A DNA stretch of 64,000 nucleotides from Spirochaetota bacterium (GTDB lineage Bacteria > Spirochaetota > UBA6919 > CBDBPB01). A program made the translations under genes and the position numbers. The notes beneath the pieces were generated by a model. It had not been told where the DNA came from, did no database searches, and worked only from the letters and a program-made list of their open reading frames with translations. The DNA is taken from the NCBI GenBank assembly GCA_965208615.1, contig CBDBPB010000003.1, forward strand, positions 32,001 to 96,000, read 5' to 3'. Positions 1-64,000 of the stretch are shown here, piece after piece; position 1 is the first letter of the stretch; every line of letters begins with the position of its first letter.

Positions 1-98
1 TTTGCTTCTTCTTTTTTTGTCTCTGGTTTTTGACAATTGTTAATGGAAACTAGAAAGACCATTACCACTAAAGCACCAAACACTCTTATTGTCATCAT
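1..98 (-). CDS. 5' part of a lipoprotein gene running off the window edge, next gene of the sox cluster (SoxZ or SoxA by position)
   Basis: Not in the ORF track. The reverse strand reads AAGGAGA RBS then MMTIRVFGALVVMVFLVSINNCQKPETKKEEA..., a hydrophobic signal ending in a lipobox-like INN-C. Confidence 0.75.
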   Translation of the reverse strand, partial: MMTIRVFGALVVMVFLVSINNCQKPETKKEEA

Positions 99-194
99 TG
101 TTCTCCTTAATTATTAATTAATTTAATTATTTTATTAGACTCCAAATAGCTTTTGGACTCACTCACACAATACTACTAGATTTTTTATTATATA

Positions 195-626
195 TTAACC
201 GCATCCACCAATAGTAACCTTTATTGTTTTTTTAGCAGTATATACTTTACCATCATTCATTACAGCATAAACTCTAACTTCAGATGTTTTTCCCATTCTA
301 ATCCTAGTTGAAAAACCAACAGCTCCCATATCAGGAGTTAGTTTGCTTAAGAATACCTTTGGATTAGGATTACCAGGCACTAAAACAGATAAAGATTCAA
401 CATAATTATCTTTAGTTATAGGAAGGTCAACACTTATAGAAATAGGAATAACAGCTCCATTTTCAGCAATAACTGGAGCTTTAATATTCACTTTTTTAGA
501 GCTTATTAACTGTTTTCCTTTTGTTACATCTTTAATGATTTTTTTTAGCTTAGCACTATCCTTTCCATAGCCTATAACTCCAAATATTACTAAACAACTA
601 ATTAACATAATTTTTACTTTTCTCAT
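195..626 (-). CDS. soxY: Thiosulfate oxidation carrier protein SoxY
   Basis: AP.IAENGAVIP motif, STRIRM, C-terminal swinging arm KVTIGGCG. Confidence 0.95.
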   Translation of the reverse strand: MRKVKIMLISCLVIFGVIGYGKDSAKLKKIIKDVTKGKQLISSKKVNIKAPVIAENGAVIPISISVDLPITKDNYVESLSVLVPGNPNPKVFLSKLTPDMGAVGFSTRIRMGKTSEVRVYAVMNDGKVYTAKKTIKVTIGGCG

Positions 627-664
627 TATTTGATCTCCTTGATTTATTTTTGTTAATATAGTAA

Positions 665-1183
665 CTACTTTAAAGTATTTAAATAAGCTACTATATCCAC
701 AATATCTTGTTCAGACAAAACTTTTGTCGGTAATGCCGGTGGCATAACAGTTGACTTAAGTACATACCTTCTATCAGCAATAACTTGGAATAACCAATCA
801 TCATTTTTATAATTTTTATCACGGCCCAAGTTAGCTCGGTATTTTACTAAAGAAAAACCTATATCACCACAACCTTTTGCATCTTCTGTACAATGACAAG
901 CTGCACAGTTTCCAGTTTTTGTATTAGAAAATATTTTTTCTCCTTTTTTAGGATCACCTTTCAATCCTTTGGGATATGAATATTTTACTGGATTAGGGTT
1001 TATGTCAGAAAATATTTTTTTAGCATCAAACTTGCCATCTGTTTTATAGTCAGCAAGTGATTTGCCTTTAACGTTAGTATCTTTAGCAGTCGATTTCTTT
1101 TTTTCACCTTGACATCCTGACAAAAACATCATGGCGAAAACAATAAATATACTAAAGGTATACGTCATAATTTGTTTATACAT
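665..1183 (-). CDS. soxX: Sulfur oxidation c-type cytochrome SoxX, lipoprotein
   Basis: GDPKKG..GNCAACH heme motif, distal Met in TVMP, C-terminal DIVAYL; adjacent to soxY; lipobox FLSG-C. Confidence 0.88.
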   Translation of the reverse strand: MYKQIMTYTFSIFIVFAMMFLSGCQGEKKKSTAKDTNVKGKSLADYKTDGKFDAKKIFSDINPNPVKYSYPKGLKGDPKKGEKIFSNTKTGNCAACHCTEDAKGCGDIGFSLVKYRANLGRDKNYKNDDWLFQVIADRRYVLKSTVMPPALPTKVLSEQDIVDIVAYLNTLK

Positions 1184-1259
1184 TCACGTTCTCCTTTTGG
1201 TTTATACATTTAGATGTCTCCTTAATAAAGTTATTAAATGTAAAATACTAATTATTGAC

Positions 1260-1295
1260 TTTTTTGAAAAGTAAAATATTAATTTTTTCAAAAAA
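1260..1295. promoter_or_regulatory. Inverted repeat between cbiM and soxX (operator or terminator)
   Basis: TTTTTTGAAAA-N14-TTTTCAAAAAA; low complexity, so it may be chance. Confidence 0.3.
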
Positions 1296-1419
1296 ATGCC
1301 TATTTTAAAATGCTGGCTAGCACTTATAATATTAAGTAGATAGAAGTTGTATATTGGTAGTAAGCTTAGTTTTTACATATAAAGTAGTAATTTACCCGTA
1401 TGTATTTTTATGTATTTTA

Positions 1420-2013
1420 TTAGCGGTTTAACATATCAGGTTTTACAAATAACAAAAACCTTACCAAAAAGAAAGTAACTATACCCTCTATAACAGCAAC
1501 AGGGATATAAGCTATAACTAAAGACCTAAGTAGATATTGAACTTTCTCTCCGGTATAGACTAATATAAATATAGTAATTATGGTTGTCATCATAATGGCT
1601 AATGCAGATAATATACCTGCCCATATACTTAGGTATAAACTTGATCCCTTAAGCCTTTTGAATATTAAGTGAACAATAAAAGCAGGTAATCCCAAACTTA
1701 GACTTGTTAGACCAATCATGGTTACCCCTCCATGCTGGAACATTATTGATTGTAAAAAAAGCCCAATCACAATGGATATTATAGATAATTGCCCTAATAC
1801 TATTCCCATTAATCCGTTTAGGGATAAGTGAATAGATACTCCTCCTATAGGGATATTAATTAAAGAGGTTACAAAAAATGAGGCAGTCATAATGGCTGTT
1901 TTAGGTATATCTTCCTGATTAATCTTTTTAAGAGATATATAACTAAGACCAGCAGATATTATATATCCTCCTATAAAGAGTTCAGGTTTTACTATTCCGT
2001 CTGGCAGGTGCAT
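1420..2013 (-). CDS. cbiM: ECF-type Co/Ni transporter substrate component CbiM/NikM
   Basis: N-terminal MHLPDG metal-binding motif, SIH, LQSIMFQHGG, EG in the last TM helix. Confidence 0.92.
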   Translation of the reverse strand: MHLPDGIVKPELFIGGYIISAGLSYISLKKINQEDIPKTAIMTASFFVTSLINIPIGGVSIHLSLNGLMGIVLGQLSIISIVIGLFLQSIMFQHGGVTMIGLTSLSLGLPAFIVHLIFKRLKGSSLYLSIWAGILSALAIMMTTIITIFILVYTGEKVQYLLRSLVIAYIPVAVIEGIVTFFLVRFLLFVKPDMLNR

Positions 2014-2021
2014 ATATTATC

Positions 2022-2456
2022 CTATATTGTCTTTTTCTTTCTCATAAAGAAAAGTGCCGTACCAATTAGTCCCCAGCATACAGATAAGGCAATAATTATT
2101 TTGTGCATGCCAGATAAGTTATTAGATTCACTTGTAGCAATCATATCTTTATTAACTTGTATAGTAAGCCGTCCGCCATGTCCTGATCTATCCCTAAATA
2201 AGGCTATCCACTTTCCAGGCTTATCTGGCTTAAAGAAAAACATACCATTTTTATTCAACTGGGATAATATAACAGGTTCATCTTTATTATTTGGAGCATA
2301 AATAGAAACCTTACCAAAAAAGGCCTTACCTAACTCATCCTTAACTGATATACCTATTATCCCTTTTTTGATTATCTTACTACTTATACCATGAGAATAG
2401 CATATAGATACGCTAAATACTAAAACAGCAATCAGAATCACTCTTTTTAGATACAT
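2022..2456 (-). CDS. CbiL/NikL-like accessory component of a Ni/Co transporter
   Basis: Signal peptide with mature N-terminal His (YS-HG), G.FFFKPDKPGKW...GHG, C-terminal TM anchor; directly upstream of cbiM. Confidence 0.65.
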   Translation of the reverse strand: MYLKRVILIAVLVFSVSICYSHGISSKIIKKGIIGISVKDELGKAFFGKVSIYAPNNKDEPVILSQLNKNGMFFFKPDKPGKWIALFRDRSGHGGRLTIQVNKDMIATSESNNLSGMHKIIIALSVCWGLIGTALFFMRKKKTI

Positions 2457-2540
2457 ACAAACAACCTATAATATTAGTTTATATTTATACAAGAACAATA
2501 CTTCATTTTTAATATTAATTTTAGCAGATAAAAATATTAA

Positions 2541-2819
2541 TTACAGCTTAAACCCTTTACCAGCAAACTGTATATTATTTTGATCGTTACTCCTAGGAGG
2601 GGATACTGCATGTACTCCATCACAATAGGGACATAATCCAACATAGGTCTCCAGTATAAACTCCTTACCACAGCCCTGACACTTTGTCTTTAATGGACCA
2701 TTCGTAATTGGTTGATTTCTTATTGCTCCATTATGTGCGTTATAAACGAACTTAACAAGTTCAAGTCCTTCTGAGAATGGGCTTCCTTGTCCATCACCAC
2801 AACTATTACAGCTTGACAT
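2541..2819 (-). CDS. Small Cys-rich metal-binding protein (HypA-like zinc ribbon)
   Basis: Three CxxC motifs (CNSC, CQGC, CPYC) plus His; AGGAGA RBS; first gene of the Ni/Co transport unit. Confidence 0.7.
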   Translation of the reverse strand: MSSCNSCGDGQGSPFSEGLELVKFVYNAHNGAIRNQPITNGPLKTKCQGCGKEFILETYVGLCPYCDGVHAVSPPRSNDQNNIQFAGKGFKL

Positions 2820-3200
2820 TTATTTTCTCCTAATTAAAGTTATAATATATTGATATATGTTTAAATTTAGTGATATTCTTTATATTTGTAAAGACTTATT
2901 TATTTTTATTATACAGCTACAATGGAGAATATAAAATTAGGTTATTGTAAAAACGTTCTAAGATAATCAATTATTATAGACATTAACTGCTATAAAAGGA
3001 TAGACTGGATTATTATAATATTATATATTGACGTTATGTGTAAAGTTCCAACAAGTTGACAACTGTAATATCTTAATAGAATATTTAAGTTAACTAAGAT
3101 AAATAATATCCGTTAGAATAACCTACTAGAACCCCTCTATAACACCTTTATAAAAAAACAACTTCTTAAATTAAATAAACTTTCTAAAAGATAACAAAAT

Positions 3201-3326
3201 TGTCAATAACTTGTCAATAATAAATAAATATCTTCGTTCCTTCTATAATATTCGCCTGTGATAAACAAAATATCAACAAAATATCAACACATTTAAATAT
3301 TTAAATGTGGATAACATGTGGATAAC
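3201..3326. promoter_or_regulatory. DnaA-box cluster upstream of dnaA (oriC candidate or autoregulatory site)
   Basis: Two perfect TGTGGATAA boxes at 3306-3314 and 3317-3325; degenerate pairs at 3201-3220 (TGTCAATAA x2) and 3270-3289 (ATATCAACA x2), all at 11-bp spacing; AT-rich flanks. Confidence 0.8.
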
Positions 3327-3415
3327 TAAAATATTATATATAAAATTTATCTAAAGAAAAAATCAAATTTATAAGATAGATTTTCTATAAGACTAATCAT
3401 TAGGATAAAATATAT

Positions 3416-4761
3416 ATGCTAAAACTAGACTGGAATACCTTTGATCAATTTTTAAGAAAAACCTTTCCTAAAGATCAAGAGTTATGGTTAAATTATGTGA
3501 AGTTCTTATCATCGTCGGATAATGAAGTCTTTATATCAGTACCCAATCAACTTTACAAAGAAAGAGTCTATAGTAAATACTATAAAGCTTTAAACCAGCT
3601 ATACAAAAAACAGTTTAATAAAAAACTAAATCTCAATGTTATGATCGGAGAAGAAGAAGATATAATTGTTAAACCTACAAATAATAACCACTTCACACAA
3701 AAAACTAATAATAACTCGAAAATTAATAATAAATTAAAACTAGATATAAAATATACTTTTGATAGCTTTGTAGTAGGTAATAATAGCCTATTAGCTCATG
3801 CCGCTGCCCGAAGGATAGCTAGTGTACCCGGTGAAAATTATAATCCATTTTTTCTATATGGAGGTGTAGGACTAGGTAAAACCCATCTAATGCAGGCTAT
3901 TGGGCATCAGGTTACCATTAAAGAACCCTTTATGGAAGTAATATATGTTACCAGTGAACAGTTCACCAATGAATATATAGTATCACTACAAAAAGGCCAG
4001 GTTCATGCATTTAGACTTAAATATAGAAACGCAGATTATACTTTTAATTGATGACATTCAGTTCTTAGAAAGAAAAGAGGGAATTCAAGAAGAACTTTTT
4101 CATACATTTAATATGCTAAAAGATTCAGGTAAACAAATGGTCTTTACCAGTGATAGATCCCCCAGAGAGCTTAAAACTATTAAGGATAGATTAATATCCC
4201 GTTTTTCATCCGGATTAGTAGCCGATATTAAACCTCCTGACTTAGAAACCAGAGAAGCCATTATCAGAAAGAAAATGATAGAAAATCAAATTGTAATAAA
4301 TAAAGAAATTATTAACTTTTTGGCAACAAATATTACCAATAATGTTAGAGAATTAGAGGCATCGGTTATTAAGCTAAAATCCATTGTAGACCTGCTAAAT
4401 GAAAAATTAACACTAAAACGAGTCGAAGAAGAATTACAGGATATACTAAATTGTAATCTTACAAAAAAACACATTTCTGTTGAACCTATACAAAAAGAAG
4501 TCGCTAACTACTATAATATTAGCTATTCAGATATGAAGTCAAAAAAAAGAACCGATGTTATTGCCAAACCACGTCAAGTTGCAGTTTATCTAACTAAACT
4601 TCTTACTAACTTGTCTACTACCGAAATTGGAAACGAGTTTGGTGGTAGAAATCACTCAACTATTATAGCCTCATGTAAAAAAATAGATAAAGAAACTTAT
4701 ATCAAATGAATCCACCCGTAACGATATTGATCATCTAAAAGCTAAGCTTTTACGTATATAA
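3416..4761 (+). CDS. dnaA: Chromosomal replication initiator DnaA, with two apparent +1 frameshifts (~4036 and ~4694)
   Basis: YTFDSFVVG, Walker A GGVGLGKT, LLIDDIQ, RL.SRF, NVRELE, FGGRNHST. Removing one base at each site gives a continuous 447-aa ORF ending ...TRNDIDHLKAKLLRI*. Confidence 0.95.
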
Positions 4762-4830
4762 TAGAATCATACTAAAAAACTAACTCTGTTAAAAGCCTTA
4801 TTAACGTAAATTATTATATAGGATAATCCA

Positions 4831-5305
4831 ATGATTAAAATATTGTTCGTATGTTTGGGTAATATTTGTCGTTCTCCAGCCGCAGAGGCTGTTATGAATA
4901 AAAAAATATCAGACCAAAACCTTAAACCTTATATTAGTTGTGAATCCGCAGGCACTTCTAACTATCATATTGGTGAACTCCCCGATAACAGAATGATAGA
5001 AGCCCTTTATCAAAGAGGGTATACCACAAAAAGTAGAGGACAACAAATTAAAGAAAACGATCTTAAAAACTTTGACTATATTATTGCCATGGACTCAACT
5101 AACTATCAAGGACATTATATCACTAGATAAAAAAAAGCTTTTTACTAATAAAATCTACGAACTTAAAAACTTTTCCTCTAATCCTAAGATTACCGAAGTC
5201 CCTGATCCATACTACGGAGGTAAACAAGGATTTAATAACGTCTTAGACATCCTGGAAGACGCTTGCCACTACCTTTTAGAACATATAAAAAAAGAGAAAA
5301 TATAA
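4831..5305 (+). CDS. Low molecular weight protein-tyrosine phosphatase (one +1 frameshift ~5110)
   Basis: FVCLGNICRS P-loop in the first ORF and VPDPYYG in the second; removing one G from CAAGGAC joins the two. Confidence 0.92.
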
Positions 5306-6190
5306 ATGGATAACAATCTTAAAGACAATATAAATAATATATTAAAAGTCTATTTTAATCCAAAGGTCTACATAAAAAGCCAATCACCTGTTGGAGGAGG
5401 ATGTATTAGTAATAGCTCCATTTTAAGACTTAGTAATGGAGAATCTATATTTCTTAAATTTAACATAAACTCGCCATCAGGACTATTCAAAGCAGAGGCT
5501 AACGGCTTAAAAGAATTATATAAGGCAAATGCTATTCGTATACCAAAAGTAATTGCCTTTGAGGATAATAAAAGTAGTCCTTCATTTATTCTGTTGGAAT
5601 ACCTAGCTCCTGAAGAAAAAAAGAAAGACTTTTTCGAAATATTTGCCAGACAGTTTGCTAAACTCCATCAAACTAGAGCATCCCAACACGGCTTTTTTGA
5701 GGATAACTTTATTGGAAGCACTAAACAAATTAATACGCAAATGAATAATTGGATAGATTTCTTTAAAATTAATCGCTTAGAATATCAAATTAATCTCGCT
5801 AAAACTAATGGCTTATGGAATAATAAAATGAATATCCTTTGGACTAAACTTAGTCCTAAACTAAAAACCATCCTAAATAGCTCTAATCCATCCCTATTAC
5901 ACGGCGATCTTTGGGGAGGCAATTATTTAATTGGACCAAATGGATATCCATGTTTAATAGATCCCGCAGTATATTACGGAAATAGAGAGGCAGATCTATC
6001 TATGACTACGCTATTTGGCGGTTTTGATAAAGTATTCTATAAGGCATATAATGAGGCCTTTCCACTAGAGCCAAACTATAAAGATAGAATGGAAATATAT
6101 AAACTATATCACCTATTAAACCATCTTAATCTTTTTGGCTCCAGCTATGCCGGATCAGTATTATCGATCTTAAACAGATTTGCTGGATAG
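5306..6190 (+). CDS. Fructosamine/ribulosamine 3-kinase family protein
   Basis: VGGGCI, F.AEA.GL, PSLLHGDLWGGN, IDPA.YYG.READ, LNHLNLFG. Confidence 0.93.
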   Translation: MDNNLKDNINNILKVYFNPKVYIKSQSPVGGGCISNSSILRLSNGESIFLKFNINSPSGLFKAEANGLKELYKANAIRIPKVIAFEDNKSSPSFILLEYLAPEEKKKDFFEIFARQFAKLHQTRASQHGFFEDNFIGSTKQINTQMNNWIDFFKINRLEYQINLAKTNGLWNNKMNILWTKLSPKLKTILNSSNPSLLHGDLWGGNYLIGPNGYPCLIDPAVYYGNREADLSMTTLFGGFDKVFYKAYNEAFPLEPNYKDRMEIYKLYHLLNHLNLFGSSYAGSVLSILNRFAG

Positions 6191-6218
6191 AATTATAAGT
6201 TATAATCATTGATAGACC

Positions 6219-7106
6219 TTAGGGAGTTCTTTTTTTTATCAGCAAGTTCTTTTTATTAGTAAGTTCTCTTTTTTTGTTATTATCCGCTTTCTTTTTGCTA
6301 TTACCCGCTTTATAGTCAAATATAATGGTATACTTAAATTTAAGATTACTTTTAACTAACTTATATAACTTGTTTAACTTCTCCAAGTTATTTAAGTTAT
6401 TCCATTTTAGTTTATAATCTACTATTTCATAAATATTAACCTTTTTTATGCTATTTTTACCGTTATAAAAATAACTTATACATTTTACTACTTCTTTATT
6501 AGAGTCGAGATGTATTATCATTTTTATTCTTTTAGTAAAATCGTATACATATACCTCACCTGATTGAAAATAAAACTTTTTAGCATAAGGTTTTTTTATA
6601 TAGCGTTCTTTAAGCTTCACGCCATTTTTTAAAATAAAAAAAGTTTTTTTAGTAATCAGTTTTTTATTTGTATTATACTTGTCTATATTGTAGTAATAAG
6701 CTAATTTATAAATAAGACGATTTTTATAATAAGCATATTTATAGTTAATATAAAGGGTTTCTTTTTTAGGATATTGAATAGTTTTTTTAGCTAAAATTCT
6801 CTTTTTATATACGAATTTAATATCTTTAGTCCAATTTTTATTGTTAAACCATTTTTCCTTTACCAACAAGCCTAAGGAATTATATTTATATACCTTATAT
6901 TCAATTATACTGTCTTTTTCATTATATACTTCTTGTTGTATTTTTTGTCCTTGTTTGTTGTAATAGTTTACCAAATAGCCTTGTACATTATTTATACTAT
7001 CATATGATATTGCTCTTTTATATTTATACCTGTCAAGTTCTGGCAAAGCAAAGGTGGGTATTACTAATAGAATTAATAAAATTATTAAAGTAATCTTTAT
7101 TTTCAT
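6219..7106 (-). CDS. Secreted Lys/Tyr-rich hypothetical protein with YD/RHS-like beta-hairpin repeats
   Basis: Signal peptide (PTFA); repeated Y.YN..G motifs. Confidence 0.6.
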   Translation of the reverse strand: MKIKITLIILLILLVIPTFALPELDRYKYKRAISYDSINNVQGYLVNYYNKQGQKIQQEVYNEKDSIIEYKVYKYNSLGLLVKEKWFNNKNWTKDIKFVYKKRILAKKTIQYPKKETLYINYKYAYYKNRLIYKLAYYYNIDKYNTNKKLITKKTFFILKNGVKLKERYIKKPYAKKFYFQSGEVYVYDFTKRIKMIIHLDSNKEVVKCISYFYNGKNSIKKVNIYEIVDYKLKWNNLNNLEKLNKLYKLVKSNLKFKYTIIFDYKAGNSKKKADNNKKRELTNKKNLLIKKRTP

Positions 7107-7191
7107 AATAATGCTCTATTTATACCTATATTGTTAATCATACTTTTTTATTTTTCGTATAATTATATATACAGTTTAAATCTTTTTTAAC

Positions 7192-8421
7192 CTACTCTAA
7201 AATTAGTACGGTAATCTCAGGTGGACAATTAACTCTTATTGGCAACCAGTGTCCTAGTCCGCTATTCACATATAAGTGGTTACCATTATTCATATAATGA
7301 CCTTTAAGATATGGAAATCCAAGTTGTGCTGGCGCAACCTTTATATTACCAATTTCTCCAAAAATAAACTGTCCCCCATGGGTATGGCCAGATAGTGTTA
7401 AGTCAAAGTATTTGCTCGACTCAAAAAAACTAGTGGGATGGTGTGCTAATAAGATTTTAGTATGTTCATCATGATGCACATTATTTAGTATAGCTCCTAA
7501 ATGATGTTTAACCTTATCCTTATTAAAAGACATTTTATTCCTAGGATAGTCCATCCCCATAATATATAATTTTTCATCATATATCTTTATACTTCTACTA
7601 TCGTCAATTAGTATATCGATTCCAGTATTTTTAAATGCCCTTAAGAATTTAACCGTATTAACTATATAATCATGATTTCCCATGCAGGCATAAATCCCAA
7701 AAGGAGCCTTAAGGCTGGTCAGAGATCGTATTGCCATAGGAACTGCCTTTAAAGAATTGTTAATAATATCCCCTGTGACTACAATTATCTGTGAACCTAA
7801 TCTATTAATCTCTGGAATATATTTATCAAACTTATCCTCATTCAGAAAAATACCAAAATGAAGATCAGAAATATGGGTGATAGATAATCCTTTTAGGTTA
7901 TCAGGAAGATTATTAATTTTGATATTAACTTTGTTTATAACAAAATCATATTCACTATTATATGCTCCAACAAAGTTTAGTGTAAAAATACTTGCAGGTA
8001 GAACAACTACAGATCGCTTAAACCAACTTCGCTTAAGGTTATTAAAAGCTACTGGCTTACTAACTCGCTTATAAATATAAGAAATAGGTTTAATAGCAAG
8101 TTTAACTGTCTTATAAATAATCAAAATAAAAAATAATACTATATGCGAAAACTGCCATATATAACAAGGTAAAATATATAAAGCCTTAATAAGTCCATTA
8201 TATAGCAATGTAAAATGTGATCCATATATTGCTATTCCTAGCCAAGGCATAGATAAGAAAATACCTAAAAATAAATATGCAAATCTTATTTTTCTCTCTT
8301 TAACAGAGCTAAGATTATAACTCTTAATCCACATCATAAAACAACGATAAACATAATATTGCATTCCCCCGAAAATTAGTATAAACGATCTAAATATAAT
8401 TTCAAAATGCCATTTTTCCAT
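7192..8421 (-). CDS. Membrane-anchored metallophosphoesterase (YkuE/YaeI-like)
   Basis: N-terminal TM helices; SDLH, TGD, GNHD, LLAHHP, SGHTHGGQ. Confidence 0.9.
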   Translation of the reverse strand: MEKWHFEIIFRSFILIFGGMQYYVYRCFMMWIKSYNLSSVKERKIRFAYLFLGIFLSMPWLGIAIYGSHFTLLYNGLIKALYILPCYIWQFSHIVLFFILIIYKTVKLAIKPISYIYKRVSKPVAFNNLKRSWFKRSVVVLPASIFTLNFVGAYNSEYDFVINKVNIKINNLPDNLKGLSITHISDLHFGIFLNEDKFDKYIPEINRLGSQIIVVTGDIINNSLKAVPMAIRSLTSLKAPFGIYACMGNHDYIVNTVKFLRAFKNTGIDILIDDSRSIKIYDEKLYIMGMDYPRNKMSFNKDKVKHHLGAILNNVHHDEHTKILLAHHPTSFFESSKYFDLTLSGHTHGGQFIFGEIGNIKVAPAQLGFPYLKGHYMNNGNHLYVNSGLGHWLPIRVNCPPEITVLILE

Positions 8422-8433
8422 GATATTTATACC

Positions 8434-9204
8434 TTAATAAGACATATTAAAAAAATACACGATCAGCACTGCAAACAAAACACTATGTATAGCTTCAATA
8501 ATAGCGATTCTATATATAGACACCTTAATAAATCTCTTTATATAAAAATAACACATTTTCATAATTATAGGAATAGCACAAAGACCTATTATTAATGACA
8601 TACCGCTTAATAATGCACTTAATAAAATTATAAGCACTCCCACAGTGTAGTAGATTATAGACAATAAACCGTATGAGTTAATCATAGCTTTAGACCTTAC
8701 GAAAAAAATACTTCCAATAAAGTGAAAAGCCCATAATCCCCACAGCCAATAAGACCATATATTAATACTATTAGTTAGGATATAGTATAAGCCAGGAGCA
8801 ATTAACGTAAGACCTAAAATATTAATTATTTCGTTTATTATTTCTCTTTGAGTCTTGTTTATAGCCTGTATAATATTTAACACTAAAAGGCATAAAATAA
8901 CAACAACAAAGATTAAGCTGTAGTCATAGTCATATATAATTATAATTGGACTAAATAATATAGCACTTAAAAAAAGATAAATACAAGCCCACAATACAAC
9001 TTCATAATAAAGCTTTTCTACTTTTTGTAAGTTTTTAACAATCTTAATTATAGGATGTCTAGCAAGGAAAAAAAAAATGCTGGATAAAGTAAAAAGTATT
9101 GCGGGTATATTAATGCGTCCAACAGTAACAGCCGTAGACAGAATAGGGATTATAAACATAAACCATATTCCATGTTCTTTTGGAAAAATTGGTTTTAATT
9201 TCAT
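8434..9204 (-). CDS. YwiC-like membrane protein
   Basis: N-terminal PKEHG.W motif; multiple TM helices. Confidence 0.75.
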   Translation of the reverse strand: MKLKPIFPKEHGIWFMFIIPILSTAVTVGRINIPAILFTLSSIFFFLARHPIIKIVKNLQKVEKLYYEVVLWACIYLFLSAILFSPIIIIYDYDYSLIFVVVILCLLVLNIIQAINKTQREIINEIINILGLTLIAPGLYYILTNSINIWSYWLWGLWAFHFIGSIFFVRSKAMINSYGLLSIIYYTVGVLIILLSALLSGMSLIIGLCAIPIIMKMCYFYIKRFIKVSIYRIAIIEAIHSVLFAVLIVYFFNMSY

Positions 9205-9242
9205 TTTATTATACTTTATTAGTTATTATATAGTTTGACTTT

Positions 9243-9881
9243 CTATTCTATTTTAGGATAGAATATTTCACTAATAATTTCACCTTTAATATCATATTCA
9301 TATATCCAGTGACCAGTATTTTTACCTTCTTCTGAGTAGATATATTTTTCTTCTTTCCATTTTAGGATTTTTTCATCAATAAGTTTATAATATCTGATAT
9401 AAGATATAGCTCCCTGCCAATCATAGTGTTCTTGTTTATACAAAGTATTATTGTTATAGTAAGAAATAGACTGGATGGCTTCATTTTCGTAATACTCTTC
9501 GACTTTGGTAAGAGTTTTTTTATTACCATTTATCTTAAAATGCTTTATCATATTATATTTGCCAATATCATTAGCAATTTTAACTTTAACGATGGCATTT
9601 TCTTTTATATATTCATATTTTATATATTTATTATTTTTGAGATATTTTATAGTTGCCAAGTAGGTAATTTTACCATTAACGTTGTAATGTTTTTCAACGT
9701 ATATTTTAGTTTTTTTATATTGTACTTCATAATATAGTTTTTCTTTAGGTTTTTTAGAAATCTTATTTTTATAAGAATAGTCACCCCATTTATTTTTTTC
9801 TGCATTACTATAATAAACAGTATTACTGTATCCAAAAGAAGATATGGATACAAATAGTAGTAAGTAAAATATAGTTTTCAT
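9243..9881 (-). CDS. Secreted Lys/Tyr-rich hypothetical protein with YD/MORN-like repeats
   Basis: AAGGAGG RBS, signal peptide, repeated E.YY...G motifs. Confidence 0.65.
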   Translation of the reverse strand: MKTIFYLLLFVSISSFGYSNTVYYSNAEKNKWGDYSYKNKISKKPKEKLYYEVQYKKTKIYVEKHYNVNGKITYLATIKYLKNNKYIKYEYIKENAIVKVKIANDIGKYNMIKHFKINGNKKTLTKVEEYYENEAIQSISYYNNNTLYKQEHYDWQGAISYIRYYKLIDEKILKWKEEKYIYSEEGKNTGHWIYEYDIKGEIISEIFYPKIE

Positions 9882-10115
9882 ATAAGGTACCTCCTTAAAA
9901 AAACTAATTTATTAAAACAGTTATAATATAATTACTTTTGGAAATTGTTACTAATTATTCCAAAACTATTTTAAATAGATTTTAGATATATAAAGTAACT
10001 CTTAGAATACCCTTATAATAGCACGGTTAATAACAATATATCTATACAATAAAAGTCTTATTAAAAAGTTAACCTAATTGCTAAAATTTAACTTATATTA
10101 TATTAGTGAATATAA

Positions 10116-10802
10116 TTGTTTAGGAATTATCTAATGAGATCACTAAATGAGATTACTCAATGGCATCCAATATCAATTCAAAAATGGCTTCAAGAAGTAG
10201 ATGAGATCGACCTTATTCTAGTTCTATCCCACTCTTCAGAGGCTGTTAAACATCTTATTTTAGAAAACCTTTCCTCCCGAATCCGTAAGTTGGCTATAGA
10301 TTCTATGGATGATTATGATAAAGTCCCAGAAAGCATTGTCAAAAAAGCAAAAAAAAGAGCGCTTGGCCTAGCTAATGAGCTAATCGAACTCGGAGAACTA
10401 AATGAACCAGGTGAAGAAGAACTATATAAAATAACCAGAAATACTATACTCCCTAAACTACTCCAAACTAATAATACCGCTAACCTTATTAAAACTATGA
10501 CTATACTAGGAGAGTATGCCAAAGAACGAGGACTCCTGGCTCTAGAAGAAGCCTTAATAAAAATTAAAGACCCTTTTTTAAGAGATGCCTTACAGCTTAT
10601 AATCGACGGCACAGAAGCTGACGTTGCAGAAGAAATACTTAGAAATCGTGTAGAGGCTATTACATATCATCGTGAACTATTATATAACTTAATAATCGAA
10701 GGTATATTGGGTATACAAACTGGTAATTCAAGCTGGATATTGCGTATGCGTCTTAAGTCTTACTTACCGCCAGAAATGGGAGGTGAAAATGGACTATATT
10801 AA
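10116..10802 (+). CDS. Soluble FliG C-terminal domain fused to a MotA cytoplasmic domain (probable start ATG 10134)
   Basis: The N-half resembles FliG_C (IQKWLQEVD..DL...IL.NLSSR...ELGEL). The C-half resembles the MotA cytoplasmic segments (AKERGLLALEE, DPFLRDALQLIIDG, IIEGILGIQTG). No TM helix. Confidence 0.75.
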   Translation: MFRNYLMRSLNEITQWHPISIQKWLQEVDEIDLILVLSHSSEAVKHLILENLSSRIRKLAIDSMDDYDKVPESIVKKAKKRALGLANELIELGELNEPGEEELYKITRNTILPKLLQTNNTANLIKTMTILGEYAKERGLLALEEALIKIKDPFLRDALQLIIDGTEADVAEEILRNRVEAITYHRELLYNLIIEGILGIQTGNSSWILRMRLKSYLPPEMGGENGLY

Positions 10803-10843
10803 AATTTATTCTTTAAGATTTCCACTAAATTAAGGAGATAATT

Positions 10844-11146
10844 ATGTGCCTTGGAATACCCGGAAAGGTTATTGAAATAATAGATGAAAACGGCCTTTTG
10901 ATGGGTAAAATAGATTATAATGGTACCGTAAATAAAGTATGTCTAGCTTATATTCCTAATATAAAAATAGGTCAATATACTATTGTCCATGCAGGTTTTG
11001 CTGTTTCTGTTATAGACGAAGAAGAAGCACAAAAAACCCTTGCTATATGGGATGACTTAAAAGAAAAACTTGCCGCTAGCGAAGGAAGCAATGTTTATGG
11101 ACAACCTTTAAACCGCTCCATTAATAACAAAAAACGGTATAAATAA
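10844..11146 (+). CDS. hypC: Hydrogenase maturation chaperone HypC/HupF
   Basis: MCLGIPGKV N-terminus, IVHAGFA, IDEEEA; AAGGAG RBS. Confidence 0.95.
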   Translation: MCLGIPGKVIEIIDENGLLMGKIDYNGTVNKVCLAYIPNIKIGQYTIVHAGFAVSVIDEEEAQKTLAIWDDLKEKLAASEGSNVYGQPLNRSINNKKRYK

Positions 11147-11230
11147 AAACTTAAAATATTATTTATAATTAAATCGGTTTTTTTATATAAAAACTATCCC
11201 CTTAATGTTAACACTGTTTGAGGAGAAAAT

Positions 11231-12178
11231 ATGGCTGGTAACACTGTATGTATAAATAATGTAGAAATACACTTAAGTCATCCAGATGAGCTTAACATTG
11301 ATTTAGTGGGTTTTTATGAACTTCAAAAACAGCTAAAAGCATGTTGGACAACTTTAAATAATAATGATATTCCCCTTGTACCAAGAATACTAGGACGACC
11401 CGGTGTAGGTAAAACTACCCTTGCCTATTCCGTTGCAAAACAAATGAATTATGAAGTCTATATTTATCAGTGTACTATGGATACAAGACCTGAAGACTTA
11501 ATTATTACTCCCGTATTAAGCAATGATCCTAAAGGCTTTTGGACAAATGCTATTGGAGGTAAAAATAATAAAATAAAATATCATGCTTCTGCACTGGTAA
11601 CCGCTATGATAAAAGGAGGAATAGCCATATTGGATGAAGGTAATCGGATGAGTGAAAAATCATGGGCAAGTCTAGCTCCTCTTTTTGACAATAGACGATA
11701 TGTAGAATCCATAACTGCTGGTATTAAAATTAAGGCTCATCCTAATTTTCGTTGTTGCATAACTATGAATGATGATTCTTCGACTTTTGAGGTTCCAGAG
11801 TATATAATGTCCAGATTACAGCCTCAGATTTATGTTGACTTTCCATCGCGTAATGAAGAAAAAGAAATACTAAAAATTAACCTGCCCTTTGCTGAAGAAG
11901 ACTTAATAAATATAATGAGTGACTTTCTTGCTAATGCCCATAGATTTGAGGAACCCTTTACTAGTAGGGATGGTATTCATATTATTAGGTTTACACGTCG
12001 TCTTATGAATAACCATTCTGAACTATCCCAAGAAAATGCTCTAAAACAATCAATAAGTCAAGTTTTAGGTCAAGATGCTGTTAATTATTTAAATCCTGAC
12101 TATCAGCCTACATTTAATATGCCTTATAAAAAATGGGACTACCCACCGGAAGAAGATGATTTAAATGAATTTATCTGA
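11231..12178 (+). CDS. MoxR/CbbQ-type AAA+ ATPase
   Basis: Walker A GRPGVGKT, Walker B ILDEGNR, AHPNFR..TMN, SRL arginine finger. Confidence 0.88.
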   Translation: MAGNTVCINNVEIHLSHPDELNIDLVGFYELQKQLKACWTTLNNNDIPLVPRILGRPGVGKTTLAYSVAKQMNYEVYIYQCTMDTRPEDLIITPVLSNDPKGFWTNAIGGKNNKIKYHASALVTAMIKGGIAILDEGNRMSEKSWASLAPLFDNRRYVESITAGIKIKAHPNFRCCITMNDDSSTFEVPEYIMSRLQPQIYVDFPSRNEEKEILKINLPFAEEDLINIMSDFLANAHRFEEPFTSRDGIHIIRFTRRLMNNHSELSQENALKQSISQVLGQDAVNYLNPDYQPTFNMPYKKWDYPPEEDDLNEFI

Positions 12179-14114
12179 TAAGTACTTCAAATTTGATAAT
12201 ATTTATTGTATTCCATCTGTACACGGCTCTATTGACTTTGCTCAACTGGTAAAAGAGGCCTTTTTTGATATTGAACCAGACTGTATAGCAGTAGAACTAC
12301 CAGAATCCATTATGAGCCATGTATTAAAGGGTGTAAAACAGTTACCCTATTTATCAGTCGTATCCTTTTCGGATAACCCTAATGTATATCATTATGTTCC
12401 CATTCACCCTGGAGATTCAATAATAGAAGCTGTACGACTGGCTGTTGAACATCAAACCGAACTATACTTCGTAGATAAAGATGTTGGAGAAATAGATATT
12501 CCCCCTGTTATTGTCCCTGACTCATATTATCTTAGCAAATTAGGGCTAAAAAACTATTGTAATAATTATCTCAAATATATTAAACCCACTGCCTTAAACT
12601 CTATACACTATCTACGAGAAACAGAAATGGCATTTAGGGTTAAAAAGATTTCATCTGCATATAAGCGTATACTATTTGTTTACGGCCTACAACATCATCA
12701 CAGAATATCAGAACTTTTAATGAAACCTTATCCAAGTAATATTTCATATAATACCATCGAAAGGGACCACATTAGTCTAATGTATATAGATAAGTCTATT
12801 TATACAGAAGTATTAGGTAATATGCCTTTTCAAACATATATCTATGAGGTTACCAGAAAAGGACTTTCCACTACAAACCTTGGTATAGATATACCCCCTT
12901 ATGACACTCACCTAGATAGTACTGAAAATCTAAAAAAATCGTTTTACAAAAAAGTTAATGAAAATGCTAACAGACTAAAAAACTTAACTACACAAAATAA
13001 TACCTTTGATCAATATGATAGCCTCCATGAAATATTTATATTAAGTAAAAAGCTGTATAAACGTGAATGGAACGATCAGACATCTATTAATAGGCTTTCT
13101 ACTGCGTTAAAGTTTGCCAGAAATTATGCTTTTGTTAGTGGTAGCCTTGTACCATCCCCTTATCAGCTTATTGTTTCTGCCAAGAATACCATTAACGATG
13201 ACTATGCTTATGAACTATATAGGCTTATATCTTTCTATCCCTTTTTAGATAACCTTTATAACTTGCCTGAGGTTACATTTAATAACAATAAAGCCAATAT
13301 TGATGGGCATGATGTTAAATTAAGACCTTATTTGCCTATGCAACCGTGGACAATAGAAAAAATACCTATTAAAAAGCGTCCTAAAGAAAAAAAGCCTGGT
13401 GATTGGGAAAAGATCTGGAAGTCAGGATATGATTTGGTATCCTATCCAGCTGAGGATATTATTATAGAAAATTATTTTTATTATCTTAGGAGAAAAGCTA
13501 GGTCTATATTAGAAAAAGACCTTATCATCACCAGAGAATTTACAACATCTTTAATGGATGGCCTTGATATTAAAGAAACTATCCGAAACCTACACCTCAA
13601 TAAACTATATGTAAAAGAATGTCTACCCTTTAAAGGAGATGTTGGAACTATTGTTATTATCTTTGATGAAGATGTTGATAATAAATATTCCTTTCATATG
13701 ACATGGTATGCTGAACACCAAAATGAATCTGATCTTGCTCTATACTCAACACCACCAGGTAAAAAACTCATAGGACCCGGTATTAGTCAGGCTGAATATG
13801 GAGGAGTTCTATCTATATACCCTCCAAGGGGTGTAAAAGAAGTATGGTCTGATGAGCGATTTAATAGAGCTAAAACTAAGTCCCAAAAACTCCTTATGGC
13901 TGGGATATATTATTCTGAAAAAAAGTATATTGTTTATGTTTCAAAAATACCTCCTACAATTTACTATCGTTCTTTGGCAGAACAACATGGACATCATATT
14001 TTACACATACCAATTAATCAACTTTCAGATTCTATGATTAAAAAGGTTAAGTTTTTCCACTTTTTAGCGGATAGACGTTTAAGAGGAATTGCTGGAAGGT
14101 ATATTAAAAAGTAA
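12165..14114 (+). CDS. Large AAA+ partner protein with a TraB/Tiki-like N-terminal domain and a degenerate VWA-like C-terminus
   Basis: Overlaps the ATPase stop; VH, AVELP, FVD, RE..MA, VYGLQH pattern; GLDIKETIR followed by IVIIFDED. Confidence 0.6.
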   Translation: MNLSDKYFKFDNIYCIPSVHGSIDFAQLVKEAFFDIEPDCIAVELPESIMSHVLKGVKQLPYLSVVSFSDNPNVYHYVPIHPGDSIIEAVRLAVEHQTELYFVDKDVGEIDIPPVIVPDSYYLSKLGLKNYCNNYLKYIKPTALNSIHYLRETEMAFRVKKISSAYKRILFVYGLQHHHRISELLMKPYPSNISYNTIERDHISLMYIDKSIYTEVLGNMPFQTYIYEVTRKGLSTTNLGIDIPPYDTHLDSTENLKKSFYKKVNENANRLKNLTTQNNTFDQYDSLHEIFILSKKLYKREWNDQTSINRLSTALKFARNYAFVSGSLVPSPYQLIVSAKNTINDDYAYELYRLISFYPFLDNLYNLPEVTFNNNKANIDGHDVKLRPYLPMQPWTIEKIPIKKRPKEKKPGDWEKIWKSGYDLVSYPAEDIIIENYFYYLRRKARSILEKDLIITREFTTSLMDGLDIKETIRNLHLNKLYVKECLPFKGDVGTIVIIFDEDVDNKYSFHMTWYAEHQNESDLALYSTPPGKKLIGPGISQAEYGGVLSIYPPRGVKEVWSDERFNRAKTKSQKLLMAGIYYSEKKYIVYVSKIPPTIYYRSLAEQHGHHILHIPINQLSDSMIKKVKFFHFLADRRLRGIAGRYIKK

Positions 14115-14312
14115 ATCGACTGATTTTATTATATTCTTTTTTCTCTAAAAGAATAAATAGAATTATTTATTTAATACCCTATAAAAGTTTATTGTTTTAT
14201 ATATTTGTCTTATTTTGGGGTTAGTTAACTATATTGAAGTTTTAATTCGTTACAATTATTATAATACGATATTGAATCTTGATTAATAAATATGAAAAAC
14301 TTATTTTCTTAA

Positions 14313-14341
14313 TTGACTTGCAAGAATAACATTAGTATAAT
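14313..14341 (+). promoter_or_regulatory. Sigma70-type promoter of the rsbW-STAS-recN unit
   Basis: TTGACT-17 bp-TATAAT. Confidence 0.7.
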
Positions 14342-14399
14342 TTTTAGTAAAAATTTAATTAGCTTTTAATTATAATATATAACTTTTTGGAAAAGTAAA

Positions 14400-14804
14400 T
14401 TGAACACTCTTAATCTTTCAGTAAAAAGCAGAACAGAAAACGTTGGACAAATAGTAAAAAGACTAGGTGAATTTTGTAAAGAAAATAATATTGATCAAAA
14501 AATCATAGAAATGCTACAAATTGCAACGGATGAAGCTATAACAAATATTATTTTTCATAGTTATAAAAATATTGATGGTATTATTAATATAACATTTACA
14601 TTAGATGAAAAAACGATTATTATTAAGCTTGTTGATTTTGGAAAAATATTTACACCAAGTAAAAAAGTACATAATGATAATAAAAAGGTGAAAATAGGGG
14701 GTTATGGTCTTGTATTAATGAATAAACTCATGGATGATATACAATTTTCATATGATCATAAAGAAAAAGCAAACAACCTAATTATGAAAAAATATTTAAA
14801 CTAA
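14400..14804 (+). CDS. RsbW/SpoIIAB-like anti-sigma factor kinase (HATPase)
   Basis: EAITNII.HSY, D.G..F, GGYGL.LM.KLMD. Confidence 0.9.
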   Translation: MNTLNLSVKSRTENVGQIVKRLGEFCKENNIDQKIIEMLQIATDEAITNIIFHSYKNIDGIINITFTLDEKTIIIKLVDFGKIFTPSKKVHNDNKKVKIGGYGLVLMNKLMDDIQFSYDHKEKANNLIMKKYLN

Positions 14805-14823
14805 CTTTTTGGAGGCTTTTTTT

Positions 14824-15159
14824 ATGGAACTAAAAACCAAAAAAGAAGGTAAAGTTCAAATCATTCACCTTGAAGGTAGATTAGACGTTCATTTATCTTT
14901 AGAGATTGAACAATCTATAAATGCTTTGATAGATGATGGAGAAAAATATTTATTATTTGATCTTGATGGTGTTCAATATTTGTCTAGTTCAGGGCTACGG
15001 ATCTTTATCGCTGCTATGAGAAGAGTAAAGGGCTTAGATGGGAGTATTAAACTTGCTAATATGAGTGAGCCAGTAAAGAAAATATTTAAAGTAGTTGAGC
15101 TTATTGATTTGTTTGAAATCTACCCCTCCATTGACGAGGCTTTGGCTGCATTTAACTAA
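14824..15159 (+). CDS. STAS-domain anti-sigma factor antagonist (RsbV-like)
   Basis: GRLD, DL.GVQYLSSSGLR with the phosphoacceptor Ser; GGAGG RBS supports ATG at 14824. Confidence 0.92.
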   Translation: MELKTKKEGKVQIIHLEGRLDVHLSLEIEQSINALIDDGEKYLLFDLDGVQYLSSSGLRIFIAAMRRVKGLDGSIKLANMSEPVKKIFKVVELIDLFEIYPSIDEALAAFN

Positions 15160-15185
15160 TACATAATCTTATTAAATGAACTATA

Positions 15186-16890
15186 ATGATTAATTCTATT
15201 TCTATTAAAAACATAGCTTTAATAGAAAATTTAAAAATCGACTTTTTTGATGGACTAAATATAATAACCGGTGAAACCGGTACAGGTAAATCTATATTAC
15301 TTAGCTCCATAGGATTAGTTTTAGGAAGTAAAGTTCACTCTGAGCTAATAAGAACAGGTTCACAAAAAGGTAGTGTAGAAGTTGTTTTCGATATAACTAA
15401 TAACTCTGCCTTAAAAAAGCTTTTAGAAAAGTTATCCATTGACGTAGAAGATAACATACTTATAATAAAGCGTGAACTAACAAATGAACAAAGAAGCCGT
15501 AGTTTTATAAATCTTAGTCCTATTCCTAATTCCACCCTTAAAATAATTGCTGAGAATCTTGTTGATATATCGGGTCAGCATGAACATCAATCTCTATTAA
15601 GGTCTCAAACTCATATTGAGCTTCTTGATAGCTTTGGTAACCTAACTAACTCTTGTAAAGAGTTTACTAATGAGTTTATTAATATTAATAATCTAAAATC
15701 CAAATTAAAAAAACTCTCTATTGACGAAGAAGAAAAAGAGCATCAGCTTGAAATGTATAAGTATTCCATAGAAGAGATTGAAAAGCATCAGCTAAAAGAA
15801 AATGAAGATACTAATTTAGAACAAGAACTTAATACCCTTAATAACTTTGAAAAGATTAATAGATCAATAGAAAATATCTATTATTACCTTTATCCACAGG
15901 ATCACTCAATCATTCCATATACTGAGAAAGTTATAGTTGAGTTAGAAAAGATAGTCCAGTTTGATTCAAAAATAGATAAAACAATTAACGACGTAAGAGA
16001 GTCTCTATACCTTTTAGAAAACGTTAAAGATACGATCAGAAGCTATAAAGATGACTTGGAATACTCTTCTGATCGTATAGAAGAGATCAACCAAAGACTT
16101 AATACTATAAAAGACCTCAAACGTAAGTATGGAAAAACTATAACGGATGTAATAACATATAAAAGCCATTGTGAACAAGAAATACAAAAAATATCTCAGA
16201 ATAAAGACCTAATAATAAAGTTAAGTGCTGATGTTAAACAAAAAGAAAAAGAAATCTCTGAATTAGCTATAAAATTGTCCAAAGCCAGACAAAAAAAAGC
16301 TAAAAATCCTTGAAAAAGAGATTGAACGAGAACTATCTTTTTTAGGTATGGAGAAATCAGCATTCAAGGTTGAGTTCCGCTATATACAAAACAATAAAAG
16401 CTATTTACAGATATCAAATAGAGGTGTAAAAATAGAGGATCATGGTATTGATCGACTAGAGTTCACTTTTTCAGCTAATCCGGGAGAGATGCCTAAATCT
16501 TTAGTTAAGATTGCCTCAGGTGGAGAGCTATCTAGAGTAATGCTGGCTATAAAAACTATCCTTACAGAAATGGACGAAATAGATACCCTCTTATTTGATG
16601 AGGTAGATGCTGGTATTGGTGGTGAGATGTCTATTAAAGTTGCGAAAAAGATTAAGGATATATCTAGTAAACGTCAAGTTCTTTGTATAACGCATTCTCC
16701 ATCTATAGCTAGTTATAGTAAGCATCATTATTTCGTTGATAAGTTCGAGGAAGATGGAAGAACTAAAACCATCATAAAAACTTTAAATGAAGAAGAAAAA
16801 ATAAAAGAAATCGCCAGGATGATCGGAGGTGATAAAATTACCGAATTATCGCTAAAACATGCCAAAGAAGTTATTGAAAAAACTAAATAG
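15186..16890 (+). CDS. recN: DNA repair protein RecN (one +1 frameshift in the A-runs at 16291-16306)
   Basis: TGETGTGKS, GQHEHQ, ASGGELSRVMLA, FDEVDAGIGG, QVLCITH. Confidence 0.95.
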
Positions 16891-17665
16891 GAAATCCAAT
16901 ACCAAGAATAAGTTGAATATCATTAAAACTCCCCTGAGCACACTTACTTTTTAAATGATCCAGTGTACCAGCAACACCTAAATCAGCTCTTATTTCAAAG
17001 CTTAATAAAATAGGGTCTATTGGTAAAACACCTCCTACTCCAAAAGTAATTCCGTATGTTATTGGTTTAGAAATAGTAGTAGGAGTTATAGTAGGTGGTA
17101 ATGGTTCGATTGAATCAATTGTACGAATATTAAAGGATGGTCCTATCATAAAAAAGAGATATTTCAGTGGATAGATCTTAATATGAGGGGTTATATAAAC
17201 ATAGTCTATACTAAGTTTATAAGGTCCAGATAGTGTACCTTTTCTACTATAGCCAATAGAGCCTGCCACAGAAATATATTTATTAATCTTATATTCTACA
17301 GAAAACTCTGCTAACCATTGTGGATCATATTTAGTAGGTTCCTCCATGAGAGAGGTTCTAGCAAAAATAACTAACTGCAATCCACCTTTAATCCAAAAGG
17401 TTAGGCCTTTTGGTATAATATTATCACTTTCGTTGTAAAATAAAATATTATTAACTTTTTCTTTTTCTTTTTCTTTTTCTTTTTTATAGCGTTCAAGCTT
17501 AAATGGTGAAAGTTTATATTCTTCAGAGTGACCTATTTTAGATATAGACAATACAATAACTATTACGGCAAAAAATACCAACATATACCTGCTATATATA
17601 GTTTTCCAATTAACTATTGATATCGTCTTATGAATAATAACAAATATCCTCTTAATAATATACAT
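16883..17665 (-). CDS. Outer-membrane beta-barrel protein (PorT/OMP-like); real start may be 17584
   Basis: Signal-like segment, alternating amphipathic strands, YSRKG, GPS, C-terminal LGIGFPI. Confidence 0.65.
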   Translation of the reverse strand: MYIIKRIFVIIHKTISIVNWKTIYSRYMLVFFAVIVIVLSISKIGHSEEYKLSPFKLERYKKEKEKEKEKVNNILFYNESDNIIPKGLTFWIKGGLQLVIFARTSLMEEPTKYDPQWLAEFSVEYKINKYISVAGSIGYSRKGTLSGPYKLSIDYVYITPHIKIYPLKYLFFMIGPSFNIRTIDSIEPLPPTITPTTISKPITYGITFGVGGVLPIDPILLSFEIRADLGVAGTLDHLKSKCAQGSFNDIQLILGIGFPI

Positions 17666-17785
17666 TAACTACCTCTAATTTATAACTTATATAAAGCAAT
17701 AATCTTAAGTTATATTATAATATATTTAACCTAGTAATAGGTAATTATTTTTTAAAATAGTATTCGATATAGGACTAGCTAGAAT

Positions 17786-17820
17786 AAATAAAAAGCCTAC
17801 CTAAATATAGGTAAGCTCTT
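17786..17820 (-). terminator. Rho-independent terminator of the flagellin gene
   Basis: Minus strand AGCTTACCTA-TATT-TAGGTAGGCT followed by a T-run. Confidence 0.7.
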
Positions 17821-17892
17821 TATACAAATATACATACTTAAACAAATATCTTAAATTGGATTACAGCATAATCCTTATATAAATAACCAAAA

Positions 17893-18921
17893 TCAGGTAA
17901 GTACTCTTAATACAACCTGTGGTCTCATATTTGCTTGAGCCAACATAGAGGCAGAGGTCTGAGTTAAAATTTGATTTTTTACAAAATCCACCATTTCATC
18001 AGCCATATTTATATCCCTAATTTGGGATTCTGCACTTTGTAAGTTCTCAGCCGCAATATCCAAACCTCTAATAGAGTGTTCTAGTCTATTAGTATAAGCT
18101 CCAAGATCTGCTCTTTGACGATTAACCTTATAAATAGCAGAATCAACTTGTCCAATCATAGTATTGGCAGAGTCCTGACTAGTAACAGTAACATGTAATT
18201 TACGATCCTTAACATCGGCAGTTGGAGCATCAGTGGCTAATCCCAAGGCATAGGCAGACATATTTTCTATATAAAATCTTTCATTCTGATCCATGTTAGC
18301 CCCTATGTGTATATAAAGACCTCCATAAGGTTCTTTAGCGCCGTTTTCGGCAGATCGGATAGGAGAATGCTCTACTGGATCTTTAGTATAGGGTTCAACA
18401 GGTCTTATAGGCGGGCTAGCCTGCTTTTGAACGTCTTCGGCTTTCCACGGACGATCTTTTTGTACATTTCTACTAAACTCTTCATCAAATGGATCCCTTC
18501 TCAATCCTCCTCTTAAAACTCTAAGAGTATTAAACTCGGCCTGAGAAGCAATTCTATCTATCTCATCAACGAGTTGTCTTATTTCCACTTCAATTTGTAG
18601 CCTATCTTCATAGGTATAAATACCGGTTGCCGCTTGAACAGCAAGTTCCCTCATACGTTGCAATATGGTTTGAGTTTCCTCTAACCATCCATCAGCAGTC
18701 TGCAAAAGAGATATTCCATCTTGAGCATTACGACTGGCCTGATTTAACCCCCTTATTTGTGATCTCATTTTCTCAGAAACAGCTAAACCAGCGGCATCAT
18801 CTGAGGCTCTGTTAATCCGTATTCCACTAGATAGCTTTTCAATATTTTTTTGAATTCGCCATGTATTAATGTTGAATTGGCGGTAGGCGTTCATAGCACT
18901 AATATTATGATTGATAATCAT
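17893..18921 (-). CDS. flaB: Flagellin, spirochaetal FlaB-type filament core protein
   Basis: [67 protein letters not shown]. Confidence 0.93.
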
Positions 18922-18925
18922 AAAC

Positions 18926-18988
18926 CCTCCTTGATAGTTGCTTAAAGTCCTTTTGTATTAAGTATAACTTAAGCCGGAAAATTGTCAA
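18926..18988 (-). promoter_or_regulatory. Flagellin promoter (sigma70-like) and leader with two CsrA-like AAGGA sites
   Basis: TTGACA (18988-18983)-16 bp-TATACT (18966-18961); AAGGA at 18952-18948 and again within the SD at 18932-18928. Confidence 0.55.
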
Positions 18989-19058
18989 TAAAAACTAAAT
19001 AAATTTTGCTTTTATTCCGATGTTTATGTATTACATTTTAACTCTCCAATAGAACCAC

Positions 19059-19859
19059 ATGACTACTAAAATCATAGGAATACTAAACATAACAAGGGAT
19101 TCTTTTTATGACGGCAGTAAATATATAAACATCCAGCAAGCTGTAGAAAAGGGAATCAGCCTAAATAATAACGGTGCTGACATAGTAGAGTTAGGAGCAG
19201 AATCGAGTCATCCAGATAGCAGTATAGTATCAGTAGAAACGGAAATTAAACGTCTTGAGCCTGTTATTAACGCCCTCAAAAAAGGCAATATACTAATATC
19301 CGTGGATACCTATAAACCAAAAGTAATGAGCAAGTGCTTAAAGCTTGGTGTAGACATGATAAACGATATAAGCGGGCTAAATAATATAGATAGCATATCC
19401 GTCATTAAGGAGTATAATGTACCAGTAGTTATTATGTTTAGCAAAAACCTAAAACCCCATGCAGAAAAAGCCAAGTGGATAAATAATAACTACATAGAAT
19501 ACATAATAGCCTTCTTTGAGGAAAGGTGTAATTATTTAGTTCAGAAAGGGATTAAAGAAAGTAATATAATTATTGATCCAGGAATGGGTTTTTTTCTAGG
19601 ATCAAACCCCGAACCCAGTCTAAGTATACTTAAAAACATATCCAAATTAAAGATTCTCAATAAAAAGATATTTCTATCCACCTCGCAAAAGTCTTTTATC
19701 GGAACTATACTAAACAGGGATATACCAGATAGAAATAATGGTACTCTTGCCAGTGAGATATGGGCATACATAGAACAGGTCAGCTATATTAGGACTCATA
19801 ATACTAAGGCCCTTAAAGATGCTATCACAATGATAGATGCTATTAAACAGTCTCGCTAA
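19059..19859 (+). CDS. folP: Dihydropteroate synthase, Sul-like
   Basis: GILNIT.DSF.DG, SVDT, INDISG, IIDPGMGFFLG, KSF, IRTH. Confidence 0.93.
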   Translation: MTTKIIGILNITRDSFYDGSKYINIQQAVEKGISLNNNGADIVELGAESSHPDSSIVSVETEIKRLEPVINALKKGNILISVDTYKPKVMSKCLKLGVDMINDISGLNNIDSISVIKEYNVPVVIMFSKNLKPHAEKAKWINNNYIEYIIAFFEERCNYLVQKGIKESNIIIDPGMGFFLGSNPEPSLSILKNISKLKILNKKIFLSTSQKSFIGTILNRDIPDRNNGTLASEIWAYIEQVSYIRTHNTKALKDAITMIDAIKQSR

Positions 19860-20025
19860 CTAGTTCACCACTAAATAAATGCTTCATTTTTTTTATATTT
19901 TCCATACCTATTTTTGACAGTTTGTTTTTGTATATTATATCAAGTTCTTTTTTGTCGAATAAAACTAATTGATTAGTTAATTTTCTACCTGTTTTTTTAG
20001 CTGTATGTTTTATTTGTGCTTTCAT
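19843..20025 (-). CDS. Small basic hypothetical protein (60 aa)
   Basis: GGAGA RBS before ATG 20025 (MKAQIKHTAKK...). Confidence 0.5.
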   Translation of the reverse strand: MKAQIKHTAKKTGRKLTNQLVLFDKKELDIIYKNKLSKIGMENIKKMKHLFSGELVSETV

Positions 20026-20311
20026 ATATTCTCCAATATACTTTATAATTACTATACAAGAAAAAGTTAAAAAAAGCACAAAATACAAAAAAATTATTAA
20101 AAATATTCAATTTTGATGTTGTCTTTTTCAAGCCAAATTTGTTAGATTTTCTTATGAATTTATTCAACAATTATAGCTTCCCTTGTTTGGATAGTCTGTG
20201 ATCCAAGTAAACGCAAATTGACAAAAGTTATCATTTTGTTTTTTAGTATTTTTAAATAGTATATGGCAAACCAACTAATTAACTAATATTACGTTAATAA
20301 AGGGGAATAAT

Positions 20312-21856
20312 ATGGCTAATAGAAACCGTGAACAGTGGAAAAGTCAATTCGGATTTATTATGGCCGCTGTTGGATCTGCAATAGGACTCGGTAATATATG
20401 GAGATTCCCATATATGGCCTATGAAAATGGTGGTGGTGCATTTCTCATCCCTTATCTAGTTGCACTATTGACCGCTGGAATACCTCTTTTAATTTTAGAG
20501 TTTGGTATTGGTCATGAGCGTATAGGTAGTGCACCTCTGGCTTTTAGAAAATATCATAAACAATGGGAATGGCTTGGTTGGTGGGCTGTAATCTTTGTTA
20601 TGTTTGGGATAGAGCTTTATTATAATGTTATAATATCGTGGTGTGCTAACTATTTTACCCTTGCATTTACAAAAGGATGGGGTAGTGATCCAGGGAATTA
20701 TTTTACCAACTCTTTCCTCAATATAACTAAAAGCCCCTTTGAACTTGGTAATATACAAATCCATATTGTTATAGCATTAGCTGTTATCTGGTTTGTTAAC
20801 TGGTTTATTGTTTATAGAGGTATAAAAAAAGGCATTGAACTCGCTAATAAAATATTTATGCCCCTACTATTAATCTTGATCAGCATACTCGTATTTTGGA
20901 CCATGACACTAGACGGCGCCATGGATGGACTAAAAACATATTTTACTCCTGACTTTTCTAAACTTACAAATCCCAAAATATGGATTGATGCCTATGGACA
21001 AATCTTCTTTTCTCTCAGCTTGGGCTTTGGTATTATGATTGCCTATGCTAGCTATTTACCCAAAAATGCTAACATCACTAGAGCAGGTATACTAACTGCC
21101 CTACTAAATAGTGGATTCTCTCTTTTCGCTGGTATTGCCGTATTTAACGTACTTGGCTTTATGGCTAACTCTATTGCCGTAAAAGAAGGTATTACCTTTG
21201 TCGAGGCTATCAAAAAAGTAGTAAGCCATGGACCAAGCCTCGCATTTGTTACATATCCAAAAGCTCTTAACCTTTTACCATCCATTGGTACTGTCTTTGG
21301 AGTATTGTTTTTCCTATCCCTTATTGTAGCAGGCCTTTCATCTTCCGTATCCATTATAGAGGCGTTCGTATCCGCTATGGTGGATAAGTTTAACTTTAAC
21401 CGTAAAAAACTTGTTACTATTATCTCATTCCTTGGATTTTTAGGAGGAATAGTCTTTACCACAGGCGGTGGACTGTTCTGGCTGGATATAGTCGATCACT
21501 TTCTAACCCAGTACGGCTTGGTATTAGTCGGACTCTTTGAATGCATTGTAGTAGGATGGTTCTTCAAAATAAATGTATTAAGAAACCATATTAATGGTAT
21601 ATCCACTTTTAGACTGGGTAAGTGGTGGAACGAAATGATAAAAATATTTGTACCCTTAGTATTAATGTTAATAATAGGAGGAGCGTTTTTTAACGAAATA
21701 GCTAAACCTTATGGCAATTATAGCTGGACAAGCCTTATCCTAATCGGAGTGCTATGGCTCATTATAACAATTATAGCCGCAGTAATGGTAGGCTCAAAAC
21801 AATGGAGAACAAATATAGATAATCATAAAACTAGAGTCGACTATACAGCAAATTAA
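20312..21856 (+). CDS. Sodium-dependent transporter, NSS (neurotransmitter:sodium symporter) family
   Basis: REQW.S..GFIMAAVGSAIGLGNIWRFPY, GGGAFLIPY, QIFFSLSLGFG. Confidence 0.95.
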   Translation: MANRNREQWKSQFGFIMAAVGSAIGLGNIWRFPYMAYENGGGAFLIPYLVALLTAGIPLLILEFGIGHERIGSAPLAFRKYHKQWEWLGWWAVIFVMFGIELYYNVIISWCANYFTLAFTKGWGSDPGNYFTNSFLNITKSPFELGNIQIHIVIALAVIWFVNWFIVYRGIKKGIELANKIFMPLLLILISILVFWTMTLDGAMDGLKTYFTPDFSKLTNPKIWIDAYGQIFFSLSLGFGIMIAYASYLPKNANITRAGILTALLNSGFSLFAGIAVFNVLGFMANSIAVKEGITFVEAIKKVVSHGPSLAFVTYPKALNLLPSIGTVFGVLFFLSLIVAGLSSSVSIIEAFVSAMVDKFNFNRKKLVTIISFLGFLGGIVFTTGGGLFWLDIVDHFLTQYGLVLVGLFECIVVGWFFKINVLRNHINGISTFRLGKWWNEMIKIFVPLVLMLIIGGAFFNEIAKPYGNYSWTSLILIGVLWLIITIIAAVMVGSKQWRTNIDNHKTRVDYTAN

Positions 21857-21917
21857 AAATTATATGCTTAAATTGACTATAATAAATAACTAACTTATCT
21901 TTTAATAAAAAACTAAT

Positions 21918-22646
21918 TTGAGACTAAATAAATACTTATCCCAATGCGGCATTGCATCAAGAAGAAAATGTGAAAAATATATCCTAAAAGGATATCTATC
22001 CATAAATAATGTAGTCGTAAAAGATCTTGCAACATCCGTCAACATAAACAAGGACAAAATTAAATTTAAACAAAAAGAAATACATCTACCAAAAAAACTG
22101 TCCTATTACCTGCTAAATAAACCTAAGGGATATATTGTCAGCTCATTTGACCCCCATCACAAAGAAACCGTATACAAACTTATAAAAAATGTTAAAGAAA
22201 GAATCTTTCACGTAGGTAGACTCGATTACGACTCAGAAGGTGCATTGCTATTCACAAACGATGGAGAGCTAAGTCATAAACTATTACACCCCAAATATAG
22301 TATTCCAAAAAAGTATTACGTAAAAGTAAACGGAGAATTAACAAATAAATTAATATATAACCTTAGGTCTGGTGTCAGGCTGGATGAAGGAATAACCAAT
22401 AAAGCTATAATAAAACTCGAACATCGTTCAAAAAATAACTCCGCTTTCTATATAACCATATCCCAAGGCTGGAAAAGACAAATAAAACGTATGGTTAACT
22501 CCATAGGCCTTAAAGTAACCTATTTACGAAGGGATAGCTTTGCTAACCTATCAATCGCTAATATAAAAATAGGTCACTGGGTAAAACTATCACAAAAACA
22601 AATATTATCCCTAAAACAACTTGTTAGCGAAAAGAGTAGTAAATGA
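21918..22646 (+). CDS. rRNA pseudouridine synthase, RluB/RsuA family
   Basis: S4 domain RLNKYL..CG.ASRR, NKPKG, catalytic GRLD. Confidence 0.92.
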   Translation: MRLNKYLSQCGIASRRKCEKYILKGYLSINNVVVKDLATSVNINKDKIKFKQKEIHLPKKLSYYLLNKPKGYIVSSFDPHHKETVYKLIKNVKERIFHVGRLDYDSEGALLFTNDGELSHKLLHPKYSIPKKYYVKVNGELTNKLIYNLRSGVRLDEGITNKAIIKLEHRSKNNSAFYITISQGWKRQIKRMVNSIGLKVTYLRRDSFANLSIANIKIGHWVKLSQKQILSLKQLVSEKSSK

Positions 22647-23815
22647 ATAAATATTTATATCTGCTTATAATATTAATAATCTCTAACTCAGCCTATACGT
22701 TAAAAAAACCATATTCCCAAAAAAACATTAAACCTATTTTTAACTCTAATCCTTTGTGGATACTAAAATCAAAAAAGAAAATTATATCATCGCCAGTTGG
22801 GAGTAAGGGTATTATATACTTCGGAGACCTAAATAATCACGTATACGCAGTCCACGCCAAAAAAGGCAGTGTAATATGGTATAAAAAACTCAAAAGTAAT
22901 AAAAATCCCATTGGTATATATCGTAGCCCTCTTATTTATAAGAATATGCTAATAGTCGTCAATGGCGATGGTTATGTATACGCCTTCAACAAAAACAATG
23001 GACAACTTATTTGGAAACCTAAAAATCTAGAGGAACAAGTATATTCATCCCCAGTAATAAAAAAAGGATATATTTTTATTACCACTGCTGAAAAAGGTCA
23101 TCTGTGGATTATCAACGCTAAAAATGGTGAACTCTTTTTTAAAAAACCTATAAAAATAGGAAGTCCTGTTTATGTAAGGCCTATTGTAGAAGCCAATCAT
23201 ATAAAAAATACTAACGGATTTAACCTAAAAAAAACGAAAACTTTTAGTTATTTTAGAGTCCACATGATAGCTCCTTATAAAATAATTAGCTATAATATAT
23301 TTCCTAGTAAAAAATACTCTAGGCTGAAAGATATTAATATAAAAGCTAAAACGCTTTCTGAGCCTGTTAAATACTTATCAAGCGTATACTTTATTAATAG
23401 TCAATTTTTATACTGTCTTAAATTAAAACCTAGGTATATTGCGTGGATAAAAAGAATAAACTTTAAAAAAGAAAAACCTATCCATAAAATAAATATACCC
23501 TCTCCATTGCTAACTCCTAAAACTATATTTATAAAAAATCGTGCTTATAACACAAATAACGGCTCCATCAAGTGGATTAAGTGGATAAAAGGTGAGGTTA
23601 CTAATAAACCAGCTATAAGCTCTGATATATTATATATAGGTGGACGGTATACATTATACAATAAGTTATACGGCTTTGTTGCCGGAATAAATATAGTAAA
23701 AGATAGGATTATTTTTTGGTACAGCCTGCCTAAACCTATTATCTCACCCATATATATTTATAACAAAATGCTATACTTTACTACCGATGATAAAAAACTC
23801 TTTGCATTAAAATAA
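22643..23815 (+). CDS. Secreted PQQ-like beta-propeller repeat protein (BamB-like)
   Basis: Repeated SSP...VYA....G..IW blades; signal peptide. Confidence 0.8.
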   Translation: MNKYLYLLIILIISNSAYTLKKPYSQKNIKPIFNSNPLWILKSKKKIISSPVGSKGIIYFGDLNNHVYAVHAKKGSVIWYKKLKSNKNPIGIYRSPLIYKNMLIVVNGDGYVYAFNKNNGQLIWKPKNLEEQVYSSPVIKKGYIFITTAEKGHLWIINAKNGELFFKKPIKIGSPVYVRPIVEANHIKNTNGFNLKKTKTFSYFRVHMIAPYKIISYNIFPSKKYSRLKDINIKAKTLSEPVKYLSSVYFINSQFLYCLKLKPRYIAWIKRINFKKEKPIHKINIPSPLLTPKTIFIKNRAYNTNNGSIKWIKWIKGEVTNKPAISSDILYIGGRYTLYNKLYGFVAGINIVKDRIIFWYSLPKPIISPIYIYNKMLYFTTDDKKLFALK

Positions 23816-24145
23816 TTATATTTAATGTCTTTTCCTACTTTACTACAAAATACTATCATCCTGTAGACTACTTTAAAAGCATTCTAAAATAGAAATGTTT
23901 AATATTTACATTATATGCTAGTTAATAATGTTTTTTTTATTATTTAAACCTATAAGAAAAAGACCTTCTGTTCTAACTATTAGAAAGTTTGCCCACAATA
24001 AAAAAAGAAAATATCTTATTTTATTGAAAATAACCTTCAAAAATAATTCTTTCATATTATATTTTTTTATAGAGGGTATTAAATTACTTTTATGGTATTT
24101 TTCTTATATTTTAGCTAATATACCCATTAAAAAGAGAGAGCTTAT

Positions 24146-24850
24146 ATGAAAATATTGTTGGGGATAGATGATTATTATGCTAATGATAGACTCGCTATTA
24201 AACTCGTAGAAGAAGGTATTGAACCTCACAAAGTTAACGACTATACCAATATTATGCCTGATATAGAAAAATATGAAGCTGATACCATACTATTAGATAT
24301 AGACCTACCATATTATAACGATTTTAAAACTATAAAAGATATAAAAACTAAATTACCAGATATAAATATTATTGTCATTAGCTCTAAAACAAATATTGAC
24401 TTTGTTAAACAAATTATGTCCTTAGGTGTATATGGAATAGTATCCAAACTGGATATTACTAAAGAACAATTCCTAAATATGATGACTCTTTTGGATCAGC
24501 TTAAAACAAAAAAAAATGAACTAAGAAAACATATCCGTGTTAAACCTGCAGAAAATCAGCATAACTTCTTTAGCATTAGTATAAATGCTATTAAAGCTAG
24601 TTATTCCGGTACAATTAAAGATATTAGTCTTGGGGGAATAGCTATTAGTTTTACAAAGCCTCCTCCAGATTCTTTATTCTTTAGAGGTAAAGAAATCGTT
24701 ATTAACGTCGAGTTAAACCATATTAATATGCAGTTAAAAGGAATAATAGTACTAAAAAGAGGACTAGATGCTGCCATATTGTTTAAAGACTTATTTTCTA
24801 CATATAAAAAATTGCTAGCTGAATATATAATACTACAAATAGGTCAATAA
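24146..24850 (+). CDS. Receiver domain plus PilZ domain protein
   Basis: REC: IDD, LLDID, SK; PilZ: RKHIR (RxxxR) and DISLGG (DxSxxG). Confidence 0.82.
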   Translation: MKILLGIDDYYANDRLAIKLVEEGIEPHKVNDYTNIMPDIEKYEADTILLDIDLPYYNDFKTIKDIKTKLPDINIIVISSKTNIDFVKQIMSLGVYGIVSKLDITKEQFLNMMTLLDQLKTKKNELRKHIRVKPAENQHNFFSISINAIKASYSGTIKDISLGGIAISFTKPPPDSLFFRGKEIVINVELNHINMQLKGIIVLKRGLDAAILFKDLFSTYKKLLAEYIILQIGQ

Positions 24851-24969
24851 AATAGTTAATTTAGACATTCAATTATAATTAGTTGTCTTTAAAACTTTCA
24901 AACAATCAACTATAACAAAGTAAATTGCTATGCTTGTAATCTTTAATTTATAAGTACCCTAAAAGTAAA

Positions 24970-25491
24970 ATGGCAAATAAACCAATTTCATTCTCCAACT
25001 CCAGAATAAAAATTGTTATTAATAACTTTGTATGCAAAAAAGCAAAAAAAGATAAAATATTTATCCACTCAGACGAAATAGAAGTTCTATTATTATCCAT
25101 TTCAAGCATAGATACAGAAGAAATCCATAACCTTAAACAAAAAGAAAAATCATTTTTTATAAGCTTTCTTAAACAACTAAAAAAAAGTATTGAGGATAAA
25201 TCCGGTAAACTCTTATTCCTAACAATAAGAGAAGGTGATCATATAATAATAGACAGCTGGCACGCTACTTATAACGACTGGGAAATAGAAAGTAAATCAC
25301 GTAAAAATGATTTTCTAATACTCAGAGATAACTATTTTAAAATAAAAGAAAAGTTCCCTGCTATAAAGTCCATAGAAGACTATATCTCAGTAGTAAATAT
25401 GCTGACCAATAAACAATTAATATCCTTTTTTAAGAGCCAAAAAAAGGTTAATCAAATCAAACGTATAATTAGTATAGTCAAAAACCTCTAA
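24970..25491 (+). CDS. Hypothetical protein
   Basis: 173-aa ORF filling the space between genes; no motif recognised. Confidence 0.6.
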   Translation: MANKPISFSNSRIKIVINNFVCKKAKKDKIFIHSDEIEVLLLSISSIDTEEIHNLKQKEKSFFISFLKQLKKSIEDKSGKLLFLTIREGDHIIIDSWHATYNDWEIESKSRKNDFLILRDNYFKIKEKFPAIKSIEDYISVVNMLTNKQLISFFKSQKKVNQIKRIISIVKNL

Positions 25492-27017
25492 GACTCAACT
25501 ACAACATCCTTTTTACTAGAAAGCTTTGACCTTCTTACAGACTGTATAATAGATACAATAGCAACATAAGAAAAACTAATACTAAATGCAATAGGAAAAA
25601 ATGCTGATATATATACACCATAAGCAAAACAATAATAAGTAACTAACATTGCATACATAGCCGCTATTAACTCTAAATACGTAACCATACCAATAGGTGT
25701 AACATATTTTTTAGCCTGCCATTTATCACTATTACCACCAACGTTAAACTTTGGAGTCCTTATGAAAGTAGACTTCTTACCAATAATAGCCTCTATAAAA
25801 GCAATAGTAATGTGTACAGCAATACCTAAACCGTGTAAGAAAAGATATGGCAACCATTTTAGTCGTTTAGTCCATGATCCAGTTATCTGCTTTTGAGAAT
25901 ACATAAAGAAAAAAGAAGGAGCCATAGTCCCCAATAACATAAAAATCATTCCAATCAATGTTGCCAAAGGATAACCCTTAAATATATAATCATTAAAAAA
26001 CTCGTGCTGAACACCAAGTAATGGAAACATCCACAATATATTGAAAAGCATAAGAGGGTGAACAGAATAATGAGAAAGATGTACTACACCTTCCAGCTTC
26101 TTTTTGAGAGGAAAAGGAGCTATTAACATTTTCCACATTAACTTAATCGCACATTGAATAGATCCCTTTGCCCATCTGAACTGCTGACCCTTAAATCCAG
26201 TCATCTCTACAGGTAGTTCTGCCGGACTTATAACATTTTGTAAAAAAATAAAACGCCAACCCTTTAACTGACACCTATAACTAAGATCTAAATCTTCTGT
26301 AAGAGTATCCCCAGACCAGTTTCCTCCATCATAAATACACCTCTTTCTCCAAATACCCGCAGTACCATTAAAATTAAGCCATAACTCATAATTACTTCTA
26401 GTAGTCTGTTCGAGCATAAAATGTCCATCAATACCCAATACTTGTGCCTTTGTAAGACTAGAATAATCCTCGTTTATATGTCCCCATCTGGTTTGTACCA
26501 TTCCAATATTAGGATCTTCAAAGTGATGAACCGTTTTCATCAAAAAATCTTTAGGAGGTAAAAAGTCAGAGTCAAAAATAGCAATAAACTCACCACTTGC
26601 ACTCTCCATTCCATCTTTTAAAGCCCCAGCCTTTTGATCAACCCTATTAACCCTATGGATATATTTTATATCATATCCATGTTCTTGGTATTCTCTTACT
26701 AATTTCTTTAAAATATCCTGAGTTTCATCAATAGAATCATCCAAAACCTGTACTTCAAAAAGATTTTTAGGATAATCCATTTCCATAACCTTTCTAACAA
26801 GCCTTTCTGAAACGTATAACTCATTGAATATGGGTAATTGTATGGTTACCTTAGGAAGCTCTTCATTTGTTTTTGCAACATCAGAAAGCTTTAAAACAGA
26901 TTTCTTTTTATACCTATGATACAAGTAAACAACTAAATAATAATGAAAGCCGTAAATAAACATTAAAAATGTATTTATTACATAAACAGAAATAACAAAA
27001 TACTCATAAAAACCCAT
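25488..27017 (-). CDS. Processive GT2 glycosyltransferase (cellulose synthase-like / glucomannan synthase-like)
   Basis: VTIQLPIFNE, QVLDDS, KAGAL, FDSDF, TED, QQFRW, FIRTPK; TM helices at both ends. Confidence 0.92.
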   Translation of the reverse strand: MGFYEYFVISVYVINTFLMFIYGFHYYLVVYLYHRYKKKSVLKLSDVAKTNEELPKVTIQLPIFNELYVSERLVRKVMEMDYPKNLFEVQVLDDSIDETQDILKKLVREYQEHGYDIKYIHRVNRVDQKAGALKDGMESASGEFIAIFDSDFLPPKDFLMKTVHHFEDPNIGMVQTRWGHINEDYSSLTKAQVLGIDGHFMLEQTTRSNYELWLNFNGTAGIWRKRCIYDGGNWSGDTLTEDLDLSYRCQLKGWRFIFLQNVISPAELPVEMTGFKGQQFRWAKGSIQCAIKLMWKMLIAPFPLKKKLEGVVHLSHYSVHPLMLFNILWMFPLLGVQHEFFNDYIFKGYPLATLIGMIFMLLGTMAPSFFFMYSQKQITGSWTKRLKWLPYLFLHGLGIAVHITIAFIEAIIGKKSTFIRTPKFNVGGNSDKWQAKKYVTPIGMVTYLELIAAMYAMLVTYYCFAYGVYISAFFPIAFSISFSYVAIVSIIQSVRRSKLSSKKDVVVES

Positions 27018-27315
27018 AATAAATACCCTAAAAAATGATAGTCGATTACAAGATAATATTTAATAAAAAGTAAAAATATAATTATTATAATATTTTCAAG
27101 CTATCTTATTAAATATATTTATCAATATGTTTTGTGAAAGATTAAAGGTAAACTTAACTATAAAGAAGTTAATTATCAAGTAAAAAGTATCAAAATTATT
27201 TTTTATTATTCTTTATAGGTTAATACGTAGACTAGAATAAAAGTTGTTAATTAATAATAAATTAAAAAAACGTATGGTTATCTTAACTATAAATAAAAAA
27301 AGTTAAAATAAAATA

Positions 27316-27759
27316 TCACTCTTTACTCTTTTTACTATCACGGTATGCCTTAAGACCCCAACCACTTCCAAGCCCTCCTATAAACGCTATAGCATACTTT
27401 ATTAGATCCTCATACACTTTAGGATGATTATCTAGTAAGCTATATGTGAAAAAAACAATTATAAAAATAAAAACAAATACACCTATTACGAAATAAAAGA
27501 AATTATATTTTCTATCTGATTCACGATCTTTGTACTTATATTCTTGGTCTTTTGTATTTAACTCTATTATAGCAGATATAGCTTTATTATCTATTTTATC
27601 AGAAATACTTCTGGATTCCCCAATTTGCCCTATTATTGCTTTTCCCATTATTTCTTCAGCACTATTCATTAATTTCAACATATCTGCTTGTTCAGTATCT
27701 AAATTATTTTTATCAGAACTATCAGGCTTTTCATCTGGCATGATTTTTTTCTCCATCAC
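27316..27759 (-). CDS. Hypothetical two-TM membrane protein (DUF2335-like architecture)
   Basis: Acidic N-terminus, helical segment, two TM helices ending FIGGLGSGWG.K. Confidence 0.65.
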   Translation of the reverse strand: MMEKKIMPDEKPDSSDKNNLDTEQADMLKLMNSAEEIMGKAIIGQIGESRSISDKIDNKAISAIIELNTKDQEYKYKDRESDRKYNFFYFVIGVFVFIFIIVFFTYSLLDNHPKVYEDLIKYAIAFIGGLGSGWGLKAYRDSKKSKE

Positions 27760-27958
27760 TATTGATGTATTTATCTACTAATAAATTAATATTTTTATCT
27801 ATCAAGTTAGTAAGCATATTTTCAATAAGAAAAGAACTAGAAAAAACTAAAAGAACTTTTAGGTCATCGTTACTTAAAATATTAGCTTTAGTCAACTTTA
27901 TAAAACAATTAGATGTATTTTTGAAATCTTCTATATCAAAAAGTTTTGATTTTACCAT
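27731..27958 (-). CDS. Small hypothetical protein overlapping the next gene
   Basis: 75-aa ORF, same strand, 29-bp overlap. Confidence 0.4.
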   Translation of the reverse strand: MVKSKLFDIEDFKNTSNCFIKLTKANILSNDDLKVLLVFSSSFLIENMLTNLIDKNINLLVDKYINSDGEKNHAR

Positions 27959-28245
27959 AGTAGCTATAACCTTTAAACTTTATTTAAAACGTTCTATTTA
28001 ATAAAACACTATTATAATTATACCTTTCTATAAAGATAAACTTAATAGATAATATTTAAAAAATCAAATACAAGTCGGACTTTATTATTAATTTTTAAAA
28101 GTTATAGTCTATCTTTTAAAGATAGATTGCTATTATTTAAGTTAAAAAAAACATATTTTATAAGCTTAAATAAATCTTTTGACTATTACAAATGTTTGGC
28201 GATATTTATAATATAAAAAATTAAGTATATAGTTTAATAAGTAAT

Positions 28246-28887
28246 ATGAAAGCAGATCCGAAAAAACTTAAAGCAAAAGACTTCTTTAAAAAAAGTAACG
28301 ACTTCTTTAATGCAAAACAATATCCAGACGTTATTAACCTTTGTAAAGAAGCATTAAGTATGGATCCTAAATATAGAGAGCCATATTTAAGAATAGGTAA
28401 TGTATATGCCTTTTTCCAGCGATATGATGATGCTCAAACTAATTATAACAAGTTCCTAAAATATAGTATAGAAGATAATCACCAATATGATATCTCAAGG
28501 GCATATAATGCCATGGGCTATCTTTATACCTTGCAAATGAATATAAAGGATTCTTTAAAATATTATTATATGTCGTTAACTATAAGCAAAAAAATTAATA
28601 AGCCAAAAGATATATCAAGATCCTATAACAATATTGCTCTTGCACATCGTCTTGAAAAAAACTTCAATAAGGCATTTTACTTTTATAAAAAAGCAATTAA
28701 AACTAGTAAAAACTCCAAAGACTTGTCCATGATAGCCTATTACTACTTTAATATTTCAATTATGTTCAAAGAAAACGAAAGATATATAAAAGCGACCTAT
28801 TATATGTATAAATTTAAAAAGTTATATAAATCCATAAAAAAAAGAGGCCTAAAACTACTATCTTCAAAACAAGACTTTATACAATAA
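28246..28887 (+). CDS. Tetratricopeptide repeat protein
   Basis: AL..DP....PY..IG and SRAYN.MG / SRSYNNIA repeats. Confidence 0.85.
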   Translation: MKADPKKLKAKDFFKKSNDFFNAKQYPDVINLCKEALSMDPKYREPYLRIGNVYAFFQRYDDAQTNYNKFLKYSIEDNHQYDISRAYNAMGYLYTLQMNIKDSLKYYYMSLTISKKINKPKDISRSYNNIALAHRLEKNFNKAFYFYKKAIKTSKNSKDLSMIAYYYFNISIMFKENERYIKATYYMYKFKKLYKSIKKRGLKLLSSKQDFIQ

Positions 28888-28891
28888 TATA

Positions 28892-29623
28892 CTATATATC
28901 AAGTAAGTCTTTAAGATGATCTTTAATAACTTTACTATCAGGTGCTTTTTCAAAGGCCTTCTTAAGATATTCCATTGCACTATAATCATCTTGTTTTTTA
29001 TAATAACCCCAGCCAATAGAGTCAAGATATGCCGGAGTATTAGGTTTTAGCTTTAAGGCATGCTTACACAAATCTATTCCCTCATCAATATTCTCATTAG
29101 ACTCTATTAATATTACCCCAATAGAGTTATAAGCATTGGCATTAGTATCATCTATTTTTATAACCTTATTATAATATTCTTTAGCCTTATCATAATCTTT
29201 TTCTTTATAATGAATATAGCCCAAAATTGATAATATATTGGTATTATCCTTATCATACAAAATAACCTTATTCAAAAAATCCTTTGCATTACTATAGTCC
29301 TCCTGACAAGTATAAATATAAGCCAGAATAGACTGAACTCTTTCTAAATAAACATATTCATGTTTTGACATAACTATTTCGTTAAAATGGATAATTGCAT
29401 TATTAAAGTCCATTTTCTTTGTATAAATCAATCCAAGGTAATAATGAGCTTCAAGATTCTCAGGATCACTATTAACACAGCCTTTTAAAGACTCAATACT
29501 ATGGTTATAGTCTTCATTCCAATATGCCTCTTTTCCACTATTAAGAAGTTCCTCAGTTTTTTTATGGGATAAGTCATCAGATATATCTATATGATCCCAC
29601 ATTCCCTCAAAGTCATCATTCAT
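28892..29623 (-). CDS. Tetratricopeptide repeat protein
   Basis: AHYYLG, LSILGYI, AYNSIG, AYLDSIGWGYY. Confidence 0.88.
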   Translation of the reverse strand: MNDDFEGMWDHIDISDDLSHKKTEELLNSGKEAYWNEDYNHSIESLKGCVNSDPENLEAHYYLGLIYTKKMDFNNAIIHFNEIVMSKHEYVYLERVQSILAYIYTCQEDYSNAKDFLNKVILYDKDNTNILSILGYIHYKEKDYDKAKEYYNKVIKIDDTNANAYNSIGVILIESNENIDEGIDLCKHALKLKPNTPAYLDSIGWGYYKKQDDYSAMEYLKKAFEKAPDSKVIKDHLKDLLDI

Positions 29624-29665
29624 TATAAAGCAACTCTATATAATAATTTTAATATTATAACCCAA

Positions 29666-30421
29666 CTAAAGGCTATTTAAATAATAAGTTTTTAGCTCAT
29701 TCATAGACTCATACGATGTTGTATCAAGTTGAAGCGGCGTTATAGAGATATAATTATTTTCAACTGCTACAAAGTCACTTTTTTCTTTAAAGCTATATGT
29801 AGGAAGCTCTCCCCCTATCCAATAGCAGGTCCAACCAAAAGGAGTTTCAGACTCTAAAACCTTATCTCTATATATCCTCTTTCCAAGAGATGTTATTTGT
29901 ACTCCTTTAATATTTTCCTTTGTGGTATTAGGAAAGTTTACATTAAGGAGAATACCTTCTTTCAAAGGATGTTTTATTGTTTTACTTATTATTTTTTTTG
30001 CAAAGTAAGATGCCATATTAAATTCTTTTTTTTGGTAGTAACCATCTATAGAAAAGGCTATTGCTGGAATATTATGAAAACATGCTTCTCTAGCTGCTGC
30101 CACAGTACCGGAGTAAAAGGTATCTATTCCCATATTAGGACCGTTATTAATGCCAGAGACTACCATATCTATTTTATCTTTTAAAAAACTGTTTAAGGCT
30201 ATCTTTACACAATCCGCAGGGGAGCCTTTTAAGCTAAAAGCATTTTCACCTATCTGTTTTAAAACAAGAGGTTCGGTTACTGATATTTGATGGCTACAAG
30301 CACTCTTTTCAAACTCTGGAGCAACAATATAAACATTATAACTTAGTTCACTAAGTGCTTTTTTAAGGTTAGCTATCCCCTCTGTATAAATACCATCATC
30401 ATTAGTTAATAAAATATTCAT
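29666..30421 (-). CDS. surE: 5'/3'-nucleotidase SurE
   Basis: ILLTNDDG, G.PADC, VSGIN.G.N.G, YSGTVAAA.E, ISITPL. Confidence 0.96.
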   Translation of the reverse strand: MNILLTNDDGIYTEGIANLKKALSELSYNVYIVAPEFEKSACSHQISVTEPLVLKQIGENAFSLKGSPADCVKIALNSFLKDKIDMVVSGINNGPNMGIDTFYSGTVAAAREACFHNIPAIAFSIDGYYQKKEFNMASYFAKKIISKTIKHPLKEGILLNVNFPNTTKENIKGVQITSLGKRIYRDKVLESETPFGWTCYWIGGELPTYSFKEKSDFVAVENNYISITPLQLDTTSYESMNELKTYYLNSL

Positions 30422-30484
30422 AAAATCTATTTTGTAATTCGTATTATAATACTAAAAACTATATCCAAGCTTATTTTGTATAGT

Positions 30485-30558
30485 TCGGGCAGACAGGATT
30501 TGAACCTGCGACCACTAGACCCCCAGTCTAGCACGCTACCTAACTGCGTTACTGCCCG
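30485..30558 (-). tRNA. tRNA-Pro (anticodon GGG), CCA not encoded
   Basis: Minus strand CGGGCAG...CTAGA-CTGGGGG-TCTAG...GGTTCAAATCC...CTGCCCGA cloverleaf. Confidence 0.95.
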
Positions 30559-30979
30559 CTAATAGGTTAAATATAACCTATTTAAATAATAAAAACATTT
30601 CTATAAAGTTTAAACTATTCTTTTAATTTATTTTGTATATAATAGTAATTAATTATACAAAAAACAATATCTTTTTTTAAATGTATATCACTTATTAATA
30701 GACTTATAAAACATAATGTCAATTATATATTAATAAAATGTCAATAGTATGATAAAATAATAGATTTTTTTGATGATAACTAATATGTTAACTAATAAAA
30801 AAAAATATGTATCCGACAAAAGTTGATATAGTTTAAGTTTTAAACAAATTATTCGTTTCTTTTATATTATGCTAGTTTCTTTTATATAAGAAATTAGCTA
30901 GTTTTAAACTAAATGACAATATAATAACAATAAGAATAATAAACTAATTTATAAATAATAAATATTAACAGGAGCTTAT

Positions 30980-32095
30980 ATGAAATTTATTTGTTTAAAA
31001 GAAGAACTTCAAAAAAGTTTATCCATTGCAGAAAGTATAGTCTCCACAAAAACGACTTTACCAATATTATCAAATGTTCTTCTTGAGGCAAAAGATAACA
31101 AACTAAACATATCCAGTACCGACCTAGAAGTAAGTTTTAAAACATCAATTTCTTCGGATATACAAATTGAAGAGTCAATTACGATTCAAGCCAAAAAGCT
31201 GTCAGAACTAATAAAAAGCTTTGATGACTGTAAGTTAGACTTTTCTTTAGATAAACAAAATACGATGAAAATATCAGCGGAAGACTCAAACATAAAAGCA
31301 ACCTTTAAAATTATGGGTATTCCAAAGGATGACTATCCAAAAATACCTGAGTTTGAAAACATAAATGTTTTTTCTTTAAGTCAATCCCTCTTTAGAGACA
31401 TGATAGATAAAACTATTTTTTCTACTTCGACGGATGAAGCAAGATATTTTTTAAACGGCATATACTTTGAAAAAAAAGATGATATATTAACATTAGTGGC
31501 AACCGATGGTAAACGTCTTTCAAAGATCAGTTGTCCAATTGACTCTAAGCTGGATGATTTTGAAGTTATTGTTCCTTCAAAGGTTCTATATGAGCTAATG
31601 AAGATTTTAAATAGTGATGGTATGTGTCAGATAGCCATAACTGATAGAAAGGCTTTTTTTAAAGTGGATGATACAGAAATGGTATCAAACTTACTAGAAG
31701 GACAATTCCCTAATTATAGACAGGTAATACCGTCTGAGTCAACTAATATATTAACCGTAGATAATATGGCTATTTACGATGGAATAAAACGCGTTTCTCA
31801 TATGATCGATCCTAGGTTAGCTCAAATTCGTTTTGATCTAATTGATAATAGTCTTACTCTTTATGGATACCATCCAGATTTTGGAGAGGCAAAAGATGAA
31901 ATATCACTGAACTACAAAGGGGATGATTTAACTATTGCTTTTAATTATAATTATTTACTTGATGCCTTAAAAAAGATTGATCATAAAGAAGTAACTATGA
32001 TGATGACAAGTAATAATAATCCTGTTATAATTAAAGGTATAGATGATGAAGATTATATTTCTGTTATAATGCCAATGAAGATAGCTGATGATTAA
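30980..32095 (+). CDS. dnaN: DNA polymerase III beta sliding clamp
   Basis: PILSNVLL, STDLE, R..LNG, VATDG.RL, G.FPNY..VIP, IAFN..YLLD, VIMPM. Confidence 0.97.
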   Translation: MKFICLKEELQKSLSIAESIVSTKTTLPILSNVLLEAKDNKLNISSTDLEVSFKTSISSDIQIEESITIQAKKLSELIKSFDDCKLDFSLDKQNTMKISAEDSNIKATFKIMGIPKDDYPKIPEFENINVFSLSQSLFRDMIDKTIFSTSTDEARYFLNGIYFEKKDDILTLVATDGKRLSKISCPIDSKLDDFEVIVPSKVLYELMKILNSDGMCQIAITDRKAFFKVDDTEMVSNLLEGQFPNYRQVIPSESTNILTVDNMAIYDGIKRVSHMIDPRLAQIRFDLIDNSLTLYGYHPDFGEAKDEISLNYKGDDLTIAFNYNYLLDALKKIDHKEVTMMMTSNNNPVIIKGIDDEDYISVIMPMKIADD

Positions 32096-32136
32096 TCTTA
32101 TCCTACATAGCTTTGTGGATAGTATATTATTATAAT

Positions 32137-32871
32137 ATGAAATGTATTATTTTATCTGATATTCACTCCAATTTAGAGGCTTTACAAGAAGTTATAAAAA
32201 AGGTTGATAGTATTGGCTATGATAAAATAATATGTTTGGGGGATGTTGTTGGATACGGTCCCTTTCCTAATCAATGTTGCCAGTTATTGTTTGAAAGAAA
32301 TCCGTTATTAATTATTGGTAATCATGATAGAGCCGCAATAAATATTGAAGAAAGTAGATGGTTTAACAGATATGCTGAACAGGCCGCTATATGGACATAT
32401 AAAAACCTAAATCAAAGGTATAAAGACTTACTTAACAATCTAAAACCTATAAAAGTTATTAATTATTTAGATGGTCTTAATTTTGTTATGGTTCATGGGG
32501 CTATTAGTCATGCCGATGACTATATTTTATCCAAAGATAAAGCACATTATAATATTACACTTCTTAAAAGTAATTTTTCGGATATACATATTTGTTTTTA
32601 TGGTCATACTCACATAAAAAAGGTATGGGGATTCGATAATAATAACGACTATAATTTTAAAATAGATATAAAAAACTATTATTTAATTAATCCTGGTAGC
32701 GTTGGACAACCGCGAGATAGGGATACAAAAGCATCTTTTATAATGTTTGATACACTATCAGGAGAGATAAAGTATCATTTGGTTGAATATGATATTGAGA
32801 AAACAGTGTATGCGATTAAAGAGGCTGGTTTGCCGTCCTATTTAGCTGAGCGTCTTCTTGTTGGCGTATAA
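32137..32871 (+). CDS. YfcE/calcineurin-like metallophosphoesterase
   Basis: SDIHSN.EAL, LGDVVGYG, GNHD, HG, GHTH, NPGSVGQPRD; start moved to ATG 32137. Confidence 0.9.
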   Translation: MKCIILSDIHSNLEALQEVIKKVDSIGYDKIICLGDVVGYGPFPNQCCQLLFERNPLLIIGNHDRAAINIEESRWFNRYAEQAAIWTYKNLNQRYKDLLNNLKPIKVINYLDGLNFVMVHGAISHADDYILSKDKAHYNITLLKSNFSDIHICFYGHTHIKKVWGFDNNNDYNFKIDIKNYYLINPGSVGQPRDRDTKASFIMFDTLSGEIKYHLVEYDIEKTVYAIKEAGLPSYLAERLLVGV

Positions 32872-32903
32872 CATTATTAAAAAACAATATATTAGGAGAT
32901 AAC

Positions 32904-34151
32904 TTGAACTTTATTGCTGATCTACATATACACTCACACTACTCAATAGCCACCAGTAAGAACTTAACTCCTGAATATATAGACTATTGGGCAATGATAA
33001 AAGGGATTAATGTTATTGGTACTGGGGATGCTATTCATTTGGGTTGGAGTAAGGAATTAAAAAATAAATTATTGAAGTCTAGTAATGGATTATACAGGCT
33101 AAAGGATGAGTATAAGCTGGATGAGGCTATTTCTATGGGTCATAAGGGCCTAGCAAAAGATGTATATTTTATGTTAACGGGTGAAGTTAGCTCTATTTAT
33201 AAAAAGAATGGTAAAGTGCGTAAGGTGCATAATATATGTGTATTTCCAGACTTTGATGCTCTTGATAAGGTGCAAAATAAACTTGATGCCATAGGTAATA
33301 TAAGATCAGACGGCAGACCAATTTTAGGATTAGACTCGAAAGACTTATTGGATATGGTATTAAAGTCTTCTGATAGTTCATTTCTTATACCGGCACATAT
33401 TTGGACTCCATGGTTCTCTGTTTTGGGATCAAGGTCTGGATTTGATAGCATAGAGGAGTGTTTTGAAGATTTAAGTCCTTATATCTTTGCGTTAGAGACT
33501 GGACTATCTAGTGATCCGCCTATGAATAGGCTGTGTAGTATTTTGGATAAATATAGATTTATATCCAATTCGGATGCACACTCCCTAAACAGATTAGGGC
33601 GTGAGGCTAATATATTTGATACTGATATGTCCTATAAGGGCATATATAACGCCTTAAAACACGGTGATGGGTTTATTAGTACTATAGAGTTCTTCCCACA
33701 AGAGGGTAAATACCACTATGACGGACATAGAAAATGTAATATTTGTTGGAGTCCATTTAAGACAATTGAGAATAATGGTATTTGCCCTGTTTGTAATAAG
33801 CAGGTTACTATGGGGGTTATGAACAGGGTAATAGAGTTATCTGATCGTAAGGAGCCTATAAAACTGGAGTCTTTTTATTCTATTACGCAATTATCTAGTT
33901 TATTGGCTGAGATTATGAATATAAAGTCTGATTTAGCTAAGACTGTTCAAAGGGAGTATTTTCGTTTAATTAGTGAGATGGGTTCGGAGTTTTATATACT
34001 ACTTTTTGCCAATTTGAGTGAGATAAAGCATTATGGTGGTGAGGCTTTATCCGAGGGGATACGAAGGTTAAGAAATGCTGAGGTGATAATAAAGAACGGC
34101 TTTGATGGTGAGTTTGGTCAGGTAAGGGTATTTCAAAATAAAGGTGATTAG
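32904..34151 (+). CDS. Endonuclease Q family (PHP domain plus zinc finger)
   Basis: DLHIHS.YS.ATS, PAHIWTPW, ETGLSSD, SNSDAHS, GKYH.DGHR.C, CPVC, GFDGEFG. Confidence 0.88.
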   Translation: MNFIADLHIHSHYSIATSKNLTPEYIDYWAMIKGINVIGTGDAIHLGWSKELKNKLLKSSNGLYRLKDEYKLDEAISMGHKGLAKDVYFMLTGEVSSIYKKNGKVRKVHNICVFPDFDALDKVQNKLDAIGNIRSDGRPILGLDSKDLLDMVLKSSDSSFLIPAHIWTPWFSVLGSRSGFDSIEECFEDLSPYIFALETGLSSDPPMNRLCSILDKYRFISNSDAHSLNRLGREANIFDTDMSYKGIYNALKHGDGFISTIEFFPQEGKYHYDGHRKCNICWSPFKTIENNGICPVCNKQVTMGVMNRVIELSDRKEPIKLESFYSITQLSSLLAEIMNIKSDLAKTVQREYFRLISEMGSEFYILLFANLSEIKHYGGEALSEGIRRLRNAEVIIKNGFDGEFGQVRVFQNKGD

Positions 34152-34311
34152 GATTATTATTTAGAGATGCAATATTGGCTGAGATATGTTTATATATAAC
34201 TTGTAATTAACCATTACAAATTAGTATTGTTTTTTATATAAATTGGGTTACCTTTTGAATAAGTTATTCTTTAATTTAAAGTTAGCTTGTTAATTAAAGA
34301 GGTTAAACAAA

Positions 34312-35157
34312 ATGTATAAAGATAATATTAATAAAGTGTTTAGATTAGTCCTGCCAATAATTATAGTATTGCTTTTAGGTTGTGAAAAAGAAAAGATAGA
34401 CTTAAAAGTTTTATTTCTTGGGAATAGCCTTACCTTTTTTCATGATGTACCAGGAACGTTAAAGTCTATTGCTTTATTAGGAGGACTAAACATTAAGGTG
34501 GATAGCTACTCTCCTGGTGGATCAGGCATTACGACTAAAAAACATAACCCAGAGGCTGAAGAGAAGTTTAACTCAGATAGATGGGATTATATTATTTTAC
34601 AAGGACAATCATCTGAACATGAGAACTTCCTAACTAATAATTATTATGGATACATGCTCCAAGATTATAAAAATATAATAAATCGCTATAGAGCTAATGG
34701 GGCAAAGATAATTTTATATATGACATGGAATATTAATACAGAGGTTAAGTCATGTGGAGGAAACTGTCTTCCGTACGTATGTGGAGACTGTTATAACTAC
34801 ACATATACATGTAAAGAAGTCAGTTCTAACTACACAGGACTAGGACGTGAAACTAAAACCTATGTTGCTCCAGCGGGTCTTGCTTTTGAAAAAGCATATC
34901 TATTAGCAGGTTTTAATGGTAGAAACTCATTATTATTTGAGTATAACGACTATCATCAATCCAGATATGGCACGTATTTAGTAGCCAGTACGATATACAG
35001 CACTATTACTGATAAATCATCTGCTAATTATGATCTAAAGGCAATGGGTTATCGTAATGACGAACTACAAGTACTTAACAAGATTAAACACGTACCATGG
35101 GAGGTATATTCTAAGTATAAAAAGGATAATGAGGGTAGTGATATTAAGTTTAATTAG
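34312..35157 (+). CDS. SGNH/GDSL hydrolase-like lipoprotein
   Basis: Lipobox LLG-C, VLFLGNSLT, WDYIILQ.QS, YMTW, DYH.S..G.YL. Confidence 0.8.
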   Translation: MYKDNINKVFRLVLPIIIVLLLGCEKEKIDLKVLFLGNSLTFFHDVPGTLKSIALLGGLNIKVDSYSPGGSGITTKKHNPEAEEKFNSDRWDYIILQGQSSEHENFLTNNYYGYMLQDYKNIINRYRANGAKIILYMTWNINTEVKSCGGNCLPYVCGDCYNYTYTCKEVSSNYTGLGRETKTYVAPAGLAFEKAYLLAGFNGRNSLLFEYNDYHQSRYGTYLVASTIYSTITDKSSANYDLKAMGYRNDELQVLNKIKHVPWEVYSKYKKDNEGSDIKFN

Positions 35158-35162
35158 TTATA

Positions 35163-35723
35163 TTAGTTTTGAGGTGGATGATTTAGTTTAAAGGTTTTTC
35201 TAAACTTATTCAATTTAGGCTTTATAACAAACATACAATATGGATTATCTAGATTCTGATTATAGTAGTTTTTATGATAATCTTCTGCCTCATAGAAGTT
35301 TTTTAGATTAGTAATCTCTGTTACAATGGGATTACTATAATATTTTTGTACTGTCTTTTTAATATTTTCTACTATTTCTTTTTGTTTATCGTTATGGCAA
35401 AATATAACAGACCTATACTGAGTACCAATATCATTACCTTGTTTGTTAAGGGTTGTGGGATCATGTATTTGCCAGAAGATAGTTAAAATATCTTCACAGC
35501 TTATAACCTTGGAATTAAAACTAAGTTGAACAACCTCTGCATAATTAGTTTTACCAGTTATAACTTTATCATAAGTGGGGTTTTCTATTTCACCACCAGA
35601 GTAGCCTGGTATTACAGAGTATATACCTTTAACTTCGTTAAAAATAACCTCTATACACCAAAAACAACCACCACCAATGGTTATTTTGTCTATATCATCA
35701 GAATTATGTTTATAATTATCCAT
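35163..35723 (-). CDS. msrA: Peptide methionine-(S)-sulfoxide reductase
   Basis: GGGCFWC, HDPT.LN.QGND.GTQYRS, FY.AEDYH. Confidence 0.96.
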   Translation of the reverse strand: MDNYKHNSDDIDKITIGGGCFWCIEVIFNEVKGIYSVIPGYSGGEIENPTYDKVITGKTNYAEVVQLSFNSKVISCEDILTIFWQIHDPTTLNKQGNDIGTQYRSVIFCHNDKQKEIVENIKKTVQKYYSNPIVTEITNLKNFYEAEDYHKNYYNQNLDNPYCMFVIKPKLNKFRKTFKLNHPPQN

Positions 35724-35808
35724 AGTTTTAAATTTATAAAATGCGTAGCTAGTAAATACTACTTAAAATAATAACTCAACTTATTACATAAACAAAGAAA
35801 ACTTTTAT

Positions 35809-36210
35809 TTAGTTTTTTATAAATTCTAAAGCTTCTGAGTTTATACAATATCTTAATCCTGTTGGAGCTGGTCCATCTTTAAACACATGTCCTAGATGCC
35901 CATTACAACGACTACATATAACTTCAACCCTAACCATATTATGACCATAATCTTTGATTTCGTCTAAACCTTTTTTTGATAGCGGCTTATAAAAGCTTGG
36001 CCATCCGCTACCAGAGTCAAACTTATTCTCTGAACTAAAAAGCTCATTCTTACATGCAACGCATATAAAGATACCATTTTCTTTTAGATCGTTATATTTG
36101 CCCAAAAAAGGCTTTTCTGTACCTTTTTCTCTTAGTATATGATATTGTTCAGAAGTTAAGAGTTTTTTCCATTCTTTATCGCTTTTGATTATTTTATCAT
36201 TATTGGACAT
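35809..36210 (-). CDS. msrB: Peptide methionine-(R)-sulfoxide reductase
   Basis: GTE.PF, two CxxC, SG.GWPSF, GHLGHVF.DGP, RYCINS. Confidence 0.96.
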   Translation of the reverse strand: MSNNDKIIKSDKEWKKLLTSEQYHILREKGTEKPFLGKYNDLKENGIFICVACKNELFSSENKFDSGSGWPSFYKPLSKKGLDEIKDYGHNMVRVEVICSRCNGHLGHVFKDGPAPTGLRYCINSEALEFIKN

Positions 36211-36297
36211 ATTCTTCTATACCTTTTTTATAATAACGTTTTATAGCGGTTGATTACTGATATTAAATTTTTAATTAATATTCTTAGTTAAAGTGTT

Positions 36298-38361
36298 TTG
36301 TTAGTTGATAATTCTATATATAATAAAAATCTAAATACTAGAATATTAAGTAAGTTACAAAGTATTATTATGATAGATAAAAATAAAAAAATTAAGCATA
36401 CATCTACTGATGATATAATGAATTTCCAAATACTTTTTCAAAAAGCTCGCAATATGACTAGGTTTAAAGACTATAGTGATAAAGAGTTAAAAGAAAGTTT
36501 GATTAAGTTTATATTTTCTAGTGAGACTACACCGAGTAATAAGAAATCAAAAACAGATTCCAATTATAAAGATGAAAATAATCTAAACATAGAAAAAGTT
36601 TTTAACGAAATAGAAAAAGTATTTAAAGAAGAAAGAACTAAAAACGAAGCTATACAAAAATATAAAAATGAAATACTAGACTATAAAAAACAATCCCTTG
36701 AAGAAATTAAAACTAACCTTCCGCTAATATTTAATTCTGACAGCATAAATAAACTACTATTCAAATTGGCAAAGAAAATTAAAATATATAAGGATAACAT
36801 ATTTTGGGACTTTTATCAGTATAAGGATAAAGATTTTAAATTGTTTAAAAAAAGAGTAACTATTGAATATTATTCCCTTAAAACTAGTACCATAGAAAAA
36901 ATGTGGTATAGATTATCTGGTCAGAAGCAAAATAAAATTAAGCAAATGGATCCCTTTATGCATATCGTTATAGCACCCTTTCCTAATAGAAAGAAAAACT
37001 ATGGTACAAATACTTTTAAGGCTCGTTCTCAGGAAGAAAAATGGTTAGAGTTAGCTTTTGGTACCCATCAATCAAAGGATAAGGAATATACAATAAATAA
37101 CTATTCGGAGTTAAGCCTTAATAACATTATTAATAACTTATCAAAAGAGTTTGACTTTATTTTGTCTAATGCTAATATTAAAATAGCCATTAGCGAAGAA
37201 AATATAAATGAAGCTAATGAAGGATTAATTTTTAAGTTTATATCAGAAAGCTTTTTGGCTGTAATTAAAATATTTACTACTTTTGAACATATTGTATTTT
37301 CTGTTCCATTTACTGAGAATCATCCTCTTCATTCTATCCACTTATTATATTTTACTACATGGTGCTACGTTAAGTGGATTAGCTTTTTAGAAAAAACTTT
37401 GTATGAAAGAAAAAGTTATATTACTCCCTATGGTGAAACAGGAACTATTTGTCTGATTGACATTTTTAAAAAAATTAAGGAAAATATAAATGATGAATTA
37501 GAAAATAGTTCGAGTGATCTCAATAGTTTTTATGATCAATTTCATAAACACGAACAAATTATCAAAAATATAGATTTATATATTGACTCTATACGAGAGC
37601 TTAAAAAAAGATTTAAATCTTTAGTTAACTCATTGTTGGGGGATCTTATAAAAGATTATTTTGTGCAAAATGATATTATACTAAATTATAATATTGATAA
37701 CCATGGTAATATAACAATTGATAATGCTATCAAAATGGTAAAAGGAAGTCTTATAACTAAAATTATGTCTTTTTTTAAGCCTATAGAAGAAGAAAAACCA
37801 GTTTATATAAAACCTGATGTCCAAATACAAAAAGAACCGCTAAAACCTATGTCTATTTTTAAAGAGAAAATTAATTATTCCACTAAAAAAGATTATTCTT
37901 CTTATCGCAGAATATTAGAGGACTTATTTATTATTACTTTTGCTCTTAGTAAAGCTTTTAACGATAACTTTGATTTAAAAAATCAGTTTAAACCTATGTA
38001 TGATAAAGTGGATAAATATAGTTATTTAAAATCAAATACATTTTTCACTAGTCATAAAGATATTGATTTTGAACAAATTATGAAATTACAAGACTCCTTT
38101 GACGGGATGATAATAACAAAGGTCTTTGGAGAAGAGTTAATAAAAGAAATTAAGGAAAAAAAGGAACAAAGTAAAATAAATACAAAGATAAACGAAATAG
38201 AAGAATATTTAACTAAGTTTTATACTAAATTAAAGGATAGTTCTGGTATTCTTGGAATATTATCTCAAAATAGAGCTAATTATGAGAAATACACTGTTCT
38301 TTTGAATAAGTTCTATATTATTTATACAGAGTTTGAAAAAGTAACTAAAGAGATAAAATAA
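36298..38361 (+). CDS. Large hypothetical helical protein (start probably ATG 36370 or 36418)
   Basis: 687-codon open frame in very AT-rich DNA; no motif recognised. Confidence 0.7.
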   Translation: MLVDNSIYNKNLNTRILSKLQSIIMIDKNKKIKHTSTDDIMNFQILFQKARNMTRFKDYSDKELKESLIKFIFSSETTPSNKKSKTDSNYKDENNLNIEKVFNEIEKVFKEERTKNEAIQKYKNEILDYKKQSLEEIKTNLPLIFNSDSINKLLFKLAKKIKIYKDNIFWDFYQYKDKDFKLFKKRVTIEYYSLKTSTIEKMWYRLSGQKQNKIKQMDPFMHIVIAPFPNRKKNYGTNTFKARSQEEKWLELAFGTHQSKDKEYTINNYSELSLNNIINNLSKEFDFILSNANIKIAISEENINEANEGLIFKFISESFLAVIKIFTTFEHIVFSVPFTENHPLHSIHLLYFTTWCYVKWISFLEKTLYERKSYITPYGETGTICLIDIFKKIKENINDELENSSSDLNSFYDQFHKHEQIIKNIDLYIDSIRELKKRFKSLVNSLLGDLIKDYFVQNDIILNYNIDNHGNITIDNAIKMVKGSLITKIMSFFKPIEEEKPVYIKPDVQIQKEPLKPMSIFKEKINYSTKKDYSSYRRILEDLFIITFALSKAFNDNFDLKNQFKPMYDKVDKYSYLKSNTFFTSHKDIDFEQIMKLQDSFDGMIITKVFGEELIKEIKEKKEQSKINTKINEIEEYLTKFYTKLKDSSGILGILSQNRANYEKYTVLLNKFYIIYTEFEKVTKEIK

Positions 38362-38405
38362 GTAGTTATAGCTTTTTTATCTAATTTTGTATATTAAAGG
38401 GGGAA

Positions 38406-39764
38406 ATGTTGTCTAAACTATGGCAGAGGGATAAATACGATAAACTTGATAAATCTATTGAGAAGTTCGAAGTTGGAGAGGACTATCTTTTAGATTCTAA
38501 ATTAGTAGAATATGATATATATGGTTCTATTGCTCATTGTAGGATGTTGACAAAAATTGGTATTTTGGATAATAATGAGTTTAGTAAAATTAAAACTGAG
38601 CTTATTAACATTTTGGATAAGCATAAAAAACAGGATTTTATAATATCTGTTGAAGATGAGGACATCCATACAAAAGTCGAAAACTATCTTACGGAAAGAT
38701 TGGGTGAGACTGCTAAAAAACTCCATACTGCACGGAGTAGAAATGATCAAGTTTTATTGGATATACGACTATATACAAAAAAAGAACTTATAACACTAAA
38801 AGAAGCTATATTAGATTTAGCCTATAAACTTTTTACTTTTGCTAAAAAGTATGAGTTCATCCCTATGCCTGGGTATACTCATATGCAACTGGCAATGCCG
38901 TCATCCATTGGAATGTGGTCTGGTGCGTTTATAGAGTCTATATTGGATGAGCTGTCTTTTATAAATTATGTTTATAATCTTAATGATCAGTGTCCCCTTG
39001 GATCTGGTGCGGGATATGGAGTCTCTATTCCAATTGACAGAGAAATGACTGCTAAGGATTTAGGTTTTAAAAAGTTACAAGTTAATTCGCTTTATTGTAG
39101 TAATTCTAGAGGTAAAATAGAGGCAAATACTATATCAGCCATAGTTAGCCTCGGATTAGTGATGAATAAAATATCGTCCGACCTTTTGCTTTTTACTACT
39201 AAGGAATTCGACTTCTTTGATATTGAAGAGGGAATTACTACTGGTAGCTCGATTATGCCTCAAAAAAAGAATCTTGATGTTCTTGAGTTGATAAGGGCTA
39301 AGATATCCTCTCTTATTGGGTTAGAGCTTTCTATAAAGAGTTTGATTACTAATTTGCCATCGGGATATAATAGAGATTTTCAGGATACAAAAAAGTTCCT
39401 GATTAACGCTTTTGAGATTATCCTGCCCATTTTATCCATTATGAGCCTGGTGATAGAGGGTTTAAGGCCTAAAGAGGATAAGTTAATCAAAGCTCACAAA
39501 AAGGAGATATATTCAACAAATGAAGCTTATAAGCTTGTACTAAACGATAAAATAGCTTTTAGGGATGCCTATAAACAAATTGCTAATAGTCTTGATAAAT
39601 TAGAATCATATAATCCCTATGACGTTGTTAAATCTACTAAGGTTATAGGTAGTACAGGGAATCTTAAGCTCGATGACTATTCTAATATTATAGAAAAAGA
39701 AAAGAACTTGGTATTAAATGAAAAATCTGTTATAGAAACGCACTTTAAAAAGCTATTGGAGTAA
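38406..39764 (+). CDS. argH: Argininosuccinate lyase
   Basis: EDIH, LHTARSRNDQV, MPGYTH.Q.A, TGSSIMPQKKN, GYNRD.Q. Confidence 0.96.
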   Translation: MLSKLWQRDKYDKLDKSIEKFEVGEDYLLDSKLVEYDIYGSIAHCRMLTKIGILDNNEFSKIKTELINILDKHKKQDFIISVEDEDIHTKVENYLTERLGETAKKLHTARSRNDQVLLDIRLYTKKELITLKEAILDLAYKLFTFAKKYEFIPMPGYTHMQLAMPSSIGMWSGAFIESILDELSFINYVYNLNDQCPLGSGAGYGVSIPIDREMTAKDLGFKKLQVNSLYCSNSRGKIEANTISAIVSLGLVMNKISSDLLLFTTKEFDFFDIEEGITTGSSIMPQKKNLDVLELIRAKISSLIGLELSIKSLITNLPSGYNRDFQDTKKFLINAFEIILPILSIMSLVIEGLRPKEDKLIKAHKKEIYSTNEAYKLVLNDKIAFRDAYKQIANSLDKLESYNPYDVVKSTKVIGSTGNLKLDDYSNIIEKEKNLVLNEKSVIETHFKKLLE

Positions 39765-39826
39765 ACTTGCTAATCTAAATAACCTAACTTTAACAGATAA
39801 GGCTTATTAATAGTTTAGGATTATGT

Positions 39827-41125
39827 TTAGAAAAATATATCTCTTTCTTTAGCGGTTTTTGTTAGCTCATCCCTAAACTTCGGATGAGCAATATTTATTA
39901 ATGCTTTTGCTCTTTGTTTAAGGTTTTTACCGTGTAAGTATGCAATTCCGTATTCTGTTATAACATAGTGTACATCGGCTCTACTGGTAACCACCCCAGC
40001 TCCTTTATCTATGAATGCAACGATCTTGCTAATAGCCTCATTTTTAGTGGTAGAAGGCAGTGCTATTACAGGTTTACCTCCTTTTGACCTACTTGCACCT
40101 CTAATAAAGTCTACTTGTCCGCCGAATCCACTGTATATTCTTGTTCCAATGGAGTCTGATACAACTTGTCCTGTGATATCAACCTGTATGGCACTATTAA
40201 TAGCAACCATATTATCATTTTTACTAATATTAAATGGATCATTAATATAATCAATTGGATGTAGTTCAAACATGGGATTATTATCTATATATTTAAACAG
40301 CTTATTAGTACCTAATGCAAAGCCAGCAGTAATCTTACCCTGATGAAGATTCTTCTTTTCATTAGTAATAACTCCTTTTTGAATAAGGCCAATAATCCCA
40401 TCAGAAAACATCTCAGTATGAATGCCTAAGTCTCTTTTGTTTTCTAAGTAAAAAAGAACGGCATCAGGTATACCTCCAATGCCCATTTGTAGAGTAGAAC
40501 CATCATCAATAAGGTCAGCAACGTTTTTACCTATTTTCTTAAACAGATCAGACATATCACCCATTTTTAGCTCTGGTAGAGGAATAGAGTTGGGTACTAA
40601 ATAACTTATTTTACTAATATGTATAAAACTATTCCCCAAAACCCTTGGCATTTGATCATTTATTTCAGCAATAATGATTTTAGCAGACTCTGTAGCGGGC
40701 TTTGTAACCCCTACCTCAACACCATAACTACAAAAACCGTGTTCATCAGGGGGAGTAAGGGTAACCATTGCAACATCTATCGGTAATAAGTTTTGTCTAA
40801 AAAGTCGTGGAATCTCTCCCAAAAAAACAGGTATATAATTTGCATTACCCCTATTAACTGCATCTCGTACATTTCCTCCAACAAAAAGGGCATTCAACTG
40901 AAAATGATTTCTCATTTCTTGTCTTGTATAATCCGCCTTACCGGTTGTGAGTATATGTACAACCTCAACGTTATTAAGCTCATTAGCCCTATTAACCAAA
41001 GAATTAGCCAAGTGTTCGGGTGAGCCGCATCCACCACCAATATATATTCTATTTCCGGACTTTATGCATTTAACAGCATCTTCACCACTAACTACTTTAT
41101 TTTTATAGTTTTCAATCCAATTCAT
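39827..41125 (-). CDS. Acetyl-CoA hydrolase / 4-hydroxybutyrate CoA-transferase family
   Basis: PPDEHGFCS.G, TLQMGIGGIP, HTEM catalytic Glu, SG.GGQVDF, IAHP.FR. Confidence 0.92.
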   Translation of the reverse strand: MNWIENYKNKVVSGEDAVKCIKSGNRIYIGGGCGSPEHLANSLVNRANELNNVEVVHILTTGKADYTRQEMRNHFQLNALFVGGNVRDAVNRGNANYIPVFLGEIPRLFRQNLLPIDVAMVTLTPPDEHGFCSYGVEVGVTKPATESAKIIIAEINDQMPRVLGNSFIHISKISYLVPNSIPLPELKMGDMSDLFKKIGKNVADLIDDGSTLQMGIGGIPDAVLFYLENKRDLGIHTEMFSDGIIGLIQKGVITNEKKNLHQGKITAGFALGTNKLFKYIDNNPMFELHPIDYINDPFNISKNDNMVAINSAIQVDITGQVVSDSIGTRIYSGFGGQVDFIRGASRSKGGKPVIALPSTTKNEAISKIVAFIDKGAGVVTSRADVHYVITEYGIAYLHGKNLKQRAKALINIAHPKFRDELTKTAKERDIFF

Positions 41126-41148
41126 AATATATTTTATCCGACGAATTG

Positions 41149-42258
41149 CTAAATAATAGACTTAACCTTAAGACCGAATAAATCTCCGATAATTTTTTTT
41201 GTACAAAATCCTTTATGAGTATAGATTCCTTGAACAAATCCCAAGTCTTTTTGGATTAGTCCTTCTATTCCCACTTTTCCAATATCTATGAGATACGGTA
41301 AAATAGCATTTGTAAGAGCAGAAGTTGCTGTTCTGGAAACCATAGACGGAACATTGGGAACACAATAATGTATTACATTATGAATATTTATAACAGGATC
41401 TGTAATAGTAGTTGGACGACTGGTTTCTATACACCCGCCCTGATCAATAGAGAAATCCATTATAAGGGATTGAGGTTTCATAGTTTTGACCATATCTTCA
41501 CTAACCAAAAGTGGAGACTTTGCACCATGAATATATATACATCCAATTAAAACATCAGCAAATTGAACCATTTTACTTATATTATGAGGAGTGGCTGTAG
41601 CAGTGATTACCTGTTTATTTGTAATTGCCTCTATTTTTCTTAGATTATCAATGTTAATATCCAATATAACTACTTGACATCCTAAAGATATAAACGACAT
41701 AGTGGCATTTCTACCCACAACTCCACTACCTAAAATGACTATAGTTGCGGGTGGTACACCAGGAATGCCTCCTAATAAAATACCTTTACCACCATATTGA
41801 TTTTGTAAAAATTGAGCGGCAATATGTATACCAAGACGTCCAGCTATTTGGCTCATAGGGGATAGTATAGGAGGTCTACCAGATTCACTTCCTTCAATAA
41901 CCTCATAGCCGATAATAGTGATTTTTTTGTTGAGGAGTTTTTCTAAGGATTCTTTTTTAGCAACGGCCATATGGTGGAAACTAAAAACTTTTTGTTTGTT
42001 TACTAATAAGTTAATTTCTGTATCAGTAAGGGGGGATACCTTTAAGAGAATTTCACCTCTTTTAAAGGCCTCATCTGTGGAATAAACAATTTGTCCTCCA
42101 GCTTTAACAAAGTCTTCATCTGGATGACCACAATCATTACCAGCACCTGATTCAATAAAAACTCTATGTCCCAAATGAGTAAGGGAGGAAACTCCACTTG
42201 GGTTTAGCCCTACTCTGGACTCGTTAACCTGATTCTCTTTGACTATGGTAAAATCCAT
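41149..42258 (-). CDS. ald: Alanine dehydrogenase-like protein
   Basis: KE....E.RV, PMS.IAG, G.G.LLGG.PGV, G.GVVG, IDQGGC.ETS, HYCV.N.P. Confidence 0.82.
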   Translation of the reverse strand: MDFTIVKENQVNESRVGLNPSGVSSLTHLGHRVFIESGAGNDCGHPDEDFVKAGGQIVYSTDEAFKRGEILLKVSPLTDTEINLLVNKQKVFSFHHMAVAKKESLEKLLNKKITIIGYEVIEGSESGRPPILSPMSQIAGRLGIHIAAQFLQNQYGGKGILLGGIPGVPPATIVILGSGVVGRNATMSFISLGCQVVILDINIDNLRKIEAITNKQVITATATPHNISKMVQFADVLIGCIYIHGAKSPLLVSEDMVKTMKPQSLIMDFSIDQGGCIETSRPTTITDPVINIHNVIHYCVPNVPSMVSRTATSALTNAILPYLIDIGKVGIEGLIQKDLGFVQGIYTHKGFCTKKIIGDLFGLKVKSII

Positions 42259-42365
42259 ATAAATCTACTCATATAGTTTAGTATTACAAAGCATATATCA
42301 ATAGCCTTAATTTATAAGGCCTTAATATGCATTAAGTAACACCTTAATAACTAGAATAGATTTAT

Positions 42366-43553
42366 TTATTCAGATTTTTCCATATCTTCGTCGCGAGAAA
42401 TACCAATCTTTTTATAAAAAATATCTTCTACCGTATGTTTTATAACCTGCCATAATAACTCTTTACTTTTACACCTAGAAAACACCCCAAGAGGAACTTG
42501 AAATCCACCTTTATCCCTACGTCCTCCGCCATACGGTTTTCCTTCTTCGCTAACACCAAATAAATCTTTAATCCACTTATCAGGGTCAAGGGTATGGCTT
42601 ACTGTTCTTAAGGAGCCGTCAATGTAGTTATTTCCTATAATAGCATATACTACAACGGTTTCAATGCCTTCTCTGCGTAAGAGAAAGTCAGCGGCTTGAG
42701 CTATTCCGTCTCTATCTTCTTCTCTAACAAATCCTACTCCAGAAAAAAGAAAGGTACCCTTAATATCTTTATTTTGAAGAGCTGTTTGAATAATATCCAT
42801 TGTTTTTGCAGAAAGTGATTGATGTGAAATACTGTTTAAAAGATCTATATCAGCACGATGACTAAGATAAGCTGCTGCAATAAAATCAATTTCTTTAGCT
42901 GTAACAAAGTCATCGGTATCGCTTCTAATTCCGTACATAAGGGCAGTAGCTAATCTTGCCGCTTCAGGGTTACCAAGTTCAAGATCGACTTCACCTTGTA
43001 TGAGGTATTCTGTATATATAGCACATGTTGAACCAGCATTCTCTCTTATATCAGTAAAGATAGCCTCGTTTAAACCAAGGTTTTTATGATGATCAACCAA
43101 AATTAACGGAGTTATATTATTTGGAATGTTAATAGGAAGATAAGTATTAGGAGTATCACTAAAAACAAGATATTTATAAGGGGATAAGTCAAATCCATTG
43201 TTATAGTGAACAAGTTCTATTCCTAATTTTTTAACAAGAGCCTGATTTTCTTGATGACTAATTTCGTCAAAGTGCAAAATTGTTGACTCTATACCAAAAA
43301 ACGATGCAATATATTGAAATGCCAAAGAAGATGCAATACTATCCGGATCAGGGTAGCCTTTTATAATTACCAAGACTTTTTGATCTTTTGCTTTTTTTAT
43401 TGTTTCGAAAAAGATTTCAGGCTTTGATATATATTTTTTTTTATTATCAGCTTCCGAAAGAGAATTTTTATCTTTTAGATTTCCATTATTATCGCTTAAC
43501 TTCATTTTTACTAAGCTGTTGGTTTTTTCTTTCACTTTTTTGGGCATAAACAC
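42366..43553 (-). CDS. DHH/DHHA1 family phosphoesterase (NrnA-like)
   Basis: PDPDS, VDHH, GIRSDT, SLR, GGGR. Confidence 0.88.
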   Translation of the reverse strand: MFMPKKVKEKTNSLVKMKLSDNNGNLKDKNSLSEADNKKKYISKPEIFFETIKKAKDQKVLVIIKGYPDPDSIASSLAFQYIASFFGIESTILHFDEISHQENQALVKKLGIELVHYNNGFDLSPYKYLVFSDTPNTYLPINIPNNITPLILVDHHKNLGLNEAIFTDIRENAGSTCAIYTEYLIQGEVDLELGNPEAARLATALMYGIRSDTDDFVTAKEIDFIAAAYLSHRADIDLLNSISHQSLSAKTMDIIQTALQNKDIKGTFLFSGVGFVREEDRDGIAQAADFLLRREGIETVVVYAIIGNNYIDGSLRTVSHTLDPDKWIKDLFGVSEEGKPYGGGRRDKGGFQVPLGVFSRCKSKELLWQVIKHTVEDIFYKKIGISRDEDMEKSE

Positions 43554-43704
43554 ATCCTCAAAATAAGAAACTTTTTACAAACCTTATTAAAAATATAACA
43601 CTGTTGATCACAATATAAAATAGTTCGACAAATGTTATTTGTCAACTTTTTATTTAATTTATAGTAAAATGATTATTTTTTTTATATGGAGATTAAAAAT
43701 ATTA

Positions 43705-44151
43705 TTATTTTGGTCTAACTACCCATTGAACATCCCATAAAGACATATTCTTTTTTAAGCATATTATAGTACCGGTAGAAAATTGAATATTATTATCATT
43801 TTCTACTAGTCCGGTTAAACTAGACGCAAGTTTATTCATATATGGTAGATGGCCTACAAACATGATATCATCATTATTTTTTGATATAAAGTTACAAATA
43901 TAGCTAATATCATCGAGTGGTAATAAGCCATCTTTTTTTACTATTCCTAGTTCAGAGTTTATAGTTTTGGATAAGAGTTTAGCAGTTTGTTCAGCTCTTA
44001 GTTTACTGCTGTGATAAATTGCTTTTACTTTTATATTTTTATGGCTAATGAGACTAGCAATACTTTTTATTTCTGCTATACCCTTTTCTGACAATGGATT
44101 TTTATGAACAAAATCGCTAGCATTACCATGACGGACTAAATAAAGGTACAT
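43705..44151 (-). CDS. sixA: Phosphohistidine phosphatase SixA
   Basis: LYLVRHG, LS.KG, SS..RA.QTA, VGHLP. Confidence 0.9.
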   Translation of the reverse strand: MYLYLVRHGNASDFVHKNPLSEKGIAEIKSIASLISHKNIKVKAIYHSSKLRAEQTAKLLSKTINSELGIVKKDGLLPLDDISYICNFISKNNDDIMFVGHLPYMNKLASSLTGLVENDNNIQFSTGTIICLKKNMSLWDVQWVVRPK

Positions 44152-44645
44152 TTCATCACCTAATATACTTTAGGATTTAGATAGAGTTAGTAACTGTTAA
44201 TATATATGAAACCAACACATAATACTTAATAAAATTAAGTATACTATCGTTAATAATCAAATATAAATAAAATAAACTTAATTTATAAAAAAAAATATTT
44301 TAATAGGCTATTATTTTATAAAATGTTATAGTGGGCTATAGTAAAAAGGTTTTAGTTTGGTTAATTTTGATAGATATAAAGAGTTTTATTATTTTCAATT
44401 CGCATAGAAAACATATAATGTCAATATAGAATATTCTAATAATCTGCCATATCTCTTATGGAAAGGCAAATCCCTTATCACTTAATAAAGGTATATAATT
44501 CTTAGCCAAAAAAAGAATATAACACTATTGTTAGATGAATTTTATATATATTGCTGGAGTTTAAATGTACAACTTGCTTACTTACATTGTTAAAACAATT
44601 AATAATAATTATAATATAAATAACGAGGATAAATATAATAAAAAG

Positions 44646-45464
44646 TTATTTCAACTTCTTTAGTTTAATATCCACTCTTCTAAGGGCTGTCTTTATCTTA
44701 GCCGAATAACCCTTACTAAGATTATCCGAAAAACTTTTACTAATATCTTTTAAATATTTATTATAATCCTTTTTAGCATCATTAAGAACACTTATAGCCT
44801 TATCCTTTTGATTAAGCTTTAAATAAGACATAGCCATATACTCTTTTACTAAACCCTTAGACTCCATAGCCAAAGGAAAAATATAAGAGTTAGCATATTT
44901 TGTGATAACACTATTATAACTTATATATGCAGTCTTATATGACTTCAATGCTTTATCATACTCACCTTTAATATAATGGTTATAACCTATATTTAAAAAA
45001 CCATTAGCCATGTTATATAAAGCCTCACCAGCAAATATAAAACCTTTTTCCTCAGAAGCCTTATTAAAGTATTCATTAGCTTTGTCATAATCCTTAAGTG
45101 AATAGTAAACTATTCCCATATTATATTGGGATAAATAACTATATATACTATTATCAGATACCTTAAGAAGGTTTTCAAATCCACTTTTCATCTTAGCTAT
45201 ATTCTTTTCATCAAAATATATTTTATCATCTTTCTTTGCTATATTATCAGTTTTATTAATAAGATCCTTTGTTGTAGCATCATAATATAAATTAGCCAGC
45301 TTAATATTCTGTCCTTTTGAATAAAAAACAAAAATAACTACCATGATAATAAGCAAAAGTACTGTAGAAAGTCCTGTTAGAACTAATTTTCTATTTTTCT
45401 CGATCCATGCAAGAGCCTTATTAGAAAACTCTATAAAAAAATCATGTTTTTCTTTCTTTGTCAT
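44646..45464 (-). CDS. Membrane-anchored TPR protein (YfgM-like)
   Basis: Single N-terminal TM after WIEKN.K; TPR-like helices. Confidence 0.75.
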   Translation of the reverse strand: MTKKEKHDFFIEFSNKALAWIEKNRKLVLTGLSTVLLLIIMVVIFVFYSKGQNIKLANLYYDATTKDLINKTDNIAKKDDKIYFDEKNIAKMKSGFENLLKVSDNSIYSYLSQYNMGIVYYSLKDYDKANEYFNKASEEKGFIFAGEALYNMANGFLNIGYNHYIKGEYDKALKSYKTAYISYNSVITKYANSYIFPLAMESKGLVKEYMAMSYLKLNQKDKAISVLNDAKKDYNKYLKDISKSFSDNLSKGYSAKIKTALRRVDIKLKKLK

Positions 45465-45467
45465 AGT

Positions 45468-47273
45468 CTATTCCAGAGGATTATTTTTAAGTTTATCAAA
45501 GTCGATCAAATCACCAAGGGTAACCTTAGAACTATCCGAAGAGCTTTTACTATACTTTTCTATTGCCATTTGCTCAATCCTTCTTTCATACTCTTTCTTA
45601 CTAAGGGATATCTGTTGCTTTTTTATATCCACTTTTATAACAGAGCAGTCAACTACATCACCTATATTATATATATTTTCAACAGCCTCATCTCTTTTTT
45701 TCAGCATTTCGGATACATGTAAAAATCCATCAATATTATTTTCTATTTCAATAAAAATACCTATCTCTACAATTTTATTGATCTTACCCTTTATAATACT
45801 CCCTTTAGGATGGTTAGCTTTAAATATCTCCCATGGATTATCCAAAAGTTGTTTTAATCCTAAAGAAATTATTTGTTTTTCTTTATCAGTCTTAAGAATA
45901 ATGACATCTATTTTTTGTCCTTTTTTAAAACGCTTATCCTTTTTAAGATTGGTAATAGGCTTTTTTGTCCAATCAATATCTTTTACACGAAGAAGACCTG
46001 TAAGTTCATCATCTATCTCAATAAAAACACCAAAGTCAGTTACTGCTCTAATTACTCCTTCTATCTTTTTTCCTTCTGGATATTTTTCATAAACAAAATC
46101 CCATGGATTATCCAATATCTGCTTTAGACCAAGGGATAACTTACGATTTTCTTTGTCCATATCCAATATTGATGCTTGTATATGTTCACCCACTTTCAGT
46201 ATCTGTTTTGGATGAGATATTTTTTTAGTCCATGAAAGTTCATTTACATGGAGTAGTCCTTCAATACCGTCCTTAACCCTTACAAAAGCTCCATAGTCTG
46301 CGAGTTTAACTACTTCTCCAGAAATAACATCATTATTTTTATATTCTCTACTAAATACTTCCCATGGATCTTCACTAAGCTGCTTAATCCCAAGAGTAAC
46401 TTTTTGTTGATCTATATCGATTTTTAGTATTTTTACCTCTAACTCAATACCTTCAGAAATGTAATCACGACAATTACGTAAATGACTCCATGAAACCTCT
46501 TTAATTGGAATAAATCCATCAATGGCTCCAAGATCAACAAAGGCTCCGTAATCCAAAACATTTTTTACTTTTCCAGATATAATATCCCCTTCCTTGTTGG
46601 AGTTAAAGAACTTATCTTTTTCTATAGCTATTTTTTCCTCTAAGAACTCTCTTCTGGATAAGACTATATTATTCTTTTCAGCATCATATTTTGCAATTTT
46701 AAAGTCAAATGTTTTATTAATATATTCTTTTGGATTAGATACCCGTCGTACATCTAATTGAGAACCGGGTAAGAAAGCCTCAACTCTTCCACTCATCCCA
46801 ACAACATAGCCACCTTTTATTTCCTTTAAAATTTTTCCTTTAATAGGCATCTTTTCATCAAAGTTTTTGGCAATCAGTTTTTTAGTATCCACCTCATCAG
46901 CTTTTTCCTTACTAAGAATAACGTTACCATGGGCATCTTCTCTTGTTATAACCATGACTCTAACTTCATCACCAACCTTTACAGGAGAGTTAAACTCATC
47001 AGCATCAACCTTACCCTCAGACTTATACCCTACATCAATAAATATCTGATTTCCTTGGATATTGGCAACCTTACCATTAATAATGTCGCCATTTTTTAGC
47101 TCAGTAAATGACTTTTCATACATTTCTTCAAAAGATTCCATATCTATATTATTAAGCGCTCCTGTATCGAATGATTTTCTGTCTTCTTTAATAGACTTTT
47201 TTTTATTATGTCCTTCACCTATAGAACCCTCTTTCTTTTGAACAATAACAATTTTTTTCTTATCTTCCGCCAT
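45468..47273 (-). CDS. rpsA: 30S ribosomal protein S1
   Basis: Six S1 repeats (D.GYKSEG, AFLPGSQ, YGAFV, GLLH..ELSW, SLG.KQ), C-terminal TLGD. Confidence 0.97.
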   Translation of the reverse strand: MAEDKKKIVIVQKKEGSIGEGHNKKKSIKEDRKSFDTGALNNIDMESFEEMYEKSFTELKNGDIINGKVANIQGNQIFIDVGYKSEGKVDADEFNSPVKVGDEVRVMVITREDAHGNVILSKEKADEVDTKKLIAKNFDEKMPIKGKILKEIKGGYVVGMSGRVEAFLPGSQLDVRRVSNPKEYINKTFDFKIAKYDAEKNNIVLSRREFLEEKIAIEKDKFFNSNKEGDIISGKVKNVLDYGAFVDLGAIDGFIPIKEVSWSHLRNCRDYISEGIELEVKILKIDIDQQKVTLGIKQLSEDPWEVFSREYKNNDVISGEVVKLADYGAFVRVKDGIEGLLHVNELSWTKKISHPKQILKVGEHIQASILDMDKENRKLSLGLKQILDNPWDFVYEKYPEGKKIEGVIRAVTDFGVFIEIDDELTGLLRVKDIDWTKKPITNLKKDKRFKKGQKIDVIILKTDKEKQIISLGLKQLLDNPWEIFKANHPKGSIIKGKINKIVEIGIFIEIENNIDGFLHVSEMLKKRDEAVENIYNIGDVVDCSVIKVDIKKQQISLSKKEYERRIEQMAIEKYSKSSSDSSKVTLGDLIDFDKLKNNPLE

Positions 47274-47405
47274 AAAACCACCCCCGTTTATATTATTAAG
47301 TTAGCTTTATACATTTAAGTTAGATTTATTAGCATATTTAAATTGAAGGATTAGTTATTTTTAAGACCTTACAAACGGATAAGTATAAATTAGTTTCAAG
47401 ATAAA

Positions 47406-48275
47406 TTACATTAAAGAAACTAACTTTTCCCTAAACTCTTTAGCCTTCAATAAATATTCCATAATACTATGCTTATCATCGTTAATAAGCAAATCAGTAA
47501 ACTCACGCAGCTTATTCTGAAATCTATGAATAGCCTTAATCATATTATCTTTGTTAGACGTAAAAATATCTAACCACATTTGTGGATCTCCTTCAGCAAT
47601 ACGTGTAGTATCCAATAAGCCATTACCAAAAATACCACTTTTTATATCGTCATTATCCAAAGAGTACAACAACGTATACGAAAGACAACTGGCAACTAAA
47701 TGTGTAAGATGACTAGTCTCACAAACAACCCTATCATGATAAAAAGATGATAGCTTAATAGTTCTAGCTCCCAAAGCCTCCCAAAATAAACTAACCCTCT
47801 TAACCAGCTCCTTATTACTATGATCATCCTCAGTAACTATAACTAATGCATTCTTATAAAGATTAGCTGTAGCTGATTCAACTCCAGTTTTCTCAGAGCC
47901 AGCCATAGGATGTGAACCAATAAAATTACTATCTGAACCAAACTTTTTATAAATATTATTTACTACCTCAAACTTAGTACTTCCAACATCAGTAACCACA
48001 CAATTATTTTTTAAAAAAGAGCGTATCTTACCAAAAATACTAGGAATAACTTTAACAGGTGTACATACTATAACAATATCACAATTACTAATACCCTCAC
48101 TATAACTTAAAAAATACTCATCAATAGCATTAAGCTTAATAGCATGGTCTAACTTACTTTTGTCCCTACCAAAACCGATTACTTTTACACCGGATAATCT
48201 CTCCTTGCAAGCAAGCCCAATAGACCCTCCCAACATCCCTACACCAATTATAGCAATCCTGTTAACAAAATCCAA
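47406..48275 (-). CDS. tyrA: Prephenate/arogenate dehydrogenase
   Basis: G.G.LGGS, TDVGSTK, GSHPMAGSE, HD...SHL.H, TRIA. Confidence 0.93.
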   Translation of the reverse strand: MDFVNRIAIIGVGMLGGSIGLACKERLSGVKVIGFGRDKSKLDHAIKLNAIDEYFLSYSEGISNCDIVIVCTPVKVIPSIFGKIRSFLKNNCVVTDVGSTKFEVVNNIYKKFGSDSNFIGSHPMAGSEKTGVESATANLYKNALVIVTEDDHSNKELVKRVSLFWEALGARTIKLSSFYHDRVVCETSHLTHLVASCLSYTLLYSLDNDDIKSGIFGNGLLDTTRIAEGDPQMWLDIFTSNKDNMIKAIHRFQNKLREFTDLLINDDKHSIMEYLLKAKEFREKLVSLM

Positions 48276-48288
48276 TTAAACCTTTCTC

Positions 48289-49305
48289 CTATAAAATCTT
48301 TCTACCAACAGCAAGAGCGATAGGTCTTAATTCGCCCATCAAAGAGTCAAAATGTAATGGAGTAAGACTTTGTTCTCCATCGACTAAAGCCTCTTCAGGA
48401 TTCTGATGAACCTCAATTAATAAACCATCAGCACCAGCGGCAATACTTGCCTTTGATAAAGTACTAACATAAGCTCTCTTACCACAAGCATGACTAGGAT
48501 CAATAATAATAGGTAAATGACTGAGTTCCTTTATAACAGGTACTGCATTTAAATCAAGGGTATTACGAGTGCTAGTCTCAAAAGTTCTAATACCCCTTTC
48601 ACAAAGAATAACATTATAATTACCCTGAGCCATAATATATTCAGCACTCATAAGCCATTCTTTTATAGTAGAACTAAGCCCTCTCTTTAATAATACAGGT
48701 TTATCAGTCTTTCCAACCTCACTAAGTAAACTAAAATTCTGCATATTCCTAGTACCTATTTGGAGTATATCAGAATATTTATATACCATGTCTACTTGTC
48801 TTGTGTCCATAACCTCGGTACAAATAGCTAACCCTGTTTCTTTACTGGCATTAGCCAATATCTTAAGGCCATCCTCACCATGACCCTGAAAAGAATAAGG
48901 TGATGTTCTAGGCTTAAAAGCCCCACCCCTTAATATAGTGGCTCCATATTTTTTTACCAGTTTAGCTGTATTAATAGTCTGTTCCTCAGTTTCTACAGTA
49001 CACGGTCCAGCAATAATAGCTATATTTTTATTACCTATAACATTATCTTTTATCTTAATCTTAGTATTGTCAGGATGAAACTCCCTACTGGCCAATTTGT
49101 AAGGTTTTAATACAGGCATAACCTTCTCTACACCGCTAATAGCCTCTATAGGTTTATCAGTTAAAAGTCTCTCATCGCCTATTACACCAATAATTGATCT
49201 TTCACTTCCTTCCGATATATGAGTTCTAAGGCCAAGAGACTCTATTTTGTCTTTAATATGCTTTACCTCATCCTTTGTAACATTAGGCTTTAATACTATA
49301 ATCAT
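48289..49305 (-). CDS. aroF: DAHP synthase type I-beta with N-terminal regulatory domain
   Basis: IAGPC.VE, RGGAFKPRTSPYSFQG, G.RNMQN, CERGIRTFE, DPSH. Confidence 0.95.
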   Translation of the reverse strand: MIIVLKPNVTKDEVKHIKDKIESLGLRTHISEGSERSIIGVIGDERLLTDKPIEAISGVEKVMPVLKPYKLASREFHPDNTKIKIKDNVIGNKNIAIIAGPCTVETEEQTINTAKLVKKYGATILRGGAFKPRTSPYSFQGHGEDGLKILANASKETGLAICTEVMDTRQVDMVYKYSDILQIGTRNMQNFSLLSEVGKTDKPVLLKRGLSSTIKEWLMSAEYIMAQGNYNVILCERGIRTFETSTRNTLDLNAVPVIKELSHLPIIIDPSHACGKRAYVSTLSKASIAAGADGLLIEVHQNPEEALVDGEQSLTPLHFDSLMGELRPIALAVGRKIL

Positions 49306-49318
49306 ATACTCCCCATTA

Positions 49319-50464
49319 TCAATTGGAATTAAGACCTTTAGGATAAGAACCTAAGGTTTTTACATCATAACAAATATGTCTTATTTTATTAATGGCATCC
49401 TTAAAAACGAGATTAGATGAATGAGCTTCAATATCTATAAAAAATAAATATTCCCATGCCTTTTTTCTGGAAGGACGAGACTCAATCTTAGTTAAATTTA
49501 AATTAGCCTCTTGAAAAGGAGCTAATATTCTCATCAATGCTCCAGGTTTATCTTTAACAGTACAAATAATAGAGGTTTTATAGTCTACCTCAGTAAGATT
49601 ATCCGAAACAGTAATAATCCTCTCACCATTACTTCCATCCACCTTATAGCTCTCTTTAGCAATTACTAAAAACCTTGTTGTATTAGTACTTGCAGTTTGG
49701 ATGTTCTTAGCTAAAATACCTAAGCCGTATATATCAGCAGCAGCCTCACCGGCAATAGCAGCAGAATACTTATCCCACTCTACAATTTCAGCGGCTTTTG
49801 AATTACTAGTAGTTTCTATTTTCTCTACACCAGGTAATTTGCTATTCAGCCATAATCTACATTGAGCAAATGATTGAGTATGCGAATACACTTTTTTTAT
49901 TTGACTAATATCATCAAGCTGGCTAAGTAAGCAATGTACTATTGGTAAATATATTTCGGCAATAATATTAAGATTAGTATCAATCAACGAATCAAGAGTT
50001 CGATTTACCATTCCCTCATAAGAGTTCTCTACTGGCACTATACCATATTCAGCGTGATTATTTTCTACATAGCTAAAGACGTCGGGTATTGTAGTCATAG
50101 AGTGTGTTTCAGTAAAGTTACCAAACTCTCTAAGGCAGGCCAAATGAGTATATGAACCCTTAGGCCCTAAATACGCAACACTTACATTACTTTGAACTTC
50201 TCTAGAGGCTAATATAACCTCTTTAAAAATACTGAGAAGATTATTAGATGGGAATGGTCCAGTATTATAGTTCTTTAAATTGGACAGAATAACCTTTTCT
50301 CTGTCTGGATGATAAAAAGGTAAGTTATATTTTATTTTAACATCGCGTATACTTAACGCAGTTTTTGTTCTTGCATTAAGTAAATCAACAATTTTTTTAT
50401 CTATATCGTCAATTTGTTTTCTATAAGTATCCAATTGCTCTAGGTTTTTGTTAGCCTGAGACAA
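49319..50464 (-). CDS. pheA: Chorismate mutase / prephenate dehydratase
   Basis: R.QID.ID...LLNAR, YLGP.G, VPVENS.EG, TRF, NLTKIESRP. Confidence 0.95.
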   Translation of the reverse strand: MSQANKNLEQLDTYRKQIDDIDKKIVDLLNARTKTALSIRDVKIKYNLPFYHPDREKVILSNLKNYNTGPFPSNNLLSIFKEVILASREVQSNVSVAYLGPKGSYTHLACLREFGNFTETHSMTTIPDVFSYVENNHAEYGIVPVENSYEGMVNRTLDSLIDTNLNIIAEIYLPIVHCLLSQLDDISQIKKVYSHTQSFAQCRLWLNSKLPGVEKIETTSNSKAAEIVEWDKYSAAIAGEAAADIYGLGILAKNIQTASTNTTRFLVIAKESYKVDGSNGERIITVSDNLTEVDYKTSIICTVKDKPGALMRILAPFQEANLNLTKIESRPSRKKAWEYLFFIDIEAHSSNLVFKDAINKIRHICYDVKTLGSYPKGLNSN

Positions 50465-50622
50465 AATATAACCTCTCCATAGGGTAAGATAGCATCACAG
50501 TACTTAATATATCATTACGGATTATAACTTAAAGAGGATTATCAAATTATACTTCTGATACAGCTTTACCGCTAGTATTATTTTTACCTCAATTTTTAGA
50601 AGTACACTACTAGAAGATTATT

Positions 50623-50651
50623 AATATATAAAAAAAAACATCTAATGTCAA
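50623..50651 (-). promoter_or_regulatory. Sigma70-type promoter ~160 bp upstream of pheA
   Basis: TTGACA (50651-50646)-17 bp-TATATT (50628-50623). Confidence 0.65.
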
Positions 50652-50912
50652 TGGTTTTTATAAAAAGAGTTTATAATTATAATAAAGATTTTATTTCTTA
50701 GAATCGAATAACTTTAATTTATACTTATCGTTAGAAATAAAACTAGGACATTCCAAAATTTCAATGAAATCATATTGTTTACATTTAGAAATACACTTTT
50801 GACAAACCTTGTTTATAGCAAACACCATTGTATTATATCCCTAATAAATGAATATGTAAAAAAAGACTATAGATAACATAAATAAAAAATTATTTCGTTT
50901 AAGAGTATAGGT

Positions 50913-52022
50913 TTATATTTTTGACTGATGAGCAATAATTATTAATTCCGTCAGATAAGCAATTTTTGACATAGCCTCTTTATTTATTTTTTTTGCCTGC
51001 TCTTTTCTTAATTCTTTTAGTTTTTTATAATCCCTTTTCCTTATATGATATGGAGCTTCTTCCATATACAAAAAAACATCAATATCTTTTGATGTATATC
51101 TATTATTTAAAATTAGATTAAGTGCTTTATAAAGATTTTTTCTTTTAGTTTTAAGTTTATTGCCATATAGCTTCGTTTTTTTACCTTTTTTTAAAAGCCA
51201 CTTTTTATATTTTTCTGTTATATAATTAGGCATATCCTCAAAATATTTTTTAATAACTATTTTAAACTTAGGATCAGACGGTTTAATTTTTTTTCTTTTT
51301 CTTAAAAGCCACTCTTTATATCTTTTTTTTATCCTCTTAGAAGCCATAGACAAATAATCTATAATGGCTTTATCCCCTTTAGCATTTACAATAAAAGATA
51401 TTGCAAAAATAATAGTACTAATAGCTTGATCATTTTTTTCTGTTTGTAATCTTTTGATTAAGTTGTCCATGTAGTTTTTTTCATCTTGAACCAAAAGGCA
51501 ATAAGTACTAGCCTGTTCTTGTACTAGTCCCATCCTAGGTATATAGAGAAATACCGAAAACTTAGGATAATTAAGAATATTATTAACGGCTATCCATGTA
51601 TTTGCACCCTTAACTCCTAACCAATGAACTGCTTTAAAATATTCAGTAAAATAGACTGTATTATTTGCGTATGGAAAAACAAAATGACCAATAGCATCAG
51701 CCGCAATCTGTAAGTCTTTTTTAGTTTTGGAGTGCTTAATTAATAACGATGAACCATTATATAAAAAAAAGTTATTTTGATTAAAATCCTTAAGCTTTTC
51801 TCTAAGCAAAGGTAAATATATCTTTTTATTTGAATCCACTAAGGACCAAAACTTTTTTATCTCTTTATACTTTTTATTTATAAGTTTTTTACTTGCCTTA
51901 GCTAACTTAAAGTTATAAGTACTATTTAACTTACCCTCAAAAAGCTCTCTATTTGCAAATAGAGGAAAGACTATAAATAAAAATAAAATTACGAAACTAA
52001 ATAACCTAATAAAATTCAACAC
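50913..52022 (-). CDS. Secreted basic hypothetical protein with an internal 37-aa duplication
   Basis: Signal peptide (PLFA); repeated YK.WLL.K.KK.K. Confidence 0.7.
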   Translation of the reverse strand: MLNFIRLFSFVILFLFIVFPLFANRELFEGKLNSTYNFKLAKASKKLINKKYKEIKKFWSLVDSNKKIYLPLLREKLKDFNQNNFFLYNGSSLLIKHSKTKKDLQIAADAIGHFVFPYANNTVYFTEYFKAVHWLGVKGANTWIAVNNILNYPKFSVFLYIPRMGLVQEQASTYCLLVQDEKNYMDNLIKRLQTEKNDQAISTIIFAISFIVNAKGDKAIIDYLSMASKRIKKRYKEWLLRKRKKIKPSDPKFKIVIKKYFEDMPNYITEKYKKWLLKKGKKTKLYGNKLKTKRKNLYKALNLILNNRYTSKDIDVFLYMEEAPYHIRKRDYKKLKELRKEQAKKINKEAMSKIAYLTELIIIAHQSKI

Positions 52023-52049
52023 TATATTTCTTCTTTGATAATTTTTATA

Positions 52050-52682
52050 TTACTTATGTGCCTTACTAATAATAAAGCTTTCTTTTACAAGGCTAACCAA
52101 CTGCCTTGCTTTCTCTTGAACTCTTTGAGTATTGCTTTCAAGAGAAAAGGGACCTATTCTAACATAATATAAAAGTTCACCTTTTTTGTTTTTACCAGTA
52201 AATATATAGGCAGGAAAACCTTTCTTCTTTAACGAGGATAGAGTATTATGGGCATTATTTTTTTCTTTATAAGTGGATACCTGAATAGCATAAGGATTTT
52301 CTTTAGTTAGTCTTTCATCACTATATATAGGTTTTTGTTTTATTCCCTTGTTATTTATTGGCTTATTTATTTGGGGATTTATATTATTTTGTTTTTTTTG
52401 CAGTGTATCATAGTTCATTTCTGCCAAGTTAGTAACTTGTTCTACTTCTTTTAGATATGAATGTGTAATATTATTATTGGTTATCAGTTTTTTGAGTCTT
52501 TCTTTTTCTGGAGTATTATCCTGTTTTATTGCAAGATAATTAGTACTACTACCGAGCCAATATCCGATTAAAAAGAAAAGCGTAAGACAAAATAATGATG
52601 TAGCTATAATCCAAAATACTCTAGTTAGATCCAGGTTAATAATATACATACCATGTTTCTTATCCTGATTTTGTTTATCCAT
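52050..52682 (-). CDS. SPOR-domain cell division protein
   Basis: N-terminal TM (FLIGYWLG), C-terminal YAIQV..Y....NA, YYVRIGPF. Confidence 0.88.
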   Translation of the reverse strand: MDKQNQDKKHGMYIINLDLTRVFWIIATSLFCLTLFFLIGYWLGSSTNYLAIKQDNTPEKERLKKLITNNNITHSYLKEVEQVTNLAEMNYDTLQKKQNNINPQINKPINNKGIKQKPIYSDERLTKENPYAIQVSTYKEKNNAHNTLSSLKKKGFPAYIFTGKNKKGELLYYVRIGPFSLESNTQRVQEKARQLVSLVKESFIISKAHK

Positions 52683-52703
52683 GACTTCCCCTTTAACATA
52701 ATG

Positions 52704-53330
52704 TTAATTTAATATATCTTTTTCAATCTCGATAATTAAACTTTCAGTTTTTTTTAATAATTTATTAATATTACCGTCATTAATCATACAATAGTCGGAA
52801 TATTCCTTAGTTAATTTGATATTATATTGACTTTTTAGTCTTTGGTTAATATTATCCTTAGTAATTTTATCCCTTTTAATAGCCCAATTTATAATCTGTT
52901 TCTCAGTTGCGGATACATAAATAATCTTATGACAAAATAGATTTAACCTCATCTTGTGCAAAATAGCGGCATTAATAAGGATTTTATTATGTTTATTTTT
53001 TTCTATTATTGTTTTGATTTCTTTTACAATAAAAGGATGAACAATATTTTCCAGTTGTTTTAGGGATTTCATATTATGAAATACAATATTACCGAGTTTT
53101 TTTCTATCGACGTTGTCATAATCGTTTAGAATAGATATACCAAATTGCTTAATAATATCATTTTTCTTTTTTTCAAGGGCAATATGTCCAATACAATCAG
53201 CCTCGATAATGTAATAGCCATTTTTAGCAAATATATTAGCAATAGTAGACTTTCCACTAGCGTATAAACCAGTTAGACCTATTATTAATTTATTTTTGAA
53301 TATATCATAATTTAGTTTAATGAGCTTCAT
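52704..53330 (-). CDS. coaE: Dephospho-CoA kinase
   Basis: IGLTG..ASGKST, DR.KLG.IVF, LE.IVHP; start set at ATG 53330, overlapping the polA stop. Confidence 0.9.
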   Translation of the reverse strand: MKLIKLNYDIFKNKLIIGLTGLYASGKSTIANIFAKNGYYIIEADCIGHIALEKKKNDIIKQFGISILNDYDNVDRKKLGNIVFHNMKSLKQLENIVHPFIVKEIKTIIEKNKHNKILINAAILHKMRLNLFCHKIIYVSATEKQIINWAIKRDKITKDNINQRLKSQYNIKLTKEYSDYCMINDGNINKLLKKTESLIIEIEKDILN

Positions 53331-56115
53331 CCCAGTTTTCACCGTAGGCAAGGGATATTTTAATAGGTATCAATAAATTAGTAGCAGACTCCATTGTATT
53401 AATAATCATATTTTTCATTAGATTTACTTCACTTTTATGCACTTCAAAAACCAATTCATCGTGCACTTGGATAGTCATAAAGCTTTTCAATTGTTTTTCA
53501 CGAATTTGCTTATCAAGCCTTACCATGGCAATCTTAATAATATCAGCAGATGTACCTTGAATAGGGGTATTTAGAGCTAAACGCTCGCCAAACTTGCGTT
53601 CAGGAATACTATTACTATTAAGTTCAGGTATATAACGAATTCTATTAAATAATGTAGTAACAAATCCGGATTTATAAGCGAGTTCTTTTTGAGTTTCTAT
53701 ATACTCCCTTACCCCCTTATACTCGTCAAAATATCTATCAATAAAGTTTTTTGCCTCTTTAGCACTAACTTTTAAGTTTTTAGATAAAGCATTAGCTCCT
53801 ATACCATAAATCACAGAAAAGTTAATAGTTTTAGCAATACGCCTTTCATCATTGGTAATATGGCTTTTACCAAAGATCAACTTTGCTGTTTGACCATGAA
53901 TATCCTTATCATTAGTATAGGCCTCTATTAACCTTGGATCTTTTGAAACATGAGCAAGTATCCTAAGCTCAATCTGGGAGTAGTCTGCACTCATTATAAT
54001 AAAGTCATTTTTTGCTATAAATCCTTTTCTTATATTACGGCCAATGTCTTCTTTTATAGGTATATTTTGCAGGTTAGGGTTATTTGATGATAGACGTCCT
54101 GTTTGGGTGATAGCCTGGTTAAACGATGTATGCACTCTATTATTTTTATCAGCAAGTTTTGCTATAGAGTCAAGATAGGACGACTTTAATTTATTTAATT
54201 TTCTATATTCGAGAAGATTATAGGGTACTTCGTGTTTATCCGATAAGGACTCTAATACAGATACATCAGTTGAATATCCTGTTTTAGTTTTCTTACCCGG
54301 TTTTAGTTTTAGCTTATTAAAAAGTACATCGCTAAGCTGTTTGGGCGAGTTAATATTAAACTTTATACCAACAAGATCATGTATATAATTTTCAAGAGCT
54401 TTTAACCTTTCATCAATAGTCAAGGACATATTTCTAAAGTGTTTAATATCAATGAGTACTCCATTAATTTCCATTTTTGCAAGGACAAAAATTAAAGGTA
54501 GCTCAACATCATAATACAAGCTATGCAACATAGAGTTATCTAATAAGGATTTTAACTTTTCATAAAGACGCAGGGTTATATCAGCATCCTCACAGGCGTA
54601 GTTTAGTACCTTATCAAAGGTTATATCCAAAAGAGTCTGATTTTTACCAACTATATCACTATATTTTACCGTATCATAATTAAGGAATTCCTTAGCTATA
54701 TAGTCCATTCCATGACTATACCTACCAGGATTTAAAAGGTAAGATGCAATCATAGTATCAAAGATAACACCATTGAGATTTATATTGCATTCTCTTTTCA
54801 GGACAATATAATCATATTTAATATTTTGTCCTATTTTTTTAATATTATCGTCCTCACAAATATATTTTAGGTCATCATAAACGCTATCCCAAGTCAGATT
54901 ATAGTTATCCCACTGACTGCTCCATATACTAAAGGGCTGATCATTATTAAATAAGTCATTATTATTTATACTCTTAGGCATTATGGGCATAAAGTAAGCA
55001 ACTTTAGGTTTAGTAGAAAAGGAAATACCTATAATTTTAGCTTTCATAGGGTCTTCTGAGTTAGTTTCGAGGTCAATGGATAATAACTTATGATTTTTAA
55101 TTTCTTCAATTAGTTTTTTAAAGTCCTCAAGATTAAGGATTGGACTATAGTTAATATTACTATATAGTTTTTCATTTAATTCTTTTTTGTAGTTAGTTAT
55201 GTTAACATTACTATTTATTTCATTGTATGATTTATGTTTAAGAAAGATTTCATCTCTTAGTATGGTGAATAGTTCATAATGTTCTAGTAGTGCAATTCCT
55301 TCTTTGCTATGGAGGCTTGGATTAGCAAAGTTATTTAGGCTAAAGTCAATTGGAACATGACGATCAATAGAAACTAGTTTTTTACTAAGAAAAGCATTTT
55401 CTTTATCATTTATAAGGGAGTCTTTTAGTCTTTTTTTAATAACTTTATCAATGTTATTATAAATATTATCCACGCTATCGTATTCGTTAATTAGCTTCAG
55501 TGCCGTCTTAGGACCAATACCCTTTACACCAGGTATATTATCAGAGCTATCCCCCATTAGTGCAAACAAATCTATGATTTTATCAGGATAAACGCCCCAT
55601 TTTTCTTTAACTTTATTTTCGTCGTATTTTACTAACTCACTGACTCCTTTTGACGTAGTTAAAACTTTAGTATTACTTCCCACCAGCTGTAATATATCCT
55701 TATCCCCAGTTATTATGTATAAGTCGATATTTTGGTTTTTATATTTTTCACAGATAGTACCAATGATATCATCTGCCTCATAGCCGTTTTTTTGTAGCAT
55801 AAAGAGTTTAAACTTATCAATTAGATCGATTATCAATGGAATCTGTATTTTTAGGTCATTAGGCGGATCAGATCTATTTGCCTTATACTCGCTATACATA
55901 GTATGTCTAAAAGTGGCTACAGGGCTATCCAGAGCTATAACAAAGTAATCCGGATTATAGTCCTTAAAGAATTTTATCAACATACGAACAAAGCCAAATA
56001 TAGCTGATGTAGGTTCACCTTTTGAAGTTCGTAATGGCGTATTTATAAAGGCATAAAAGGCTTTAAAGATTATAGTAAAGCCATCCATTATAAATAATTT
56101 TTTTTTATTTTTCAC
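53317..56115 (-). CDS. polA: DNA polymerase I
   Basis: 5' nuclease (EADD, GD.D, GDSSDNIPGV.GIG), 3'-5' exo (DLET), TGRLSS.NPNLQNIP, ADYSQIELR, AK.INF..IYG, QVHDE. Confidence 0.97.
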   Translation of the reverse strand: MKNKKKLFIMDGFTIIFKAFYAFINTPLRTSKGEPTSAIFGFVRMLIKFFKDYNPDYFVIALDSPVATFRHTMYSEYKANRSDPPNDLKIQIPLIIDLIDKFKLFMLQKNGYEADDIIGTICEKYKNQNIDLYIITGDKDILQLVGSNTKVLTTSKGVSELVKYDENKVKEKWGVYPDKIIDLFALMGDSSDNIPGVKGIGPKTALKLINEYDSVDNIYNNIDKVIKKRLKDSLINDKENAFLSKKLVSIDRHVPIDFSLNNFANPSLHSKEGIALLEHYELFTILRDEIFLKHKSYNEINSNVNITNYKKELNEKLYSNINYSPILNLEDFKKLIEEIKNHKLLSIDLETNSEDPMKAKIIGISFSTKPKVAYFMPIMPKSINNNDLFNNDQPFSIWSSQWDNYNLTWDSVYDDLKYICEDDNIKKIGQNIKYDYIVLKRECNINLNGVIFDTMIASYLLNPGRYSHGMDYIAKEFLNYDTVKYSDIVGKNQTLLDITFDKVLNYACEDADITLRLYEKLKSLLDNSMLHSLYYDVELPLIFVLAKMEINGVLIDIKHFRNMSLTIDERLKALENYIHDLVGIKFNINSPKQLSDVLFNKLKLKPGKKTKTGYSTDVSVLESLSDKHEVPYNLLEYRKLNKLKSSYLDSIAKLADKNNRVHTSFNQAITQTGRLSSNNPNLQNIPIKEDIGRNIRKGFIAKNDFIIMSADYSQIELRILAHVSKDPRLIEAYTNDKDIHGQTAKLIFGKSHITNDERRIAKTINFSVIYGIGANALSKNLKVSAKEAKNFIDRYFDEYKGVREYIETQKELAYKSGFVTTLFNRIRYIPELNSNSIPERKFGERLALNTPIQGTSADIIKIAMVRLDKQIREKQLKSFMTIQVHDELVFEVHKSEVNLMKNMIINTMESATNLLIPIKISLAYGENWDEAH

Positions 56116-56331
56116 AATTTACTCCTAATTAGACATAATAATTAAAGTCTATTAGTTAGTTTATAAGGCTGTTAATTGGTAGTTTATTAATTATAGTAAA
56201 TTATTTTTCTTAAGCTTAATAGTTTTTTTATTTTCTTATTGTTAGTTGCCAATAAGCAGTATTGAACTTGTTTTAGTTTTATATCATGGTTATCTTAGAG
56301 GTATAAATTCAATATAACACTTTTCAATTAG

Positions 56332-56508
56332 AACATTTTTGTAAAAGCTTTAAAAAAAGGTGAAACTCGTACTGAAGACGAAAAGTCCTGGACTACTGCT
56401 TATAGTGATCTACAAAAGGCTATTGTGGAGGAAGATGGCAGTTTTATAAAAAAGAAGAATGCAAAAGACCTATCTGGAAAAGACTTAGCTAATATCTACA
56501 TACCTTAA
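56332..56508 (+). pseudogene. Remnant of a surface or beta-helix protein gene
   Basis: Startless frame NIFVKALKKGETRTEDEKSWTTAYSDLQKAI..., resembling the IYV...G.SW..AY.DLQ.A motif; stops upstream. Confidence 0.5.
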
Positions 56509-56509
56509 T

Positions 56510-57988
56510 TTATAAAGGTTTACTTAATTTAAGTCTATTAAGTGCAGGCTGTATTAGATTTGGATGTACACCTCTAATTTGTTTTACTAAAACATTCATC
56601 ATATTTTTAATATCCCACTGGGCTTGATCGGTCATTCGTAGATTTATAAGGTGATATAGCTCCCAAAGACTAAACTCACCAATTACTCTACGATAATGTC
56701 CATTAGTAACTGTATAGTGGGCTGTAAAAGGGCATAACTTTTCTAATAACCTAAACATATCAAAACTTTTGTCCATAGCCGTATTATAAATATTTGTTAA
56801 GTTAGCCTCTTCTATTTTAGGCGGGACTATATAATCATTATCCACTGTTGGATATTGCCATGTAAAGTTAACTTTTCTGTGTCGTAAAAATTGATGCCAT
56901 AAGCTTTCTGATATATTAAATTCAGCTTTATACATAATGCTTTCAAACGAGTTAGGAGGGGTATCATAGGTGCTAAAATTATGGATGATTTTATTAAATA
57001 AGCTTATTTTATCATTATAGCTTTTTTTCTTAATATTGTTAGATACACCGGATATACTATTATTACTTTGTTCATAGAGCATAGTTTTTAGGATAATATT
57101 TAATGCCGTCTCTTCGGGGTTAGGATTATTTTTTCCTGTAAAGTCCAATAACAAAGCCATAGGTTTTGTTTTATTATTTTCTATTTTGTAATTATTAATT
57201 TCGTTAATTATAATTTCTTTTGATTTGATTGTAAAGTCGTTTACATTGGCATACTTAACCAGAGTAGGTAAAACAGACATAACTTCTTTTTTAATAGCCT
57301 CACCGTTAATACGTACTTCTGTGTATTCACTGGATAGTAAATTAGTTATTGTATTCTCTATAGCTCTTGCATTAGCGGTTATCCCTAGATTAGTAAAGGT
57401 AGATAGGGTTAATACATAGCGTGCATCTTCGAATGATAGTTTTTGTATACGGTTATGATATGAGCTTTCATTTTCATTAGTGGGTTTAGTTTTTTGGTAG
57501 TGGGATATTAATAATTTTAGTAGGTCTTGATATATGTTATATATATCATTTTGGAAGGTTAGATATTTATTTTTGAGTTTACTATTTTTATTTAGTTCTT
57601 GTGGTATATAGAAGTCGCCTTGTTTGGGCATTTGATATCTTTGGGAATACTCTATGGGGGATATATATAAGTTAGACCTCTCTAATATGGCAGAAAATAA
57701 TCTGGATACCTTTTCTATACCAAGATGGACTGTAGCAAGTTCAGCTACTGAGGCGTGTCCATAGTTTAGTACCCATTTTTCGTGGAACTCTTTAGCCTTA
57801 TCTTCTGTTACCTGTAATAGGTTATCCCTAAAGCTGTTTGGACTACGGCTTACATAAGCAAATATTACTGCTATTACTTCCTCTGGCAGGTTGGATATGC
57901 TATATATATTTTCGTTTAGGTTGGATACATAATTTAGTAATTGTTGTTTATTATTGTTCATATAATTTAGCTTTATTACTTTATTCAT
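56510..57988 (-). CDS. thyX: Flavin-dependent thymidylate synthase with two tandem ThyX domains
   Basis: YGH.SVAE, EYSQRY, EDARY.L, NAR in domain 1; HQFLRHR, LR...AQWDI in domain 2. Confidence 0.88.
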   Translation of the reverse strand: MNKVIKLNYMNNNKQQLLNYVSNLNENIYSISNLPEEVIAVIFAYVSRSPNSFRDNLLQVTEDKAKEFHEKWVLNYGHASVAELATVHLGIEKVSRLFSAILERSNLYISPIEYSQRYQMPKQGDFYIPQELNKNSKLKNKYLTFQNDIYNIYQDLLKLLISHYQKTKPTNENESSYHNRIQKLSFEDARYVLTLSTFTNLGITANARAIENTITNLLSSEYTEVRINGEAIKKEVMSVLPTLVKYANVNDFTIKSKEIIINEINNYKIENNKTKPMALLLDFTGKNNPNPEETALNIILKTMLYEQSNNSISGVSNNIKKKSYNDKISLFNKIIHNFSTYDTPPNSFESIMYKAEFNISESLWHQFLRHRKVNFTWQYPTVDNDYIVPPKIEEANLTNIYNTAMDKSFDMFRLLEKLCPFTAHYTVTNGHYRRVIGEFSLWELYHLINLRMTDQAQWDIKNMMNVLVKQIRGVHPNLIQPALNRLKLSKPL

Positions 57989-58230
57989 AACAAATTATTC
58001 GGGATATTTCATTAATTATGAATTATTTTTTGTTTTATTTTGTTATTGATGGTTTATGTTCAAAGGGGTTTATTAGTATATTAAAATTTAATTTTTATTT
58101 TTTAAGGTTTGCTAAAATTGTTATATTTTTATTTTCTATATATGAATATAATTATATTGTTTATTTTTATAGATATTATATGATATTATTTTTGATATAG
58201 CAATCTAACATTAATTTTTAAGGAAATCAA

Positions 58231-59490
58231 ATGGCTAATAATGATGATCAAAAAGAGGCTGGGTCAAAGGAAGCTAAGGCCAGTAAAGAAAAAAAGCCTT
58301 TAAAGATTAAAAAACAAGAACCTAAAGATTTTGGTATTCCAGATTTATTAGTTACATCATCTCCACATATAAGGTCTAAGGACAGTATTAAAACTATAAT
58401 GTGGGGGGTATTTTTTGTTTTATTACCTGCGGCTATTTGGGGTATTATTCATTTTTCTTTAGGGGTTAATTTAGTATTATCGGGTTCTGTATTTTTTGAG
58501 TATGACGCTGATTTGGTTAAAAATGGATTTATTATTACTATTTTGACTAGTAAGGCGTTACATCATTTATTAGTGGGCATTATTTTTTCTGTTTTGACTG
58601 AGGGTATAATTAACTATATTAGAAAGCAAAGGGTAACCTATTTTGATGGTAGTGCCGCTCTTACTGGTATTTTATTAGCTATGACCTTGCCCCATACTGC
58701 ACCTTTATTCGTAACTGGGATTAGTTCTGTATTTGCTATTTCGGTTGTAAAACATTTATTTGGCGGATTAGGAAGTAATTTTTTAAATCCTGCTTTAGCT
58801 GGTAGAGTATTTGCTGGTGCTGCTTGGCCTGCTATTGTGTATAACCAAGAAAAATATGTTATAGATTCTACGTCATCGGCTACACCTCTTGAGCTAATGA
58901 AGAACGTAAAGATTTTGAGTGCAAAAAAAGAAGAATTAACTATGGATCTTAATAGTGCTACTGATAAGCAAGCTGATATTATTAATACTCAGATTAATGA
59001 TATGACCAGTAATATTAGTGGTTTTGAGAATGAGGTTGCTAATTATAATTGGTTTGATTTAATATTTGGTAATACTGGTGGGTCTATTGGTGAGGCATCA
59101 GAGGTTTTATTATTAGTTGGAGCTATTTATCTTTTTATTAAGCATTATATTACATTTGAGGTTCCATTTAGTTATATTGGCACGGTATTTATATTGAGTT
59201 ATTTTATTGGTGGAGTTGATGTTTTTGATTTAGGTTTTGCTTTGTACAGCATATTATCCGGGGGATTAATTTTAGGTGCTTTTTATATGGCAACTGATAT
59301 GGTCACAATACCTCTTTTGTGGAAGGGGCGTCTTATATTTGGCATTGGATGCGGTATAATAACGGTTTTTATTAGGTTGTATGGTGGTTATCCTGAGGGT
59401 GTTGCTTTTGCTATACTGCTTATGAACCTTGTTACTCCATTTATAGATAGGATAACTGTTCCGAGGATATTTGGTCATGCGAAACAGTAG
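58231..59490 (+). CDS. rnfD: Rnf complex subunit D
   Basis: SSPH, DGSA..TG.LLA, FGGLG.N..NPA, FMN site SATPL, GSIGE, MATD, GGYPEG. Confidence 0.95.
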   Translation: MANNDDQKEAGSKEAKASKEKKPLKIKKQEPKDFGIPDLLVTSSPHIRSKDSIKTIMWGVFFVLLPAAIWGIIHFSLGVNLVLSGSVFFEYDADLVKNGFIITILTSKALHHLLVGIIFSVLTEGIINYIRKQRVTYFDGSAALTGILLAMTLPHTAPLFVTGISSVFAISVVKHLFGGLGSNFLNPALAGRVFAGAAWPAIVYNQEKYVIDSTSSATPLELMKNVKILSAKKEELTMDLNSATDKQADIINTQINDMTSNISGFENEVANYNWFDLIFGNTGGSIGEASEVLLLVGAIYLFIKHYITFEVPFSYIGTVFILSYFIGGVDVFDLGFALYSILSGGLILGAFYMATDMVTIPLLWKGRLIFGIGCGIITVFIRLYGGYPEGVAFAILLMNLVTPFIDRITVPRIFGHAKQ

Positions 59491-59529
59491 CTTTTATTTA
59501 TGTTTTTTTAGTCTGGAGGATTATTTATA

Positions 59530-60207
59530 ATGAGTACTATGACTGATTTTACTAGTCCATTTTTTAAAGAGAATCCTGTATTAACATTGTTATTAGGTTT
59601 ATGTCCTGCTTTAGCTGTATCCAATCAGGCTATTAATGGTTTGGGTATGGGGATTGCTACTACCTTTGTTTTAATTGGCTCTAATGTTGTAGTATCCTCG
59701 TTAAAGAAGTACATACCTGATAAGATTAGAATACCGTCATACATTATAATAATAGCCTCTTTTGTTACACTGGTAAAGATTTTGATGAAGGCGTATATGT
59801 ATGATTTATCTTTAGCCCTTGGTATATTCATCCCACTTATTGTGGTTAACTGTATGATTTTGGGTAGGGCAGAGATATTTGCTAGTAAGAACAGTGTATG
59901 GAGGTCATTTATAGATGCTCTGGGTATGGGAATATCATTTACTATTACCCTTACGATTTTATCTATACTCCGTGAGGTACCTGGTAGTGGAGAGATTACA
60001 TTTAAGTTAAACTATGGCGAAGAGGTGTTGGGAACGGTTTATGATTTAAAGCCATATTTTACTATGATTGGTTTAGAGATAAAGGGTAAGGCATCATCCA
60101 TATTGGTATTTATAATGCCTGCTGGAGGGTTTATTGTACTGGGTTTATTTTTAGCTTTATTTAACAGGTTAACCACTAAGACTGAGAGTAAAGGTGGACA
60201 CTGTTAA
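59530..60207 (+). CDS. rnfE: Rnf complex subunit E
   Basis: ENPV...LLGLCPALAV, IRIP, FIPLIVVNC..LGRAE. Confidence 0.95.
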   Translation: MSTMTDFTSPFFKENPVLTLLLGLCPALAVSNQAINGLGMGIATTFVLIGSNVVVSSLKKYIPDKIRIPSYIIIIASFVTLVKILMKAYMYDLSLALGIFIPLIVVNCMILGRAEIFASKNSVWRSFIDALGMGISFTITLTILSILREVPGSGEITFKLNYGEEVLGTVYDLKPYFTMIGLEIKGKASSILVFIMPAGGFIVLGLFLALFNRLTTKTESKGGHC

Positions 60208-60260
60208 TTTATACATTATTGTTTGGAGAAAAGTGATATATTAATATAGACGAGGTTATT

Positions 60261-60872
60261 ATGGAATATTTATCAGTTTTTGTTGCCGCTATATTTGTTA
60301 ACAATTATGTATTAACAAAGTTTCTTGGTATATGTCCGTTTATAGGGGTTTCAAAGAAGTTGGACTCTGCAATAGGTATGGGTTTTGCTGTAACTTTTGT
60401 AATGACATTAGCCGCAACAGTTACTTATTGGGTGTATAAGGTTTTGGTATATTTTAATATTGAGGTATTTGATACTCTGGCATTTATTTTAGTGATTGCA
60501 TCTTTAGTCCAGCTTGTCGAAATGATCATAGAAAAGTTCACACCTCATTTATATAAGAGTTTGGGTATATTTTTACCGCTTATAACCACTAACTGTGCGA
60601 TATTAGGTTTAGCTCAGTTAAACATACAATATTTACAAGAGCCGTCCTATAGGTTTAATTTTATAAAGAGTGTTGAGCAGGGTTTTGCATCGGGTATAGG
60701 TTTTACTTTGGCATTAGTTTTGATGGCCGCTGTAAGAGAGCGTTTAGAGTTTGCCAATATCCCAAGAGTATTTAAGGGAGCACCTGTTACATTTATTGCT
60801 GCTGGTCTTATGGCATTGGCTTTTCAGGGTTTTGCTAATTTAGTATCCCTTAAGGTATCTTTAGGGAATTAG
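60261..60872 (+). CDS. rnfA: Rnf complex subunit A
   Basis: NN.VL.KFLGICPF.GVS, LGIFLPLITTNCA.LG, RERL. Confidence 0.95.
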   Translation: MEYLSVFVAAIFVNNYVLTKFLGICPFIGVSKKLDSAIGMGFAVTFVMTLAATVTYWVYKVLVYFNIEVFDTLAFILVIASLVQLVEMIIEKFTPHLYKSLGIFLPLITTNCAILGLAQLNIQYLQEPSYRFNFIKSVEQGFASGIGFTLALVLMAAVRERLEFANIPRVFKGAPVTFIAAGLMALAFQGFANLVSLKVSLGN

Positions 60873-60931
60873 CTTTTTTTATTAACTTTATTTATAAAGA
60901 TAGTTATAATTTAGAAAAGGGGTAAGTTAAG

Positions 60932-61795
60932 ATGATTATTTTATGGTCTGTTTTATCTGTAGCCTTATTGGCATGGTTATTCGGTTTTGGATTAGCTGTG
61001 GCACATAAAAAGCTGGCTGTTGAGAAAGATCCTAAGATAAAAGAGGTTGAGGATTCCTTACCTCAGGTTAATTGTGGTGCATGTGGTTATCCTGGATGTG
61101 CTGGATACGCTGATGCTGTTGTGGTAGAGGGAGTAGATATTAATTTATGTCCACCTGGTGGGGATAGTTTAATTAAAGTATTGGGGCATATTTTAGGTAA
61201 AGAGGTCAAAGAGACTGAAGAGAAGCTTATTGCAAGGATTTTATGTAGTGGTCATCTTGCTAATTCCAGGCAGAAGTATTTGTATAACGGGATTACAGAT
61301 TGCAATCAGGCTGTTAATATGTTTGGAGGATCAAAGGAGTGTCCTCATGGTTGTGTTGGTTTGGGGAGTTGTGTTAGGGCTTGTCCATTTGAGGCTATTT
61401 ACATAACCAAGGATTTGGATGTTATTGTTGATGAACAAAAATGTACTGGATGTGAATTATGTGTTCCTGTATGCCCTAAGGATATAATCAAGATGGTACC
61501 TGCAAGAACAAAGATTTTTAACTCTTGTAGTTCTACTGATAAGGGTGGGCCTGTAAAGAAGTATTGTAATGTAGGTTGTACTGCATGTAAGTTATGTGAG
61601 AAGGCGTGTAATTATGACGCTATTCATATAAAGGATTACTTAGCTATTTTTGACTATAACAAGTGTACTGAGTGTAATGATTGTACAGTTGTTTGTCCTA
61701 CTGAGTCTATCCAGTCGTGGATTCCTTATGCTGATATGTCTGATAGGTCAAAATTAGCTTTAGACGAAGAGGCTAATAAAAAGAAAGCTGGTTAA
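60932..61795 (+). CDS. rnfB: Rnf complex subunit B
   Basis: LP..NCGACGYPGC..YA, CPPGG, several CxxCxxCxxxCP ferredoxin motifs. Confidence 0.95.
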   Translation: MIILWSVLSVALLAWLFGFGLAVAHKKLAVEKDPKIKEVEDSLPQVNCGACGYPGCAGYADAVVVEGVDINLCPPGGDSLIKVLGHILGKEVKETEEKLIARILCSGHLANSRQKYLYNGITDCNQAVNMFGGSKECPHGCVGLGSCVRACPFEAIYITKDLDVIVDEQKCTGCELCVPVCPKDIIKMVPARTKIFNSCSSTDKGGPVKKYCNVGCTACKLCEKACNYDAIHIKDYLAIFDYNKCTECNDCTVVCPTESIQSWIPYADMSDRSKLALDEEANKKKAG

Positions 61796-61826
61796 AATAT
61801 TAGTTTATTTGTGTTGGATTTTTATC

Positions 61827-61854
61827 TTGACGATTTTATAAAAACTGTTATATT
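61827..61854 (+). promoter_or_regulatory. Promoter of the tRNA pair
   Basis: TTGACG-16 bp-TATATT with an upstream TG (extended -10), 12 bp before tRNA-Thr. Confidence 0.55.
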
Positions 61855-61866
61855 CTTGATATTAAT

Positions 61867-61939
61867 GCCGACGTAGCTCAATTGGTAGAGCAAGTGATTT
61901 GTAATCACTAGGTTGTTGGTTCAATTCCGACCGTCGGCT
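61867..61939 (+). tRNA. tRNA-Thr (anticodon TGT)
   Basis: GCCGACG/CGTCGGC acceptor stem, AGTGA-TTTGTAA-TCACT anticodon arm, GGTTCAATTCC. Confidence 0.96.
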
Positions 61940-61942
61940 AAC

Positions 61943-62024
61943 GGGGAGATACCCAAGTGGTCAAAGGGGGCAGACTGTAAATCTGTTGACAACGTCTTCG
62001 GAGGTTCAAATCCTCCTCTCCCCA
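61943..62024 (+). tRNA. tRNA-Tyr (anticodon GTA)
   Basis: GGGGAGA/TCTCCCC acceptor stem, GCAGA-CTGTAAA-TCTGT arm, long variable arm, GGTTCAAATCC. Confidence 0.96.
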
Positions 62025-62039
62025 ATAAGATTGCAGCTA

Positions 62040-62507
62040 ATGAATAAATTAGTCTTTTATATTTTTATTATACTCATCATAAATAGTTGCACTGAAGCTA
62101 TATCACCATCTCTTAAGCCTTCCACTGTTGAGAAAACTATTAAGCGATTTAATTATTGTTTAAACAAGATTGACAAGCCTCACATATTTGAAACTATTGA
62201 TCAGATCCTTATTGGAAAAGCAGAAGAAGAGCTTGACGAGCTTAATGATATAATTAGTCTTAGTAAGCGAAAACAAACTTCTTATAGGGATAAGCTTTTA
62301 CAGTATAGGGCTTATGCTAAGGCACTTAAGATCAAGATTACCGATATTCAAATAAATGGTAATGAGGCTAAGGTTTTAGCTATATTTTTTGATACCACCT
62401 TCCTTATCGAAGAGCTAAAAGTAATACATCTTAAAAAGCTAAGAGAGATATGGCGAATAGAGAGTATCATACCTGACAATAAAAAGGATATTAAAAATAA
62501 TGATTGA
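62040..62507 (+). CDS. Hypothetical lipoprotein (NTF2-like/DUF4878-like C-terminus)
   Basis: Start moved to ATG 62040 because the track start lies inside tRNA-Tyr; MNKLVFYIFIILIINS-C lipobox; I.I.GNEA.V...WRI. Confidence 0.7.
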   Translation: MNKLVFYIFIILIINSCTEAISPSLKPSTVEKTIKRFNYCLNKIDKPHIFETIDQILIGKAEEELDELNDIISLSKRKQTSYRDKLLQYRAYAKALKIKITDIQINGNEAKVLAIFFDTTFLIEELKVIHLKKLREIWRIESIIPDNKKDIKNND

Positions 62508-63327
62508 GGTTTTTAACGCTATAATACTTAGTATTATTCAGGGGTTAACAGAGTTTTTACCTATTAGCAGTTCTGGACATTTAGTTGTTGCTCAGAAGGT
62601 TTTCGACTTTAACTTTAAGGATAATCAGTTAATGAATGTTGTTTTACATTTGGGTACTACCTTTGCCATTATAATAGTGTTTAAAGATGAGCTTTTGGAT
62701 ATGTCTAAGGCAGTTTTATCCAAGAGGATATTTCATTTATTTAATATAAAGGTTATTAGAGAGGATCGGTCTTTATGGTTAATTTTTATGATCATTATTG
62801 GTACCATACCCACTGTTATAATAGGTTTATTGTTTAGGGATTTATTTAACTTAATGTATGGTAGTTTATTATTTGTATCTTTTGCATTTTTAGTTACTGG
62901 TTTTATTTTATTTTCTACGAGGTTTGTAAAGGAGCATAATAAAGATGACTATAATAACATTAGCATTTTGGATACTATTATTATAGGGTTTTTGCAAGGT
63001 ATTGCCATTACACCTGGTATATCAAGGTCAGGTATTACTATTAGTGGGGGGCTATGGAGAAAAATTAAAAGGGATAAAATTGGTAGATATTCTTTTTTAT
63101 TATCCTTGCCTGCTATTTTTGGTGCTAATATCATTAAATTTAAAGATGCTAATATTAGTGATCTTGAGTGGATGCCTTTAATTGTTGGGTTTATCGTATC
63201 ATTTATTGTTGGATATTGGGCTTTAAAGGTATTTCTTAATTTTGTTAATCGTGGTAAATTACATAATTTTTCATACTACTGTTGGACCATTGGAATTATA
63301 TCCCTAATCACGTATTATACCATTTAA
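62500..63327 (+). CDS. uppP: Undecaprenyl-diphosphate phosphatase
   Basis: QGLTEFLPISSSGH, HLGT, PGISRSG.TI, SFLLS.PA. Confidence 0.96.
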   Translation: MIEVFNAIILSIIQGLTEFLPISSSGHLVVAQKVFDFNFKDNQLMNVVLHLGTTFAIIIVFKDELLDMSKAVLSKRIFHLFNIKVIREDRSLWLIFMIIIGTIPTVIIGLLFRDLFNLMYGSLLFVSFAFLVTGFILFSTRFVKEHNKDDYNNISILDTIIIGFLQGIAITPGISRSGITISGGLWRKIKRDKIGRYSFLLSLPAIFGANIIKFKDANISDLEWMPLIVGFIVSFIVGYWALKVFLNFVNRGKLHNFSYYCWTIGIISLITYYTI

Positions 63328-64000
63328 CCTATATAGTAGTCAGAATTTTGTTCTTCACACGGGGTTATCTCTCTAAACACGATAACTACCCCTGTAATAT
63401 TACCTTTGGAGTCTTTCATCTGAGCCGCACTTTTTTCAATATCGCGTTTGATACCATATTTTGTAAGTAACTTACTTTTAAAAACTATTCCAGCAACCAG
63501 CCCCTCTCCTATTATCACTTTTTTAGGTGTAGCATCCTTAAAATCTTTTACTTCATCAACTCCTTTAAATATCTCTTTAACCTGTTTACCTCTAACGTCT
63601 TTCTCATTCCAATCGGTTAAGTGTGCGGCAACAGGATTCATAAAAATAATCTGACCTTTTATATCAGTAACAATAACTCCATCGCTTATGGCAGAAAGTA
63701 CTGTTGAAAACCATAGTTCTCGTTCTTTTAGTTTTAAGTCCATTTTGTGGTTATACAGTGCTAGTTCAATAGTGGCATATAATTCTCTATCTTTAAATGG
63801 TTTAATAATATATCCAAATGGCTCAGTAATCTTAGCTCGTTCTAATATTTCATCATCTAAGTAAGCGGTAAGATAAACAACTGGTATATTAAATCCATTT
63901 TTAACTTTATCAGCCAGTTCAATACCATCTATATCTCCTTGTAGTACAATATCCATAAGAACTAGCTGAGGCCTAGATTTCTCTATTTTTGCTATGGCAT
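63324..64000 (-). CDS. Response regulator with receiver plus PAS domain (5' end beyond the window)
   Basis: The frame stays open to the edge (AIAKIEKSRPQLVLMDIVL); DGIELA, YLTAY, YIIKPF; PAS DGVIVTD..G.I.FMN. Confidence 0.9.
   Translation of the reverse strand, partial: AIAKIEKSRPQLVLMDIVLQGDIDGIELADKVKNGFNIPVVYLTAYLDDEILERAKITEPFGYIIKPFKDRELYATIELALYNHKMDLKLKERELWFSTVLSAISDGVIVTDIKGQIIFMNPVAAHLTDWNEKDVRGKQVKEIFKGVDEVKDFKDATPKKVIIGEGLVAGIVFKSKLLTKYGIKRDIEKSAAQMKDSKGNITGVVIVFREITPCEEQNSDYYIG

Follow-up and report, generated by a model that had tools for sequence, protein, structure and literature searches.

Introduction

Torque in the flagellar motor is generated at the electrostatic contact between MotA and FliG, which has been hard to study, being weak, transient, and membrane-bound. 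The window analyzed here, a stretch of 64,000 nucleotides from a bacterium of the phylum Spirochaetota, contains a gene that brings the two sides of this contact together in a single soluble protein, in which a FliG-like domain (G) is followed by a MotA-like domain (M). This raises the question of what a protein composed of the rotor-stator interface, outside the motor and the membrane, may be used for. An earlier note on this DNA, made from the sequence alone, had preferred a decoy, clutch, or assembly factor acting on the motor of the host, with a re-purposed module as a fallback.

The Gene and Its Surroundings

Counted from a TTG codon, the open reading frame (10116 to 10802, plus strand) comprises 228 amino acids. 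To judge from the sequence, the ATG at position 10134 is the likely translation start, given that all 12 close homologs start at the aligned methionine, that the product of this gene is entered in the database (P0002) with a length of 222 amino acids, and that an AGGA motif lies 8 nt upstream. No sigma-28-type promoter was seen on inspection by eye of the region upstream of the gene.

Table 1. Features of the G-M gene and its product, in positions of the window.
Feature	Position	Strand	Basis or remark
Promoter-like site TTAACT-17-TATAAT (10088-10116) and AGGA ribosome-binding site (10122-10125)	10088..10125	+	Consensus matches only
CDS, soluble G-M protein, 222 aa	10134..10802	+	Stop codon 10800-10802; reading frame open from TTG 10116
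G domain, residues 1-90, FliG C-terminal six-helix subdomain with torque helix	10134..10403	+	Pfam 3e-13; Z 16.3, rmsd 1.2 Å to 8wo5/1lkv
Linker, residues 91-112, conserved LNEPGE motif	10404..10469	+	Model confidence lower at 91-100
M domain, first part, residues about 113-176, MotA loop after TM2 (ERGLLALEE...DPFL...DGT motif)	10470..10661	+	Homology
M domain, second part, residues about 182-215, MotA tail after TM4 (LIIEGILGIQTGNS...)	10677..10778	+	Homology

The host genome is flagellated, with two FliG genes, a MotA-MotB pair, and a flagellin gene. The G-M gene lies outside any flagellar operon, as the earlier note had stated, and the flagellin gene is nonetheless found approximately 7 kb downstream, on the opposite strand (17893-18918). 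The note had also placed the gene upstream of hypC and a pair of AAA+ genes. The hypC gene was confirmed (5.9e-25), while the supposed pair proved to be a single AAA_5 ATPase (11231-12178) and, after it, a 649-aa protein that has no AAA match in Pfam. Neither hypC nor these two genes adjoin the orthologs in the genomic regions L006 and L007, where the neighbor is a divergent Metallophos_2 gene, and no conserved operon partner was thus found among them. In this genome, the G-M gene is a stand-alone gene. Elsewhere in the window, the dnaA and recF-like genes are each split into two open reading frames, and the assembly may contain frameshifts.

The FliG-like Domain

The N-terminal half of the protein matches the Pfam family FliG_C (PF01706) with an E-value of 3e-13 and a score of 50.4 bits, against a gathering cut-off of 23.3, with residues 7-95 corresponding to positions 18-106 of the 108 in the profile. 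It is 33% identical to the genome's own FliG over 86 amino acids (E 1e-7), and its predicted structure superposes on the solved FliG_C over 90 residues with a Z score of 16.3 and an rmsd of 1.2 Å. Both the score and the six-helix fold with its torque helix are those of a FliG_C domain, which bears out the assignment of residues ~10-97 to the FliG C-terminal domain in the earlier note. FliG_C is the only FliG domain matched in the Pfam search, in which FliG_N, FliG_M, and ARM_C were absent. The three-domain architecture of FliG is lacking, and the full-length model TIGR00207 (fliG) scores only 34.2 bits against a cut-off of 226.7.

The mapping reference was provided by residues K264, R281, D288, D289, and R297, which we take to be the torque residues of the Escherichia coli FliG. 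The equivalents in the torque helix of the query are R47 (R281), D54 (D288), and S55 (D289). R281 and D288 thus have equivalents in the protein, whereas K264, D289, and R297 do not, either here or in most of the 12 orthologs. R281 and D289 are given as FliG torque residues in PMC7564593.

The MotA-like Domain and the Linker

The C-terminal half aligns with the genome's own MotA in two collinear BLASTP pieces, query residues 101-182 with MotA 57-135 (8e-11) and 188-221 with MotA 216-249 (1e-5), from which it follows that MotA residues 1-56 (TM1-TM2) and about 136-215 (TM3-TM4) are missing from the query. Solved MotA chains give the same two-piece match (6ysl, 1.3e-11). The loop that follows TM2 and the tail that follows TM4 are therefore present in the order found in the cytoplasmic part of MotA, and are directly joined, with the TM3-TM4 hairpin excised. 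Five NCBIfam models of MotA, MotP, and PomA match this half with E-values of 2e-16 to 3e-11, although the matches are partial and fall far below the full-length cut-offs (59.7 bits against a cut-off of 340). There is no match to PF01618 (MotA_ExbB) in Pfam, and no 19-residue window reaches a hydropathy of 1.6, the maximum being 1.21, as against 2.16 in the genome's own MotA. The protein does not have the four transmembrane helices of a MotA/PomA stator protein, with TM1-2 and TM3-4 both missing from the alignment, and the direct joining of the two MotA segments, which had been read from the letters alone, is borne out. K128 is the equivalent of R90 of the E. coli MotA, and E136 that of E98.

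The structure of the M domain is less clear. Deepening the alignment from 13 to 50 G-M proteins raised the pTM of the AF2 model of the whole protein from 0.49 to 0.66, and its pLDDT from 79 to 88.7. A Foldseek search with the first model recovered nothing at E ≤ 0.001, its best match being FliG_C 1qc7_A (1.6e-2). An AlphaFold model was among the checks that the earlier note had proposed, and it upholds the G half far better than the M half, which aligns with the solved MotA (6ykm_A) with a Z score of only 5.2 and an rmsd of 5.9 Å over 101 residues, below the level at which the aligner advises caution for helical proteins. In the model, a single continuous helix (162-195) stands where MotA has the two antiparallel stubs of TM3 and TM4. 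Given this helix and the poor superposition, a MotA-like packing of adjacent M domains is not assured.

Family Size and Architectures

Searching 1.84 billion cluster representatives with a profile gave 2638 matches at E ≤ 1e-3, of which 497 had E ≤ 1e-10. The architectures were examined in 178 sequences, that is, 149 among the matches listed (without P0003) and 16 and 13 from two further sets; the query enters this total twice. A single G and a single M domain were found in 88 sequences (53 G-M and 35 M-G), and one G and two M in 50, as in the G-M-M protein P0036. Exactly five tandem M domains occur in five sequences (three M5-G2, including P0046, one M5-G, and one M5), and none of the 178 has more than five. 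The family also includes forms with LRR and TPR domains, and a full membrane MotA, with its TM helices, may precede or follow FliG_C in a fusion (P0074 and P0207, by Pfam and hydropathy), with a further TM-bearing fusion in P0204, based on HMM and hydropathy only. The family is large and taxonomically wide, and its members differ in which of G and M comes first and in how many copies they have; M-G proteins are found, among others, in MAGs of the Leptospiraceae. The earlier note had called the protein a "Rosetta stone" of rotor and stator, an idea which these fusions support more strongly than its author could have known.

The linker varies in length and composition across the wider family. 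The 12 orthologs of the query are 215-234 amino acids long and 55-65% identical, with common ends and a common junction, and the column identity is 0.75 in G, 0.82 in M, and 0.64 in the linker. In a FastTree phylogeny of 282 M-domain segments (102 columns), the subfamily of the query forms a clade with a support of 0.95. The 19 true MotA references are not cleanly split in this tree, in which the smallest split that includes all of them has 124 tips, so it cannot show a single origin. A link with anti-phage defense was rejected, as the PADLOC models gave no match at E ≤ 1e-3 for the query, P0036, or P0046.

The family is apparently undescribed. In the full-text literature search, which included the main text of the ECF classification paper, fusions of FliG_C with a MotA domain lacking TM helices were nowhere described, in agreement with the earlier note, which knew of no functional description.

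Charged Residues of the Interface

The classical charged residues are conserved across the family. In 100 G-M segments, the R281 column of FliG is R in 84, the D288 column D or E in 77, and the D289 column D or E in 70, while on the MotA side, the R90 column is R or K in 75 and the E98 column D or E in 83. Within the subfamily of the query (n = 13), R281 and E98 are each kept in 12 of the 13 sequences. The D289 column, by contrast, is S, A, or F in all 13, and in the R90 column, the query has K, nine sequences have Q, one has N, and two have E, whereas the genome's own MotA keeps R90 and its own C3 FliG copy keeps D289. Judged from the alignment, the charge pair formed by MotA R90 and FliG D289 is neutralized on both domains of this subfamily. 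This double loss is a single lineage event. The association between the two columns across the family (60/15/10/15) vanishes when the clade of the query is removed, and the co-variation of R90 and D289 as a family-wide feature was rejected, there being no clear association outside this subfamily. A mutual-information scan of the 100 sequences, in which D289-R90 ranked 276th and R281-E98 1889th of the 8730 pairs, is not convincing in this respect either, with six of the 20 top pairs touching the torque helix.

Genomic Context of the Relatives and the Link with Flagella

None of the approximately 19 gene neighborhoods that were read is a canonical flagellar operon, although in a Gemmatimonas MAG (L022), the G-M gene lies beside FliM-, FliG-, and FliN-like genes. 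Some of the relatives are associated with regulatory genes. An ECF sigma domain is fused to the N-terminus of P0044 and P0068 (Pfam), and P0109, P0118, and P0165 resemble such fusions, by eye only. ECF sigma genes lie immediately downstream of the G-M gene, or overlap it, in L028 (Spirochaetota) and L029 (Gemmatimonas), and genes for SpoIIE (PP2C) phosphatases are found directly upstream in L022 and L035. These links represent a minority, with two adjacent ECF and two adjacent SpoIIE genes among the ~19 neighborhoods, and no sigma or phosphatase link was found in any of the three genomes from the order to which the query belongs.

The two-domain match occurs in five of 301 Spirochaetota genomes, all five of which have FliG, and FlhA was found in the two that were checked (G047 and G263). 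In the Gemmatimonadota sample, flagellin is present in six of the seven module-bearing genomes and in 30 of the 74 others (Fisher p = 0.04, with kin that are not independent), and these counts lean towards a flagellar link. One Gemmatimonadota genome (G331) carries a G-M-M protein and has no match to flagellin, FlhA, FliG, or MotA; it is apparently flagellum-less, although in a genome that may be incomplete, the missing matches do not amount to proof. The earlier note had held that homologs common in non-flagellated genomes would count against its reading, and there is a weak instance of this, in one of the seven module-bearing genomes of the Gemmatimonadota.

Proposed Explanation

The reading that we put forward, as plausible but tentative, is that the protein would bind to itself and so reproduce the rotor-stator contact without any need for ions, as a module for regulation or interaction. 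The protein would be a soluble "interface-only" molecule, made up of the stator-facing tip of FliG, a flexible linker, and the rotor-facing cytoplasmic domain of MotA, and an M domain devoid of its four membrane helices would form no channel and bind no MotB. We infer that G and M would bind each other as the rotor and the stator do, with the torque helix of G gripped between two adjacent M domains. In the solved MotA5B2-FliG_C complex, FliG_C is gripped by two adjacent MotA domains (8ucs; PMC11302681), which predicts that single-M proteins such as the query would self-associate, forming anything from a dimer to a five-membered ring. The same arrangement fits the G-M-M forms, while the five-M forms match the stoichiometry of MotA5. 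The product would be a static copy of the contact, which would generate no torque and act instead in protein interaction or regulation. In the relatives, it may be connected to ECF sigma factors and PP2C (SpoIIE) phosphatases.

A bolder version of this scheme, which is speculative and on the whole unlikely, is that five MotA-like domains would close into a ring and hold FliG-like domains between them, giving a soluble, non-rotating replica of the cytoplasmic face of the stator (in M5-G2, from one polypeptide) that would serve as a signaling hub outside the flagellum. Such a hub might hold and release ECF sigma factors and partner-switching components, or read the occupancy of the motor by exchanging G or M with free stators or C-ring subunits, with the membrane MotA::FliG_C fusions as evolutionary intermediates.

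Alternative Explanations

The closest alternative is a regulator directed at the motor, in which the soluble protein engages the flagellum of the host as a brake, clutch, decoy, or sensor of free stators or rotor. The G domain would then fill the FliG-binding cleft of MotA5 and/or M would cap FliG_C on the C-ring, and the state sensed would be passed on, in the relatives, to an ECF sigma factor. The flagellated host, the presence of FliG in all five Spirochaetota that carry the two-domain match and of FlhA in the two that were checked, the flagellin counts of the Gemmatimonadota, the conservation of the torque residues across the wide family, and the flagellar neighbors in L022 are all consistent with this role, for which there is also a precedent in FapA of Borrelia, a cytoplasmic protein with ferredoxin-like domains and a beta-solenoid that masks the MotA-FliG interface, according to 10.64898/2026.10.14.759253. 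We nevertheless consider it rather improbable, given that the subfamily of the query has lost the R90/D289 pair, which the host MotA and FliG keep, leaving each domain without one of the two classical contacts to its real partner, and that a single M domain cannot make the two-MotA pincer required for the binding of FliG_C. The module is also rare in flagellated Spirochaetota (5/301), was never found in a canonical flagellar operon, has no visible sigma-28-type promoter here, and occurs in G331, where no FliG, MotA, FlhA, or flagellin was detected. The neutralized charge pair, the lack of a flagellar operon, the G331 genome, and the ECF sigma and SpoIIE links speak against the decoy, clutch, or assembly factor that the earlier note preferred, and they are best accommodated by its fallback, the re-purposed module.

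A dedicated soluble anti-sigma-like factor is a distinctly less probable candidate. The G-M protein would hold an ECF sigma factor, in cis where the two are fused and in trans where they are adjacent, and the stand-alone copy described here would control a sigma factor encoded elsewhere. The G-M fold is not known to be related to anti-sigma domains, and no anti-sigma Pfam family matched the query at E ≤ 1. The N-terminal sigma fusions in P0044 and P0068 and the downstream or overlapping sigma genes in L028 and L029 argue for such a factor, and undetected soluble anti-sigma factors probably exist, according to PMC7826278. The link is confined to a minority of the family, however, and neither in the window nor in two genomes from its order does a sigma gene adjoin the G-M gene, and the M5-G2, LRR, and TPR forms and the membrane MotA fusions would be left unexplained. 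A decaying remnant, or a mis-assembled fliG-motA chimera with no function, is scarcely credible: apart from the unusual architecture, nothing points to it but the split dnaA and recF-like genes, which hint at assembly frameshifts. The frame of the G-M gene is intact, the 12 orthologs share its ends and junction, the column identity is higher in both domains than in the linker, hundreds of distant relatives have the same TM excision, and the predicted fold is confident (pLDDT 88.7). This reading is effectively refuted by conservation.

Significance

The first structure of the MotA-FliG contact required an engineered MotA-FliG_C fusion (PMC11302681). The hundreds of natural fusions of these partners, which include membrane-free proteins and M5-G2 single chains, could serve as soluble, crystallizable models of the interface. 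They also indicate that copies of the rotor-stator contact have left the motor and been put to other uses, sometimes near sigma factors or phosphatases, and in at least one genome with no detectable flagellar genes, which raises the testable question of how the pieces of a machine turn into signaling parts.

Comparison with Known Systems

The G domain resembles the torque-helix subdomain of FliG (FliG_CC) in sequence, fold, and the R281 and D288 equivalents. The query differs from FliG itself in the lack of FliG_N, FliG_M, and ARM_C, the parts that bind FliF, FliM, and the neighboring FliG, so it cannot sit in the C-ring, and in the D289, K264, and R297 equivalents, which its subfamily does not retain. 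With the MotA/PomA stator (MotA5MotB2; 6ysl, 6ykm, 8ucs), the query shares the homologous loop after TM2 and tail after TM4, as well as the E98 equivalent, but it has none of the four TM helices, and hence no ion path or contact with MotB. Its predicted three-dimensional arrangement is also different, and at the position of R90, the query has K and most of the orthologs have Q.

A FliG_C-like helical domain is also found outside the flagellum in the N-terminal domain of MgtE (Pfam MgtE_N), to which several relatives have weak matches, and the MgtE structure 8gps aligns with the predicted fold at Z 6.2. MgtE_N, however, belongs to a Mg2+ channel and is not paired with a MotA-like domain.

Other cytoplasmic proteins act at the MotA-FliG interface, including YcgR, EpsE, and MotI/DgrA, among which PilZ and glycosyltransferase folds are found. 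Like FapA, these are soluble proteins that are proposed or shown to act on the torque surface of MotA or FliG, but their folds are unrelated to that of the query, and none of them is known to consist of the interface domains. Fused C-terminal regulatory extensions are known in the ECF sigma factors of the ECF41/42 type, and some of the relatives are fusions of an ECF sigma factor with G-M(-M), whereas the query has no sigma domain. The main text of PMC7826278 makes no mention of a FliG or MotA extension.

A further counterpart is the engineered MotA-linker-FliG_C fusion (8ucs; PMC11302681), which joins the same two partners through an unstructured linker, and whose domain order recurs, with the TM helices intact, in the natural proteins P0074 and P0204. 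The query, by contrast, is a natural protein with the opposite domain order, no TM helices, and a single M domain.

The gene and its two domains

The soluble protein encoded by the G-M gene belongs to a large uncharacterised family of rotor–stator interface proteins, which both confirms and extends the observation made in the earlier note. The domain make-up described there stands, while the start codon probably shifts from the TTG at 10116 to the ATG at 10134, given that all 12 close homologs start at the aligned methionine, the database record of the same protein (P0002) has 222 amino acids, and an AGGA motif lies 8 nt upstream.

The N-terminal half, which had been read as the C-terminal domain of FliG, matches Pfam FliG_C (E 3e-13; 50.4 bits against a cut-off of 23.3), with residues 7–95 corresponding to positions 18–106 of the 108 in the profile. 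This half is 33% identical, across 86 residues, to one of the two FliG proteins of the host genome, with the second FliG matched less well (E 0.005). Five NCBIfam MotA/MotP/PomA models recognise the C-terminal half (E 2e-16 to 3e-11), with scores far under the full-length cut-offs, and MotA is therefore present in part only. The comparison with the 258-aa MotA of the host by BLASTP recovers two collinear pieces, in which residues 101–182 correspond to MotA 57–135, and residues 188–221 to MotA 216–249, and these two pieces recur when the profile of the subfamily (the query and its 12 close orthologs) is compared with solved MotA chains (6ysl, 1.3e-11). In the alignment with the MotA of E. coli and other bacteria, TM3–TM4 are cleanly excised and TM1–TM2 are absent, and none of the 19-residue windows of the query reaches the hydrophobicity of a membrane helix (maximum of 1.21, versus 2.16 in the host MotA). 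The joining of the loop that follows TM2 to the tail that follows TM4, as proposed from the first reading, is thus upheld. The protein is not a FliG, having no FliG N or M domain, and is not a MotA, having neither membrane helices nor a channel; it consists of a bona fide FliG_C domain (G) and a domain (M) that is homologous in sequence to the cytoplasmic domain of MotA.

The AlphaFold2 model reaches a pLDDT of 79 and a pTM of 0.49 with the 13-sequence alignment of the subfamily, and 88.7 and 0.66, respectively, with 50 diverse two-domain proteins. Foldseek returned nothing at E≤0.001, its top rows being FliG_C and MotA chains. In VIA-align, model residues 2–91 superpose on solved FliG_C with a Z of 16.3 (rmsd 1.2 Å), and residues 113–215 on MotA with a Z of 5.2 (rmsd 5.9 Å), which is under the level of trust advised by the tool for helical proteins. 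The model has a single continuous helix at 162–195, versus the two antiparallel stubs of MotA, one entering TM3 and the other leaving TM4. Given this helix and the weak superposition, the MotA assignment rests on the sequence.

Genomic surroundings

The window has a G+C content of 30%, and the host assembly (2.46 Mb in 9 contigs) carries, elsewhere, two full FliG genes and one motA–motB pair. The G-M gene has its own promoter-like site, and no terminator-like site lies between it and hypC, 42 nt downstream. The AAA+ pair noted downstream is reduced to one AAA_5 ATPase, the other protein being the 649-aa product. These neighbours are not conserved. In two further genomes of the host's order, the ortholog is preceded by a divergent Metallophos_2 gene and followed by unrelated genes, and the hypC trio does not adjoin it. 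A flagellin gene is found within the window, on the opposite strand, approximately 7 kb from the G-M gene. A frameshift or a fault in the assembly accounts for the split in dnaA. The two lipoprotein-like proteins have no match in Pfam or NCBIfam.

Features of the window, with their coordinates and strand
Coordinates	Strand	Feature	Remarks
3416–4048	+	dnaA, first ORF	DnaA_N and first part of ATPase
4005–4706	+	dnaA, second ORF, overlapping the first in a different frame	Remaining ATPase and HTH
6219–7106	-	Predicted lipoprotein-like protein	Rich in repeated Y/K/N motifs
9243–9881	-	Predicted lipoprotein-like protein	Rich in repeated Y/K/N motifs
10116–10802	+	Open reading frame of the G-M gene	228 aa counted from TTG
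10134–10802	+	G-M gene from its probable start	222 aa
10844–14114	+	HypC/HupF-family chaperone, AAA_5 (GvpN/MoxR-like) ATPase and overlapping 649-aa protein	649-aa protein without family match
14400–15159	+	RsbW-like anti-sigma kinase (HATPase_c_2) and RsbV-like STAS protein	3.6 kb downstream of the G-M gene, same strand
15186–16310	+	RecF/SMC-like ATPase, seemingly split: AAA_23 ORF	375 aa
16348–16887	+	Same ATPase: SMC_N C-terminal ORF	180 aa

Size and architectures of the family

The 33 matches of the word-indexed search comprise the query's own record, 12 orthologs (215–234 aa, 55–65% identity), all named "hypothetical protein" and derived from Spirochaetota or unclassified MAGs, two reverse-order proteins, with the MotA-like domain first and FliG_C last, and 18 ordinary MotA. 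The exhaustive profile search of cluster representatives recovered 2638 matches at E≤1e-3, 497 at E≤1e-10, and four at E≤1e-30, and in many cases a single match spans both domains. An HMM built from 27 minimal two-domain proteins was used to score 178 sequences, that is, the 149 listed profile-search matches other than P0003, 16 from the word-indexed search, and 13 from a further set, with the query being counted twice.

Main architectures among the 178 sequences, the remainder falling in smaller or ambiguous classes
Architecture	Sequences
G-M	53/178
M-G	35/178
G-M-M	41/178
M-M-G	6/178
G-G-M-M	5/178
Exactly five tandem M	5/178 (3 M5-G2, 1 M5-G, 1 M5)
M4-G2	2/178

None of the 178 has more than five M domains. 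The five-M single chains are P0046 (948 aa, Treponema sp. MAG MCL2233222.1), P0049, P0039, P0075, and P0067, three of which have the five tandem TM-less MotA-like domains followed by two FliG_C. Pfam finds FliG_C in 37 of the 40 relatives scanned, and additional domains include ECF sigma regions 2 and 4 (P0044 and P0068), TPR (P0039), LRR (P0111 and P0129), and FliG_M/N (P0058), while the N-termini of P0109, P0118, and P0165 resemble the sigma part of P0044 on visual comparison alone. Approximately 21 relatives (P0050, P0053, P0056, P0059, P0072, and some 16 others) share an N-terminal domain of around 80 aa (residues 1–85), ahead of G-M(-M), with the pattern LPxxPsLExLKKQAKxL...SLQEAQHVLAREYGFxxW, which has no Pfam match at E≤1e-3 in the three scanned (P0050, P0053, and P0056). 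Three other proteins have a complete membrane MotA fused to FliG_C, which is C-terminal in P0074 (503 aa) and P0204 (424 aa), and N-terminal in P0207 (382 aa), as determined by hydropathy together with Pfam (P0074 and P0207) or the HMM (P0204).

Distribution and neighbourhoods of the relatives

Among the few members with records, the phyla most often represented are Thermodesulfobacteriota, Spirochaetota, and Bacillota. Among the matches listed, the two-domain form is found in at least five of the 301 Spirochaetota species genomes, that is, the window's genome, both other genomes in its order, one of two additional genomes in its class, and one from a distant family. In the remaining Spirochaetota genomes, the best match among those listed is FliG alone, with three genomes having no match at all, and given the 524 weaker Spirochaetota matches beyond those listed, some divergent copies may have gone unnoticed. 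The reverse-order M-G form is that of Leptospiraceae MAGs, where it is likewise a stand-alone gene.

None of the relatives' neighbourhoods read is in a canonical flagellar operon. In an uncultured Gemmatimonas MAG (L022; contig CAYRZX010000008.1, 41–11008), the G-M gene follows three SpoIIE phosphatase genes. After it come genes for a FliM-like protein, an FGE-sulfatase::FliG(N,M,C) fusion of 714 aa, a FliN-like protein, and a MotA_ExbB protein of 155 aa. The G-M profile matches 13 times in this genome, and FliG paralogs thus appear to be expanded there. A second copy in the same MAG (L029) overlaps an ECF sigma gene, and a 311-aa member in a distant Spirochaetota genome (L028) precedes another, while further copies adjoin PhyH dioxygenases (three), a response regulator, or unrelated genes. 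SpoIIE phosphatase genes adjoin G-M genes in two Gemmatimonadota loci.

Interface residues and possible function

The charge pairs of the motor interface are MotA R90–FliG D289 and MotA E98–FliG R281, according to PMC7564593. In 100 G-M segments (E. coli numbering), the FliG R281 column holds R in 84, D288 holds D/E in 77, and D289 holds D/E in 70, while MotA R90 holds R/K in 75 and E98 holds D/E in 83. In the subfamily, R281 and E98 are each retained in 12 of the 13 sequences, every sequence has S, A, or F at the D289 column, and at the R90 column the query has K, versus Q, N, or E in its 12 orthologs. The host's real MotA keeps R90 and its C3 FliG copy keeps D289, and the reverse-order Leptospiraceae proteins keep all four pair residues. 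The joint loss of the R90/D289 pair is as expected of a fusion whose two domains are turned towards one another, and not towards the real motor. This loss is a single evolutionary event, and outside the clade of the query, the two columns have no clear association; a mutual-information scan was not convincing.

The solved MotA5B2–FliG_C complex (8ucs), in which FliG_C is gripped between two adjacent MotA, was obtained with a fusion in which unstructured linkers connect the end of MotA to FliG_C (PMC11302681), and the fusions of membrane MotA with FliG_C are a natural counterpart of this engineered construct. The G-M-M proteins have this whole pincer within one chain, and the number of tandem M domains stops, in the 178 sequences, at the MotA stoichiometry of the stator. 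These three features fit the geometry of 8ucs, which is the basis for proposing that G and M may bind one another. A protein with one G and one M, such as that of the window, would then self-associate, each G lying between two M domains, and the assembly would reproduce the rotor–stator contact in static form, serving to bring proteins together or to hold them. In some lineages, these proteins may be an ECF sigma factor or parts of a partner switch driven by a phosphatase. All three steps, namely docking, oligomerisation, and regulation, are inferred, as is the function of the window's own gene.

The principal rival, proposed in the earlier note, is a decoy or clutch that acts on the motor itself, which the conservation of the torque residues and the co-occurrence with flagellin support in part. 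The module is present in seven of the 81 sampled Gemmatimonadota genomes, and flagellin in 36, that is, in six of the seven with the module versus 30 of the 74 without (Fisher p = 0.04, the relatives not being independent). The exception (G331; 4.9 Mb, and possibly incomplete) carries the module, while the searches for flagellin, FlhA, FliG, and the cytoplasmic domain of MotA gave no match in it, and its 376-aa G-M-M gene overlaps a SpoIIE phosphatase gene upstream. Together with the lost charge pair, the non-flagellar neighbourhoods, and the inability of a single M domain to make a pincer, this genome weakens the case for a decoy or clutch.

Comparison with known systems

Neither a TM-less MotA domain nor a natural FliG_C–MotA fusion was found in a full-text search of the main texts of open-access papers, and none was found in the main text of the ECF sigma classification (PMC7826278). 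The G-M family is thus regarded, provisionally, as undescribed. It should surprise specialists in the flagellar motor, and provides models of the torque interface that are soluble. The soluble binders of this same interface, YcgR, MotI, and EpsE, have folds that are unrelated to the G-M proteins. This is also the case of FapA, another soluble binder of the rotor–stator interface, according to its description (10.64898/2026.10.14.759253).
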